Part shown: positions 1 to 64,000 of the stretch, one piece after another
Position numbering within the stretch: position 1 is the first letter of the stretch
Layout: each line of letters opens with the position of its first letter
Assembly (NCBI GenBank): GCA_014654115.1
Contig: JACWDO010000003.1
Coordinates: forward strand, 7,303-71,302
Source: Pelagibacterales bacterium SAG-MED17
GTDB lineage: Bacteria; Pseudomonadota; Alphaproteobacteria; Pelagibacterales; Pelagibacteraceae
Length of the DNA stretch: 64,000 nucleotides
Direction: 5' to 3'
The notes under the pieces: model-generated
Database searches by the model: none
What the model saw: the letters and a program-made list of their open reading frames with translations, nothing else
Told to the model about the DNA's origin: nothing
Program-made: the position numbers and the translations under genes

Positions 1-1
1 A

Positions 2-583
2 GATAATCAAACTGGTTATTTAAGACTTACTTCATTTAATGAAAATAGTAGTGGTCAAATTAAAGATAAAATTAAAGAGTTTAAAAAAAATGAAAATGTT
101 GAAAATTATATTTTAGATTTAAGAAATAATCCCGGTGGATTGCTTTCTCAAGCAATTAAAATTACAGATTTTTTTATAGATAGTGGAGAAATTGTTTCAA
201 CTAAAAGTAAGAGAAAATATGAAAGCCGAAAATTCTTTGCAAGAAAAGGTGATATATTGGATGGAAATACAATTGTTGTTTTAATAAATTATGGCTCAGC
301 TTCTGCATCTGAAATTGTAGCAGGAGCTCTTAAAGATCATAAAAGAGCAATAATAATTGGTGAAAATAGCTATGGAAAAGGCTCTGTGCAATCAATTATT
401 CCTCTAAAAAATAAAGGTGCTATAAGATTAACAGTATCTAAATATTATCTTCCATCTGGAAAATCTATTTCTGAAATAGGTGTCTCACCTGACATTGAAA
501 TAGCTGAAGGATCCGATGACTTTAGATTTAATACTGATACAGATAATCAACTTCAATTCGCTCTCAAACTTCTAAACGGTTAA
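2..583 (+). CDS. ctpA: Carboxyl-terminal processing protease, S41 family (5' truncated by window edge)
   Basis: Frame open from position 2; motifs DLRNNPGG, SASASEIVAGAL, YGKGSVQ. Confidence 0.9.
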   Translation, partial: DNQTGYLRLTSFNENSSGQIKDKIKEFKKNENVENYILDLRNNPGGLLSQAIKITDFFIDSGEIVSTKSKRKYESRKFFARKGDILDGNTIVVLINYGSASASEIVAGALKDHKRAIIIGENSYGKGSVQSIIPLKNKGAIRLTVSKYYLPSGKSISEIGVSPDIEIAEGSDDFRFNTDTDNQLQFALKLLNG

Positions 584-584
584 A

Positions 585-1064
585 ATGATAGAGAAATACA
601 AAAATTTACCACTCAGAAGTGGTGTTGGGATTGTTGTTTTAAATAATGAAAATAAAGTTTTTGTAGCAAAAAGAATAGATAATAAAAAAAATTTTTGGCA
701 AATGCCACAAGGTGGAGTTGATGACGGTGAAGATTTTTATGATGCGGCAATTAGAGAATTGGAAGAAGAAACTAGCATTAAATCAGTTAGTTTAATAAAA
801 AAGATTGATGGCTTACTAACTTATCATTTACCAAAAGAATTATTGGGTATTATATGGAAAGGTAAGTTTAAAGGTCAAAAACAACAATGGTATATAATGA
901 GATTTAAGGGTGACAACAAAGAAATAAATATCAGAACAAAGCATCCAGAATTTCTTGAGTGGAAGTGGGTGGATCATGATAAACTTACTAAACTTGTAGT
1001 AAAATTTAAACTACATGTATATGAAAAAATTCAAGAAGAGATTAAAAAAATTTTAGTTAATTGA
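585..1064 (+). CDS. rppH: RNA pyrophosphohydrolase (Nudix)
   Basis: WQMPQGGVDDGE..AAIRELEEET Nudix box, GQKQQW, HPEF; typical position after ctpA. Confidence 0.9.
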   Translation: MIEKYKNLPLRSGVGIVVLNNENKVFVAKRIDNKKNFWQMPQGGVDDGEDFYDAAIRELEEETSIKSVSLIKKIDGLLTYHLPKELLGIIWKGKFKGQKQQWYIMRFKGDNKEINIRTKHPEFLEWKWVDHDKLTKLVVKFKLHVYEKIQEEIKKILVN

Positions 1065-1444
1065 TTTTAGTACTTCAACTTTTTGATCTAGCAGATATTT
1101 TTCTTGATCACTAATTTCAGACTTGTTCAATTCCTCTTCGGCAGATTTCTGAATTTCTGAAATTTTTTCTTTATCAATATCTTTTAAATTTAAAATAAGA
1201 CTTGTAAGTATAGAAAGATTATTGTTTTTAAATTCAATTATTCCATCGTTTACATAAAAACTTTCTTCACCAGACTTTGAAAATATTTTAATTATTCCTG
1301 GTTTTAAAAAAGAAATAATAGAGATATGGTCTTTTAAAATTCCTATCTCACCTTCGAATGCAGGAACAACTACTTCGGTTACATCATCTTTTGATAGAAA
1401 TGATTTCTCTGGGTTTACTATTTCTACAGAATATTCTTCACTCA

Positions 1445-1445
<1 letters not shown>
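1053..1445 (-). CDS. atpC: ATP synthase F1 epsilon subunit
   Basis: IVNPEK, VPAFEGEIGILKDH; last gene of F1 operon. Confidence 0.93.
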
Positions 1446-3741
<2,296 letters not shown>

Positions 3742-3747
3742 TATTTT

Positions 3748-5283
3748 TTATGAGTTAAAGTTTTTCTTTAGCTGAAGAATAATTTCATTCAATTCTTTTT
3801 CTTTATCATCCTCTAATTTTCCCGAAGATGTAATTGACTCAATTATATCTGGTTTTTCAGATTTACATTTTTCCAAAATTTTATTTTCAAAACTTGCAAT
3901 ATCCTTCTGCTCTATGTCATCAAGGTGTCCTCTCACTCCACAAAACACAGAAATAACTTGTTCTGCAACTGTCATTGGTGAATATTGATTTTGCTTTAAA
4001 AGTTCTGTTAATTTTGAACCTCTATTGAGTAATTTTTGAGTTGATGCATCAAGGTCAGAACCAAATTGTGCAAATGCAGCCATTTCACGATATTGAGCAA
4101 GCTCTAACTTCATTGAACCTGACACTTTTTTCATGGCCTTTGTTTGAGCAGAAGATCCAACTCTTGATACAGATAATCCAACATTAATTGCTGGTCTAAT
4201 ACCTTGGTTAAAGAGTTCAGTTTCAAGGAATATTTGTCCATCAGTAATTGAAATTACGTTTGTTGGTATAAATGCAGAAACGTCACCACCTTGAGTTTCG
4301 ATGATTGGAAGAGCTGTTAAAGACCCACCTCCATGTTCATCACTTAGTTTTGCTGCTCTTTCTAATAATCTACTGTGTAAGTAAAAGACGTCACCAGGAT
4401 ATGCTTCTCTTCCTGGGGGTCTTCTTAATAAAAGAGACATTTGCCTATAAGCCACTGCTTGTTTTGATAAATCATCATAAATTATTAAAGCGTGCATTCC
4501 ATTATCTCTAAAATATTCTCCCATCGTACATCCGGTATATGGCGCCAAAAACTGTAAAGGTGCTGCATCTGATGCTGTTGCTGCAACAATTGTGGTGTAT
4601 TCCATCGCACCAGCTTCTTCCAATGTTTTTTCGATTTGTCTAACCGTAGATCTTTTTTGACCAACAGCTACATAAATACAATATAATTTCTTCTTTTCAT
4701 CTCCAGACTCATTAATTTTTTTTTGATTTATAATGGCATCAATAGCAACTGCTGTTTTACCAGTTTGTCTATCTCCAATAATTAATTCTCTTTGTCCTCT
4801 TCCAATTGGGACTAGACTATCAATTGATTTAAGTCCGGTCTGCATTGGTTCGCTAACTGATTTACGTGGAATTATTCCTGGAGCTTTTACTTCAACCCTG
4901 CTTCTTTTTAAACTTTTATCTAATGCACCCTTTCCATCGATTGGGTTTCCTAAACCATCTACTACTCTTCCAAGTAATTCTTTTCCAACTGGTGTATCGA
5001 CAATTGCACCTGTCCGTTTTACAGTATCACCTTCTTTAACTGATCTGTCATCTCCAAAAATAACGACACCCACATTTTCACTTTCTAAGTTTAAAGCCAT
5101 TCCTTTTGAGCCATCAGCGAATTCAACCATTTCTCCAGCTTGAACGTTATCCAATCCATAAATTCTTGCTATACCATCTCCTACTGATAAAACCTGACCT
5201 ACCTCTGTAACTTCAGCTTTATCACCGAATTTTTTTATTTGCTCTTTTAATATTTTTGTAACTTCTGAAGGATTTATTTCCAT
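3748..5283 (-). CDS. atpA: ATP synthase F1 alpha subunit
   Basis: [29 protein letters not shown]. Confidence 0.99.
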
Positions 5284-5841
5284 TTAAGCCTCTATCATTG
5301 TATTTTGGATTTGTTGTAATTTATTTTTAATAGAGGTATCTACCATAACACTTCCAACTTGTATTACCAATCCTCCAATTAAACTTTTATCATATTTATA
5401 GTCTAATTTTATTTTTGCGTTAAAATTTTGAGACAATTCATCTTTTATTTTACTTACTTGCTCTCCTGATAATTCTTTAGAAGAAATTAATTCTGCTTTA
5501 ACTTCTCCTCTTTTTTTTGAACATGTATCAACAAAATCTTGAAGAATCGTTTTTACATAAAAAAATCTTCTTTTTGAAATTAAAAAACCTAAAAATTTTG
5601 ACAACAATATATTTAGTTTAAAGCTATCAGTAATCTTATTAATTACATTCGTTAAGTCATTTACTGAATTAGTTGGGTCTTTTATTAATGAATTAAAATC
5701 TTTACTCTCATCTATTAATTTCAATAGTGATAACGATTGATTTTCGACCTCATCAACAGAATTATTTTCCTTGGATAGCTCATAAAGAGCTAGGGAGTAT
5801 CTACCTGCTGTAGTGACTGAAAAACTGTTATTTTTGCTCAA
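5284..5841 (-). CDS. atpH: ATP synthase F1 delta subunit
   Basis: AGRYSLALY, DKSLIGG..VGSVMVDTSI; operon position. Confidence 0.95.
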   Translation of the reverse strand: MSKNNSFSVTTAGRYSLALYELSKENNSVDEVENQSLSLLKLIDESKDFNSLIKDPTNSVNDLTNVINKITDSFKLNILLSKFLGFLISKRRFFYVKTILQDFVDTCSKKRGEVKAELISSKELSGEQVSKIKDELSQNFNAKIKLDYKYDKSLIGGLVIQVGSVMVDTSIKNKLQQIQNTMIEA

Positions 5842-5939
5842 TTTAGACTCTTTATATTTAGAAGATTTTTTGGATTAAGTAGCATATGAGTTTGATGTCT
5901 TCAAGTAACAGATTGACTAATTATTGTCTAATTTGTCAA

Positions 5940-7895
5940 TTAATTAAAGGTTATTGGGTCAACATCAACTGTTAGTTTTATTTCTTTAGGTAATTTATAT
6001 GCAATTAAGATTTCGCTCAGTCTTTTTTGAATATTTGAGCCCTTTTTAGATCTTATCAAAAGTCTTTGCCTATACTTTCTCTTAACTCGATATATAGGTG
6101 CATTAACAGGTCCCAAAACTTTATCATTTAAGGACTTTAATAGCATTTTTTTTATGTTCATTGATTCTTTTTCTAAATTTTTTTCATTTATTGAAGAAAG
6201 TATCAATGAAACAAACCTTTCATAAGGTGGTAGATTATTTTTCTCTCTTAATTTTAATTCATTTTCTAAAAAAATAAATGGATCAGGGTTTGTTATTTGA
6301 TTTATAATCCTTTGGTTTGAGTTATATGTTTGAAAATATACTGTAGCAGGTTTACCAGTTCTGCCAGCTCTGCCAGATAATTGGTGATAAAGTTGTAAAT
6401 TTTTTTCTGCAGTTCTTAAATCATGTCCATTTGAATTAAGGTCAATATCTAAAATTACAATACAGTTTAATTTTGGAAAATGAAAACCCTTTGAGATTAA
6501 TTGCGTTCCAATAAGAATATCAATCTTTCCTTTAACTATATCCTCTAATTTATTTTTAGAAGATTTTTTATTCATTGTGTCACTTGAAAAAATTAACATT
6601 TTCTTACTTGGGAATTTAAGCTTGACCTCTTCAGAAATTCTCTCAACACCTGGACCACTAAAGACAAAATCACATGTCTCACCTTTCTTACAATTTCTGT
6701 TTAATTGTGATTGAAAACCACAATAATGACAAAGTAATTTATTTTTATGTTTGTGATATACTAAATTTATAGAACAATTTGGACAGGAAAAAACATTTAA
6801 ACATTTTTTACAAAGAGCGTACGGAGCAAAACCCCTTCTATTAATAAAAAATAATACTTGGTCATTTTTTTTTAAGTGACTGTTTACTTTTTCTAAAGTT
6901 TCATTAGCAATCCACGATTGTTTATCTAAAATATTTTTTTTTAAATCTATTATTTCATATGAAGGTAAATTTGCATCTTTATATCTTTTAGTTAAACGTG
7001 ACACAGAATATTTTTTTTTCTTGATATTTGCATATGTTTCAATTGAAGGGACAGCAGTGACAAGATTAATAGGGATATTTTCAAAATTAGCTCTAGCAAT
7101 TGCCATGTCTCTTGCATTATAAATTACGCCCTCATCCTGTTTGAATGATTGATCATGCTCTTCGTCTACAATAATAATTCCAAGGTTTTTAAATGGCAAA
7201 AATAATGAGGAACGAGCTCCAATAATTACATTAATTTTCCCTGATGATATTCCACTCCATATTATTTTCTTTTTTTTAGGTGTTACGCCAGAGTGCCATA
7301 CTGCAGCACTGAAACCAAAAAATTCCTTAAATTTATTTTCAAATTCTGCAGTTAAGCCAATTTCAGGTAACAGAATCATTGCTTGAAGCCCTTTTTCTAA
7401 CAATTGTTTTATGTGTTTAAAATAAACAATTGTTTTTCCTGACCCTGTGGTCCCTTGCAGAAGATGAACTCTAAATTTATTATTTTTTTTTGACATTTCA
7501 TCAAGAGTTTCTCTTTGATCTGAAGAAAGAGTAAAATTATTAACAAATTTTTTTTTATTATAAGATTGATAGTCCTCATCTTCAAAATTAGTAATTGCTT
7601 CTCCACTAAGTAAAAGTAATTTTAAACACATTCCTTTTGGTACTAAGTTATATTCTGAAAACCAATTTAAAAAGGTTATTGTTTCTTTTTTAAGTGACTC
7701 AATTTCTATTTTTTTAAGAATTTTTTTTATTTGAAAATTCTTATTATTTTTTTTTTCAAATGAATTCCAAACAACTCCTGTTATTTTTGATTTACCAAAA
7801 GGTACGTAAACATAATCTCCAACTTTGAGATCTAAGTCACTTTCATAAGTAAAAGGGAAATTAAATATATTGGGTATTAAAATAGGATATTTCAT
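5940..7895 (-). CDS. priA: Primosomal protein N' (replication restart helicase)
   Basis: GTTGSGKT, DEEH, Cys-rich CxxC zinc region, QLSGRAGR, VDVDP C-terminus. Confidence 0.96.
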   Translation of the reverse strand: MKYPILIPNIFNFPFTYESDLDLKVGDYVYVPFGKSKITGVVWNSFEKKNNKNFQIKKILKKIEIESLKKETITFLNWFSEYNLVPKGMCLKLLLLSGEAITNFEDEDYQSYNKKKFVNNFTLSSDQRETLDEMSKKNNKFRVHLLQGTTGSGKTIVYFKHIKQLLEKGLQAMILLPEIGLTAEFENKFKEFFGFSAAVWHSGVTPKKKKIIWSGISSGKINVIIGARSSLFLPFKNLGIIIVDEEHDQSFKQDEGVIYNARDMAIARANFENIPINLVTAVPSIETYANIKKKKYSVSRLTKRYKDANLPSYEIIDLKKNILDKQSWIANETLEKVNSHLKKNDQVLFFINRRGFAPYALCKKCLNVFSCPNCSINLVYHKHKNKLLCHYCGFQSQLNRNCKKGETCDFVFSGPGVERISEEVKLKFPSKKMLIFSSDTMNKKSSKNKLEDIVKGKIDILIGTQLISKGFHFPKLNCIVILDIDLNSNGHDLRTAEKNLQLYHQLSGRAGRTGKPATVYFQTYNSNQRIINQITNPDPFIFLENELKLREKNNLPPYERFVSLILSSINEKNLEKESMNIKKMLLKSLNDKVLGPVNAPIYRVKRKYRQRLLIRSKKGSNIQKRLSEILIAYKLPKEIKLTVDVDPITFN

Positions 7896-7914
7896 AAATA
7901 AATTATGAAATATA

Positions 7915-9309
7915 TTATGAATGAATTTGTCTTTTATCTACAGATAAAGCAGCTTCTTTTATAGCTTCTGAAAAAGTAGGATGGGCGTGACATGTTCTTG
8001 CAATATCCTCAGAACTAGCGCCAAATTCCATTGCCACAGACATTTCAGCAATCATTTCTCCAGCATGAGGACCAATAATATGAACTCCTAGCACTCTATC
8101 AGTTGTACTCTCAGCTAATATTTTAACGAATCCCTCTGGCTCATTTATTGCTTTGGCTCTCGAGTTTGCCATAAACGGAAATTTACCAACTTTGAATTTT
8201 ATTTTTTCTTCTTTTAATTCCTCTTCATTTTTACCAATATATGCAACCTCGGGTGAAGTATAAATTACACCAGGAATAATATCATAATTTACATGACCAG
8301 ACTGTCCAGCAATTAGTTCTGCTACTGCTATTCCCTCCTCCTCAGCTTTGTGAGCTAACATTGGTCCATCTATCACATCTCCTATTGCATAAACATTTTC
8401 TACATTGGTTTCAAAATTTTTGTTAACTATAATTTTTACTTTTTTATCAAGATTTACACCTATTTTTTCTAAATTTAATTTATCTGTATATGGTTTTCTT
8501 CCCACAGAAATCAAAACTACATCAGCTTCAATTTTATTTTTTGAGTCTTTACTCGAAGTTTCTATGACTACCCCCTCATCACTTTTGGTGATTTTTTCAA
8601 CTTTAGTATTTAATTCAAATTTAATATTTTGTTTTTTTAGTATTTTCATAAATTCATTTGAAACTTCTTTATCAAGACCAGGTGTGATGTGATCTAAATA
8701 TTCTATGACTTGGACTTCAGTACCCAATCTTGACCAAACAGAACCCATCTCTAATCCAATATATCCACCACCAACAATAACCATTTTTTTTGGAAGTTTA
8801 GAAATATTAAGAGCTCCTGTTGATGAAAGAATTTTTCTTTCATCAAAATCTATTCCAGGAAGTGATAGAGGTTCTGATCCTGTGCTTATTATAGTTTTAT
8901 CAGTTTTAATTGTTAATTCTGATTTATCATTTTTAACTAAAATTTCGTTTTTTCCATTAAAAGATCCCACTCCTTTAATATAAGTAACTTTGTTTTTTTT
9001 GAATAAGAACTCCACTCCTTTTGTAAGTGTTGCAACAGAGCTATCTTTATTGCTCATCATTTTTTCAAGATTCAGCTTAATTTCTCCAGTTTCAATACCA
9101 ATATCAGAGAAGTTTTTAGCTCTATGAAAGCTTTCTGACATATTTAAAAGGCTTTTAGATGGTATACAGCCTATATTTAAACAAGTTCCTCCTAAAGATC
9201 CTCTGGACTCTACACATGCAGTTTTTAATCCTAATTGAGATAATCTAATTGCACATACATATCCTGCAGGTCCTCCTCCAATTACAGTTACATCAAATTT
9301 TTCAGTCAT
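7915..9309 (-). CDS. lpdA: Dihydrolipoyl dehydrogenase (E3)
   Basis: GGGPAG, GGTCLNIGCIPSK, HAHPTFSE. Confidence 0.97.
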   Translation of the reverse strand: MTEKFDVTVIGGGPAGYVCAIRLSQLGLKTACVESRGSLGGTCLNIGCIPSKSLLNMSESFHRAKNFSDIGIETGEIKLNLEKMMSNKDSSVATLTKGVEFLFKKNKVTYIKGVGSFNGKNEILVKNDKSELTIKTDKTIISTGSEPLSLPGIDFDERKILSSTGALNISKLPKKMVIVGGGYIGLEMGSVWSRLGTEVQVIEYLDHITPGLDKEVSNEFMKILKKQNIKFELNTKVEKITKSDEGVVIETSSKDSKNKIEADVVLISVGRKPYTDKLNLEKIGVNLDKKVKIIVNKNFETNVENVYAIGDVIDGPMLAHKAEEEGIAVAELIAGQSGHVNYDIIPGVIYTSPEVAYIGKNEEELKEEKIKFKVGKFPFMANSRAKAINEPEGFVKILAESTTDRVLGVHIIGPHAGEMIAEMSVAMEFGASSEDIARTCHAHPTFSEAIKEAALSVDKRQIHS

Positions 9310-10631
9310 TAAATGTTTAAAAATAATCTTCTAGGGTCTTCTAAGTTTTCTTTTACAGTTTTTAAGAATGACACAGATTCCTTTCCATCAATAATTCTAT
9401 GATCATATGACAGAGCCAAATACATAATTGGTTTTATTTTAATCTCACCATTAACATTTACTGGTCTATCAATAATATTATGCATGCCTAATACACCTGA
9501 TTGAGGAGGGTTTAAAATTGGTGTTGAAAGCATTGAACCATATACACCTCCATTGCTAATTGTAAATGTACCTCCCTGCAATTCCTCAATTGTTAGGCTA
9601 CCATTGTTTGCTTTTTCAGATAATTTTTTTATTTCTTTTTCTATTTCAGCAAATGACATCTCATCAGCATTTCTAAGCACTGGAACAACTAATCCTTTTT
9701 CAGTTCCAACAGCAAAGCTTATGTTATAATAGTTTTTATAAATTATATCCTGATCTTCAATTTCAGCATTAATTGCTGGAAAAAGTTTAAGTCCAACTAC
9801 ACAAGCTTTAACAAAAAATGACATAAGACCTAATTTAATTCCATATCTACTTTTGAAATCTTCTTGATTGTCTTTTCTCATTACCATAATACCTGACATA
9901 TCTACCTCGTTAAATGTAGTTAACATTGCAGCATTTTCTTGTGCTTGTTTCAATCTTTTAGCAATGGTTTGTCTTAATCGTGTCATTTTAATTCTCTCTT
10001 CTTCACCGTATTTAATTCTTCTTTGGTTAGGTTGCGGATTAGCACCCATCATACTAATTAGATCACCTTTTAAAATTCTTCCTGCTTTTCCTGTTCCTTT
10101 TACATTATCTAAGTTGATATTTTTTTCGGCTACTATTCTTCTAACTGCAGGTGAAAGAACAATTGGTTGTTGTGAAATTTCTTCATCTTTAACTTCATCA
10201 CTCAAAAGTAATGGTTCTTCCTCTAATAGTCCCATAGAATTATCTTCTTTTAAAACTAACGGCTCCTCTAATTTGATTTGAGATTTTTTTTCTATTTCTA
10301 AGTTTATTACGTTACTTTCCTTATCTATTAATTCTTTCTCTTCATTTTTTTCAGGGTGTTTTTTAGTTTCAACTTCTTTTTTTATTTCTACATTACCTTC
10401 GGAAATTGAACCCAAAATAGCTCCAACCTCAACTGTATCACCATCTTTAAAACTAATTTCTGATAATATCCCACTTATTGGGGAAGGAACCTCTAAATTT
10501 ACTTTATCGGTTTCTAGTTCTACTATTGCTTCATCAGCCTCAACTGTTTCACCTTTTTTTTTCAACCATTTAGAAACTGTTGCTTCTGTTATACTTTCAC
10601 CTAATGCAGGAACTAAAATTTTTTTACTCAT
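9309..10631 (-). CDS. sucB: 2-oxoglutarate dehydrogenase E2, dihydrolipoyl succinyltransferase
   Basis: Lipoyl domain [15 protein letters not shown]. Confidence 0.97.
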
Positions 10632-13510
10632 TAATTAAATACTTCATTTATAATTTCTTGTTGTTCAATTTGATGTCTTTTAGCATATCCTGTAGCTGGC
10701 GATGCATCAGGACTTCTTCCAATATAAGAAATTTGATTATTTTTAGCTTCAATAGTGTCCAATGTCCATTGTATATAATCTCTCACTGAAAACCATGCAC
10801 CCATATTTTTTGGCTCTTCCTGACACCAATAGAAATTGGCATTTTTAGCGTATGGTTTAAGTTCTTTTACTAAACTCTTCGCTGGAAAAGGATAAAGTTG
10901 CTCTATTCTAAACATTACCACATCATCCCTTTTTAGCTTTTCTCTAGCATTTAAAAGATCGAAGTATACCTTTCCTGAACAGATTATAACTTTTTTAATT
11001 TCACTAGTTTTTTTTAATTTAATAAAATTTTTTGATTGATCACTTAATGCATGATCCCACATTATTCGGTGAAATGATGTTTGTTTCGCAAAATCATCAA
11101 TTGTAGATACACAAAACTTGTTTCTTAACAGAGATTTAGGTGTCATGATTACAAGTGGTTTTCTAAAATCACGGTGTATTTGTCTACGTAAAGCGTGAAA
11201 ATAATTTGCTGGTGTTGTACAATTCATAACTTGAAGATTATCATTTGCACACAATTGTAAAAATCTTTCAAGTCTAGCAGATGAATGTTCGGGCCCTTGA
11301 CCTTCATAACCATGAGGTAATAACATTACCAAACCTGAAGCTCTTTGCCATTTTCTTTCACCAGAAGCAATAAATTGATCAATTATAACTTGCGCACCAT
11401 TAGCAAAATCACCAAACTGCGCTTCCCAAAGTGTAAGAGTATTTGGCTCTACTAAACTATATCCATATTCAAATCCTAAAACTGCAAGTTCTGATAAAAA
11501 ACTATCAACAATTTCAAAATTTTTTTGTTGTTTTGAAATATTATTTAATGGAATATATCTAGAATTATTCATTTGGTCTCTTAAAACTGAATGTCTCTGA
11601 CTAAATGTTCCTCTTCCAGAATCTTGTCCTACAAATCGAACAGGAAATCCTTCATCTAATAATGAACCAAATGCTAAAGACTCAGCTGTAGACCAGTCAA
11701 TATTTACACCATCATCAACAGATTTTTTTCTATTTTGCAAAATTTTGTTAATTGTTTTGTGAATACTTATTTCAGCTGGAACAACATTTATTTTATCTGA
11801 AATATTTTTAAGTATTGTTTTATCTGCTCCGGTAATACCTCTTTTATCTTTTCCTTTTTTTGGTTTATAGCTAGACCAGGCTCCTTCAAACCATTCAATT
11901 TTAGGATTATAATCTTTAGCTGTTTTAAATTGATCATCTAGAAGATCTTTAAATTTTTTTATTTGATCATTTAAGCCCTCTTTAGATATTAAATTTTCGT
12001 TAATAAGTTTAGATCCATATATATTCGCTGTTGATTGATGTGATCTAATTTTTTTATACATCAATGGCTGGGTGAATGATGGCTCATCTCCCTCATTATG
12101 TCCAAATCGTCTATAACAAACTAAGTCGATAACCACATCTCTGTTAAACTGCAATCTAAACTCAGTAGCGATTCTTGATCCATAAACAACAGCTTCTGGG
12201 TCATCTCCATTGACATGGATGATAGGTGCATCAACCATTTTAGCAATATCTGAGGGGTGAGGTGAGGATCTTGCAAACCTTGGACTTGTAGTAAATCCTA
12301 TTTGATTATTTACTATTATGTGAATAGTTCCGCCTGTGTTGTGTCCTGGTAAACCTGACATTGCAAAACATTCAGCAACAATACCCTGTCCAGCAAAAGC
12401 AGCATCCCCATGTATTAAAATTGGAATTACTTTATTTCTTTCAGCATCTTTATGAAAAAATTGTTTTGCTCTAGTCTGACCTAACACAACTGGATTAACT
12501 GCTTCCAAGTGTGAAGGGTTATCTGTTAAACTCACATGAACAGAATTTCCGTCAAATTCTCTATCAGATGAAGCTCCCAAATGATATTTTACATCCCCAG
12601 CACTATCCTCGTCTGTATTATTTATTTCACCTGCAAATTCGTTAAATATTCTTTTGTATGACTTTTGTAAAACGTTAGCTAAAACATTTAGTCTTCCTCT
12701 GTGAGACATTCCAATTTTAACCTCTTTAATCTTAGATTGGCTCCCAATTTTTATAATTTGTTCCAAACCTGGAATTAAGCTTTCACCTCCATCTAAACCA
12801 AATCTTTTAGACCCAACGTATTTAGTGTGTAAAAATTTTTCAAATCCCTCGGCTTGAATCAATTTATTTAAAATTGCACTTTTGCCATTTTCTGTAAATT
12901 TTAATGCATTTTCATCTTTTTCCACTCTGTCCCTAAACCATTTTCTCTCTGTTGGATTTGATATATGCATATATTCATAACCAACTGATCCACAATAAGT
13001 TTTTCTAAGTATGGATAAAATTTCTCTTATGTTTGAATACTCTTTATTTAAAACACCATCTAAATATATTTTCTTATCATAATCTTCTTTATTAAAACCA
13101 TAATTTTCTGGGTGTAATTCATCTAAGTATTCACTTTCTCTTATTTCAAGTGGGTCTAGTTTAGAAAGTAGATGTCCTCTTTGTCTATAAGATCTAATAA
13201 GCGAAACAGCTCTTATTGAATTACTATTATCAGCTATAACATCAGCATGATTAACTTTTAGACTAGAATCTTCTTTTTTTAATTCTATATTTTCTTTAAT
13301 TTTTACTTTTTTTGGACTCCATGAAGGACCTTTTATTTCTTTAACAACAGCGTCTAAATCTTCACCGATATCAATAAAATATTCTTTCCACCCATTTGGT
13401 AGGCTAGGGTCTTTATTTATAAACTTTACATACATTTGCTCAATAAATGCATTGTTTGATTTATTTAAAAATGAAGTTTTTTTGTACTCAAGATTTTTGG
13501 AAGCTGACAT
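10631..13510 (-). CDS. sucA: 2-oxoglutarate dehydrogenase E1
   Basis: [39 protein letters not shown]. Confidence 0.98.
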
Positions 13511-13545
13511 ATTTATTATTTAAATATTATACAAACAAAATGTTA

Positions 13546-14421
13546 TCAATTAGACAATTTATTTAGAAGAGTTTTTCCAATATCAGAGGGAGAATTGGCA
13601 ACAGTAATACCGCAATCTTGCATGGTTTTTATCTTATCTTCAGCATTTCCTTTGCCACCTGAAATAATAGCACCAGCATGTCCCATTCTTCTTCCTGGTG
13701 GAGCAGTTACTCCAGCTATAAATCCAACAATTGGTTTTTTTATTTTATGATTTTTTACAAATTCTGCTGCTTCTTCTTCAGCAGTTCCACCTATTTCTCC
13801 AATCATTAGTATAGACTCTGTTTGATCATCATTTAAAAATAAATCAAGGCAATCAATGAAATTAGTTCCATTAATTGGATCACCACCAATTCCTATACAT
13901 GTTGATTGGCCAAGATTGTTCTCAGTTGTTTGAGCAACTGCCTCATAGGTTAGTGTTCCTGATCTTGATACAATTCCAACTGAACCTTTTTTATGAATAT
14001 TGCCTGGCATAATTCCAATTTTACATTCGTTAGGTGTTATTATTCCTGGACAATTTGGGCCAATTAATCTGGAGTTGGAATTTTGTAATTTTTTTTTTAC
14101 CTTTAACATATCTAAAATTGGTATTCCTTCACTTATACAAACAATTAATTCAATAGATGCGTCGATGGCTTCAATGATGGCTGATGAAGCAAACTTTGCA
14201 GGCACATATATCATTGTTGCATCTGCACCAGTGGCATCTTTTGCTTCTTTAACGGTGTTAAACACTGGTCTTTCTAAATGAATTTGTCCACCTTTTTTTG
14301 GTGTCACTCCCCCAACTAAGTTTGTTCCATATTTAATAGATTGTTCAGAATGAAAAGTACCATGAGATCCTGTAAAACCTTGGCAAATTACTTTTGTATT
14401 TTTATCAATTAATACTGACAT
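13546..14421 (-). CDS. sucD: Succinyl-CoA ligase alpha subunit
   Basis: QGFTG, GPNCPG, RMGHAGA. Confidence 0.98.
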
Positions 14422-15581
14422 TATTTTATTGCCTCTACAACTTTTTTAGCAGCATCTGCTAAGTCATTTGCAGATATAATTTTTAGACCAGAATTCTTTA
14501 ATATCTTTTTTCCTTCTTCAAAATTTGTTCCTGCCAATCTTACTACTAATGGCACTTTAATTTTAATTTCTTTTGCTGCATCTACAACACCTTGCGCAAG
14601 TACATCACATCTCATAATTCCACCAAAAATATTTATCAATATTCCTCTAACATTTTTATCTGATAAAATAATTTTGAATGCAGCAGAAACTTTTTCTTTT
14701 GATGCTCCACCTCCTACATCTAAAAAATTAGCAGGTTCTTCCCCATAAAGTTTTATGATATCCATTGTAGCCATTGCTAATCCTGCACCATTGACCATAC
14801 ATCCTATGCTTCCATCTAATTTTATATATGCCAAATCATGTTTGCTTGCTTCAATTTCAGTGGCCTCTTCTTCATTATAGTCTCTTAATTCTTGTATCTC
14901 AGGATGTTTGAACAATGCATTTTCATCAAATGTCATTTTTGCATCAAGACAAACTACTTTATTTTCTTTAGTTAAAATAAGTGGGTTTATCTCTACTAAA
15001 TTTGCATCATTTTCTATGAACATTTTATAAATTGCTTTTATTAAACTTATAGTTTCTAAGTTGGAACTATCATCTAATTCAAAAACCTTAATAATTTTTT
15101 TACAATCTTCTTCTGAAATTTCTTGGTTAAAGTCTACTTTAGTTGTTAAAATTTTTTCAGGTGTATTTTGAGCTACTTCTTCAATGTTCATTCCTCCTTG
15201 ATCACTTGAAATAAATGCAATTTTTGAACTTGCTCTATCAACTAAACAAGAAAGATAAAATTCTTTGCTAATATTAGATACTTCCTCGACATACAGTCTT
15301 TTTACTTCTCTACCTAAAGGTCCTGTTTGATGAGTAATTAAGTTTTTGCCAAGCAAAATATTTGCCTCTTTCTCCAAATTTTCTAAATTATTTACAATTT
15401 TTACTCCACCAGCCTTGCCTCTTCCTCCAGCATGAATTTGAGCTTTAAGAACATACTTATCAGTTTTCAATTCTTTAGCTTTCAGTAAAAGATCGGATAC
15501 ATTAAACGCAAATACTCCCTCAGGGACATTTGCTCCATATTTTTTAAGAATTTGTTTTGCTTGGTGCTCGTGAATATTCAT
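14421..15581 (-). CDS. sucC: Succinyl-CoA ligase beta subunit
   Basis: [32 protein letters not shown]. Confidence 0.98.
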
Positions 15582-16550
<969 letters not shown>

Positions 16551-18044
16551 TTATTCCATTGTTGGCATAATAAATTCAGGATTTGACCTTATGCCTGAAG
16601 GCCATCTAGAGGTAATAGTTTTTAATTTTGTATAGAATTTAATTCCTTCCATACCATGCATACCACTGTCTCCAAATAACGATCTTTTCCACCCACCAAA
16701 ACTATGAAAGGCCATAGGAACTGGAATTGGAACATTTATACCAACCATTCCAACTTGGATTTTGCTAGCAAAAGTTCTTCCAGCATCTCCATCTCTAGTA
16801 TAAATACTTACACCATTTCCATACTCATGCTCGTTTATCATCTTTGTTGCTTCTTCAAAAGTTTTTACTCTTACCACTGATAAAACAGGACCAAAAATCT
16901 CTTCTTTGTAAATTCTCATATTAGTAGTTACATTATCAAACAGGCATCCACCTATATAAAAACCATTTTCATACCCTTGAAGTTTTAAATCTCTGCCATC
17001 AAGAACTAACTTGGCTCCCTCTTTAACTCCTAAATCAACATAGCCTTTTACTTTTTCTAAATGTTGTTTTGTAACAAGAGGACCCATTTCTGAGGATTTA
17101 TCCATACCGGGACCAATTTTTAATGCTTCTGCCTTTTTTGCCAATCTAGATACTAACTCATCACCAATATCTCCAACTGCTACTGCAACAGACTGAGCCA
17201 TACATCTTTCACCTGCAGAACCATATGCTGCGCCCATTAAACCATTAACAGCACCTTCTAAATCACAATCGGGCATCACTACTAAATGATTTTTAGCTCC
17301 ACCTAATGCTTGAACTCTTTTTTCATTTTTAGCTGCATTCTCATATATGTATTTGGCTATTGGTGTTGATCCAACGAAACTTACAGCCTTAATATCATTG
17401 TTTGTGAGTATTGCATCTACAACTTCTTTATCGCCATTAACAACATTAAAAACTCCTTCAGGAAGACCAGCTTCATGAAGTAATTCCGCTAATCTCATTG
17501 GGCATGACGGATCTTTTTCGGATGGTTTTAGAATAAAAGTATTTCCACATGCAATAGCTAATGGAAACATCCACATTGGTACCATCGCAGGGAAATTAAA
17601 AGGCGTTATTCCAGCTGCTACACCTAATGGCTGTCTCATTGAATAACTATCAACATTGGTCCCAACATTCTCAGAAAATTCACCTTTTAGAACATGAGGA
17701 ATTCCACATGCAAACTCAACAACTTCTAATCCTCTTATTAATGATCCTTTTGCATCTTCATAAACTTTTCCATGTTCGGAGACTATTAACTTTGTTAATT
17801 CGTCAAAATTTTTTTCTATAAGTTCTTTAAACTTAAACATTATCCTAGCTCTCTGAAGTGCGGGCTTAAGTGACCATGTCTCAAAAGCTTGCTTTGCAAT
17901 CTCAACCGTTTTATCTAGATCTGATTTAGTGGCTAAAATAACCTCCGATTCTTGCTCTCCAGTAGCGGGGTTAAAAACTTGACTTTTTCTCTCTGAAGTA
18001 CCTGCTGTTAGTTTTCCACCAACAAAATGTTTGATTATATTCAT
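16551..18044 (-). CDS. mmsA: CoA-acylating (methyl)malonate-semialdehyde dehydrogenase
   Basis: ITPFNFPAMVPMW, YGSAGERCMA, INVPIPVP, FGGWKRSLFG (ALDH6/IolA family). Confidence 0.92.
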   Translation of the reverse strand: MNIIKHFVGGKLTAGTSERKSQVFNPATGEQESEVILATKSDLDKTVEIAKQAFETWSLKPALQRARIMFKFKELIEKNFDELTKLIVSEHGKVYEDAKGSLIRGLEVVEFACGIPHVLKGEFSENVGTNVDSYSMRQPLGVAAGITPFNFPAMVPMWMFPLAIACGNTFILKPSEKDPSCPMRLAELLHEAGLPEGVFNVVNGDKEVVDAILTNNDIKAVSFVGSTPIAKYIYENAAKNEKRVQALGGAKNHLVVMPDCDLEGAVNGLMGAAYGSAGERCMAQSVAVAVGDIGDELVSRLAKKAEALKIGPGMDKSSEMGPLVTKQHLEKVKGYVDLGVKEGAKLVLDGRDLKLQGYENGFYIGGCLFDNVTTNMRIYKEEIFGPVLSVVRVKTFEEATKMINEHEYGNGVSIYTRDGDAGRTFASKIQVGMVGINVPIPVPMAFHSFGGWKRSLFGDSGMHGMEGIKFYTKLKTITSRWPSGIRSNPEFIMPTME

Positions 18045-18068
18045 GACTAAAATTATTTAATTAAGTAA

Positions 18069-18839
18069 TTAAGCCGTTGCAAGCATTTTCTTTATCTCCG
18101 CAATAGCTTTAGCAGGATTCAAGCCCTTTGGGCAAGCATTTGTACAATTCAAGATGGTGTGGCATCTATAAAGCTTAAGTTCGTCAGCTACTTTTTTAAG
18201 TCGTTCTTTTCTATCTTCATCTCTACTATCAATTATCCACCTGTAAGCCTGAAGCAAAACAGCAGGGCCTAAATATTTTTCACCATTCCACCAATAACTT
18301 GGACAAGACGTCGAACAACATGCACACATTATACATTCATATAAACCATCTAATTTTGCTCTGTCATCTTTGGTCTGGATATTTTCTTTATGGTTTACTT
18401 TTGAGGTTTTTAGCCAAGGCTCAACAGACTCGTATTGTTTGTATAGTGTGCTTAAATCACCAATTAAATCCTTTAAAACTTTTAAATGTGGTAAAGGATA
18501 AATATCAATATCTCCATCTAATTCAGAATGGGCTTTAGTGCATGCTAAACCATTTTTTCCATTCATATTCATTGCACAAGATCCACAAACTCCGTGTGCG
18601 CAAGATCTTCTATAAGCAACTGAAGGATCAATTTCGTTTTTAATTTTATTTAAAACATCAAGGACTTTTGATGAGCAGTTGTCCATATCAACTTCATAGG
18701 TATCAAGCCTTGGGTTTTCATTTTTAGATGGATCCCATCTATAAACATTTACTTTTCTAATATTTTTTGAGCCTGTGTTATCTTTATAGTATTTACCTTT
18801 TTCTACCTTTGAGTTCGCTGGTAAATTGAATTGGACCAT
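18069..18839 (-). CDS. sdhB: Succinate dehydrogenase iron-sulfur subunit
   Basis: [34 protein letters not shown]. Confidence 0.98.
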
Positions 18840-20614
18840 TAATATACTCTTTCCTGTGGAGGAAAATATTGTACATCATTTGTTAATGTTGATCTATGAA
18901 CGGGTCTATAATTAATTTTGGTTTTTGAACCAGTACACCAAGAAAGAGTATGTTGCATAAAATTTTCATCATCTCTCTTTGGAAAATCTTCTCTTGCATG
19001 AGCTCCTCTACTTTCTTTTCTATGATAAGCAGAGTCCATTGTGGTGATTGCTTGTCTTATTAAGTTATCAAATTCTAAAGTTTCAACTAAGTCAGTATTA
19101 AATATTAGTGACTTGTCTTTGACAGATAAAGAGTCCATACCTTCATAAGGTTTTCTAATTTCATCAACACCTTCTTTTAAAGTTTTTTCTGATCTAAACA
19201 CAGCGCACTTGGATTGCATTGTTTTTTGCATTGAAAGTCTAAGTTCAGATGTTGGATTTGAACCCTCTGAATTTCTTAACTTATCAAACCTGTCTAAACA
19301 TCTGTCTGTTTCACTTTTATCAATTTCATCATGTTTCATTCCCGGTTTTATTAATTCTGCTGCTCTTTTCGCCGCTGCTCTACCAAAAACAACTAAATCT
19401 ATTAATGAATTTGAACCTAATCTATTTGCTCCATGAACAGAAACGCAGGCAGCTTCTCCTATTGCCATTAACCCAGGTACAGTTTTTTCAGATCCATTTA
19501 CCGTAAGAACTTCTGCTTTGTAATTTGTTGGTATTCCACCCATGTTATAATGAACTGTTGGTACTACTGGTATAGGTTCCTTGGTTACATCTACATTAGC
19601 AAATAATTTTGAAGCCTCTGAAATTCCTGGCAATCTTTCATCAATCACTTTTGGATCTAAGTGGTCTATATGAAGATGAACATGATCTTGTTCTTTTCCA
19701 ATACCTCTACCTTCATTAATTTCTACTGCAATTGATCTACTTACAACATCTCTGGATGCTAAATCTTTTGCTTTAGGAGCATAACGCTCCATAAATCTTT
19801 CTCCTTTTGAATTTACTAGATAACCACCTTCTCCTCTTACGCCCTCTGAAATTAAAGTTCCATGACCGTATATTCCTGTCGGATGAAACTGCACAAATTC
19901 CATATCTTGTAAGGGTAAGCCAGCTCTTAAAGCCATTGCATTACCATCTCCAGTGCAAGTATGGGCTGAGGTAGCAGAGTAGTAAACTTTTCCATAACCT
20001 CCTGTTGCTATAATTGTTGTGTGGGATCTAAATCTGTGAATTGTTCCATCATTAAGGTTCCAAGCAATTATACCTTTGCACGCTCCATCTTTCATTATTA
20101 AATCTAAAGCAAAGTACTCTATAAAAAATTCAGTATTATGTTTTAAGGCTTGTCCATATAATGTATGTAATATTGCATGACCTGTTCTATCTGCTGCTGC
20201 ACATGTTCTTTGAACTGTTTCATTTCCATAATTTTTTGTCATACCCCCAAAAGGTCTTTGATAAATTTTTCCTTCTTCAGTTCTACTGAAAGGTACCCCA
20301 TATTGTTCTAATTCAAGAACTGCAGCTGGCGCTTCCTTACATAAATATTCAATTGAGTCTTGATCTCCTAACCAGTCAGCACCTTTAACGGTATCATACA
20401 TGTGCCATCTCCAATCATCTTCACCCATATTTCCTAGAGCTGCAGATATACCACCTTGTGCTGCAGAGGTATGGCTTCTTGTTGGAAATACTTTTGACAC
20501 ACATGCAGTTTTTAAACCAGCCTCACTTAGTCCTACAGCAGCTCTTAACCCGGATCCTCCTGCACCAAGTACAACTACATCATATTCATGATCTATAATT
20601 TTATATGAACTCAT
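18839..20614 (-). CDS. sdhA: Succinate dehydrogenase flavoprotein
   Basis: [27 protein letters not shown]. Confidence 0.98.
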
Positions 20615-20943
20615 AAATTTAAGTTAAATATTAAGATAATTATTATTAATGGAAATACTATAGCAAAGATATTAAGTGTTTTATTTGCGGCATTTTTGAG
20701 TTTTTCGTTCTCAATATAGTCTTCAAAAACCTCACTAATACTTAATGCTGAAAAGAAGTAGGCGAATATTAAAAAAAGGCTAAATAAAAGTTTATTTGGC
20801 TGGGCAGATATAAATGTAGCTACCTCAACATAACTTTTGTCGTAAAATGAAGCCAAATTAAAAGCAAACCACATCATTAATGGAATTAAAATTGCTGAAG
20901 CAACTTTTAGGAATAACCATTTTTTTGTAACAGAACTAATCAT
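20611..20943 (-). CDS. sdhD: Succinate dehydrogenase hydrophobic membrane anchor
   Basis: Three hydrophobic segments, EVFEDY motif, position between sdhC and sdhA. Confidence 0.88.
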
Positions 20944-21323
20944 AATAAATGTTGTCCAATCAAAAAAATTAAGATTGTAGTAGGAAAAGGTCCAATTAAC
21001 ACAATTAAACCGGTTATTTGTGTGGTTTTTTGCTCAAAACCATATCCTAAATCCATAATCAAATGTCTTATTTCGCTAAATATTTGAAACGTAAAAGACC
21101 AAATTATTCCAAGACATGCAAATTTCCCAAAAAAAGATGTCAAAAATAAACTTGTAAATGCATAATTTTGTTCACCCAATAAAAGTGAAGCTATCCATAA
21201 ACCTATTAAAGTTATAGTAAAAAAATTTATTATTCCAGTTACCCTATGAGATATTGAAACTAGAGAAGAGATATGCCAATTATAAATTTGTATATGGGGC
21301 GATAAAGGATTGTTATTTTCCAT
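20940..21323 (-). CDS. sdhC: Succinate dehydrogenase cytochrome b556 subunit
   Basis: PLSPHIQIY, SISHRVTG, IRHLIMD. Confidence 0.93.
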   Translation of the reverse strand: MENNNPLSPHIQIYNWHISSLVSISHRVTGIINFFTITLIGLWIASLLLGEQNYAFTSLFLTSFFGKFACLGIIWSFTFQIFSEIRHLIMDLGYGFEQKTTQITGLIVLIGPFPTTILIFLIGQHLL

Positions 21324-22323
21324 AAAAATCTTTTTCTATCAAAGATTCAGCAATTTCAACTGCATTTAGTGCAGCACCTTTTAATAAATTATCAGATACT
21401 ACCCATAAGTTAATTGAATTTAGTTGAGAAGAATCTTCACGAATTCTTGATATAAATGTTTCAAATTTATCTTCAGCTTCAACGGGAGTAATATATCCTC
21501 CATCTTTTTGCTCATCAACTACCTTGCATCCTGGAGATGATGATAAAACATTTCTCACCTCTTCTAAGTCATGTTGCTTATGAAATTCTACATTTAAACT
21601 TATAGAGTGGGAAACTAGAACAGGAATTCTCACACAAGTAGATGTTATATTTATTTTGGAATCTAAGATTTTTTTTACTTCATCATGATTTTTTTGTTCT
21701 TCTTTAGTACTTCCGTTTTCAAGAAAACTATCAATATGTGGAATTGCATTAAAAGCTATTTGCTTAGTAAAATTTTTAGACTCCACATTTCTATTTTCCA
21801 ATACTTCTTTTGTTTGAGATATAAGTTCGTCCATGCCAGCTTTTCCTGCGCCAGATACTGATTGATAAGTTGATGCCACTATTCTTTTAACATTATATAA
21901 ATCATGTAAAGGTTTGAGAGCTACAACTATTGGAATTACTGAACAATTGGCATTAGCTATAATATTTTTATTTTTAAATTTAGATAATTCTTTCGAATTT
22001 ACTTCTGGAACAATTAAAGGTATCTCTGGATCTTTTCTAAAGAATTTTGAATTATCAATTACAATTGTTTTTTCGGCAGCAATCGGTGCCCATTTTTCAG
22101 CAATTGACGAGCCAGCAGCAAAGAAAACAATCTTTACATTTGAGAAATCAAATTGTTCTAAATCAATAACAGTATGTTCTTTGCCTAAAAAATTTATTTT
22201 TTTTCCTGCACTATTAGAAGATGCAACTAAATAGGCCTCTGTTATTGGAAAATTTTTTTTTTCCAAAACTTCTATTAATTTTCGACCTACGTTTCCCGTT
22301 GCTCCAACTATTGCTATATTCAT
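21313..22323 (-). CDS. asd: Aspartate-semialdehyde dehydrogenase
   Basis: GATGNVG, ANANC, TYQSVSGAG, DNLLKGAALN. Confidence 0.96.
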   Translation of the reverse strand: MNIAIVGATGNVGRKLIEVLEKKNFPITEAYLVASSNSAGKKINFLGKEHTVIDLEQFDFSNVKIVFFAAGSSIAEKWAPIAAEKTIVIDNSKFFRKDPEIPLIVPEVNSKELSKFKNKNIIANANCSVIPIVVALKPLHDLYNVKRIVASTYQSVSGAGKAGMDELISQTKEVLENRNVESKNFTKQIAFNAIPHIDSFLENGSTKEEQKNHDEVKKILDSKINITSTCVRIPVLVSHSISLNVEFHKQHDLEEVRNVLSSSPGCKVVDEQKDGGYITPVEAEDKFETFISRIREDSSQLNSINLWVVSDNLLKGAALNAVEIAESLIEKDFYGK

Positions 22324-22342
22324 GATATTTTAGTGTTTTATA

Positions 22343-23452
22343 CTAAATGAAAGGTAAATCACAAACTTTTCCATCAAAATCAGAACCATTTATATTGATT
22401 TTAAAGGATTTTGAGGTCTCAAAGTGTGGTTTGTTAATCATGGCAATCCCAATAACTTGTTTGAACGTTGGATTGTAACAACCAGATCTTAAATCTCCTA
22501 TTACAGTATTATTTTCATCAACTAAATCCATTGAGCCATTTACGCTTATTTCTTTGGCATCAATTTTTACTCCCATAAGTTTTCTTTTTATTCCCTCAGA
22601 TTTAATTAGTTTTAATTTTTCTTTACCTAAGAAATCAACATCGCTATCTATATTAATGTACTTATCAAAACCACACTCAAATGGATTGTCTCCATTATCC
22701 ATATCATTTCCGTGCGAAAGTAATCCACTTTCAATACGTTCGATTAAGTTAGGGCCTCCTGGTTGAACATTAAATTCCTTACCAATTTCAAAAAGATGAT
22801 CATATAATTTTAAACCTGATTTATTGTGTTCAACATAAATTTCATAACCACCTTGTTTAGACCATCCGGACCTTGCAATTAAGTGCTTATCACCACCAAA
22901 TTCAAAATAATCAAAACCAAAGAATTTTAAGTTTGTAATTTTTTCTCCAAAAACTTTTTCCATTAATTTAAATGACTTTGGACCTTGTACTGCCATAATA
23001 TCAATATCAGGCTCAGCAATCTTAACATCAAAATTTTTTCCAATGGCTAATCCTTTTGCAAACAATATTACATCTGTATCAGCAATAGAAATCCACCATT
23101 TATTCTCATTAAACTTCAAAACGACTGGATCATTAATTAAACCAGCATTATCATCTATGATTGGACAGTAATAACATCTTCCTTCTTTTGATTTAGATAA
23201 ATCCCTGCAAGTCATCAACTGAACTAATTTTGCAGAATCTTTTCCTGTAATTTCAACCTGTCTTTCAGCAGCCACATCCCAAATTTGAACATTTTCTTTT
23301 AAATGATGATAAGAGTCTTCTACTGAACCAAATGCTGCTGGTAGCAACATATGATTATAAATACTGTAGGCAGTTACACCTTGTTTTTCAATTCTAGAAG
23401 TATAGGGTGTACCCCTAAGTCTTCTTGATTTTGCTATTAAAAAAGTTTTCAT
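22343..23452 (-). CDS. dmdA: Dimethylsulfoniopropionate demethylase (GcvT fold)
   Basis: 369 aa; [35 protein letters not shown] recognised as SAR11-type DmdA. Confidence 0.92.
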
Positions 23453-23502
23453 TTTTTTGGAGCATTACTGCCATCTTATTTGATTTTTGTAAAGAAACTA
23501 TA

Positions 23503-25131
23503 TTAGTTTAATTCTTTAGCTTGTTTTCTCAGTTCAAACTTTTGTATCTTTCCAGTGGATGTCTTTGGTAACGGAGCAAACACAACCTTCTTAGGAAGCT
23601 TAAATCCAGCAAGAGTTTCTCGACAAAATGTAATAATTTCCTCTTCTGAGCTTGATTTACCTTCGATTAATTCGACAAAAGCACAAGGTGTTTCTCCCCA
23701 TTTCTCATCAGGTTTAGCTACAACAGCTGCCAGTGAAACCGCAGGATGTTTTGATATTGTATTTTCTATCTCAATAGATGAAATATTCTCTCCACCTGAA
23801 ATTATAATATCCTTTGATCGGTCTTGAATTTTTATGTAACCACTTGGATGAGTTACAGCTAAATCACCAGAATGAAACCATCCTCCTTCCATTGATTTTT
23901 CTGTCGCTTCTTTATCTTTGAAGTAACCTTTCATTACTACATTTCCTCTGATCATAATTTCACCCATTGTTTTACCATCATAAGGTACGGGCTCCATTGT
24001 TTCTGGATCCATGACAATAACACCTTCTGTATTTGGATATCTTACACCTTGTCTTGCTCTAATTTCGTTCTGATTATCTTGATCTAATTCGTCCCAATCT
24101 TCATTCCAAGCACACTGCAAAATATGACCATAAGTTTCTGTAAGACCATATACATGCATTACTTCAAAACCTAATTTTTGCATTTTTTCAAAAATTATAC
24201 TCGGCGGAGGAGCACCTGCTGTTAATACATATACCTTTCTTTTTAACTCTTTTTGCTGATCCTGAGGGGCATTAGCTAACATATTTAAAACTATTGGTGC
24301 TCCACCAAAATGAGTGACTTCATACTTATCAATTAATTCAAATATCTTCTTTACATCTATATTTCTCAAACAAATTACTCGGCCATGTATCATTGACATT
24401 GTCCAAGGATAACACCATCCATTACAATGAAACATTGGTACTGTGTATAAAAAATTTAACTGGTTAGGCATATTCCATGCAACTGCACTTCCAGTTGCCA
24501 TTAAGTATGATCCTCTATGATGATAAACAACACCTTTTGGATTGCCTGTAGTTCCTGAGGTATATCCTAATGCTATAGCTTGCCACTCATCTTTTGGCAT
24601 TTTCCATTTAAAATTTTCATCTCCAGAATTTAAAAACTCTTCATATTCCAAAGATCCAATATTTTTAGAGTCTGGTATGTTTGCATCTTTGTCATCTATA
24701 TCAATTATAGTAATTTTTGAATTAACTTCTTCTAATGCTTTTTTGACTACATCATGAAACTGTCTATCTACTATTAATACCTTTGCTTCACTATGATTTA
24801 AAATATAACTAATTGTTTTAGAGTCTAGTCTTGTATTAATAGCATTAATAACTGCTCCAACCATTGGTATTGAATAATGGGCTTCAAATATCTCAGGTGT
24901 ATTAAATGCTAAAACAGATACCGTGTCGCCTGTTTTAATTCCCAATTTATCTAATGCACTAGCAAATTTAATACACCTTTTATAAACATCGCTCCAAGTG
25001 TATTTCCTACTTTCATAAACTACTGCTTCATAGTTTGGGTAAATGTCTTTTGCTCTTTCTAGAAATGATAAGGGGGTTAATGGAACATAATTGGCATTGT
25101 TTTTATCCAAATTTGTTTCATAAGGGCTCAT
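23503..25131 (-). CDS. dmdB: Methylmercaptopropionate-CoA ligase (AMP-binding acyl-CoA synthetase)
   Basis: YTSGTTGNPKG, PMFHCNGW, YGLTE; adjacent to dmdA. Confidence 0.8.
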   Translation of the reverse strand: MSPYETNLDKNNANYVPLTPLSFLERAKDIYPNYEAVVYESRKYTWSDVYKRCIKFASALDKLGIKTGDTVSVLAFNTPEIFEAHYSIPMVGAVINAINTRLDSKTISYILNHSEAKVLIVDRQFHDVVKKALEEVNSKITIIDIDDKDANIPDSKNIGSLEYEEFLNSGDENFKWKMPKDEWQAIALGYTSGTTGNPKGVVYHHRGSYLMATGSAVAWNMPNQLNFLYTVPMFHCNGWCYPWTMSMIHGRVICLRNIDVKKIFELIDKYEVTHFGGAPIVLNMLANAPQDQQKELKRKVYVLTAGAPPPSIIFEKMQKLGFEVMHVYGLTETYGHILQCAWNEDWDELDQDNQNEIRARQGVRYPNTEGVIVMDPETMEPVPYDGKTMGEIMIRGNVVMKGYFKDKEATEKSMEGGWFHSGDLAVTHPSGYIKIQDRSKDIIISGGENISSIEIENTISKHPAVSLAAVVAKPDEKWGETPCAFVELIEGKSSSEEEIITFCRETLAGFKLPKKVVFAPLPKTSTGKIQKFELRKQAKELN

Positions 25132-25132
25132 A

Positions 25133-26896
25133 CTAATTAAATTTATAATTCATAATATAATTACTTCCAGTAGTTGCAGTAATATAATTGCTATCTATTC
25201 TTGGAAGTATTCTATTATAGAAAAAATTAGCAGTTTGAATTTTATCCTCGTAAAAGTCTTTGTTGCTATCATATTCGTTGAAGGAAACTTCTAGAACTTT
25301 TAACCAAGCATGACCTGTTGCAACTAAGCCTAGAACTTTTAAGTAGTCATTACATGCTCCACTTGCATCTTCAGGAGAGTTTTTAATTTTTTCTTTTATC
25401 CAATCAGTAAATTTGGATAGAATTCCTAGATGGTAATGTAATTGTTTTACGAAGGGTTGGGCTCTTTCATCCTTAATATTAATTTCTTCTCTTACTAGGT
25501 TTATATATTTATCGATAACATCACCATTTCTATTAATTAATTTTCTGAAAACTAAGTCTGCTGCCTGAACAGAGTTTGTGCCCTCGTAAATAGGTGTAAT
25601 TCTGTTATCACGATAGAATTGTTCAATACCTTGGTCTTTTGTAAATCCATATCCTCCATGGATTTGCATTGCTTCACTAGTTATCTCCATTGCATTATCT
25701 GTAAACAGTGATTTAACGACTGGCGTCATCAACGAAACAAGATCAGATGCTTCTTGTTTTATTTTTTCATCTGAATGATTAAGACTTACCTCAATTTGTT
25801 GAGACAGCCAGAAGCTAAGCGCTCTTTGTCCCTCAATCATAGACTTCATATTTAATAAAGATCTTCTTATATCAACATGATCAATAATAAAATCTGCACC
25901 ATTATTTGATTTTGAATTATGTGCTTTACCTTGTTTTCTCTCTTTAGCGTAAGTAAGGGAGTTTTGGTAAGCTATCTCCGAGATACCTAAACCTTGTACA
26001 CCAACTATTATTCTTTCTAGGTTCATCATAGTAAACATAGAGTTTAAACCTTTATTTTTTGGTCCAATCATATAACCAACAGCTTCATCAAAATTTAAAA
26101 CACAAGTTGCAGATCCTTTAATGCCCATTTTATTTTCGATTGATCCTGTTGAAACTCCATTACGTGGTCCAACTGATCCATCTTTATTTAAAACAAATTT
26201 GGGAACTAGAAATAAACTAATACCTTTCGTACCTGCTGGTGCATCAGTTGATCTAGCTAAAACTAAATGAATAATATTTTCTGTTAAGTCTTGATCACCA
26301 GAAGTTATAAAAATTTTTTGACCGCTAATTTTGTAGGTTCCATCATTTTGGTCAACAGCTTTAGTTTTAAGAAGACCTAAATCTGTTCCACAAACAGGCT
26401 CTGTTAAACACATAGTGCCACTCCATTTACCTTCCACCATTTTAGGTAAATAAGTATTTTTTATTTCCTCATCTGCATGTCTTAACAGACAATTATAGGC
26501 ACCAATTGTTAGCTCGCTGTAAAGTTTGAATGATAAACTTGCTGATGATAACATTTCATCAAAAAATGTACTTACTGTTTTGGGCATTCCTTGACCACCA
26601 TATTTAGGATCGCAAGATAAAGATATCCATCCGTCCTCAATAAATTTTTGATAAGCTTCCTTATATCCTGGAGGTGTTCTAACTACTCCATTTTCTAAGA
26701 CTGCCGGTGTCTCATCTCCACTTTTTGCAAGAGGTAAGATTAAATTTTGAGTTATTTTTGCTGCTTCGTCTAATATATCTTTAACTAATTCTGTATTAAC
26801 TTCTTTGTATTTTTCAATTTCGTTATATTTTTTATTGTTCCTCAATTTGTCAAAGAGGAAAATCATATCGTCTACAGGTGCATTATAAGTTGGCAT
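25133..26896 (-). CDS. dmdC: Acyl-CoA dehydrogenase, probable MMPA-CoA dehydrogenase
   Basis: GTMCLTEP..GTDL, KIFITSG, IYEGTN; clustered with dmdA/dmdB. Confidence 0.78.
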   Translation of the reverse strand: MPTYNAPVDDMIFLFDKLRNNKKYNEIEKYKEVNTELVKDILDEAAKITQNLILPLAKSGDETPAVLENGVVRTPPGYKEAYQKFIEDGWISLSCDPKYGGQGMPKTVSTFFDEMLSSASLSFKLYSELTIGAYNCLLRHADEEIKNTYLPKMVEGKWSGTMCLTEPVCGTDLGLLKTKAVDQNDGTYKISGQKIFITSGDQDLTENIIHLVLARSTDAPAGTKGISLFLVPKFVLNKDGSVGPRNGVSTGSIENKMGIKGSATCVLNFDEAVGYMIGPKNKGLNSMFTMMNLERIIVGVQGLGISEIAYQNSLTYAKERKQGKAHNSKSNNGADFIIDHVDIRRSLLNMKSMIEGQRALSFWLSQQIEVSLNHSDEKIKQEASDLVSLMTPVVKSLFTDNAMEITSEAMQIHGGYGFTKDQGIEQFYRDNRITPIYEGTNSVQAADLVFRKLINRNGDVIDKYINLVREEINIKDERAQPFVKQLHYHLGILSKFTDWIKEKIKNSPEDASGACNDYLKVLGLVATGHAWLKVLEVSFNEYDSNKDFYEDKIQTANFFYNRILPRIDSNYITATTGSNYIMNYKFN

Positions 26897-26922
26897 ATAT
26901 ATACTTTAGAATAAATGATTAA

Positions 26923-28029
26923 TTATTGCAATTTTGAAATTATCGCATCTCCCATAGTAGATGTTGATACTTCTTTCATTCCTTTTGAAATTATATCTTT
27001 AGTTCTAAGTCCTTCATCAAGTACATCTTGAACTGCTTTTTCTAAAATATCTGCCTCTTTATCAAGGTCTAGAGAATATCTCAAAGCCATTGCAAAACTT
27101 AGTATTGTTGCTATTGGGTTGGCAATACCTTGGCCTGCTATATCAGGTGCCGATCCGTGAACTGGCTCATATAATGACCTCATATTACCATTTTTATCTT
27201 TTGCTCCAAGGGAAGCTGATGGCAAAAGTCCAAGAGAACCAGTCAACATTGCAGCCTCATCTGACAACATGTCACCAAATAAATTATCTGTAACAATTAC
27301 ATCAAATTGTTTTGGATTCCTGACTAACTGCATTGCACAATTGTCTGCTAACATATGTTTTAATTCTACATCGCTATATTCTTTTTCGTGAATTGCTTGA
27401 ACTTCTTCTTTCCATAATTGACCTGCTTCCATAACATTCGACTTTTCGCATGAAGTAACTTTATTGTTTCTTTTTCTAGCTAGATCAAATGCAACACGAG
27501 CCACTCTCTCAATTTCACTTGTAGTATAAACATGTGTGTTAATTCCTTTTCTTTCTCCATTATCTATTGGTTTTATTCCTCTGGGTTCACCAAAATAAAT
27601 CCCACCCGTTAATTCTCTAACAAATAGAATATCTAGATTAGATACAAATTCAGGCTTTAAACTTGAAGCATCTACAAGTTGTTTGAAACAAATTGCAGGT
27701 CTTAAATTTGCAAATAGTTTTAGTTCTTTTCTTAGCTTTAACAGGGCTCTTTCTGGCTTTTTTGAAAATTCAAGGTTATCCCATTTTGGGCCACCAACAG
27801 CACCTAATATCACAGCAGCACTTTCTTGTGCCTTGTAAAAAGCTTCATCAGTTATAGGAGACCCGTACTTGTCATAAGCAGCACCTCCAACTAAATCTTC
27901 ATCAATTTCAAAATCTAATGATTTATTTGCATTAAACCATTCTATTATTTTTTTTACTTCAGCAATCACCTCTGGTCCAATACCATCACCAGGTAAGAGT
28001 AAAATTTTTCTTTTTTTTATTTTAATCAT
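26923..28029 (-). CDS. leuB: 3-isopropylmalate dehydrogenase
   Basis: [28 protein letters not shown]. Confidence 0.97.
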
Positions 28030-28627
28030 TAAATATCCATGGTTTTTTTTCTTTTAAACTTTTTTCAAACGCATCCATCTGTTGTGATTTTTCTAATGAT
28101 AAAGCAATATCATCTAATCCCTCAAGTAAACATTTTTTTTTAAATGGATCAATATTAAATTTTATCTCGTTATTTCCATAAACAATTTTTTGTTCATTTA
28201 AATCTATGGATATTTCTTCTTTTCTATTTGAGTATTCTGATAATTCTTTTATTTTTTCTTCTTCTAAAATGATTGGCAAAATACCATTTTTAAAACAGTT
28301 ACTATAAAAAATATCTGCATAACTTGAGCTAATAACACATGTAATTCCAAAATCTAACAAGGCCCACGGAGCATGCTCTCTTGAAGAACCACATCCAAAG
28401 TTATTTCCAGCTATTAATATTTTTGAATTATTAAAAGGTTTATTATTCAATACAAAATCTTGAATCTCCTTTCCATTGTCATCATATCTCATTTCAAAAA
28501 ACAAATTTTTACCTAATCCAGTTCTTTTGATAGTCTTTAGAAATTGCTTTGGGATAATCATATCAGTATCTATGTTAACTATTGGGAGGTACGCCGGTAT
28601 ACTTTGCAGTTTATTAAATTTTTGCAT
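28022..28627 (-). CDS. leuD: 3-isopropylmalate dehydratase small subunit
   Basis: [24 protein letters not shown]; start moved to MQKF ATG at 28627, just after the leuC stop. Confidence 0.95.
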
Positions 28628-28628
28628 T

Positions 28629-30032
28629 TTAGTTTTGATACTTTCTGACATCATCGAGGTTTCCAGCAATTGCTGCAGCGGCTGCCATACCTGGGCTTAC
28701 TAAATGAGTTCTTCCACCTCTACCTTGTCTTCCTTCAAAATTTCTATTTGAAGTTGAAGCACATCTTTCTTCTGGTTTCAATTTATCTGCATTCATTGCT
28801 AAACACATTGAACATCCTGGCTCTCTCCATTCAAAACCAGAATTAATAAAAATCTTATCCAAGCCCTCTTGTTCAGCTTGTTCTTTTACCAATCCTGAAC
28901 CTGGAACAACCATTGCATGAACGTGTGTTGCTTTCTTTTTATCTTTTAATATTTGTGCTGCTTCTCTCAAATCTTCAATTCTTCCATTTGTACAGCTACC
29001 TATGAAGACAGTGTCTATTTTAATGTCTTTTAAGGCAACATCTGCCTTTAAACCCATATATTGTAAAGATCTATCTATTGAATTTCTTCTATCAATATCA
29101 CTTTCATTTTTGGGATTGGGTACTTTACCATCAATTGATGCCACATCTTGAGGTGAAGTTCCCCAAGTAACCATAGGCGCAATATCTTCAGCAGTTAAAT
29201 TTATTTCTTTATCAAACTTAGCGTCATCATCTGTTTTCAATGTTTTCCAATATTCTAATGCTTTATCCCAATTTTCATTTTTAGGAGACATTGGTCTCCC
29301 TTTTAAATAATCAAAAATTTTTTGATCAGGTTGGATAAGTCCTGCCCTAGCTCCACCTTCAATAGTCATATTACAAATCGTCATTCTATTTTCTACTGAC
29401 AAATCAGAAATTAAACTTCCTGCATATTCAATCACATATCCGGTACCACCCGCAGTGCCTATTTTGCCAATTATCTGCAAAACAACATCTTTAGACGTGA
29501 CACCTATTGCAAGTTTTCCATTTACGTTCACTCTAAAATTTTTAGCTTTTTTTTGAACTAATGTCTGCGTAGCTAAAACATGTTCAACTTCTGAAGTTCC
29601 AATTCCAAAAGCTAAAGATCCAAAAGCTCCATGCGTAGCTGTATGACTGTCGCCACAAACTATTACTGTTCCTGGTTGAGTAAAACCTTGTTCTGGTCCA
29701 ACAATATGAACGATACCTTGTCTCTTATCATCAACACCAAATAACTGAACTCCAAATTCTTTACAATTTTTATCAAGTGTTTCAATTTGAATTCTAGAAT
29801 CTTCATCATCAATTCCTTTTGACCTGTCCGTAGTTGGAATATTATGATCGACTACTGCTAAAGTTAATTTTGGATTTCTTACTTTTCTATTAGCATTTCT
29901 AAGTCCCTCAAATGCTTGTGGGCTAGTAACTTCATGAATTAAATGTCTATCTACAAATAATAAAGACGTTCCATCCTCTTGCTGATGTACTAAATGATCA
30001 TTCCAGATTTTATCGTAAAGTGTTGTGGACAT
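28629..30032 (-). CDS. leuC: 3-isopropylmalate dehydratase large subunit
   Basis: [38 protein letters not shown]. Confidence 0.98.
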
Positions 30033-30043
30033 AGAAAAAAAAA

Positions 30044-30625
30044 TTATTTTTTTTCTGAAGAACTTTCTGATTTTTGTTCATCTTTCGGAGCTTCAGCTTT
30101 TGGCTCTTCCTTAGGTGCTTCTATTTTAGCTTCAGCTTTTGGCTCTTCTTTAGGTGCTTCCGTTTTAACTTCTTCCTTTGGAACTTCAGCTTGAGGATCA
30201 GCTGATGGCATTACATTCTCTTCTGTAACTTCATTTATTTTAGTTTCTAAATCAATACCAATCGTTTTCTTAATTTTTTCAGCTATTCTCGCAGATTTAC
30301 CTGTTCTATCTCTTAGATAGTATAATTTTGCTCTTCTGACTTTTCCTGATCTTACAACTTTAATCGTATCTACAATTGGGCTGTATAGTGCGAAGGTTCT
30401 TTCTACTCCCTCACCAAAAGAAATCTTTCTTACAGTAAAAGATGAATTTATATCTCTACTTTTTTTTGCAATACATACGCCTTCAAAATATTGAATTCTA
30501 TCTCTTTTTCCCTCGGTTATTCGGACACCAACTTTAACAATATCCCCAGGGGAAAAATCTGGGTGTTTTCTCTCAGAGATTATTTTGCTTAAGTTTAACT
30601 TATTTACTTCTTCAATATTTTTCAT
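30044..30625 (-). CDS. rplS: 50S ribosomal protein L19 with acidic E/K/A/P-rich C-terminal extension
   Basis: [26 protein letters not shown]. Confidence 0.96.
30089..30160 (-). repeat. Two near-identical 33-nt units (39-nt period) in the rplS tail, encoding [11 protein letters not shown]
   Basis: agcttcagcttttggctcttc(c/t)ttaggtgcttc at 30089-30121 and 30128-30160. Confidence 0.8.
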
Positions 30626-30626
30626 A

Positions 30627-31310
30627 TTAGTTTTTCTTATATTTTTGCCACAAATCTGGTCTTCGGTCGCGTGTTATAGCCTCAGATTGAGATAAACGCC
30701 AGTCTTTAATTTTGGCGTGATCACCCGAAATTAGCACATTTGGTACCTTTTTTTCCTCCCAAACTTGAGGTTTTGTGAATTGCGGATATTCGAGAAGTCC
30801 ATTTTCAAAGCTCTCTTCTTTTGAAGAATTAATATTACCTAGAATTCCTGGTATAAATCTTAGAACAGAATCTATTACAACAAAGGCAGCAACTTCACCC
30901 CCTGACAATATAAAGTCACCAATACTGATCTCTTGAATATCTCTACTTTCTAATATTCTTTCATCTACCCCTTCGAAATGACCACAAATTAAATTGATTA
31001 TTTTTTCATTTGAAAACTCTCTTGCAAGATTAGAATTAAAAACTTTTCCTCTTGGACTTAAATAAACAGTTTTTTCTTTGGTCTTGATATTTGCGTCTAA
31101 TGAGTTTGCCAAAACATCTGCTTTCATAATCATGCCATTTCCACCACCATAAGGAGTATCATCAACAGTTTTATGTTTATCTAAAGCATAATCTCTTATG
31201 TTTATTGTTTCTAAATCCCATTCTTTTCCTTTCGACTTTCCAAAAAGTCCTTTGCTCAAATAACCTGGAAAGTATTCAGGATACAACGTAAATACTCTTG
31301 ATAAAAACAT
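30627..31310 (-). CDS. trmD: tRNA (guanine37-N1) methyltransferase
   Basis: [30 protein letters not shown]; start moved to MFLSR ATG at 31310 (the longer ORF is an alternate reading of the rpsP repeat). Confidence 0.95.
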
Positions 31311-31314
31311 TACT

Positions 31315-31773
31315 CTATTTAGCTTCTTCCTTTGGAGCTTCTGCTTTTGGCTCTTCTGTTTTAGCTTCTTCCTTTGGAGCTTCTGCTTTTGGCTCTTCTG
31401 TTTTAGCTTCTTCCTTTGGAGCTTCTGCTTTAGGAGCATCTACTTTAGCTTCGCCACCTTCTTCGGTTTTCTTTCTATCTTTTTTTGGAATTGCTTTTTG
31501 TGGATTATTTCCTTTTGCTGGCATAGGCATAATCTCATTTTCTCCTAATAATCTCGCAACCCTAGTAGTTGGTTGTGCACCTTGACCTAGCCAATATTTA
31601 ACTCTTTCAACATCCAATCCCATTCTCTCTTTTTTCTCTTTTGGAATTAGAGGGTTAAAAAAACCTAATTTTTCTATGAACCTTCCATCTCTTGGAAATC
31701 TACTATCAGCAACCACTATCTTATATACTGGTCTCTTCTTAGTTCCTCCCATTGATAAACGCATCTTTAACAT
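31315..31773 (-). CDS. rpsP: 30S ribosomal protein S16 with repetitive C-terminal extension
   Basis: [29 protein letters not shown]. Confidence 0.96.
31319..31431 (-). repeat. Perfect 42-nt tandem repeat (about 2.7 copies) encoding [14 protein letters not shown]
   Basis: ttagcttcttcctttggagcttctgcttttggctcttctgtt at 31319-31360 and 31361-31402, partial copy to 31431. Confidence 0.92.
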
Positions 31774-31785
31774 TTGTTCTCCTAT

Positions 31786-33144
31786 TTATTTTAATTGATT
31801 AAAAAGTTCTGGTGGTATGCCTTTATCAACCATCCCTTTTGTATTTCCTTTAGACATTTTTTTCATCATTTCTGACATCATCTTAAATTGCTTAAGCAAT
31901 TTATTGATAGTGGCCACATCTGTTCCTGAGCCATTAGCAATTCTTTTTTTTCTAGAACCATCAATAATCTTAGGGTTCTCACGTTCTTTTTTGGTCATTG
32001 ATAGTATTACCGCTTCGTTTTGAGTAATTATTTTTTCATCCACTCCAGCTTGGTCCATTTGAGATTTAACTTTTGAGACACCTGGCAAAAAAGACATTAT
32101 ACCTTCGATACCACCCATTTTTTTCATTTGTCTAAGCTGTGTTAAATAATCCTCCAATGAAAACTGACCTTTTTTTAATTTTTCCTCTGTTTTTTTTAAT
32201 TTTTCTTCATCTAGATCTTCAGCAGCCTTTTCAACAAGAGAAACAATATCCCCCATACCTAAAATTCGATTAGCAATTCTATCTGGATGAAAGACTTCAA
32301 AATTTTCTATTTTTTCACCAACCCCTAAAAATTTAATTGGGACATCTGCAACGTATTTCATACTTAATGCTGCCCCACCTCTACCATCACCATCTGATCT
32401 TGTAAGGATAATACCAGTAAGATTAACTGTACTTTTAAATTCTTTTGCAACGTTAGCTGCAACTTGTCCAGTTAGTGAGTCTGCAACTAGAATTGTTTCT
32501 GATGGATTTATAATACTTTCAATTTGTTTAATTTCGCTCATCATCTGCAAGTCAATTTGAGTTCTTCCAGCTGTATCAAACAAAATTACTTCAGAGCCAT
32601 TAAGATTTGCAGCGCTGATTGCTCTCCTACAAATATCTGCAGGTAATTGATCTTTTATGATTGGGAGCGTCGTTATATTATTTTGCTCTCCTAAAAGTCT
32701 TAATTGCTCTTGTGCAGCTGGTCTATAAACATCAAGACTAGCCATCATTACTTTTTTCTTTTTATTTATCTCTAAAAATCTAGCAAGTTTTGCAGTGGTA
32801 GTTGTTTTTCCTGAACCTTGAAGCCCCACTAACATCATGGGGACTGGCGGTACTGCGTTCATTTCTATATCAGAATTTTTATCTCCTAAAAAAGAAATTA
32901 GCTCATCATTTACAACTTTAACCACCATCTGCCCTGGTGAAGTAGACCTAACAATTTCTTGACCAAGAGCCTTTGGTTTTACTCTGCTTATAAATTCTTT
33001 TACTACTTCCAAAGAAACATCAGCCTCTAAAAGAGCAAGCCTAATCTCTCTCAAACCTTCATCTACTTGCTTTTCATCAAGTGAAGGTGCTTTTTTTAAA
33101 GAAGAAAATATTTCTTCAAATTTATTTGTTAAGTTTTCAAACAT
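31786..33144 (-). CDS. ffh: Signal recognition particle protein
   Basis: GLQGSGKTT, DTAGR, M domain; start moved to MFENL ATG at 33144. Confidence 0.97.
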   Translation of the reverse strand: MFENLTNKFEEIFSSLKKAPSLDEKQVDEGLREIRLALLEADVSLEVVKEFISRVKPKALGQEIVRSTSPGQMVVKVVNDELISFLGDKNSDIEMNAVPPVPMMLVGLQGSGKTTTTAKLARFLEINKKKKVMMASLDVYRPAAQEQLRLLGEQNNITTLPIIKDQLPADICRRAISAANLNGSEVILFDTAGRTQIDLQMMSEIKQIESIINPSETILVADSLTGQVAANVAKEFKSTVNLTGIILTRSDGDGRGGAALSMKYVADVPIKFLGVGEKIENFEVFHPDRIANRILGMGDIVSLVEKAAEDLDEEKLKKTEEKLKKGQFSLEDYLTQLRQMKKMGGIEGIMSFLPGVSKVKSQMDQAGVDEKIITQNEAVILSMTKKERENPKIIDGSRKKRIANGSGTDVATINKLLKQFKMMSEMMKKMSKGNTKGMVDKGIPPELFNQLK

Positions 33145-33149
33145 AATCA

Positions 33150-33245
33150 CATCCAGCAAGTATCGCACCAGTGGGCGAACTCTCGCTGACTGGTGTCGAT
33201 CTCTTTGTTACCAAAGACACCGCAAATTGCTGTATTTTGCGGAAA
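33150..33245 (-). ncRNA. Structured 5' leader of ffh (probable alphaproteobacterial ffh RNA motif)
   Basis: Locally GC-rich; stems caccagt/actggtg with inner gcga/tcgc, ctttg/caaag, ccgcaaa/tttgcgg; loop ttgctg (33227-33232) is complementary to cagcaa (33154-33159), a possible pseudoknot. Confidence 0.72.
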
Positions 33246-33304
33246 CGGCGATAAACTATAATAGAGGTTCAAAAAGTCAATAAATAAGTTAAATACAGAT
33301 CTAT

Positions 33305-34129
33305 ATGGAATTTAAAGCATTAAAAATGGATGGTCTTGGTAATGATTTTGTAATTATTGACCAGAGGCAAAAAAATATAGCATTGAGCAAAGATCAGATT
33401 ATTAGGATTTGTGATAGAGATTTTATTGGCTGTGACCAACTAATCTACATCAAAAATAGTAATAATGCAGACGCTGAACTAGAATTTTATAATTCTGATG
33501 GATCTGGATCAGATGCATGTGGAAATGGCACAAGATGTGTTGCCTACTTACTATCAAAAGAGAAAAATAAAAAAAATATTAGTCTTCAAGTAGGATCCAA
33601 ACAGTTAAATTCAAAATTGCTTGATGATGGTCAAGTTGAAACGATAATAGGTGTACCTAAAACTGATTGGAAAGAGATTCCCTTATCTGAAAACTTAGAT
33701 ACTAAAAATTTAGGTTTAAGTATAAAAGATAATAACAATAAAGAAACAGTTGGTGGTATTGGTATTAATGTAGGCAATCCTCATACTATTTTTTTTGTAA
33801 ATGAAATACAAAACTTTAGTATTGAGAAAATTGGGCCTGAGATTGAAAATCATAAATTATTCCCTGAAAGATGTAATTTTACTCTTGCACAAAAAATAAA
33901 TAAAAATCATTATAGAGTTAAAGTTTGGGAAAGAGGTGCAGGCTTAACAAAAGCATGTGGGACTGCTGCATGTGCTACTGCAGTAGCTGCAAATTTAGAA
34001 AATCTCAGAAATTCTAGAACTGAAATTGAATTTAGTTTAGGAAAATTAATAATTTCTATTGATGAAAATAAACAAATTCATATGAAAGGACCTGTGTCTA
34101 CTATTAAAGAAATAGACATAAATATCTAA
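33305..34129 (+). CDS. dapF: Diaminopimelate epimerase
   Basis: GLGNDF, ACGNGTRC, GNPH, ERGAGLTKACGT. Confidence 0.96.
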   Translation: MEFKALKMDGLGNDFVIIDQRQKNIALSKDQIIRICDRDFIGCDQLIYIKNSNNADAELEFYNSDGSGSDACGNGTRCVAYLLSKEKNKKNISLQVGSKQLNSKLLDDGQVETIIGVPKTDWKEIPLSENLDTKNLGLSIKDNNNKETVGGIGINVGNPHTIFFVNEIQNFSIEKIGPEIENHKLFPERCNFTLAQKINKNHYRVKVWERGAGLTKACGTAACATAVAANLENLRNSRTEIEFSLGKLIISIDENKQIHMKGPVSTIKEIDINI

Positions 34130-35046
34130 TGGGTATTTTTGAAAAATTTAAATTAGGCTTTAAAAAGAGTGCTGACAGTATTTCCTCAGGTCTTAGAGAA
34201 ATAATTATAAAAAAAGAGATTGATGATGAGACATTAAATAAAATTGAAGAATTTTTGATTAGTTCAGATGTTGGTATTGATGCTTCAGCTGAAATAAAAA
34301 GTATTATCTCTCAAAGAAAGATTGATCCAAAAAAAAATATAGTGGAGGAAATAAATTTAATTTTAAAAGAATATATCTTAGAGTTGATGGTGCCCTTAGA
34401 AAGAAAAGATTTTTTTGAAAAAAAAGAAAATTTAAATGTAACATTAGTATCCGGCGTAAACGGGGTAGGTAAGACCACAACTATAGGTAAAATTGGTAAA
34501 ATATTTAAAGACAATGGCTCAGAAATAATATTTTCAGCCTGCGATACCTTCAGAGCAGCAGCTATAGATCAGTTAGAATCTTGGTCTGATAAAGTTGGGG
34601 CCACAATTATCAAATCAAATCCAGGATCTGACCCAGCCTCAGTTGCTTACAAGGCCATAGAACACGCAAAAAACAACAATATTAGTCAGGTGCTTATTGA
34701 TACAGCTGGCAGATTACAAAATAAAAAGAATTTGATGGATGAATTTAAAAAAATTGCAAATGTGATAAAAAAAACTGACGAAAGCGCACCACAAGATGTA
34801 ATCTTGGTCCTAGATGCAACATCAGGACAGAATATAATAAATCAATTAGAGGAATTTGATAAGATTATTAAAATCACAGGTCTAATTATGACCAAACTTG
34901 ATGGGACAGCCAAAGGTGGAGTATTAATTGCTATCTCAAAAAAATATAAAGTACCGATTATTGGATTAGGTCTTGGTGAAAAAATAGATGATCTACAAAT
35001 ATTTAATGCTGAGCAATTTGCAGATGCTTTTACTCAATTTAATTGA
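34129..35046 (+). CDS. ftsY: SRP receptor FtsY
   Basis: GVNGVGKTTT, DTFRAAA, DTAGR, TKLDGTAKGG. Confidence 0.96.
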   Translation: MGIFEKFKLGFKKSADSISSGLREIIIKKEIDDETLNKIEEFLISSDVGIDASAEIKSIISQRKIDPKKNIVEEINLILKEYILELMVPLERKDFFEKKENLNVTLVSGVNGVGKTTTIGKIGKIFKDNGSEIIFSACDTFRAAAIDQLESWSDKVGATIIKSNPGSDPASVAYKAIEHAKNNNISQVLIDTAGRLQNKKNLMDEFKKIANVIKKTDESAPQDVILVLDATSGQNIINQLEEFDKIIKITGLIMTKLDGTAKGGVLIAISKKYKVPIIGLGLGEKIDDLQIFNAEQFADAFTQFN

Positions 35047-35599
35047 TTAAGTTTTTAGATACTAAAGGTTTTTGAAGATTACATTCAAAATTATTATCAA
35101 TAGATTTATAACCACATATTTTTGCATAGGTTGAAATTATAAAATCTAATTTACCTGAATTTTCAAAATTATTTAATTCATTATTTTTTATATTGTATTG
35201 TAATTTTTGATTAAAACTCTTTTTTCCACTTATTAAAATTAAAGTATTATTATCATTTAGCAGATAGTATGCAAAGTCTTCAGGAAATAATGGATATGAA
35301 TAATGTTTAAATAATTTTTTTATTCTTTTTGGAAACCATTCATATGTAATTAATGGATAATCTGTCTTAGATAAATGATTATATAAATATAGATCTTGTG
35401 GATAATCATTTAAATAATTTGAATTTTCCCCTTTTGCAATGATAGCCTTACCTCTTGTTTTAAAATATAAAGTAAACTCATTATCGTAAGATTTCATTTT
35501 TCCTATATGAAAATATTGGTTATTATTCGAATAATCAATATCAGCAATAACTAACTGTGGGTAAATTATTATTAAAGATAAAAATAAAAAATTCTTCAC
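35039..35599 (-). CDS. Hypothetical protein with probable signal peptide
   Basis: 186-aa ORF, GTG start, hydrophobic N-terminus ending VIA-D; no recognised motif. Confidence 0.65.
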   Translation of the reverse strand: MKNFLFLSLIIIYPQLVIADIDYSNNNQYFHIGKMKSYDNEFTLYFKTRGKAIIAKGENSNYLNDYPQDLYLYNHLSKTDYPLITYEWFPKRIKKLFKHYSYPLFPEDFAYYLLNDNNTLILISGKKSFNQKLQYNIKNNELNNFENSGKLDFIISTYAKICGYKSIDNNFECNLQKPLVSKNLIN

Positions 35600-35649
35600 A
35601 GATAAATGTTTTAATAATAAAATTGATTATAGTATGTTTAAATTGTGGC

Positions 35650-36462
35650 TTAATTTAAATTGCTTATAAATAATTTAATTGATCTAACCAAATTTTCATT
35701 AAAATCCATCATATGATCATCATTTTCTTGAAAATAACTATATTTTTGACTTTTATATTCTGAGTACATTTTCTTTCCCATTGAGAAAGGAACAATCTTA
35801 TCTTTTTTACCATGCATGACCAATAATGGTGCCTTGTTCATATTTAGCTTTTCAATTGAGTTGAATTTATCTTTTAATAAGATCTTTACTGGCAAATATG
35901 GATAATATTGTTTAGCTAAGCTTTCCATTGAGGTAAATGGAGACTCAAGGATTATTCCAGAAAATGAATTATCTTTTGCAAGATTAATAGCTATGGCAGT
36001 TCCTAGGGACTCTCCATACAAAATAATATCTTTATCTTCTATTTCCTCCGAATTCAGCCACTTTTTAGCGGCAAGAGCATCTTCATATAAACCTAACTCA
36101 GATGGTTTTCCTTTATTACCACTGAAACCACGATAAGCAAAAATTAGGTAATTTACTTCCATTTTTTCAAACTCGTTTAGTTTATAAATTCTATTATCAA
36201 GTTTGCCTGCATTGCCATGAAAAAATAGGATCGTTTTTAAATTTTTATTTTTAAGAAAATACCATCCAATTAAATCATCATTTGAATTTACTGAAATTTT
36301 TTGAATTTTATGTGTTAGTGGTCCCTCATCTAGATAATTATTTTCACCAGGATGGTAAAGAAGATTTCTTTGATAAAAGTAAATAAATAAGCAAATAATA
36401 ATATAAATTAAAGGTATAAAAAAAAGTAATTTTGATAATGTCATTATAAAATTAATTCTCAT
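35650..36462 (-). CDS. Membrane-anchored alpha/beta hydrolase (ABHD12/13-like)
   Basis: N-terminal TM helix, FFHGNAG, YRGFSG, GESLG nucleophile elbow, MHGKKD; alternative start at 36444. Confidence 0.85.
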   Translation of the reverse strand: MRINFIMTLSKLLFFIPLIYIIICLFIYFYQRNLLYHPGENNYLDEGPLTHKIQKISVNSNDDLIGWYFLKNKNLKTILFFHGNAGKLDNRIYKLNEFEKMEVNYLIFAYRGFSGNKGKPSELGLYEDALAAKKWLNSEEIEDKDIILYGESLGTAIAINLAKDNSFSGIILESPFTSMESLAKQYYPYLPVKILLKDKFNSIEKLNMNKAPLLVMHGKKDKIVPFSMGKKMYSEYKSQKYSYFQENDDHMMDFNENLVRSIKLFISNLN

Positions 36463-37672
36463 TTTTATTAAAAAAAATAAAAAAGATATAACTTAAAATA
36501 CACAAAATTAAAAATATTGAGAGAGAAATTTTATAGCTTGTAATGATGTTTGCACCCATATTTTTAGAAAGGTCAATTAATAAGCCTATCCCCCATTGAA
36601 CAAAAAATGTGCCTGAATGTATAAATACATTCAGAGAAGTTAATGATTTTCCTGCAAGATTTTGAGGAAAACTTAAGGCTAATGCAGGCTGGGTCAAAGA
36701 TAAAACTATTGATGATAAAATATAAAGAGTAAACATCATAGCTCCTGCTTTTTGTCCCATAATTATTATACAAAATAAAACTATGTAACTTATGGGAAGA
36801 CCAATCTTTACTATCTTCATACTGTCAATGCCCAAAGATGAAAATTTTGGTAAAATATATCCCCAAAACATGAATGCAAATAACATTATAATGTTTATCC
36901 AAAATAAACCTGTTGCACTTTCAAGTGGGGAATATCCTGCAACATTTAACATCCAAGGACCTGCCCATAACGTTTGTATTGCTTGAACACCACCATAATT
37001 TAAAAAAGCTAAAGGAATTAAACTAATAAAAAATTTATTTTTCCAAACGTCTGAAAGACGTCCTGTGCTCTCTGCACTTTGTATATTTTGATTTTGAACG
37101 TTATTATTCCATGATGGAGCAAAAATTAAAATTAAAATTATACTTAATAAAATTAAAATAGAAATTATTAAAAAAATTGATCGCCAACCAATTATTGGTA
37201 GTAAGATTTGCACTGGCAGTGTTGAAATAACAAAGCCAAAACTTGCCACCATAAGCATCCACGAATTAGCTCTTTGTTGATATTTATCCTCAAACCAAAC
37301 TCGATATCCAGTCAAAGGTCCCATCAAACATGCTGCAACACCAACACCAATAAAAAATCTAGAAATTAACAAACCTGTAAAACTTTTTGCAAATGCGAAA
37401 GAAATCGTGCTGACTAGTGCTATTAATAAAAGATATGCTACAACTTTTTTTGGTCCATACTTATCAAGAAGTAAACCTGCTGGTATTTGCATCAAAGAAA
37501 AACCCAAAAAATATCCGCCTGCTAACAGTCCCAAATTACCAGCTGATAAATCAAATTCGCTAGTAAGTACTGGAGTAAGAGTTGCAGTAATTGATCTTAA
37601 TAAATTTGAAATAAAAAAGCCAAAAGCAAATACACAAAAAATTAAAACACTTTTATTTACTTTATTAATCAT
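36452..37672 (-). CDS. MFS transporter
   Basis: About 12 hydrophobic helices, motif A GLLLDKYGPKK, GWR. Confidence 0.88.
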   Translation of the reverse strand: MINKVNKSVLIFCVFAFGFFISNLLRSITATLTPVLTSEFDLSAGNLGLLAGGYFLGFSLMQIPAGLLLDKYGPKKVVAYLLLIALVSTISFAFAKSFTGLLISRFFIGVGVAACLMGPLTGYRVWFEDKYQQRANSWMLMVASFGFVISTLPVQILLPIIGWRSIFLIISILILLSIILILIFAPSWNNNVQNQNIQSAESTGRLSDVWKNKFFISLIPLAFLNYGGVQAIQTLWAGPWMLNVAGYSPLESATGLFWINIIMLFAFMFWGYILPKFSSLGIDSMKIVKIGLPISYIVLFCIIIMGQKAGAMMFTLYILSSIVLSLTQPALALSFPQNLAGKSLTSLNVFIHSGTFFVQWGIGLLIDLSKNMGANIITSYKISLSIFLILCILSYIFFIFFNKNEN

Positions 37673-37698
37673 TTATATCTCTCTACTTAATCATTACT

Positions 37699-39282
37699 AT
37701 GAATAATCAATCAACTAAAGATAAAGATGCGCGTTCAGCAAATGCTATGGCTGCAACTTCTCATCCATTAGCTACTGAAGAGGCGTTAAAAATACTTAAA
37801 ATGGGGGGAAATGCAGTAGACGCATCGATTGCAGCTTCAATTGTTTTATCTGTGGTTGAGCCTAACGCGACTAGTATTGGAGGAGACTGCTTTGCAATAG
37901 TTAAAATGAATAATAAAGATGCAGTATCTTTTAATGGCTCTGGTTTAGCGCCAGAGAAATTAAGTTATGATTTCTTTAAAGAAAAAAATATAGATAAAAT
38001 TGGATTAACAAGCCCTCATTCAGTTACAATTCCAGGTGCAGTTCATGCTTGGGAAACTATTCATAAAGAATTTGGTAAATTAGATTTTGAACAATTATTT
38101 TTAGGTGCGATTGATATTGCAAAAAACGGTCACAAAATTTCTAAAGTAGTATCAAATGCTTGGCATAATAGTTTAAATAAAATTAATGGTAATGAAAATT
38201 CAAAAAAAATTTTTTTAAAAGATGGTCGTACTTATCAAGAAAATGAATTAATGAAAAATATTCCATTAGGAAAAACATTAGAAGCAATAAGTAAAAAAGG
38301 AAGTAAAGAATTTTATGAAGGTGAAACTGCAAAAGATATCATTGAAAGTTTAAATGAATTGGGGGGTATACATACTTTGGAAGACTTTTCTAAACAGAGC
38401 ACAATAAGATCAGATACAATCAAATCAAGTTATAAGGGCAATTTTATTCATCAATGTCCTCCAAACGGACCAGGTGTAACAGTTTTGATTATGATGAAAT
38501 TGTTAGAAAAACTTAATATTCAAAACTATAAATTCAATAGTGCAGAAAGGTTTCATCTTGAAGCAGAAGTTACAAAACAGGCTTATAAAGTAAAAGAAAC
38601 AAGTCTAGGTGATCCAAGTTTTGCAAATTTTAATTTAGATGAAATTTTAAGTGATAAGAATATTGAGGATATTTTTAACAAAATTAATCTAAATTCATGC
38701 AGTGATGTTGGTGACTTAAATATTCCAGCTCACCCAGAAACAATTTATCTTACAGTGGTAGATAAAGATTTAAATAGTGTGTCCATAATTAATTCAGTTT
38801 GTTATGTATTTGGATCAGGTATCACTACAAACAAAAGTGGAATACTATTACATAATAGGGGCACAAATTTCAGAGTAGAGCACGGACATCCAAACTGTAT
38901 TGCGGGTTTAAAAAGACCATTGCACACTATTATTCCAGGTATGGTCATCGATAAAGATAACAATGCAACTTTGAGCTATGGGGTTATGGGAGGTCAATAT
39001 CAACCAGTAGGACAGGTGCATGTTTTGAATAATATGCTCGATTATGGAATGGGACCTCAAGATGCTTTAAATTTTCCAAGAGCCTTTCATTTTAACAATA
39101 TTTATAAACTTGAAAAATCAGTTGATAATCAAATTTTTAATGAATTAAAAGAAATTGGTCATAATGTTGAGTATATTGATGGCACTCATGGTGGAGGCCA
39201 AGCTATAAAAATAAATCGATCAGAAGGTGACCTTTTAGGAGGATCGGATCCAAGAAAAGACGGTTATGCAAAAGGGTACTAA
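37699..39282 (+). CDS. Gamma-glutamyltransferase-family Ntn hydrolase (YwrD/HpxW-like subgroup)
   Basis: GGNAVDA, SIGGD, PPNGPG, predicted autocleavage Thr in ETIYLTVVD, RPLHTIIP, GVMGG, GSDPRKDG. Confidence 0.85.
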   Translation: MNNQSTKDKDARSANAMAATSHPLATEEALKILKMGGNAVDASIAASIVLSVVEPNATSIGGDCFAIVKMNNKDAVSFNGSGLAPEKLSYDFFKEKNIDKIGLTSPHSVTIPGAVHAWETIHKEFGKLDFEQLFLGAIDIAKNGHKISKVVSNAWHNSLNKINGNENSKKIFLKDGRTYQENELMKNIPLGKTLEAISKKGSKEFYEGETAKDIIESLNELGGIHTLEDFSKQSTIRSDTIKSSYKGNFIHQCPPNGPGVTVLIMMKLLEKLNIQNYKFNSAERFHLEAEVTKQAYKVKETSLGDPSFANFNLDEILSDKNIEDIFNKINLNSCSDVGDLNIPAHPETIYLTVVDKDLNSVSIINSVCYVFGSGITTNKSGILLHNRGTNFRVEHGHPNCIAGLKRPLHTIIPGMVIDKDNNATLSYGVMGGQYQPVGQVHVLNNMLDYGMGPQDALNFPRAFHFNNIYKLEKSVDNQIFNELKEIGHNVEYIDGTHGGGQAIKINRSEGDLLGGSDPRKDGYAKGY

Positions 39283-40790
39283 TGTCAAAAAGAATTGTTA
39301 GAAACATTTTCGAAAACGTAAAAGATGAAAACATTGCACTAACTTCTGAAATCAGCTCAAAACTAAGTTACAAAGATTTAAAATTATTTATCAATAAAAT
39401 TTCTAAACAGCTGGCTGGAAATGGCTTATCGAACAAAGATAGAGCAGCAATAGTTTTACCAAATGGACCGTATATGGCTTCAAGTTTTTTGGCTATTTCA
39501 AGCTACATGTCTGCGGCACCTTTAAATCCCTCGTATAAGTCTGAGGAGTACGAATTTTATTTGAAAGATTTAAACCCAAAAATTGTTTTGGTTGAGAAAA
39601 ATTCTGACAATCCAGTTGTCGATGTAGCAAAAAAATTAAAAATAGAATTATGTGAAATTAATCCAGAGAAAGATGGACCTTCAGGAATATTTAATATTTA
39701 TGAAAATGAAACTGAATATTCTTTACCTGATGAAAATGACGAGTCGTTAGTGCTTCATACATCTGGCACAACATCAAGACCAAAGATTGTTCCTTTAACA
39801 AATAAAAATATTTTTTCTTCAGCAGAAAATATTTCTAAAAGCTTAAATCTTTCAGAGAATGATCATTGTCTGAATATTATGCCACTTTTTCATATTCATG
39901 GTCTTATCGCAATTTTAGCTTCATCAATGAAAGCTGGCGCTTCTGTTTGTGCATCTAATGGATTTAATGCTATTAAATTTCTCGATCTAGCAAAATCAGA
40001 AAAAATAAATTGGTACTCTGGCGTGCCTACAATGCATCAAACTATTTTATTAAGAGCACGTAGAAATTCAGAAATTGCTAAAGAACTTAAACTAAGATTG
40101 ATTAGATCATCATCTGCATCTTTACCGCCAGCAGTATTTAAAGATTTAAATGATGTTTTTAATTGTCCAGTGATTGAAGCATACGGTATGACTGAAGCTA
40201 CGCACCAAATGACTTCAAATCCATTGCCACCAAAGCAACAAAAGGCAGGATTTGTAGGCCTTCCAGCAGGCCCAGAGGTATGTATTATGAGCGAAAATGG
40301 AGGTGTCTTGAAACAAGGCGAGGAAGGCGAGGTATGTATCAAAGGTGAAAATGTAACGCTTGGCTATGATAATAATGAAGAAGCAAATAAAACAAGTTTT
40401 ACTAATGGTTGGTTTAGAACTGGTGATCAAGGTTATTTTGATAAGGAAGGATATTTAAAAATCTCAGGAAGATTGAAAGAAATAATTAATAAAGGTGGAG
40501 AAAAAATATCTCCATTGGAGGTTGATAATGTATTAATGGACCATCCATTTATAGACCAAGCAGTTTGTTTTGGATATGATGATAAAATGCTTGGAGAAAA
40601 TATTGCTAGTGCAATTATAATAAAAAGTGGAGTGACTTGTTCAGAAAATGATATTTTAGAATATGCTCAAAAAAAACTTGCTAAGTTTAAAATACCAAAA
40701 AAAATTTTTTTTGTTGAAGAAATTCCAAAAGGAGCTACAGGTAAATTACAAAGAAACGTTTTAGCAAAAAAATTTGGTTTAAATAATTAA
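39282..40790 (+). CDS. Acyl-CoA synthetase, oxalate-CoA ligase-like
   Basis: LHTSGTTSRPK, PLFHIHGL, EAYGMTEATHQM, GWFRTGD, ATGKLQR; resembles the AAE3/Pcs60-type oxalyl-CoA synthetase subgroup. Confidence 0.75.
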   Translation: MSKRIVRNIFENVKDENIALTSEISSKLSYKDLKLFINKISKQLAGNGLSNKDRAAIVLPNGPYMASSFLAISSYMSAAPLNPSYKSEEYEFYLKDLNPKIVLVEKNSDNPVVDVAKKLKIELCEINPEKDGPSGIFNIYENETEYSLPDENDESLVLHTSGTTSRPKIVPLTNKNIFSSAENISKSLNLSENDHCLNIMPLFHIHGLIAILASSMKAGASVCASNGFNAIKFLDLAKSEKINWYSGVPTMHQTILLRARRNSEIAKELKLRLIRSSSASLPPAVFKDLNDVFNCPVIEAYGMTEATHQMTSNPLPPKQQKAGFVGLPAGPEVCIMSENGGVLKQGEEGEVCIKGENVTLGYDNNEEANKTSFTNGWFRTGDQGYFDKEGYLKISGRLKEIINKGGEKISPLEVDNVLMDHPFIDQAVCFGYDDKMLGENIASAIIIKSGVTCSENDILEYAQKKLAKFKIPKKIFFVEEIPKGATGKLQRNVLAKKFGLNN

Positions 40791-41806
40791 TGACAAAAGT
40801 TTGTATATTCGGTGCAGGAGCAGTAGGGGGCTATCTTGCTGCAGCATTAAGTAATACCGACGCAAAGGTATCCTTAATTGCCAGAGGAGAGCATAAAAAA
40901 GTAATTCTAGAAAAAGGTTTAACTTTAATAAAAGATGGAGCGTCTAATAGCTTCAAATTTTTTGTAACTGAAAATACAAAAGATTTGGAAATACAAGATT
41001 ATATATTTATTTCAATAAAAGCCCAATCCATACCTTCAATTGTTGAGTCTTTGATTCCTATTATGAATAAAAATACTACAATTATTTCAGCAGTAAATGG
41101 TTTACCATGGTGGTACTTCCATAAAGCTAACACGGGAACAATTCTAGATGAAAAACATATAGAGAGTGTAGACTTAAACGGTAAAATATGGAGCACTATA
41201 AATCCTGAAAGATCATTAGGATGTGTTGTTTATCCTGCTTGTGAGATTTTGGAACCTGGTACTATCAGAATTAATCAAGGGGATAGATTTTCTCTGGGAG
41301 AACCGGATGGAACTAAATCTGAAAGATTAGATAAAATAGCTAGCTTACTTATTAAGGGAGGACTTAAAGCACCCAAAAAAAAAAATTTAAGAGATGAAAT
41401 ATGGGTAAAATTGATGGGGAATTGTTCTTTTAATCCTGTGAGCGCTCTAACTAATAAAACTTTAGATGAGATAGGAAAAGATCCGGATTTAATAAATACG
41501 ATAAAACTTTTGATGAAAGAGTGTCGTCAAGTTGGTGAAAAAATAGGGATTAAATTCAATGTTTCTATAGAAGACAGAATAGAGGGTGCAATTTCAATTA
41601 TTGGCCATAAACCCTCAACTACACACGATATAAATTCAGGTAAACCGCTAGAAATTGACCCTCTCATTGGATCAATAATAGAATTAGGAAATAAATTAAA
41701 TATTCAAACACCGAATTTGAAAAAAATATATCTTAAAATTAAGAATAAAGCTGAAGACTTAGGTCTTTATGAAAGAAATCAAATAATTGAAAAAATTACT
41801 GAATAA
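40790..41806 (+). CDS. 2-dehydropantoate 2-reductase family protein (possible oxalyl-CoA reductase)
   Basis: GAGAVG, NGLPWWYF, GCVVYP, WVKLMGN, LEIDP. Confidence 0.78.
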   Translation: MTKVCIFGAGAVGGYLAAALSNTDAKVSLIARGEHKKVILEKGLTLIKDGASNSFKFFVTENTKDLEIQDYIFISIKAQSIPSIVESLIPIMNKNTTIISAVNGLPWWYFHKANTGTILDEKHIESVDLNGKIWSTINPERSLGCVVYPACEILEPGTIRINQGDRFSLGEPDGTKSERLDKIASLLIKGGLKAPKKKNLRDEIWVKLMGNCSFNPVSALTNKTLDEIGKDPDLINTIKLLMKECRQVGEKIGIKFNVSIEDRIEGAISIIGHKPSTTHDINSGKPLEIDPLIGSIIELGNKLNIQTPNLKKIYLKIKNKAEDLGLYERNQIIEKITE

Positions 41807-44458
41807 TTAAAAATTAAGTGAGATATCTCTGTGTACTGAATTACATTTTGAAACATAAATTGCTTGTTCTTTTGTAAGTTTTTGCTGTAATCTTAATCCA
41901 ATGGTTTCACTTAGTGCCTGTAAGTGAGCATTTATTCTATCCATATATTTTTTATTAAATTCTTTTCTCCAACTTACCTCTTTATCAAAATGTAAATATG
42001 TATCGTTAGCTATTTTTTGAATTTGTTCTGGATCTTTTTCATCTTCATCCATCAAAGTTATTAAGTAATCCAACTTATCTGCAAATTCATCTGAACCAGA
42101 AATCTCTCCAACTTTATCAAACATATTATCAATATCTTCAATGGCGTTCAGGTAGCTTCGATTATCAATTTTAGATTTTAGAATTTTAATATCATTACTT
42201 AATTCCTCGAATTTTTCGCCATCTAGAATAAATAATTTTATAAGCATTAAATCGTCGTATGCATTATCTGCTGTTTTACGATATTTTTTTACAGCTATAT
42301 TTTTTGCTTTATTAATTTTATTAAACTCATCATTTTTCGATTTCCATTTGTCAGATATTGAGTTTGCTACTTCATCTATTTCAAGTTTTACGTTCTCAAT
42401 TTTTTGTTTAATTTTATTTTTATCAGAAACTTCATCATCATCTAGGTTTCTGATTTCAGCTTTTAATTTATCAATTTTCTTATTAAGTTTACTAATTTTC
42501 TTTTGTTTTTTTCTTGTTTTAAAATGCAAGTCTTTATAGTCAATGGCATAATCATTGTAGATGGCCTGTGTATTTTTGACTTCCTCAACTAATTCAAATG
42601 TATAATTTGAATTATCAACGTGACGTTGGAAATAACTCAATTTATCTGAAGGTAAATTTGCAAGTATAATGCCATCAAAATCATTAATACTATTTTTTAT
42701 GATTTCTTCGTTATTTGTATAATTTGCAAACTTATATTCTTGCAAACAATACTGCAGTTTAGGATTCATAGGTGGTGGTGCTACCTTTGAAGTTAGATAA
42801 ACCCTATTAGGGAGGTAATTTACAAGTGTTGGGTAAGAGCCAACTATTGCTAAACCAACGAGCTGTAGAGCTATAAATGGAACAACACCTTTCCAAATAT
42901 CAAGTGTTTGAACTACTTTTGGTGCTACACCTTTCAAATAAAATAAGGCAAATCCAAATGGAGGTGTTAGAAAAGAAGTTTGTAAGTTCACTCCAATCAT
43001 CACTCCTAACCAGACAGCTGTTACGTTAGCACCTGTCTCAGCTAATAATATTGGCGCAATTATTGGAACGACAACAACTGCAATTTCAATAAAATCTAAA
43101 AAGAAGCCTAATAAAAAGATAACTATCATGACAACAACAAACTGGGTCCAAAATCCCCCAGGTAAATCTTGTAGGAAATCCCTAACTAATTCTTCACCAC
43201 CAAATGCTCTAAATCCTGAAGTAAGCATCGCAGCTCCTAATAGAATAATAAATACCATTGAAGTTGTAATACAGGTTTCGGTTACAACCTCTTTTAAAAC
43301 ATTTTCTGTTTTGTAAGTTCTCCAGAAACTCCATACTATTCCAATTACTAGAATAGCTACAAAGAAAGCAGTTATATAGATTGCTCCAATATCCCTTTCT
43401 TCCAAATTTTTTATATTCAGTTCATAATTTGATGCTAGAAAAGTAATAGGTATTATTGATCCAATTATAAATAAAAGAGGATAAAATGCACTTTTCTTTC
43501 CTTCAAATAATCTATAACCCGCCATTAAGGTGGCTCCTATCGCTCCAATAGAACCTGCTTGGTTAACAGTTGCAATACCCATTAGTATTGAACCTAAGAC
43601 TGCAAAAATTAATGCAAGTGGGGGAATAATTATAACAATTACTCTCATCCAAAATTTAAAATTAAACTCACCTTTAAATGGTACTGGTGGGGCAACTCCT
43701 TTTTTAAATCTTGCATAAAAGAATACATAAGTCATATACAGAGCAACTAGAACTAAACCTGGTAAAAGAGCTCCTAGGAACATATCTCCAGCACTTGATG
43801 ATCCAACTCTAAACTCGCCTGGCATATTAAATTCACCAGTTAATGCCTTATAATCATTCTGTCTCATATTATTAGCAACATCTGATGCGCTCGCTAATTG
43901 GTCTGCAATAATAATCAATACAATAGATGGAGGAATAATTTGCCCAAGTGTTCCAGACGAACATACAATTCCACTTGCAAGTTTTCTGTCGTAATTATTA
44001 TTTAACATTGTTGGTAAAGAAATTAACCCCATTGCAATTACTGTTGCTCCAACAATACCTGTAGTTGCTGCTAATAATGCACCAACAAATATAACTGAGA
44101 TACCTAAACCTCCTGGAATAGGACCAAATAACTGACCCATTGTAATTAATAAGTCTTCAGCAATTTTTGATTTTTGAAGCATAATCCCCATAAAAATGAA
44201 TAAAGGGATTGCAATTAAAGTGTCTGTTTCAACGTCCCAGTAATTACTTCTAAAATTTGTTATGCCAGCTACGAGCCATTCTATTGGCCCATCTACTGCA
44301 AAAAAAGCATCGGCATCTCCTTCAAATAAATATCCAAAAAATGCCGCCAAACCAATTGATATTATAGCTGAACCTGGAAGAGCAAATGCAACTGGGTAAC
44401 CAGATGCAAGAGCAACGATCATGATTAAGACTAAAACAGCTAAAAAAAATAATTCCAT
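41807..44458 (-). CDS. TRAP transporter large permease (DctM) with long soluble C-terminal extension
   Basis: AIPLFIFMG, GTLGQIIPPS, SFLTPPFGFALFY. Confidence 0.9.
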   Translation of the reverse strand: MELFFLAVLVLIMIVALASGYPVAFALPGSAIISIGLAAFFGYLFEGDADAFFAVDGPIEWLVAGITNFRSNYWDVETDTLIAIPLFIFMGIMLQKSKIAEDLLITMGQLFGPIPGGLGISVIFVGALLAATTGIVGATVIAMGLISLPTMLNNNYDRKLASGIVCSSGTLGQIIPPSIVLIIIADQLASASDVANNMRQNDYKALTGEFNMPGEFRVGSSSAGDMFLGALLPGLVLVALYMTYVFFYARFKKGVAPPVPFKGEFNFKFWMRVIVIIIPPLALIFAVLGSILMGIATVNQAGSIGAIGATLMAGYRLFEGKKSAFYPLLFIIGSIIPITFLASNYELNIKNLEERDIGAIYITAFFVAILVIGIVWSFWRTYKTENVLKEVVTETCITTSMVFIILLGAAMLTSGFRAFGGEELVRDFLQDLPGGFWTQFVVVMIVIFLLGFFLDFIEIAVVVVPIIAPILLAETGANVTAVWLGVMIGVNLQTSFLTPPFGFALFYLKGVAPKVVQTLDIWKGVVPFIALQLVGLAIVGSYPTLVNYLPNRVYLTSKVAPPPMNPKLQYCLQEYKFANYTNNEEIIKNSINDFDGIILANLPSDKLSYFQRHVDNSNYTFELVEEVKNTQAIYNDYAIDYKDLHFKTRKKQKKISKLNKKIDKLKAEIRNLDDDEVSDKNKIKQKIENVKLEIDEVANSISDKWKSKNDEFNKINKAKNIAVKKYRKTADNAYDDLMLIKLFILDGEKFEELSNDIKILKSKIDNRSYLNAIEDIDNMFDKVGEISGSDEFADKLDYLITLMDEDEKDPEQIQKIANDTYLHFDKEVSWRKEFNKKYMDRINAHLQALSETIGLRLQQKLTKEQAIYVSKCNSVHRDISLNF

Positions 44459-44461
44459 GTT

Positions 44462-45451
44462 TTAATTATCCTTACTATTTAAAATTTTATAACCACTACT
44501 CATAAAAAAACTTGTGAATTGTAACAACATCGTAATAGCAAAAATTGCAAGGTATACAGCCATTAAATAAAGTAGATATAATCCATTAGATCCTTGTTGG
44601 GTTACTTCAAATGCTACTACTGGTCCATTAATAATGCTTGCTTTACCATTTAAACCTAAAAATATTACAATCAAACAAAGTGGTATACCAAGTAATGCTG
44701 AACCAATAAAATTAGTCCAAGCTTTTTTTCTTTCACTAAAATTAGAATATAATACATCTACTCTTACGTGACCCTCATGAATTAAAGCATATGCACTTGC
44801 AAATAGATATAGTGCAGCATACCAAAATCTTACAAGGTCTCCCTGAAAAGCTTGTTCATACGAAAATATAAATCTAGATAAAACAATTACAAATTCACTT
44901 AGCACAACTAACACTGCCAGCCATATAAAACCTACAGATTTTGTGAAGTATCCAATAATAAAAGAAACTAAGATAATTGGAAAATGTATAAATGTTATCC
45001 TTTCTGGAGCTTTGACCATAAAGGCTTTGACTTCAGGACTAAAAATTGTCTCCCATAATCTTTCAACAACCATAAAAGAAATTATAAAATCAGCAATACC
45101 AACTAAAAATACTGCCCAAAAAGATGATCTAACTATATAGGCAGAAAATTTTGACAATATTTCTGAGTCTTGTTCTAAAGACTGTGAGTATGTCTTAAAT
45201 ACGTAAGAAATTAATAATGCAATACAAATTAAATACAATCCTATTTGCATGAGGCCGTAGTTTACGTCTGAAGGCTCTAAAGATTTTTGTTTATATCCAA
45301 ACAAATCGTAATGAGAAAATATTTTTTTAACACCAGGCCATTCAGCCCAAACAGTAAGAAGATTATTTAATAAAAATGCTAAGGTAAAAGCTAATACAGT
45401 ATAGCTTAAGATTCTTAGATAAAGATGAATACTATTATTTTTTGTCTGCAT
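44462..45451 (-). CDS. TRAP transporter small permease (DctQ), N-terminally extended
   Basis: EGHVRVDVLY motif; located between DctP and DctM. Confidence 0.85.
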   Translation of the reverse strand: MQTKNNSIHLYLRILSYTVLAFTLAFLLNNLLTVWAEWPGVKKIFSHYDLFGYKQKSLEPSDVNYGLMQIGLYLICIALLISYVFKTYSQSLEQDSEILSKFSAYIVRSSFWAVFLVGIADFIISFMVVERLWETIFSPEVKAFMVKAPERITFIHFPIILVSFIIGYFTKSVGFIWLAVLVVLSEFVIVLSRFIFSYEQAFQGDLVRFWYAALYLFASAYALIHEGHVRVDVLYSNFSERKKAWTNFIGSALLGIPLCLIVIFLGLNGKASIINGPVVAFEVTQQGSNGLYLLYLMAVYLAIFAITMLLQFTSFFMSSGYKILNSKDN

Positions 45452-45488
45452 GAACTTTAAAATACTAAATTTTTACTTTTATAAAATT

Positions 45489-45518
45489 AAAAAAAAGGGC
45501 CCAATAAAGGGCCCTTTT
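45489..45518 (-). terminator. Rho-independent terminator downstream of the TRAP binding-protein gene
   Basis: Minus strand AAAAGGGCCC-TTTATT-GGGCCC-T8. Confidence 0.85.
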
Positions 45519-45538
45519 AATCTTAATAAAAGACTTAA

Positions 45539-46672
45539 TTACATTCCAAGAACTCTATTTCTTTGTTGAATGTAAGGTGAGTCAGATAAGTTTGTCCAAG
45601 CACCAATTTCTTTTCTTGCTTTTAAGAAACTTGAGTGGATTCTTTCTGCAAGAGGACTACTCGCTCTTGTCTCTTCAAAGACTTCCTCTGCTGCTCTTCC
45701 AAAACCATCATAAACCTTGTCACTAAATCTCTCAAGTTTAACACCATGATCGTTGATTAACCTGTCTAATGCTGCACCATTTTTAGCATTGTACTCTGAC
45801 ATCATAACGTCATTTTCCATTGCTGCAGCAGCTTCGATTAATAATTGATCAGCTTTAGATAAACTTGTGAACCAAGACTTATTAGTTCCACATGCTAACA
45901 TTGATCCAGGCTCGTGCATACCAGGATAGTAGTAGTATTTAGCAGCTTCTTGGAATTTCATAGCTTCATCATTCCATGGACCAACCCACTCTGTTGCATC
46001 AATCGCACCAGAAACTAAGTTTTCGTAAATCTGTCCACCAGGAAGTGAAACTGGAGATCCTCCAAGTTTACCAATAACTTGTCCACCTAAACCAGGCATA
46101 CGCATTTTTAAACCTTTAAAGTCATTTGGACTTCTGATTTTTTTATTAAACCATCCACCCATTTGAACTCCTGTATCACCACACATGAAGTTTTTCAGAC
46201 CAAAACCATCTGCTAGTTCGTCCCATAACTCTTGACCGCCAGCAAATCTGATCCAAGCATTCATTTCAGTGTAAGTGAAACCAAAAGGTACTGCTGTAAA
46301 GTAACCCCAAGCAGGATTTTTCTTTACCCAGTAATAATCAGCGGCATGATACATTTGTGAGTTACCAGATGCTACTTCATCAAATGAGTCAAAAGCTTTA
46401 ACTCTTTCGTTAGCAGCATAGTAAGTAACTTGTATTCTACCGTCACTCATGTCTGTTATTCTTTGTGCAAATCTTTGAGCTCCTGTTCCTAGACCTGGAA
46501 AATCTCTTCCCCAAGTAGCAACCATTGATGCTTCAATTCTTTCAGCAGCAACAGCTGGAGCAGCTAAAGATGATGCAGCAACAGCAGCAACACCAGTTGC
46601 AGCAGCAGCTTTAAAGAACTTACGTCTTGAAGGTGATTTTTTAACCTTCAATGATTTTTTATCTTTAATCAT
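45539..46672 (-). CDS. TRAP substrate-binding protein (DctP, TakP-like keto/monocarboxylate subfamily), Tat-exported
   Basis: SRRKFFK twin-arginine signal, AVPFG, KMRMPGLGG, DATEWVGP, YYYPGMHEP; strong GAGGAG RBS. Confidence 0.9.
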   Translation of the reverse strand: MIKDKKSLKVKKSPSRRKFFKAAAATGVAAVAASSLAAPAVAAERIEASMVATWGRDFPGLGTGAQRFAQRITDMSDGRIQVTYYAANERVKAFDSFDEVASGNSQMYHAADYYWVKKNPAWGYFTAVPFGFTYTEMNAWIRFAGGQELWDELADGFGLKNFMCGDTGVQMGGWFNKKIRSPNDFKGLKMRMPGLGGQVIGKLGGSPVSLPGGQIYENLVSGAIDATEWVGPWNDEAMKFQEAAKYYYYPGMHEPGSMLACGTNKSWFTSLSKADQLLIEAAAAMENDVMMSEYNAKNGAALDRLINDHGVKLERFSDKVYDGFGRAAEEVFEETRASSPLAERIHSSFLKARKEIGAWTNLSDSPYIQQRNRVLGM

Positions 46673-46728
46673 TATTTCTCCTCTTTAGTTAATTAACTAG
46701 TGATAATTAAACATAATTGTTAGTTAGA

Positions 46729-46749
46729 GTCATTATTAAAAATAATGAC
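46729..46749. promoter_or_regulatory. Perfect inverted repeat upstream of the TRAP operon, candidate operator
   Basis: gtcattatt-aaa-aataatgac; a second palindrome tagttaattaacta lies at 46686-46699. Confidence 0.4.
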
Positions 46750-46776
46750 ATAAGGACTTAATACAACTTGAGATTG

Positions 46777-47730
46777 TTAATTGACCTTGTTTTTACAATT
46801 TCCTGTTTTGAAAAATTCGTCAAGATTATCAACAGCTAAATTAGCCATTGCTGTTCTAGTTTCCTTTGTAGCACTACCTAAATGAGGAAGTATAAAAGCA
46901 CTTTTATGTTTGTAGTAACCTTTATTTAAGTTTGGTTCATTTTTATACACATCTAATCCGACTGCATAAACTTTTCTTCTATCAAGAGCATCAATCATCG
47001 CCTCATCTTCTATTATATCTCCTCTTGCAACATTGGTGACAACTGCACCCTTTGGTAAATACTCTATTGTTTCTTTATTAATCATATCAATTGTTTCTTT
47101 TGATGCTGGGCAACATACAGACAATACATCAGATACAGATAATAGATCTTTTAAATTATCGTGATAAATTGCACCTTGCTCTTTCTCATCACTTAGTTTT
47201 GATCTATTATGATAATGGATTACCATGCCAAGAGATTTTGCAACTTTTGCAATTTTTTGTCCTATTCTTCCCATTCCTAAAATTCCTAGCCTTGTGCCAG
47301 TTAATTGTTTTCCAATTAATAAATCTGCTGACCAAACCCATCCACCTTCTCTTGCTCTTTCAATTCCTTCAGAAGCTCTTCTACAAGCGCCTAAAATTAA
47401 AAGTACTCCTATTTCTGCTGTAGCATCAGTTAAAACATCTGGAGTATTTGTTACTGCAATTCCTCTACTTTTTGCAGCCTCTAAATCTATATTTCCAAAT
47501 CCAACTGCAAAGTTAGAAAGTATTTTTACTGATTCTGGTAATTGATTGATTGTATCGGCATCAAGCTTGTCAGTTAAAGCAGAAAGGATACCATCACAAC
47601 CTTGGCTCATTTCAATTAATTTTTTTTGTGAGTATAGTTCATCGTTAAGATTTAAGTTTGCATCAAATATTTGTTTTGCCTTATCCTCACAAGATCTTAA
47701 CAATCTTCTGGTAACTAAAATTTTTTTCAT
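46777..47730 (-). CDS. D-2-hydroxyacid dehydrogenase (glyoxylate/hydroxypyruvate reductase-like)
   Basis: NTPDVLTDATAE, GMGRIG, NVARG, GLDVYKNEP, PHLGSAT. Confidence 0.88.
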   Translation of the reverse strand: MKKILVTRRLLRSCEDKAKQIFDANLNLNDELYSQKKLIEMSQGCDGILSALTDKLDADTINQLPESVKILSNFAVGFGNIDLEAAKSRGIAVTNTPDVLTDATAEIGVLLILGACRRASEGIERAREGGWVWSADLLIGKQLTGTRLGILGMGRIGQKIAKVAKSLGMVIHYHNRSKLSDEKEQGAIYHDNLKDLLSVSDVLSVCCPASKETIDMINKETIEYLPKGAVVTNVARGDIIEDEAMIDALDRRKVYAVGLDVYKNEPNLNKGYYKHKSAFILPHLGSATKETRTAMANLAVDNLDEFFKTGNCKNKVN

Positions 47731-47740
47731 AAAAAAGAGA

Positions 47741-49114
47741 TTAATTTAAATCAAAGATTTTACCAGGATTCATTATGTTATTAACATCTATTGACCTTTT
47801 AATAGATTTCATAACTGGAACATTGTCTGGGTGTTCTCTTAATAAATAGTGTTTCTTTTGTAATCCAATACCATGCTCTCCCGTAATAGTTCCTTCAAGT
47901 TCAAGAGCTTTATTGATTAAATCATCACTATACTGTCGAATTTTTTTCTGTTTTTCATCGTCATCTGGATCATAAAGAACTATAGAATGAAAATTTCCAT
48001 CTCCAACATGGCCTACCATTGGTGCTGTTAGACCCAACTTTTTAACTTCTTTTTCTGCCCATGAAATACATTCTACCAACTTAGAAATTGGGACACAAAC
48101 ATCGGTTGAATATACTTTCATATCATGCCCTAAAGATTTCACTGAATAATAAACATCATGTCTTGCTTTCCATAATTTTTTTTGCTCTTCAGGAGAAGAA
48201 GCCCATTGAAAATCACTCCCACCATTGGCTTTAGAAATTTCCTCAACAATTCCAATATTTTCATTGTTTGAGGCTTCGCTACCATGAAATTCAAAAAATA
48301 GAGTAGGCGATGCTTTTATGTTATCTAATTTTGAATACTTAATACTAATTTCCATTTGATCTTTATTAAGCATTTCAATTCTCGCTATTGGAACTCCATA
48401 TTGAATAACTTCTTGAGAAGCCTTAACTGCAGAATCTAAATCAGGAAAATAGCAAACTGCGCTCATTATACTTTCAGGTATTGGTGATAATCTTAATTGA
48501 ACTTCAGTTATAATCCCAAGAGTTCCCTCTGAACCAATAAATAAATTTGTTAAATTATATCCTGCAGAAGTTTTTTTTGTTCTAGCGCCAGTTTTAATAA
48601 TATCTCCATTTGGAAGAACAACCGTCAAACCAGAAATTACAGTTCTCATAGTTCCATACTTAACTGCCATAGTGCCTGATGCTGAAGTTGCAGCCATACC
48701 ACCAAGAGCAGCATCTGCACCTGGATCAATTGGAAAAAATACTCCATCTTCTCTTAAATATTCATTTAGCTGTTTTCTAGTAACATTTGCTTGAACTCTA
48801 CAGTCAAAGTCTTCTGCATTTACACTTAAAACCTTATTCATTTTTTCTAAAGAAATTGTTATTCCATTTTGATTTCCCACAACATGACCTTCTAAAGAAG
48901 TTCCAGTACCAAAAGGAACAACTGGTATTTTATAATCATTACATAGCTTTAATAGTTGAGAAACTTCTTCGTTAGTTTCTGGAAAAACTACAGCTTTTGA
49001 TAGAATTGGATCATATGTATCTTCACCACGAGCATAGTTTGCTCGAGTAGATTCAGAAGTTGAAAATCTTCCGTTAAAAATTTTTTTTAATTCAGTTTGG
49101 ACTGTTTCATTCAT
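47741..49114 (-). CDS. FAD-linked oxidase (D-lactate dehydrogenase/GlcD family)
   Basis: PFGTGTSLEG, GSEGTLG, GHVGDGNFH, TGEHGIG, MNPGK. Confidence 0.88.
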   Translation of the reverse strand: MNETVQTELKKIFNGRFSTSESTRANYARGEDTYDPILSKAVVFPETNEEVSQLLKLCNDYKIPVVPFGTGTSLEGHVVGNQNGITISLEKMNKVLSVNAEDFDCRVQANVTRKQLNEYLREDGVFFPIDPGADAALGGMAATSASGTMAVKYGTMRTVISGLTVVLPNGDIIKTGARTKKTSAGYNLTNLFIGSEGTLGIITEVQLRLSPIPESIMSAVCYFPDLDSAVKASQEVIQYGVPIARIEMLNKDQMEISIKYSKLDNIKASPTLFFEFHGSEASNNENIGIVEEISKANGGSDFQWASSPEEQKKLWKARHDVYYSVKSLGHDMKVYSTDVCVPISKLVECISWAEKEVKKLGLTAPMVGHVGDGNFHSIVLYDPDDDEKQKKIRQYSDDLINKALELEGTITGEHGIGLQKKHYLLREHPDNVPVMKSIKRSIDVNNIMNPGKIFDLN

Positions 49115-49153
49115 AATTAAATATTACAAAAATTTATGAAAAAAAAATATAGC

Positions 49154-50320
49154 TTATTTAGCCAGCATTTTTCCGACATTTTCTAGGGCTTGTGAAATAT
49201 TATCCCTAGATGCTGCAAAACTAAATCTAACATAGTCTTGGCATGTTTGTCCAAACGCTGTACCAGGCACGATTGCAACTCCTGCTTCATGCATTGCTTT
49301 TTTACAAAATTCTGCACCACTCATTCCAGTTCCTTTAACATTAGGAAAAGCGTAGAAAGCTCCACCTGGCAAACTACATTCTACTCCAGGTAATTCATTC
49401 AAGCCTTTGTGAATTAAATCTCTTCTTTGCGTAAACTTAACCATCATTTCATCTATTGAATCATCTGGACCATCTAAAGCAGCTATACCAGCAAACTGTG
49501 CGGCTGCATTTACGCATGACACACTGTTGATTAGTAATTTATTAACGTGACCAACCATTTCTTTAGGCCAAAAACTCCAACCTAGTCTCCATCCAGTCAT
49601 TGAATAAGCTTTACTCCAACCCTCCAAAACAATTAGTCTTTCTCTTAGCTCTGGATAATTGAAAAATGATGGCATTTCTTTTCCATCAAATATTTGTCTA
49701 CTATAAATCTCATCACTTAAAATAGTAACATGCGGATGCTTTTTTAACCCTTCAGCTAAAACGTCAATATCAGCTTTTTCTACAAAACTGCCTGTTGGAT
49801 TATTTGGATTAATTAAAATTAACAATCTAGTTTTATCAGTGATTAGTGATAAAATTTTTTCTGGATTAAATTTCAGGTCTTTATCTTCAGTTAAGTCATA
49901 TGGAACTGGAGTTGAGCCAGTATAATTTATCATAGACTCATATATTGGAAATGCTGGTGTTGGGTGAATGATCTCTGCTCCTGGCTCACCAAAACATTGG
50001 ATTGCATAACTCATCGTAGGCTTACCACCTGGCATAATTAAAATTCTTTCAAAATCTACATCAACTTCATAACGTCTTTTAATCCATCTTGTTACAGCTT
50101 GTCTACATTCTGGAATTCCATTCGACATTACATATCCATGATGACCATCGTCCAATGCTTTTTTAGCAGCATCAACTACATGTTTTGGAGTTTTAAAATC
50201 TGGTTGACCTAAACCCAAATGTATCATTGGATTTCCTTTTGCTTCTAACGCTTTAGCTTCTGCTAAAACACTAAAAGCTGACTCTGTTCCTAAGTTTTCT
50301 AAGTTTTTTGCAAATATCAT
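49154..50320 (-). CDS. PLP-dependent aminotransferase class I/II
   Basis: GQPDF, NPNNPTG, SDEIY, SKAYSMTGWRLG. Confidence 0.92.
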   Translation of the reverse strand: MIFAKNLENLGTESAFSVLAEAKALEAKGNPMIHLGLGQPDFKTPKHVVDAAKKALDDGHHGYVMSNGIPECRQAVTRWIKRRYEVDVDFERILIMPGGKPTMSYAIQCFGEPGAEIIHPTPAFPIYESMINYTGSTPVPYDLTEDKDLKFNPEKILSLITDKTRLLILINPNNPTGSFVEKADIDVLAEGLKKHPHVTILSDEIYSRQIFDGKEMPSFFNYPELRERLIVLEGWSKAYSMTGWRLGWSFWPKEMVGHVNKLLINSVSCVNAAAQFAGIAALDGPDDSIDEMMVKFTQRRDLIHKGLNELPGVECSLPGGAFYAFPNVKGTGMSGAEFCKKAMHEAGVAIVPGTAFGQTCQDYVRFSFAASRDNISQALENVGKMLAK

Positions 50321-50425
50321 ATGTTTATTTCTTTAAAATTTTTTTTTTGAAAACTAACGGAAAAGCTAGTGTATGTCTATTATATTTAATATTTTTTACT
50401 TATTTTTTTTATTAATAAAATTTAT

Positions 50426-51577
50426 CTACTTTCGATAAATAATTTTTGAAGGATCAAGATCTTTGATACTCTTACACCCCATCAATATCATGTTACGTCT
50501 GATCTCGTCATGCATATTTTGTAAAAGTTTTTCAACGCCTTGTTGGCCACCAGCCCCTAAACTAAACAAAAATGCTTTACCAAAACTACAAGCTGTCGCA
50601 CCTGCCGCTAATGCTTTAAGAACATGTGTTCCTCTTCTCACTCCACCATCTAAAATTACCTCTAACTTATCTCCCACGGCATCTCTAATAGCTTTTACTT
50701 GATCAAATGGAGACCTAGACCCATCAAGTTGTCTTCCTCCATGATTTGATATCATTATAGCGGTACATCCTATGTCTATTGCTCTTTTAGCATCATCAAC
50801 TGACATAACTCCTTTAAGAGCAATTGGGCCATCCCATTTTTTTATACAGTATTCTGCATCTTTCCAATTCATAGCAGGATCATATTGCTCATTTATATAT
50901 CCCATAACAGATTGTGCAATATTTGTACCTTTATCAACTTTATCTTTAAGATTTGCTAATTCAAATTTCTTATGCGTAAAATAATTAAAGACCCACTGAG
51001 GTCTCATAGCAAAACTCATTAAACTATCTAAAGTGAATTTCGGTGGTGTTGTAAAACCTGTTCTATGATCTCTTTCTCTATTTCCAGCAACAATAGTATC
51101 AACTGTGATACACATTCCATTGAAGTTTGCTCTTTTACATCTATCAATTAAGTCATTAGTTATTGATTGATCCTTATGGATATATAATTGGAAAATTTTT
51201 GGTCCACTTGAAAGATTTGCGATTTCTTCAATCGAAAAAGATGCCATTGTAGACATGCTATAAATTGTTCCAAATTTTTCAGCAGCACGAGCAGAAGCTT
51301 TATCTCCATCAGGATGGTATAAACTTTGCATGGCAGTAGGGGATAGAAAAATTGGCATATCCATTTTTGTTCCAAAAACCTCTGTTTTTAAATCAGGCTC
51401 GCCAACGCTATTTAAAATATTCGGAATTAGATCACAGTCATTAAATGAATATGTGTTTCTATTCATTGTAATTTCATCGTCAGCTCCACCGTCTATGTAG
51501 TGAAAAATAGGTGCAGGTAGTTTTTTTTTTGCTAACTTTCTAAAGTCATCAAAGTTATAGCAATTGCTTAAACTCAT
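50426..51577 (-). CDS. FMN-dependent alpha-hydroxy acid dehydrogenase (LldD/glycolate oxidase family), paralog 2
   Basis: FHYIDGG, GNRERD, SNHGGRQLD, DGGVRRG. Confidence 0.9.
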   Translation of the reverse strand: MSLSNCYNFDDFRKLAKKKLPAPIFHYIDGGADDEITMNRNTYSFNDCDLIPNILNSVGEPDLKTEVFGTKMDMPIFLSPTAMQSLYHPDGDKASARAAEKFGTIYSMSTMASFSIEEIANLSSGPKIFQLYIHKDQSITNDLIDRCKRANFNGMCITVDTIVAGNRERDHRTGFTTPPKFTLDSLMSFAMRPQWVFNYFTHKKFELANLKDKVDKGTNIAQSVMGYINEQYDPAMNWKDAEYCIKKWDGPIALKGVMSVDDAKRAIDIGCTAIMISNHGGRQLDGSRSPFDQVKAIRDAVGDKLEVILDGGVRRGTHVLKALAAGATACSFGKAFLFSLGAGGQQGVEKLLQNMHDEIRRNMILMGCKSIKDLDPSKIIYRK

Positions 51578-52728
51578 TATCCTCTAAATCTTAAATTACT
51601 TCTGTTTAGGTCACTGATTTTTGTGCAACCCATTAATTTCATATCTCGTTGCAGTTCAGTTTTATATTGATTTAGTGCTCTTTCCACCCCAGCTTGACCT
51701 GCTGCTGCTAATGCATAAAGATAAAGTCTTCCACCTGAGCAAGCTTTAGCACCTAAGGATAATGCTTTAAGCATATGAGTTCCTCTGTGAATTCCGCCTT
51801 CACATATAACATCAAGCTTGTCACCAACAGCATCAACAATTTCTGCAAGTTGGTCAAATGGAGATCTGGATCCATCTAACTGTCTTCCACCATGATTTGA
51901 AACCATAATTCCAGTACAACCGATATCTACAGCTTTTTTTGCATCTTCAACACTCATAATACCTTTAAGAGCAAAATGGCCGCCCCATTGAGAACAAAGT
52001 TTTTCAGCATCTTTCCAATTCATAGATTGGTCTAACATAGTAGAAAAATAACTTCCAATTGAAGAGTTAGTGCTTGTGCCTTCTTTTACAAAATCTTGAA
52101 GGTGAGGTAATTCAAATTTACCTTTTGTTAGATAGTTTATTCCCCACATAGGCTTAGTGGCAAAACTAAACAAACTTGATAAAGTTAACTTAGGTGGAGA
52201 TGTAAAACCAGTTCTTAAATCTCTCTCCCTGTTTCCACCAGTAATAGTATCTACCGTTAAAGCCATTACATCAAATTTTGCTGCTTTAGCTCTCTCTAAA
52301 CAAGAGTCATTCAAGCCTCTATCTTTGTGGAAGTAAAATTGAAACATCTTAGGAGTATCAATCATAGCAGAAATTTCTTCTACACTGACTGTAGCCAAAG
52401 CTGAAACACCAAACATTGTATTAAATTTTTTAGCTGCTTTTCCTACCGCTCTTTCTCCATCATAATGAAAAAGTCTTTGAAGCGCTGTAGGTGCTAGGTA
52501 AAATGGTAAATCTAATTTTTTTCCAAATATTGTTGTTGAAAGATCAACATTTTCAACTCCTCTCAAAACATTTGGAACTAGATCAACATCATCAAAAGCA
52601 CTAGTATTTCTTGCATATGTTATCTCATCATCTGCGGCACCATCAATGTAATGAAAAATTGGAGAAGGTAATTTTTTTTTAGCTAGTTTTCTAAAATCAC
52701 CAAAGTTATGACAATCTTTTAAATTCAT
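51577..52728 (-). CDS. FMN-dependent alpha-hydroxy acid dehydrogenase (LldD/glycolate oxidase family), paralog 1
   Basis: FHYIDGA, GNRERD, SNHGGRQLD, EGGIHRG. Confidence 0.9.
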   Translation of the reverse strand: MNLKDCHNFGDFRKLAKKKLPSPIFHYIDGAADDEITYARNTSAFDDVDLVPNVLRGVENVDLSTTIFGKKLDLPFYLAPTALQRLFHYDGERAVGKAAKKFNTMFGVSALATVSVEEISAMIDTPKMFQFYFHKDRGLNDSCLERAKAAKFDVMALTVDTITGGNRERDLRTGFTSPPKLTLSSLFSFATKPMWGINYLTKGKFELPHLQDFVKEGTSTNSSIGSYFSTMLDQSMNWKDAEKLCSQWGGHFALKGIMSVEDAKKAVDIGCTGIMVSNHGGRQLDGSRSPFDQLAEIVDAVGDKLDVICEGGIHRGTHMLKALSLGAKACSGGRLYLYALAAAGQAGVERALNQYKTELQRDMKLMGCTKISDLNRSNLRFRG

Positions 52729-52737
52729 GGGTTTAGA

Positions 52738-53238
52738 TTAAAATTTTTTTATATAATTAAACATATAACTATTTGCCCCAGGATTCTTATCTCCAAGACT
52801 TGCATTGGATATATGGTTATATGACACTGCTATTTCACTATTTGATGAAAATTCATAAGAAATTTGTATTTCTGTTTTAAACTCAACAACATGCCCTAAA
52901 TCTTTTCCATCCCCCTTAGAGTATAATCCAGGGGTAAAGCTTGGTGTAAATTTTAAAGGACCTTCGTTATAGATTTGAAATCCTGTGTAGACGTATGCAG
53001 CATTATCTGCTGTCACCATTAAGCCTGTTACTGGTTGAAGAATTCCCATGAAACTCTCTTTATCTTTTCCAGTGTTGATATGTTGAACTCCGAATAAACT
53101 TGATCTTTTCCCATCATCACTAAAGTCGAACATTCCAGTATAAAAACTCCAATTTTCATTGGAATTATGTCCATCAGCTTTCACTAAATTAAAAGATAGT
53201 AAAATATAAATTAGCAAAATTTTTGTAATAGCTCTCAT
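52738..53238 (-). CDS. Outer-membrane acyloxyacyl hydrolase / lipid A 3-O-deacylase (PagL-like)
   Basis: Signal peptide, EF motif, HISNA catalytic motif, NPG, terminal Phe. Confidence 0.75.
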   Translation of the reverse strand: MRAITKILLIYILLSFNLVKADGHNSNENWSFYTGMFDFSDDGKRSSLFGVQHINTGKDKESFMGILQPVTGLMVTADNAAYVYTGFQIYNEGPLKFTPSFTPGLYSKGDGKDLGHVVEFKTEIQISYEFSSNSEIAVSYNHISNASLGDKNPGANSYMFNYIKKF

Positions 53239-53252
53239 AAGAAAAATTATAA

Positions 53253-53615
53253 CTACTTTATAGATACTTTTCTAATAATTAAAATAGCTCCAAAAACAAA
53301 CAAAATCAAAGGTAATACCCAAAGTAAAAATGTATTTTTAGTTATTTCTGGATCATAAACAATCCACTCACCATATTTATTTTTTAGAAAACTATAAATT
53401 TGCTCATCATTTTTACCTTCATCAATTTTATTTTGTATTAGAATTTTCATACTTAAAGCAAAATCAGATTGAGAATCATAAACAGATTGACCTTGACAAA
53501 TTAGACATCTCAAATTTTTTGAAATTTTATCAACCTTTTCAGAATTAGTAGCATAAGAAAAATTAAAAAAACTAATAAAGTAAATTATTATAAGTATTAA
53601 AATCTTAATTTTCAT
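53253..53615 (-). CDS. ccmH: Cytochrome c biogenesis protein CcmH
   Basis: LRCLICQGQS, KYGE, C-terminal TM helix. Confidence 0.92.
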   Translation of the reverse strand: MKIKILILIIIYFISFFNFSYATNSEKVDKISKNLRCLICQGQSVYDSQSDFALSMKILIQNKIDEGKNDEQIYSFLKNKYGEWIVYDPEITKNTFLLWVLPLILFVFGAILIIRKVSIK

Positions 53616-54138
53616 TTTCTATTATCATTTTAATTTCAGCAAATTTTTCATCATCCAATGGGCCTATATATTTTTTTAAAATAGTTTTAGACTTATTATT
53701 TATAAGAAGAGTTTCAGGTACACCATATGCACCTAGCTCAATTGAATTTACACCAGTAGGATCAATTACTATTTTGGAGTAAGGATTACCTAATTCTTTA
53801 ATGAATTTTTTTGCATTAATCTCGTCATCTTTATAATTAATTCCAATTATATTGAATTTATTTAATGATTTTAGATTTAAAAGGTAAGCATGTTCCTCTC
53901 TACAAGGTAGACACCATGAAGCCCAAATATTAATTATAGAAAAATCTTTATCATCTATCAGCTTATATAATGTCGACTCTTTATTAGAATAAAGAAACTT
54001 GGCTTTGAAGTTAAAATCAATCTTGCTTGAATTTAAATCAGGAGAATAATTATTTGTTTTATTTAGACCTTTAAGAAGAATAAAAAAACTTAAAATTATA
54101 ATAAAAATTACTGCAATTAACTTAACATTTTTAACCAT
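53605..54138 (-). CDS. ccmG: Thiol:disulfide oxidoreductase CcmG/DsbE
   Basis: WASWCLPC, YKD, GAYGVPET. Confidence 0.92.
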   Translation of the reverse strand: MVKNVKLIAVIFIIILSFFILLKGLNKTNNYSPDLNSSKIDFNFKAKFLYSNKESTLYKLIDDKDFSIINIWASWCLPCREEHAYLLNLKSLNKFNIIGINYKDDEINAKKFIKELGNPYSKIVIDPTGVNSIELGAYGVPETLLINNKSKTILKKYIGPLDDEKFAEIKMIIENEN

Positions 54139-56002
54139 TTTTTTTTACAATACTTAATATGCCTCCAAAGGAAATCAGTATTACAGATATCCAAATCCAT
54201 ATCATGAAAGGTTTTATTTGATACCTAACATTATAAAATCCATCGTTTTTTAATATATTAAACACTAAAAAATTATCTGAATATAAAGTTGATTCTATAT
54301 CTGCCTCACTAGTTATTGTCTGAGGTTGGTTATAAACTCTTATTTCTGGTTTTAAATTAATCGAATTATTTTTGTCTGTAATTTTAAAGTTTGCTTCTAA
54401 AGATTGATAATTTTTATTTTCATTAATCTTAAGGCTTTCGAATTTTATTGTTTTATTTAAAAATTTCCTTTCATCACCAACTCTCATATTAGATGAATAT
54501 TCTTTAGCAAGAACACCATTGACTAAAACACTTAAAACAAACAAACTAAAACCAAAATGAGATATCTTTTGTGATAAATTTGTCTTCTTTACTGAAAAAT
54601 CTTTAATTGTAATAAAAAATAAAAAAAAACTAGCTATAAAAAGCGGGAGTGAAAATAGATATGTAACTCCAATTTTTTTTAAGAAAATAAAAGAAACTAT
54701 TATTGATAGAATAAAAAATAAAAATTGCTGTAAATTAATTTTACTTATCTTATCTTTTATCCAATTTAAATTTGGGCCAATAGCCATAAAAATTAAAAAA
54801 GGAATCATAAAAGGTACAATTAATTTATGATAAAATGGAGGACCAACTGAAATTTTATCATTGTTTAACACTTCAAGAAATATTGGATAAACCGTACCAA
54901 TTAATACAACTGATAAAAAAAACATCATAAACAAGTTATTAACTAGAACGGCTGTTTCTCTGCTGACAATATAAGTTTGTATATAATTATTTTTGATTTT
55001 ATTTTGATAGAAAAAATAAATGAAAATAGACAGCGTAATTAACATAAATAAAAAACAAAGTATAAAAACTCCTCTTGATGGATCATTTGCAAAAGTATGG
55101 ATTGAATTTAAAATGCCTGATCTTACTAAAAATGTTCCACTCATACTTAATGAGAAAGTTGTAATTGATAAAATTACTGCCCAAGAATGAAATATTTCTC
55201 TTTTTTCTAAAATTAAAATAGTGTGAAATAGAGCTGTTAAACAAAACCATGGCATCAAGGATACATTTTCAACTGGATCCCAAAACCAAAAACCTCCCCA
55301 TCCTAGTTCGTAATAAGCCCATATAGATCCAAGTAAAATTCCAATAGATAAAAAAATCCATGAAATTAATACCCAATTCTTGATATGCTTAGCCCAAGTT
55401 TTATTTACTGAACCTGACATTAAAGCTGCGAGAGAAGAGGAAAAAATTATAGATGTTCCAACGTATCCCAAATACAATATTGGTGGATGAATTGCTAGCG
55501 CGGGATCTTGGAGTATAGGATTTAAACCAGTTCCTTCATTTGGAATTGGAAATAAATTCATAAATGGGTTTGAAGTAAAAAGAATAAATAATAAAAATCC
55601 TAAAATTATTATTTCCTGAAAAAATAAAGTTAAAATTCTGTATTTGTTTGAAAGATTTTTAGAAGTGATTGTAAAAATAAACAAAAAAATTGTTAGTACC
55701 AATAACCATAGAAGTAAACTTCCCTCGTGATTTCCCCACGTGCCTGAAATTTTATAGAACAAGGGTTTAGAGGTATGAGAATTATTATATACTGTCTCAT
55801 TGCTAAAATCTGAGTTAATAAAAGCTATAATAAGGGTAATGAAACTTATTATAACCATTAGCGACTGAATTGAGATTAACGAAAAAATTCTTCCACTAAC
55901 ATTTATACTCTTTTTATTTAATAATATTGGAGATTGAAAAATTATCAAAATAGAAGATATTAAAGCTATATAAAGTGAATAATTACCAATTTGATTAAGC
56001 AT
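54131..56002 (-). CDS. ccmF: Heme lyase CcmF
   Basis: WGNHEGS, HPP, WAYYELGWGGFWFWDPVEN, SIHTFA. Confidence 0.96.
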   Translation of the reverse strand: MLNQIGNYSLYIALISSILIIFQSPILLNKKSINVSGRIFSLISIQSLMVIISFITLIIAFINSDFSNETVYNNSHTSKPLFYKISGTWGNHEGSLLLWLLVLTIFLFIFTITSKNLSNKYRILTLFFQEIIILGFLLFILFTSNPFMNLFPIPNEGTGLNPILQDPALAIHPPILYLGYVGTSIIFSSSLAALMSGSVNKTWAKHIKNWVLISWIFLSIGILLGSIWAYYELGWGGFWFWDPVENVSLMPWFCLTALFHTILILEKREIFHSWAVILSITTFSLSMSGTFLVRSGILNSIHTFANDPSRGVFILCFLFMLITLSIFIYFFYQNKIKNNYIQTYIVSRETAVLVNNLFMMFFLSVVLIGTVYPIFLEVLNNDKISVGPPFYHKLIVPFMIPFLIFMAIGPNLNWIKDKISKINLQQFLFFILSIIVSFIFLKKIGVTYLFSLPLFIASFFLFFITIKDFSVKKTNLSQKISHFGFSLFVLSVLVNGVLAKEYSSNMRVGDERKFLNKTIKFESLKINENKNYQSLEANFKITDKNNSINLKPEIRVYNQPQTITSEADIESTLYSDNFLVFNILKNDGFYNVRYQIKPFMIWIWISVILISFGGILSIVKKNG

Positions 56003-56424
56003 TACTTACTTTCCTTTAAAGCTTCTTCTACTTCGGGTGGCATATAATTTTCATCATGTTTTGCCAATATTTTAACGGCAGTTAAAAAATTACGATCCTT
56101 AAGAAATCCCTCTGCAACAACACCTTTTCCCTCTTCAAATAAATTTGGGACAGAGCCACTATAATTCACAATTAATTCATTTTTAAAGTCTGTAATTACA
56201 AAATTAACTTCTGACTGATTAACATTAATTGATTTTTTTTTAACCATGCCACCAACTCTAATTTTTTTTGATGTCAACTCTGATAAATTTTTTATTTCTG
56301 TAGGTGATTTAAAATAGACAACATTTTCCTCAAGGGACTTAAAAACCAAAAATACTATGAGAATAAGTGAAATGAATATAGATAATATAAAAATGGCTCT
56401 TAATTTAACTTTTTTACCATACAT
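56002..56424 (-). CDS. ccmE: Heme chaperone CcmE
   Basis: [21 protein letters not shown]. Confidence 0.96.
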
Positions 56425-56436
56425 GAAAATAAAAAG

Positions 56437-56670
56437 TTAAATTTTAGATGCAGATGAAGTAGCTAGTATTTCTTTATATGTCTCTTGTTTTTTTGCTATT
56501 TCAATTTTATCAGTTTCTAAACTCTCAAAACGTGCTCTAAATTTCTTTTGCTCTTTCACTAATTGAAGTTTGATCACCGAATATAAAATACAGAAACAAG
56601 AAATAGTAAATACAAAAGAAGACCATACATAGAGACCATATCCATTCATGTATAAAACTTCGTTAATCAT
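56437..56670 (-). CDS. ccmD: Heme exporter protein CcmD
   Basis: MNGYGLYVWSS then TM helix and charged tail; lies between ccmC and ccmE. Confidence 0.85.
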   Translation of the reverse strand: MINEVLYMNGYGLYVWSSFVFTISCFCILYSVIKLQLVKEQKKFRARFESLETDKIEIAKKQETYKEILATSSASKI

Positions 56671-57374
56671 AATCTATCTAATCCTTTGTTTTTAATTTTT
56701 ATCAGTTCTGTATTATATTTCATTAAAAATATCAAAAGCGAAAAAAGTGCAAATGCCGCAGTCATTATACCTAATGGTAACAACATTGATGTATGAATGG
56801 AAGTTTCAGTGAATATATTCACTGAAGAAGGCTGGTGCAATGTAGTCCACCATTCAACAGAAAATTTGATTATTGGTACATTTATTAAACCAATAATTGC
56901 TATGTAAGAACTTATCTTTACAGCTTTTTCTTCTTTGTCAGTTACTCTCCAACTTAGAAGAAACATCAAATAAAAAAGAGCAAGTAGTAACATTGATGTT
57001 ATCCTTGCATCCCATGCCCACCAGGTGCCCCAGGTGGGTTTCCCCCAGATAGATCCTGTAACTAAAGCTATAATATTAAAGACAAAGCCAGATGGCGCTA
57101 GGCTTTTTGCTATTAAAGAAAGATTCTTATTTTTAAAAACTAAAATACCAAATGACAAAACAGCAATTAAAGAAAAAATTCCAAGAGAAATCCAAGCTGC
57201 TGGAACATGTACATACATAATCCTCACTGAGTCACTTTGCTTATAGTCTTCAGGAGAAAGGACTAGTGCCTCAACAAGGCCAATACTTATAATTACCAAA
57301 AATATAATAAATACAAACTTTTGTGTTTTATTTATTATTTTTAATAAATTATTAGGTTTTAAATAATTGAACAT
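56667..57374 (-). CDS. ccmC: Heme exporter protein CcmC
   Basis: HVPAAW, WGKPTWGTWWAWDARIT, WWTTLHQ. Confidence 0.96.
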   Translation of the reverse strand: MFNYLKPNNLLKIINKTQKFVFIIFLVIISIGLVEALVLSPEDYKQSDSVRIMYVHVPAAWISLGIFSLIAVLSFGILVFKNKNLSLIAKSLAPSGFVFNIIALVTGSIWGKPTWGTWWAWDARITSMLLLALFYLMFLLSWRVTDKEEKAVKISSYIAIIGLINVPIIKFSVEWWTTLHQPSSVNIFTETSIHTSMLLPLGIMTAAFALFSLLIFLMKYNTELIKIKNKGLDRL

Positions 57375-57425
57375 TTTCTAATATCTATAACACAAATTTA
57401 ATTTATGAAAATTTTTCTGGTGAGT

Positions 57426-57489
57426 TATTCTGACCAAGAACACAGAGGGAGATAAAATAAATGGGATTAAAGCATCCTTGGTCAAAATA
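57426..57489 (-). ncRNA. Candidate small RNA or leader hairpin with CU-rich loop
   Basis: Minus strand TATTTTGACCAAG pairs with CTTGGTCAGAATA (13 bp, one G-U); loop contains AATCCCAT and TCTCCCTCT. Confidence 0.35.
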
Positions 57490-57556
57490 TTATTTATTTT
57501 AGTCATAATCTGTGACGAAGATTTGCACGAAATGTGTTTAAAAAATGTAAATATGT

Positions 57557-57877
57557 CTAGTTAGAAGGTTTAAAATAGCCTGAACCCTTTTTGCCTGAAA
57601 ATATTTCGTTAATTAGAGGGTGCTTAATTGGTTCATCTGAGTCATCCACCAATAAATTTTGTTCAGAAACATATGCTTCATATGTGATTTCATCATTTTC
57701 AGCTAACAAATGGTAAAATGGTTGATCTTTTCTTGGTCTCACATTTTTTGGTATTGATTGATACCATTCTTCTGAATTATTAAATTCAAAGTCAACATCA
57801 TATATCACACCTCTAAAATCAAAGTGCTTATGTTTTACTACATCACCAATTGAAAATTTGCCTTTTTGAATGCTCAC
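57557..57877 (-). CDS. hspQ: Heat shock protein HspQ (YccV family)
   Basis: KFSIGDVVKH..FRGVIYDVD, QPFYHLL, AYVSEQNL, HP. Confidence 0.9.
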   Translation of the reverse strand: MSIQKGKFSIGDVVKHKHFDFRGVIYDVDFEFNNSEEWYQSIPKNVRPRKDQPFYHLLAENDEITYEAYVSEQNLLVDDSDEPIKHPLINEIFSGKKGSGYFKPSN

Positions 57878-57954
57878 TACTTAAATATGGATATTTAAAA
57901 TTAAAAATCAATAAAAAAAATGTGAATGTTTTATTATTCTGCTATTATGTAGCA

Positions 57955-58506
57955 GTGAATAAATCTATTTTAAAATTCGTAACTGATTTAGGGCCTTTAG
58001 TAATATTTTTTTATTTTTATTATAATAATGATAAAAACTTAATTATTGCAATACCTCCACTTATAGTTGCAACTATTATAGCAGTTTTAATAATGTGGAT
58101 TGTTGAAAAGACAATTCCAAAAGTACCTTTAATAAGCGGAATATTAATTACTTTATTTGGTGGTTTAACAATTTATTTTGATGATCCTATATTTATTTAC
58201 ATGAAGCCCACAATTATAAATATATTGTTCGGTCTTGCATTAATGTTTGGCAAATACTTTACAAATGAACCAGTTTTAAAAAAATTACTTGGAAAATCTA
58301 TGCCTTTAAGTGATGAAGGATGGGAGATTTTAAATAAAAGATGGACGTACTTCTTTTTTGGATTAGCGATTTTAAATGAAATAATTTGGAGAACACAATC
58401 AGAAGAATTTTGGGTAAACTTTAAAGTTTGGGGAATGTTGCCAATAACCTTTATTTTTACCGCTTTTCAAATAGGATTGATAAATAAGTATAAAATTAAT
58501 GAATAG
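57955..58506 (+). CDS. yciB: Inner membrane protein YciB / septation protein A
   Basis: DLGPLVIFF, FIYMKPTI, W..LN.RW, WVNFKVWG; GTG start at 57955 chosen. Confidence 0.88.
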   Translation: MNKSILKFVTDLGPLVIFFYFYYNNDKNLIIAIPPLIVATIIAVLIMWIVEKTIPKVPLISGILITLFGGLTIYFDDPIFIYMKPTIINILFGLALMFGKYFTNEPVLKKLLGKSMPLSDEGWEILNKRWTYFFFGLAILNEIIWRTQSEEFWVNFKVWGMLPITFIFTAFQIGLINKYKINE

Positions 58507-58834
58507 AAACCTAAGATTAGTAATTGATAATAATAAAAAAGAGGAAAAACAAAAATATTTTTTCGAAAAAAAAGAATTAAAAATAATTTTAAATTTATAT
58601 GCTAAAATGGTTTCTAAGGGTTCGTGGAAAGATTATGGTTTAAGTAATTCAAATCAACAAGTCACTTTTAATGTTTTTAGAAATGCATCTGAGAATGCAT
58701 GTTTTAAGATTTGCAAAAACTTTAAACCAAAGAATAAAAATCTTAAATATTTGATTACTGATACAAATGGTCTTATTTTAAAGAATTCATATGATTTAAA
58801 TTCTTTAATGATAAATATAAATCATCTTAACTAA
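58499..58834 (+). CDS. DUF2794-like protein
   Basis: FEKKELKIILNLYAKMVSKGSWKDY pattern typical of this alphaproteobacterial family. Confidence 0.65.
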   Translation: MNRNLRLVIDNNKKEEKQKYFFEKKELKIILNLYAKMVSKGSWKDYGLSNSNQQVTFNVFRNASENACFKICKNFKPKNKNLKYLITDTNGLILKNSYDLNSLMININHLN

Positions 58835-59349
58835 TTACACCATCCGTCTTTTTGAATTAACGCAGGTTGATAATCACTTGCAACATGTGTTTTTACCCAT
58901 AATGCAATTCTTTTTTTTGAAGAATTATTTGGGCAATCTGTTTCATCAAACCTCATTCTCCCATTTGTGTCATTTGAACTATTTCTGCCAGTATAAACAA
59001 CAATTACTGAATTATCATAGGGATTTGTATAACCTTGGTCTAAGAAATAATTAATAAAAATATTATTCAAGCCATTAATACCACCAGGGTTATTGTTAAC
59101 ATCGCAATTTATTGATCTCGTATCACTTAGCGTTAACATCCCACCACCTTGAACATCACATAATTTTAGTGTGTTATTTATAAATTTTACCGCTTGAGCA
59201 TGTTGTTGAAGAGTGGCATTTCTTTTTGCACTTTGTGTATAACCATTATAAGCTACAACACCTACAGCAGCTAGAATACCGATGATGGCTACGACGACTA
59301 AAAGCTCAATTAATGTGAAACCATCTCTGTTTATGGCGTCCTTTACCAT
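58831..59349 (-). CDS. Type IV pilin-like protein (array copy 10, last)
   Basis: G|FTLIELLVVVAIIGILAAVGVVAYNGYT class III signal. Confidence 0.9.
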   Translation of the reverse strand: MVKDAINRDGFTLIELLVVVAIIGILAAVGVVAYNGYTQSAKRNATLQQHAQAVKFINNTLKLCDVQGGGMLTLSDTRSINCDVNNNPGGINGLNNIFINYFLDQGYTNPYDNSVIVVYTGRNSSNDTNGRMRFDETDCPNNSSKKRIALWVKTHVASDYQPALIQKDGWCN

Positions 59350-59882
59350 TGATAAAAAGATACTTGATCTTCGATTCTGTTTTCAGCTTTGTTGCATGGT
59401 GATTTAAAACATGTAAACATATTTACCCATACTTCTCTATTTGAGTTTGACGGTACTTGTAAAAAGACAAAACCTGCATGTGTGTTTGACATATTCCCTT
59501 CTTGTAAAACGTACATGTTTTTTCCATTCCAGTTGCTTACACTAGACGAATTACTCCAATCCATCATGTTATTTATATGATTTTTAAAATATTCTGGAAA
59601 AAAAGCTTGGACATTTCCATAGCAAGTATGCGAGCTATAATTTTTACTATTTAACGTACTCATTAATTGAACAGTGCCACCAATTTCACAATTCGTAATT
59701 ACCAATTTTACTTCTTTAACGACTATTTTATGATTTGACTTTGTTACTGAAGCATTGGCGCTTGAGGTGTAACCATTATAAGCCACCACTCCTACTGCAG
59801 CTAGAATACCGATGATAGCTACAACGACTAATAGTTCTATTAGAGTAAAAGCTCTAAAATTTTTATTTCCACTGTGTTTCAT
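59343..59882 (-). CDS. Type IV pilin-like protein (copy 9)
   Basis: A|FTLIELL...; nearest in-frame ATG (MKHSGNKNFRA) lies inside the 3' end of copy 8. Confidence 0.88.
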   Translation of the reverse strand: MKHSGNKNFRAFTLIELLVVVAIIGILAAVGVVAYNGYTSSANASVTKSNHKIVVKEVKLVITNCEIGGTVQLMSTLNSKNYSSHTCYGNVQAFFPEYFKNHINNMMDWSNSSSVSNWNGKNMYVLQEGNMSNTHAGFVFLQVPSNSNREVWVNMFTCFKSPCNKAENRIEDQVSFYQW

Positions 59883-60387
59883 ATTTCTTAATATTTGAAT
59901 TATCACTGCACGGGCTGTCAATACAAGTACAAATTTCGATAGTCTTTGAGGATGTTTTATAATCCATATTTACATATCCAATATATTTTTCCTGAGTACA
60001 TGCCCAACTATTTCCTTCCATTGCAACGTAGTTTCTACCCCAAGGTTCTTTTGTATGATTATTTTTCCATTCAATTGAATTATTTAAATCATTTGTAAAA
60101 TACTGTCTAAATAACAAATATGTGTTTACATCATACCAACAACCTTTTTCATATTCTGTCTTATCATTAGCTTTCATCATCAGTTTTACTTTGCCATTAG
60201 AACTAATGTTGCATTTTTGTATTAATAAATTCAGTTTTTTGACTGCTGTATTGTGATTAGATTTAGATACTGAGACTTTAGCGCTATTAGTATATCCATT
60301 ATAAGCAACGACACCTACTGCAGCAAGAATACCGATGATGGCTACTACGACTAAAAGTTCTATTAGGGTGAATCCTTTTTGTTTCAT
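59863..60387 (-). CDS. Type IV pilin-like protein (copy 8)
   Basis: MKQKG|FTLIELL... Confidence 0.92.
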   Translation of the reverse strand: MKQKGFTLIELLVVVAIIGILAAVGVVAYNGYTNSAKVSVSKSNHNTAVKKLNLLIQKCNISSNGKVKLMMKANDKTEYEKGCWYDVNTYLLFRQYFTNDLNNSIEWKNNHTKEPWGRNYVAMEGNSWACTQEKYIGYVNMDYKTSSKTIEICTCIDSPCSDNSNIKKYETQWK

Positions 60388-60872
60388 TAATTAACATTAA
60401 TCATAGTGCTTCTACGATTATTAGGATCAGAGCATGGAATTTTATAACATAATGAACAAAAAATTTGTGTGTCATTATTTTCTGAATTAATCAAAGTTTT
60501 GCCTAACGCGTCATCACTATTATCTTTTCCGCTTGTCACGGCTCTTCTTCTGCCCCAAGAAGCATCACTTGGTACATAGGGGTTAATATCTTTTGAGGTA
60601 TTTTCCATACAAATAATTAGTTTAACTGCTCCTCCAGAAACAATATCACTACATGGTAAACATCCTGAGATTATTCTTGAATTTCCAAGAGAGCACAGTT
60701 GAACCTCTGCAGGAATATATTTTTGACATACATTTGAATAAATACTTTTAACTGAATTTTCTTTAGCACTTTCAGTGTAACCATTGTAAGCAACTACTCC
60801 TACTGCAGCTAGAATACCAATGATGGCTACAACGACTAGGAGTTCTATTAGGGTGAAGGCTTTTTGTTTCAT
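60387..60872 (-). CDS. Type IV pilin-like protein (copy 7)
   Basis: MKQKA|FTLIELL...; Cys-rich body. Confidence 0.92.
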   Translation of the reverse strand: MKQKAFTLIELLVVVAIIGILAAVGVVAYNGYTESAKENSVKSIYSNVCQKYIPAEVQLCSLGNSRIISGCLPCSDIVSGGAVKLIICMENTSKDINPYVPSDASWGRRRAVTSGKDNSDDALGKTLINSENNDTQIFCSLCYKIPCSDPNNRRSTMINVN

Positions 60873-61403
60873 TTAAAAAAGAATATCAAAAGTTTTACTT
60901 TTTGCTTGTCCAGTAGACTCTACACAGGTATCGACATACAAAACTGCTTTATTTGAATACCATCCCATAGCAACATGATGGACACCTTGTTCATTAAGAC
61001 CACCCCATCCTTTTGGTTGAGATCCACTAGAAACACATGTTCCTTGATACCGTCCTCCATGTACTGCAGGTATACTTGGGCTATATGCATTTTTAATTAT
61101 TGAGTTAAAATAAGCACTCATTGCACTTGTTACAGTTCCATAATTATTTTTAGAAGTTAGAATATCAGAACAATTAAGTAAATTACTTCCATTATAATTT
61201 AGCAACCCCCCAGATGATTCCATCTCACACTTCTTAATCTCATTAAGCATAGTTTTATAAATAATATTATGATTTGCCTGCGTTACTCTTTTTTTTGCAC
61301 TAGCTGTATATCCATTATAAGCAACCACTCCTACTGCAGCTAGGATACCGATGATAGCTACTACGACTAGGAGTTCTATAAGTGTAAATCCTTTTTGCTT
61401 CAT
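60873..61403 (-). CDS. Type IV pilin-like protein (copy 6)
   Basis: MKQKG|FTLIELL... Confidence 0.92.
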   Translation of the reverse strand: MKQKGFTLIELLVVVAIIGILAAVGVVAYNGYTASAKKRVTQANHNIIYKTMLNEIKKCEMESSGGLLNYNGSNLLNCSDILTSKNNYGTVTSAMSAYFNSIIKNAYSPSIPAVHGGRYQGTCVSSGSQPKGWGGLNEQGVHHVAMGWYSNKAVLYVDTCVESTGQAKSKTFDILF

Positions 61404-61933
61404 TATGGTACTGTAATATCTTTCTTCGACATATCACCACTAAAATTATTATCCCATCTCATTTCCAGTCTCATAATTTTTGGTGAGCCTGATACATTAG
61501 TTATAAAAACATAGCCTGCAGCTTGACTGTTCATAAGTTTTGAAGAAGGATACCCAGAATTTGAACAGTGAAGAACATATTCACTATCTACGTTGTTTTT
61601 TATATAATGATCTGTGTAAGGATTTTTCCATTTCAAAGATTTAAAATGAGCTGTTAAAATGTGACAAGCACCCAAAGGGCTATTATTACAATATCCACTA
61701 GTTACATCTTTTGAATTTCCTGATTGATCATTCATCTTTATAGGTTCACCTAAATCACATTTTGTATAATTTAAACTTATGAAGTTAACAATTTCATTAA
61801 AGTTATGTTTAATTGCATTTTTTTTTGCACTTGCTGTATATCCATTATAAGCAACCACTCCTACAGCAGCTAGAATACCGATGATGGCGACAACGACTAG
61901 GAGTTCTATTAGGGTGAAGGCTTTACGGTTCAT
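61403..61933 (-). CDS. Type IV pilin-like protein (copy 5)
   Basis: MNRKA|FTLIELL... Confidence 0.92.
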   Translation of the reverse strand: MNRKAFTLIELLVVVAIIGILAAVGVVAYNGYTASAKKNAIKHNFNEIVNFISLNYTKCDLGEPIKMNDQSGNSKDVTSGYCNNSPLGACHILTAHFKSLKWKNPYTDHYIKNNVDSEYVLHCSNSGYPSSKLMNSQAAGYVFITNVSGSPKIMRLEMRWDNNFSGDMSKKDITVP

Positions 61934-61936
61934 AAA

Positions 61937-62470
61937 TTAATTTAATGGGACACTGTCTGTTAGTGATTTACCTTTGCCATGACATAATTCTGTTAAAGAC
62001 TCAGGTTCGCATGTATATTTCGTATCAACAATTAATACTGATGGAGAGCCAGATTTAGTAATCAATTTAGTTGCACCAGTTGTTCCTTCTCCCTCTGTTC
62101 CTCCTGTTTCAACTGCTTCAATACATGTGCCAGAATTATGTTTCCAACCCATTGGATTGCACCATTTAAGACTGTTAAAGTGATATGATAATTGTGTTGC
62201 CATCTTATTAGCATTGCCAGCTAAAACATATGGACAAAGATCACTTGTATTTGTTGTAGGGTTTTGTTTTAAAATTAATTCCTCTCCAATTTCACATTTT
62301 GCAAAATTTACTTTTATAAAATTTACTACAGTTTTATGATTTGATTTAGATGTGTTAATCTTTGCGCTCTTGGTGTACCCATTGTAAGCAACCACTCCTA
62401 CTGCAGCAAGGATACCTATGATGGCTACAACGACTAGGAGTTCTATGAGTGTAAAGGCTTTTTGTTTCAT
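61937..62470 (-). CDS. Type IV pilin-like protein (copy 4)
   Basis: MKQKA|FTLIELL...; start moved to ATG at 62470. Confidence 0.92.
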   Translation of the reverse strand: MKQKAFTLIELLVVVAIIGILAAVGVVAYNGYTKSAKINTSKSNHKTVVNFIKVNFAKCEIGEELILKQNPTTNTSDLCPYVLAGNANKMATQLSYHFNSLKWCNPMGWKHNSGTCIEAVETGGTEGEGTTGATKLITKSGSPSVLIVDTKYTCEPESLTELCHGKGKSLTDSVPLN

Positions 62471-62477
62471 AAATAGA

Positions 62478-62975
62478 TTAATAGTCAATTGGTATGATGG
62501 TTTCGATATATTTCTCAACTCTGTTAAGCAAACAAGGATCGCCATAACATGTTCCAATTAAAATATGAGTTTTAGGATTGTAGGGACTTTGCAAACGAAT
62601 AAAACCAGTGGATCCACTATTATTACTATAACTTCCGCCATCAGTTACAACAGTTTTACCAGGTTCGTATATGTGATCTAAATTTGAAAAAGTTTTAACA
62701 ATTGCATCAACAACGTTTTGATAAGTTTTACCTGAGCAGGATAAATTACCTTCCATTACGGTAGACTCGATATTACATTTGGCAAGTTCCGCGGCAATAT
62801 ATTTAATCACTTGACTATGTTGTGTTTTGACAGCAGATTCTTTAGCACTTTTGGTATACCCATTATAAGCAACTACCCCTACTGCAGCTAAAATACCAAT
62901 GATAGCTACGACGACTAAGAGTTCTATTAAAGTGAAGGCTTTATGGTCCAGCTTTTTTCCATGTATTTTTTGCAT
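62478..62975 (-). CDS. Type IV pilin-like protein (copy 3)
   Basis: A|FTLIELL...; start ATG (MQKIHGKKLDHKA) lies 35 nt inside copy 2. Confidence 0.85.
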   Translation of the reverse strand: MQKIHGKKLDHKAFTLIELLVVVAIIGILAAVGVVAYNGYTKSAKESAVKTQHSQVIKYIAAELAKCNIESTVMEGNLSCSGKTYQNVVDAIVKTFSNLDHIYEPGKTVVTDGGSYSNNSGSTGFIRLQSPYNPKTHILIGTCYGDPCLLNRVEKYIETIIPIDY

Positions 62976-63495
62976 TAGTTTTTATTTGTGTCCATGTGTT
63001 TTTGCATCCAGTATTTACTTGAGACCATGTATTTTTAGCATTTGTTTTTACTGGTGTCCAAATAGTTCCAAAATTTGCTGAAGAAATTTTTTGAGTTTTA
63101 GGAGAATAAACATTAACAGAATAATTACCCTTAGATGGCATTGTAATTGATACTGTACCTAATGTGCAAGGATTTGAGCTTATTCCTGATGTGTTTGATG
63201 AGTAGGGGTTTTTTATATTCATACTTTTATTAATATAAGTACTTATCATTGACGTTGGGGGTGGATTAGAATTTCCACAACTATAATTATTAAAAACTAT
63301 GTTTGTACTATCTATTTCACACTTCATAAATTCAAACATTAATGATTTGTTTATATTTTTATAGTTTAATTCTGTTGTTTTTTCTTTAGCAGAATTTGTG
63401 TACCCATTATAGGCAACTACACCAACTGCAGATAAAATTCCAATGATTGCTACAACGACTAAGAGTTCTATTAATGTAAAACCTTTTTGTTCCAT
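62941..63495 (-). CDS. Type IV pilin-like protein (copy 2) with Trp-periodic C-terminal repeats
   Basis: MEQKG|FTLIELLVVVAIIGILSAVG... Confidence 0.9.
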   Translation of the reverse strand: MEQKGFTLIELLVVVAIIGILSAVGVVAYNGYTNSAKEKTTELNYKNINKSLMFEFMKCEIDSTNIVFNNYSCGNSNPPPTSMISTYINKSMNIKNPYSSNTSGISSNPCTLGTVSITMPSKGNYSVNVYSPKTQKISSANFGTIWTPVKTNAKNTWSQVNTGCKNTWTQIKTNAKNTWKKAGP

Positions 63496-63499
63496 AATA

Positions 63500-63979
63500 T
63501 TATGGATACTGAGATTTTGGCCACTGATGAGAGGTAACTTTTCCTCTACATCTTACTCTTAATTTAAATCCTGCAGACTCTGGATAATAGGCAAATTGCC
63601 CATCTTTAGGTGGATCACCAATATAACTTAATATTCCTAAATTATAATCTAAGTCCTCATATGGACTCTTCGCATAGTTGGTAAAATGTTTGACAGTTTC
63701 TCCAGCTATGGTTCCAAAATTTGAACAAGATATATCTCTTGCAGTACCTTCTTTATTATTTGTATATTGACCTTTCAAAGACACTTTTCCATCTATATCG
63801 CACAAAGTCCAATGCTGATTAATTAGTCTTTTTAAAGTTGCATAATGATTTAAACAAACTTTTTCTTTTGCACTAGCTGTATAACCATTATAAGCAACAA
63901 CACCTACTGCAGCAAGAATACCGATGATTGCTACTACGACTAGGAGTTCAATTAGGGTGAATGCTTTAATTTTAATCAT
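63500..63979 (-). CDS. Type IV pilin-like protein (copy 1 in window)
   Basis: MIKIKA|FTLIELL... Confidence 0.92.
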   Translation of the reverse strand: MIKIKAFTLIELLVVVAIIGILAAVGVVAYNGYTASAKEKVCLNHYATLKRLINQHWTLCDIDGKVSLKGQYTNNKEGTARDISCSNFGTIAGETVKHFTNYAKSPYEDLDYNLGILSYIGDPPKDGQFAYYPESAGFKLRVRCRGKVTSHQWPKSQYP

Positions 63980-64000
63980 TTAAATGGAATATGAATTGTA

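Follow-up and report, generated by a model that had tools for sequence, protein, structure and literature searches.

Strand-switching base bias in the shared arm of SAR11 pilin cassettes, probably linked to recombinase-free swapping of variable heads

Type IV pilin-like cassettes of SAR11 bacteria share a coding arm of ~100 bp in which synonymous sites favor C over T in codons 1–14 and G over A in codons 21–33, and near-identical variable parts (heads) downstream of this arm were found in other species beside different neighbors. Taken together, this likely reflects homologous swapping of heads without a dedicated recombinase, with the bias probably made by that same pairing, a reading to which we assign a probability of about 55%.

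A pilin array and its recurrent heptamer

The DNA analyzed (hereafter the window) is a 64,000-nucleotide stretch of Pelagibacterales bacterium SAG-MED17, a member of the Pelagibacteraceae, and the array of ten pilin cassettes that it carries (Table 1) extends beyond the window edge into an 11th copy, a 67-aa ORF, a minor pilin, the major pilin gene pilA, and pilC, pilB, and pilQ, with matches to PF00482, PF00437, and PF00263 among the pilus genes upstream of the array. All ten window copies lie in direct orientation and are full ORFs with a start codon and prepilin motif; the prepilin methylation motif, the PF07963 matches, and the adjacent pilB, pilC, and pilQ identify them as type IV pilin-like. 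The heads of such pilins probably act as phage receptors or adhesins. RNA runs yielded 6–10 contigs each.

Table 1 Features of the pilin array in the window (arms span codons 1–33)
Feature	Positions	Strand	Observation
DUF2794 gene, convergent flank of array	58499..58834	+	stop codons overlap
Pilin array	58831..63979	-	ten intact type IV pilin-like genes arranged head to tail, each with a PF07963 match
Pilin cassette 1 (array's last), 172 aa	58831..59349	-	ORF and PF07963
Cassette 1 shared arm	59224..59322	-	7-mer 59294-59300
Pilin cassette 2	59343..59882	-	head 95% aa identity to heads in L118, L099
Cassette 2 shared arm	59754..59852	-	7-mer 59824-59830
Pilin cassette 3	59863..60387	-	ORF and PF07963
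Cassette 3 shared arm	60277..60375	-	7-mer 60347-60353
Pilin cassette 4	60387..60872	-	head 97% identical to L118 head with different upstream neighbor
Cassette 4 shared arm	60762..60860	-	7-mer 60832-60838
Pilin cassette 5	60873..61403	-	ORF and PF07963
Cassette 5 shared arm	61293..61391	-	7-mer 61363-61369
Pilin cassette 6	61403..61933	-	head 94% identical to heads in L099, L087
Cassette 6 shared arm	61823..61921	-	7-mer 61893-61899
Pilin cassette 7	61937..62470	-	ORF and PF07963
Cassette 7 shared arm	62360..62458	-	7-mer 62430-62436
Pilin cassette 8	62478..62975	-	ORF and PF07963
Cassette 8 shared arm	62841..62939	-	7-mer 62911-62917
Pilin cassette 9	62941..63495	-	ORF and PF07963
Cassette 9 shared arm	63385..63483	-	7-mer 63455-63461
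Pilin cassette 10	63500..63979	-	head 97% identical to one in L048 (other genus, g18), different upstream neighbor
Cassette 10 shared arm	63866..63964	-	7-mer 63936-63942

A preliminary description of this array had reported TAGTCGT as invariant in the constant region and proposed a DNA-level constraint, namely a crossover core or protein-binding site, or else homogenization by gene conversion. Our recount of the ten copies agrees on the heptamer (10/10), on YTA for the second Leu and GTC for the first Val (both 10/10), on ATC for the first Ile of the II pair (10/10), on CTN for the first Leu (10/10, CTC in 7/10), and on the variability of the neighboring codons. The C-ending codons are indeed unexpected: across 734 ORFs of the same genome, GTC makes up 6.4% of Val, ATC 8.5% of Ile, and CTC 2.3% of Leu codons, so that under independence 10/10 GTC and 10/10 ATC would have probabilities of ~1e-12 and ~2e-11, figures that overstate the case as the copies are non-independent. 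The constraint also lies at the DNA level rather than in protein or translation, since major pilins encode nearly the same protein and show C at Val codon 9 in only 1/44 cases.

Invariance, however, does not extend beyond the window. The heptamer is absent from the 11th array copy just outside it, the Val codon is C-ending in 0/3 of the further pilin genes there (11th array copy, minor, major), and among the matches listed TAGTCGT occurs in 141/221 array copies (64%) from 42 other assemblies, and in 0/45 major pilins. The Val C is present in 115/143 copies that directly follow another cassette, and all ten window copies are so placed; with 0.8^10 at ~0.11, the 10/10 in the window represents a high draw from a family-wide bias. 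TAGTCGT is thus one of the stronger points in the left half of the arm, and not a site: it occurs in 64% of copies, the bias covers codons 1–33, breakpoints center elsewhere, and no cognate recombinase was found in four near-complete, array-rich relatives.

Base composition of the shared arm

We analyzed a sample of at least 409 pilin copies from 26 of 64 parts of the genome scan, of which 64 divergent or minor pilins and 50 copies short of flank were omitted from the codon counts; expected values come from the codon usage of the window's own genome applied to all genomes, with the heads serving as internal control. For the left half (codons 1–14), C:T was 1123:658 (odds ratio, OR, 10.9; assembly bootstrap 8.7–13.1) and G:A was 88:1134 (OR 0.37; 0.27–0.49), while for the right half (codons 21–33) G:A was 477:674 (OR 4.6; 4.0–5.2) and C:T was depressed (OR 0.43; 0.37–0.51). 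Neither variable heads (OR 0.96–1.02) nor major pilins (OR 0.94–1.18) displayed this pattern, and the bias stops at the head, with OR 0.76–0.96 in codons 34–45. The switch was seen in 23/24 assemblies with ≥3 copies among the matches listed, a label-swap test gave P 1e-4, and four-fold sites moved from C 0.295 and G 0.024 on the left to C 0.032 and G 0.200 on the right. On either side, the strand leaving the arm 5'→3' towards a head is thus raised in G and lowered in C, a composition that agrees with G > A~T > C and not with a plain GC bias. We found no earlier description of this switch in the literature searched.

GC at synonymous third positions was 0.277 in the arm, compared to 0.146 expected and 0.137–0.157 in the heads. 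A foreign high-GC donor is excluded as the source, as the heads sit at genome GC3, and the arm is not an uptake sequence or Chi-like word, its common 7- and 8-mers not being over-represented genome-wide (best z 3.1 and 1.8, in a genome 61% complete). A model of neutral homogenization was rejected both on GC (P 4e-4) and on polarity (P<5e-5). Exchange between copies, the other option raised in the preliminary description, is supported.

The left-half OR was 12.5 after a cassette (n=143) and 6.4 after non-pilin DNA (n=56), with right-half values of 4.5 and 4.2. Several observations count against our preferred explanation: the window's own ten copies show a weak right-half G bias (11:35, OR 1.9), codons 10, 15, 18, and 20 deviate from the pattern, and arrays of genus g14 carry little bias. 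In control arrays of genus g12, where one-to-one orthologues are kept in two genomes, there is no bias.

The bias recurs in a second constant region (type 2) with other amino acids on the right, represented by 19 cassettes from genera g4 and g5 (three genomes). Its right half displayed G:A of 107:66 (OR 9.5), counted at Thr, Gln, Glu, and Lys codons absent from type 1, which argues that the bias is not a motif, and its Phe codons end in C at codon 2 (15/19) and in T at codons 25 and 28. However, type 2 is not fully independent, since it has its left half in common with type 1 and its heads are ~80% identical to those of type 1. A family of signal-peptide genes found at these variable loci similarly showed G:A OR of 9–10 directly before the variable part (22 copies; among copies added to the family, only 5 were free of search bias), compared to 0.92 in 62 other signal-peptide-like genes; this family has no C-rich left half.

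Head exchange and candidate mechanisms

Among the matches listed, 58 pairs with a common head differ in their upstream DNA and 15 share it. Arms are about equally alike between (0.842) and within assemblies (0.862), with an identity of 0.792 to their own major pilin, and linkage falls off along the arm. Travelling heads carry only ~12–30 nt of arm, and a crossover at the heptamer (codon 9), which the preliminary description had proposed to test as the center of inter-strain breakpoints, is disfavored by 145 and 358 log units relative to junctions close to the arm edges, gaps that are overstated because breakpoint pairs overlap. The arrays show both marks of cassette shuffling through homology arms, namely the same variable part with different neighbors and junctions inside the shared repeat. 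All cassette-derived stubs seen retain the 5' half, with scattered ends: four end at codon 7–8, by the heptamer, with one common junction upstream of tRNA-Leu, and the others at codons 10.7 to 18.7, which excludes att-site products. In seawater DNA contigs, bins with arms mostly had much greater depth than head bins, as would be expected of a shared arm, although summed depth is not copy number; seawater joints had short sides and were excluded from the breakpoint analysis.

Searches for enzymes that could move cassettes gave little. IS110-family genes (PF01548) were found in 0/5 genomes (4 near-complete; the control matched in 6/14), serine recombinases in none of the four near-complete array-rich relatives, and tyrosine recombinases (PF00589) beside none of the arrays read, with 1–2 matches far from arrays (317–340 aa open frames) in each of the 4 near-complete array-rich genomes and 0 in the window's own genome (61% complete). 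No reverse transcriptase (PF00078) scored over the cut-off in 5 genomes, ComEC and DprA were not found in 4/4 near-complete genomes searched, and the type-1 pattern had 0 matches in viral contigs, giving no sign of phage carriage. MutS was not found in 4/4 near-complete relatives, and mutS/mutL are described as missing from other SAR11 subclades in the available text of PMC12374537. A PilM–PilN fusion does carry an integrase-type N-terminal domain, but was rejected as cassette recombinase since it has no catalytic domain and its distribution does not track arrays; fold searches gave this domain middling scores (HPI integrase arm domain at Z 5.5, level with unrelated folds), and a sequence search of the PDB gave no match.

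We propose that heads would be swapped by homologous pairing between shared arms. As arm copies differ at ~16% of positions and no MutS was found, such pairing would always hold mismatches. G mismatches are the most stable and C mismatches the least (PMC4749234, in the part accessible), so a strand that invades with G close to its junction end would pair, and be kept, more often, and repeated swaps would raise G on the invading strand running towards the head. This pairing step is read from base composition. More specifically, and only tentatively, the arms may be subject to a strand-polar, G-favoring conversion drive, distinct from GC-biased gene conversion, acting where short SAR11 homology arms swap cassettes across species and genera without recombinases.

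The type-1 right half is fitted equally well by added A>G and C>T mutation, and we considered the same recombinase-free swapping with a mutational bias, in which synthesis or single-strand exposure at the junction adds one-strand A>G and C>T changes that are kept without MutS. An added rate of ~10x background A>G predicts OR 11 and 0.36, close to the 10.9 and 0.37 of the left half, the type-1 right half fits at 5–8 times, and at human meiotic breaks the flanking DNA carries strand-asymmetric A>G changes (PMC7615360, in the text at hand). However, this model caps four-fold G at ~0.33, while type 2 reaches 0.48–0.52 with T down to 0.16–0.20 (few sites), no T>C minor alleles occur at 11 near-fixed left-half T positions across 231 copies, and the bias ends at the head, which makes a mutational origin rather unlikely. 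A frozen founder, i.e., an ancestral arm that was GC-rich by chance and was kept by selection to match the majority arm because better partners spread more, would account for arms equally alike between and within assemblies and for sharp contrasts between adjacent codons that suggest history, but predicts neither the strand switch, nor its recurrence on the new amino acids of type 2, nor the dependence on the upstream neighbor, and is improbable.

A site-specific recombinase or DNA-binding protein that recognizes TAGTCGT, or a pair of inverted half-sites within the arm, is highly improbable and already largely refuted by the breakpoint fits. Rare codons retained across genera, the four stubs stopping beside the heptamer, and the integrase-type domain speak for it; yet the heptamer is missing from over a third of copies, the four stubs reduce to one tRNA-Leu junction while others end elsewhere, searches of four array-rich genomes gave just 1–2 tyrosine recombinases and no IS110 or serine enzymes, G229 has biased cassettes without a match to the integrase-type domain, and many domain carriers hold 2–3 pilins. 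Least probable of all is a role of the codons in translation, in an internal promoter, or in the folding of RNA or single-strand DNA. About 30% of the RNA ensemble is predicted to contain a 7-bp helix pairing codons 6–8 with codons 20–22, compared to 5% for a pooled null, and codons 25–27 resemble a -10 box, but folding z-scores range from -0.6 to +1.4, the real copies do not exceed column shuffles in stability (and as DNA fall below the pooled null), no complementary covariation appears, no promoter is called within any arm, type 2 has the G bias without -10-like codons, and the bias is missing from major pilins and from the starts of ordinary genes. Rfam gave no match in L001 at E≤1.

Recombinase-free swapping would offer a concrete route for SAR11 variable genes, with a 100-bp coding arm common to genera and heads exchanged at its edges. 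The strand-switching G bias would be a quantitative trace of the pairing step that lets genomes be scanned for other arms, and, with heads as likely phage receptors or adhesins, the system bears on phage–host dynamics in the most abundant ocean bacteria. If the conversion drive is true, it would provide a sequence-only marker for arms (so far two pilin arm types and the signal-peptide family), reveal the invading strand end, name a mechanism for SAR11 flexible-gene turnover, and represent a force on synonymous sites outside current models such as GC-biased conversion and replication skew.

Relation to known systems

The arrays resemble the IncI shufflon (pilV, sfx, Rci) in their constant pilin start, variable C-terminal parts, and DNA rearrangement at in-frame repeats. 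The available portion of PMC9045228 describes a perfectly conserved 7-bp core, a conserved 12-bp arm, an adjacent tyrosine recombinase, inversion between facing sites, and one expressed gene. SAR11 arrays have instead ~100 bp direct repeats, a 7-mer in 64% of copies, intact genes, and junctions near arm edges, and show no conserved core, adjacent tyrosine recombinase, or facing inverting sites. Inversion by Moraxella Piv, of the IS110 family, has its crossover within the region coding for the pilin N-terminus, as here, but SAR11 copies are direct rather than inverted and no IS110-family gene was found in the 5 genomes searched. In Neisseria, the pilS copies are silent and incomplete and serve a single expression locus, whereas all ten window copies are full genes rather than silent donors, and heads move between species and loci; we know of no strand-switching codon bias in pilS. 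The likeness to pilE/pilS, where variation is RecA-mediated (PMC11868660, partial text), is that variable regions of pilins are exchanged by way of conserved pilin sequence, an exchange that by analogy may be RecA-type here.

Integron arrays likewise hold tandem same-strand cassettes in shuffled order, common to several species. However, attC by definition carries, between its inverse core and core sites, a palindrome able to fold as a single strand (PMC3053210, as excerpted), while the SAR11 repeat is protein-coding, displays no such palindrome by folding z-score or covariation, and shows no core pair by eye in the arm consensus; a general PF00589 family search found no integron integrase (own genome 61% complete). 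Unlike diversity-generating retroelements, the arrays are accompanied by no reverse transcriptase in the 5 genomes searched, and their bias is A>G only and strand-switching rather than A-to-N. A preprint on the SAR11 metaparalog pool (bioRxiv 10.64898/2026.10.07.757358) gives a range of 2 to 25 pilin copies per genome, describes insertion sequences as absent and only XerC/XerD as common, and calls the variable-gene mechanism 'unresolved' but compatible with homologous replacement; its available text does not describe the shared arm, head swapping, or codon bias. GC-biased gene conversion similarly leaves a base bias at synonymous sites through recombination, yet raises C and G equally, whereas on one strand of the SAR11 arm G is up and C down. 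Human hotspots show enrichment of a given change on one side and of the complementary change on the opposite side (PMC7615360); the SAR11 pattern plays out over 100 bp inside a bacterial gene, with odds ratios of 5–17.

Pilin cassettes and their shared arm

The minus strand of the window (G000:C23:7303-71302; source genome 29.6% GC, 61% complete) carries ten intact, head-to-tail type IV pilin-like genes, in each of which ~33 nearly constant codons (codons 1-33, hereafter the arm) precede a variable head. Beyond the window edge lie, in order, an 11th array copy, a 67-aa ORF, a minor pilin, a major pilin, pilC, pilB, and pilQ. A search of family genomes, combined with a pattern scan leaving third positions free, provided at least 409 distinct copies from at least 107 assemblies, these listed matches being a sample: 231 array copies, 45 major pilins (non-array pilins directly after pilC), 19 singles, and 64 divergent and 50 short-flank copies, the last two groups being excluded from codon counts. 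The arm was present in 81 of the 301 family genomes searched, with up to 24 matches per genome, and arm-bearing arrays often occurred several per genome at unrelated loci.

In the preliminary description, TAGTCGT, present in all ten window copies, was taken as a DNA-level constraint and possible recombination site. The underlying codon counts are all correct for these copies, and the C-ending codons are rare genome-wide (GTC 6.4% of Val, ATC 8.5% of Ile, CTC 2.3% of Leu); three pilin genes past the window edge lack a C-ending Val codon. Invariance did not hold: outside the source genome, among the matches listed, the 7-mer occurred in 141 of 221 array copies and in none of 45 major pilins. Within the same set, C-ending codons were found at Val 9 in 69% of the 221 array copies vs 1 of 44 major pilins, at Ile 13 in 81% vs 36%, and at Leu 7 in 55% vs none, and Gly 27 was G-ending in 67% vs 5%; single pilins among the matches listed were intermediate (26% C-ending at codon 9). 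The DNA-level effect is real and cassette-specific, albeit as a bias wider than seven bases. GC3s was raised in the cassette arm only (0.277 vs 0.146 expected), and not in heads (0.137 and 0.157) or the arm of major pilins (0.149), which rules out a GC-rich donor as well as protein or translation effects as its cause.

Locations of features at and around the pilin loci (L, DNA stretches examined, mostly from other assemblies, L001 including DNA just past the window edge; G, genomes, G000 being the source genome; C, contigs)
Feature	Location	Remarks
Hydrophobic 67-aa ORF	L001:7845-8048	Just past window, between minor pilin and first array copy; no Pfam match
Minor pilin	L001:8052-8438	Weak ComP_DUS match, E 4e-5, below cut-off
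Cassette 9, C-terminal tail	window 62959-63060	Three 33-bp tandem repeats (family D2) encoding a Trp-containing repeat
Two tandem 383-aa genes	window 50426-52728	Resemble FMN-dependent alpha-hydroxy-acid dehydrogenase paralogues (judged by eye)
Pilin array, genus g14	L201 (G096:C3:162000-181500)	Frameshifts or truncations in many copies, from either decay or assembly error
Pilin stubs ending at codon 7-8	L036:9164, L036:14641, L065:5208, L091:572	
PilM-PilN fusion with integrase-type N-terminus	L050:15504-17621, L042:19276-19758, G000:C55:766-939	
Tyrosine integrase used for comparison	L258:3600-4877	Adjoins tRNA-Leu
Signal-peptide family examples	L041:2311-5998, L033:10409, L117:2589, G000:C12:56555	

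Strand switch of the base bias

At four-fold sites of array arms, C and G reached 0.295 and 0.024 in codons 1-17 and 0.032 and 0.200 in codons 18-29, for genome values of 0.073 and 0.061. Expressed as odds ratios against expectation, computed within transition pairs at synonymous sites, C:T was 10.9 and G:A 0.37 in codons 1-14, while G:A was 4.6 and C:T 0.43 in codons 21-33; those of heads and major pilins were about 1. Hence, in both halves alike, G is gained and C lost on the strand that leaves the arm 5'->3' in the direction of a head. A neutral-homogenisation null was rejected for array copies (P 4e-4 for GC, P <5e-5 for polarity) and not for major pilins (P 0.25 and 0.35), and the switch was seen in 23 of 24 assemblies with at least three copies. 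Four arm codons depart from the pattern, and right-half bias is weak in the window's own ten copies (odds ratio 1.9). The left-half odds ratio was twice as strong with a cassette upstream as without (12.5 vs 6.4), and the right-half one was unaffected by this neighbor (4.5 vs 4.2). Arrays of genus g12, whose one-to-one orthologues are kept between two genomes, lack the bias, and those of genus g14 show little (base composition alone compared).

A second type of arm, encoding a different protein in its right half, was represented by 19 copies in three genomes of genera g4 and g5. It had odds ratios of 17 for left C:T and 9.5 for right G:A, the latter at codons for Thr, Gln, Glu, and Lys; the three first-in-locus pilins of these genomes, assigned as majors from position only, were mostly unbiased. 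The same variable loci also harbor a family whose short secreted proteins combine a common signal peptide of ~20 codons with unrelated mature parts (matched at the DNA level in 56 of 121 genus genomes). Its G:A odds ratio just before the variable part was 9-10 (22 copies) vs 0.92 in 62 control genes, five extra copies free of search bias gave G:A 21:6, and a C-rich left part is absent. The family is likely a second arm-based cassette system.

Head exchange and position of junctions

Four window heads have counterparts 94-97% identical in other assemblies, one of them in another genus. When two heads matched at 90% identity or more, the upstream DNA of the pair was unrelated in 58 cases and similar in 15. 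In the same-head pairs with unrelated upstream DNA, arm codons 2-22 differed at 39-46% of synonymous codons, compared to 49-50% for random pairs and 10-13% for the heads of same-head pairs. Where upstream DNA was at least 97% identical and heads differed, 5 of 8 pairs had their first difference at codon 1 (the others at 9, 25, and 35); where heads were at least 96% identical, the last arm difference fell at codons 29-33 in 11 of 14. In one genome, two cassettes separated by 10 kb (L036:13116 and L037:2614) share identical sequence from the upstream DNA up to and including codon 34, beyond which their heads differ; this indicates a swap that was recent and joined at the arm's right edge. Linkage within the arm decays (r2 from 0.034 to about 0.003-0.01). 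Linkage lengths fitted by likelihood were ~30 nt on the upstream side (53 pairs) and ~12 nt on the own-head side (65 pairs). Together, these results indicate that what moves is a head with the leader that follows it, and that junctions lie close to the arm edges or crossovers are numerous within the arm.

Breakpoints centered on TAGTCGT are not what this fit prefers: a crossover at codon 9 was 145 and 358 log units worse, and the gaps for one uniform crossover were 18 and 41, although overlapping pairs overstate all of these values. The proposed recombination site is rejected, and the DNA-level effect is better explained as a recombination footprint. Searches of four near-complete genomes rich in arrays detected no IS110 or serine recombinase and no more than 1-2 tyrosine recombinases. 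All cassette-derived stubs seen retain the 5' half of the arm, and for those cut at codon 7-8 the junction partner is DNA upstream of tRNA-Leu(TAA) or of its partial copies. This pilus system's PilM-PilN fusion bears a ~65-aa N-terminal domain, detected in 35 of 301 genomes, that is 52% identical (39/75) to a tyrosine integrase N-terminus, with no catalytic integrase domain in the fusion. The domain may bind DNA at the pilus base; searches of four near-complete genomes found neither ComEC nor DprA.

Proposed pairing model and known systems

Beside what is observed directly, i.e., a shared arm, shuffled heads, edge-near junctions, and a strand-switching bias, the most likely origin of this bias would be G-favoring, mismatch-tolerant pairing at shared arms. 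Arms of differing copies would pair with about 16% mismatches. Because mismatches involving G are the most stable and those involving C the weakest, according to PMC4749234, a strand with G near the junction end may pair and be kept more often. This strand may be either an invading 3' end or a donor's 5' arm, and repeated swaps would raise G on it. Base composition at four-fold sites matches the order G > A~T > C and does not match a plain GC bias. MutS was not found in four near-complete genomes, and viral contigs had no match to the arm pattern. The main rival is a mutational bias, leaving the geometry of swapping unchanged, which fits the first arm type well but the second more poorly. The four exceptional arm codons and the weak right-half bias of the window's own copies count against the pairing model.

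A preprint (bioRxiv 10.64898/2026.10.07.757358) gives 2-25 pilin copies per SAR11 genome and calls the mechanism of variable-gene turnover unresolved; the literature searched, with subscription journals mostly outside coverage, described neither the shuffling of SAR11 pilin heads nor such a base bias. The SAR11 pilin array looks like a shufflon and an integron array but departs from the former in its imperfectly conserved 7-mer and direct repeats and from the latter in showing no foldable palindrome, and it resembles Neisseria-type pilin variation in working by homology, while consisting of intact genes and not of silent partial copies.
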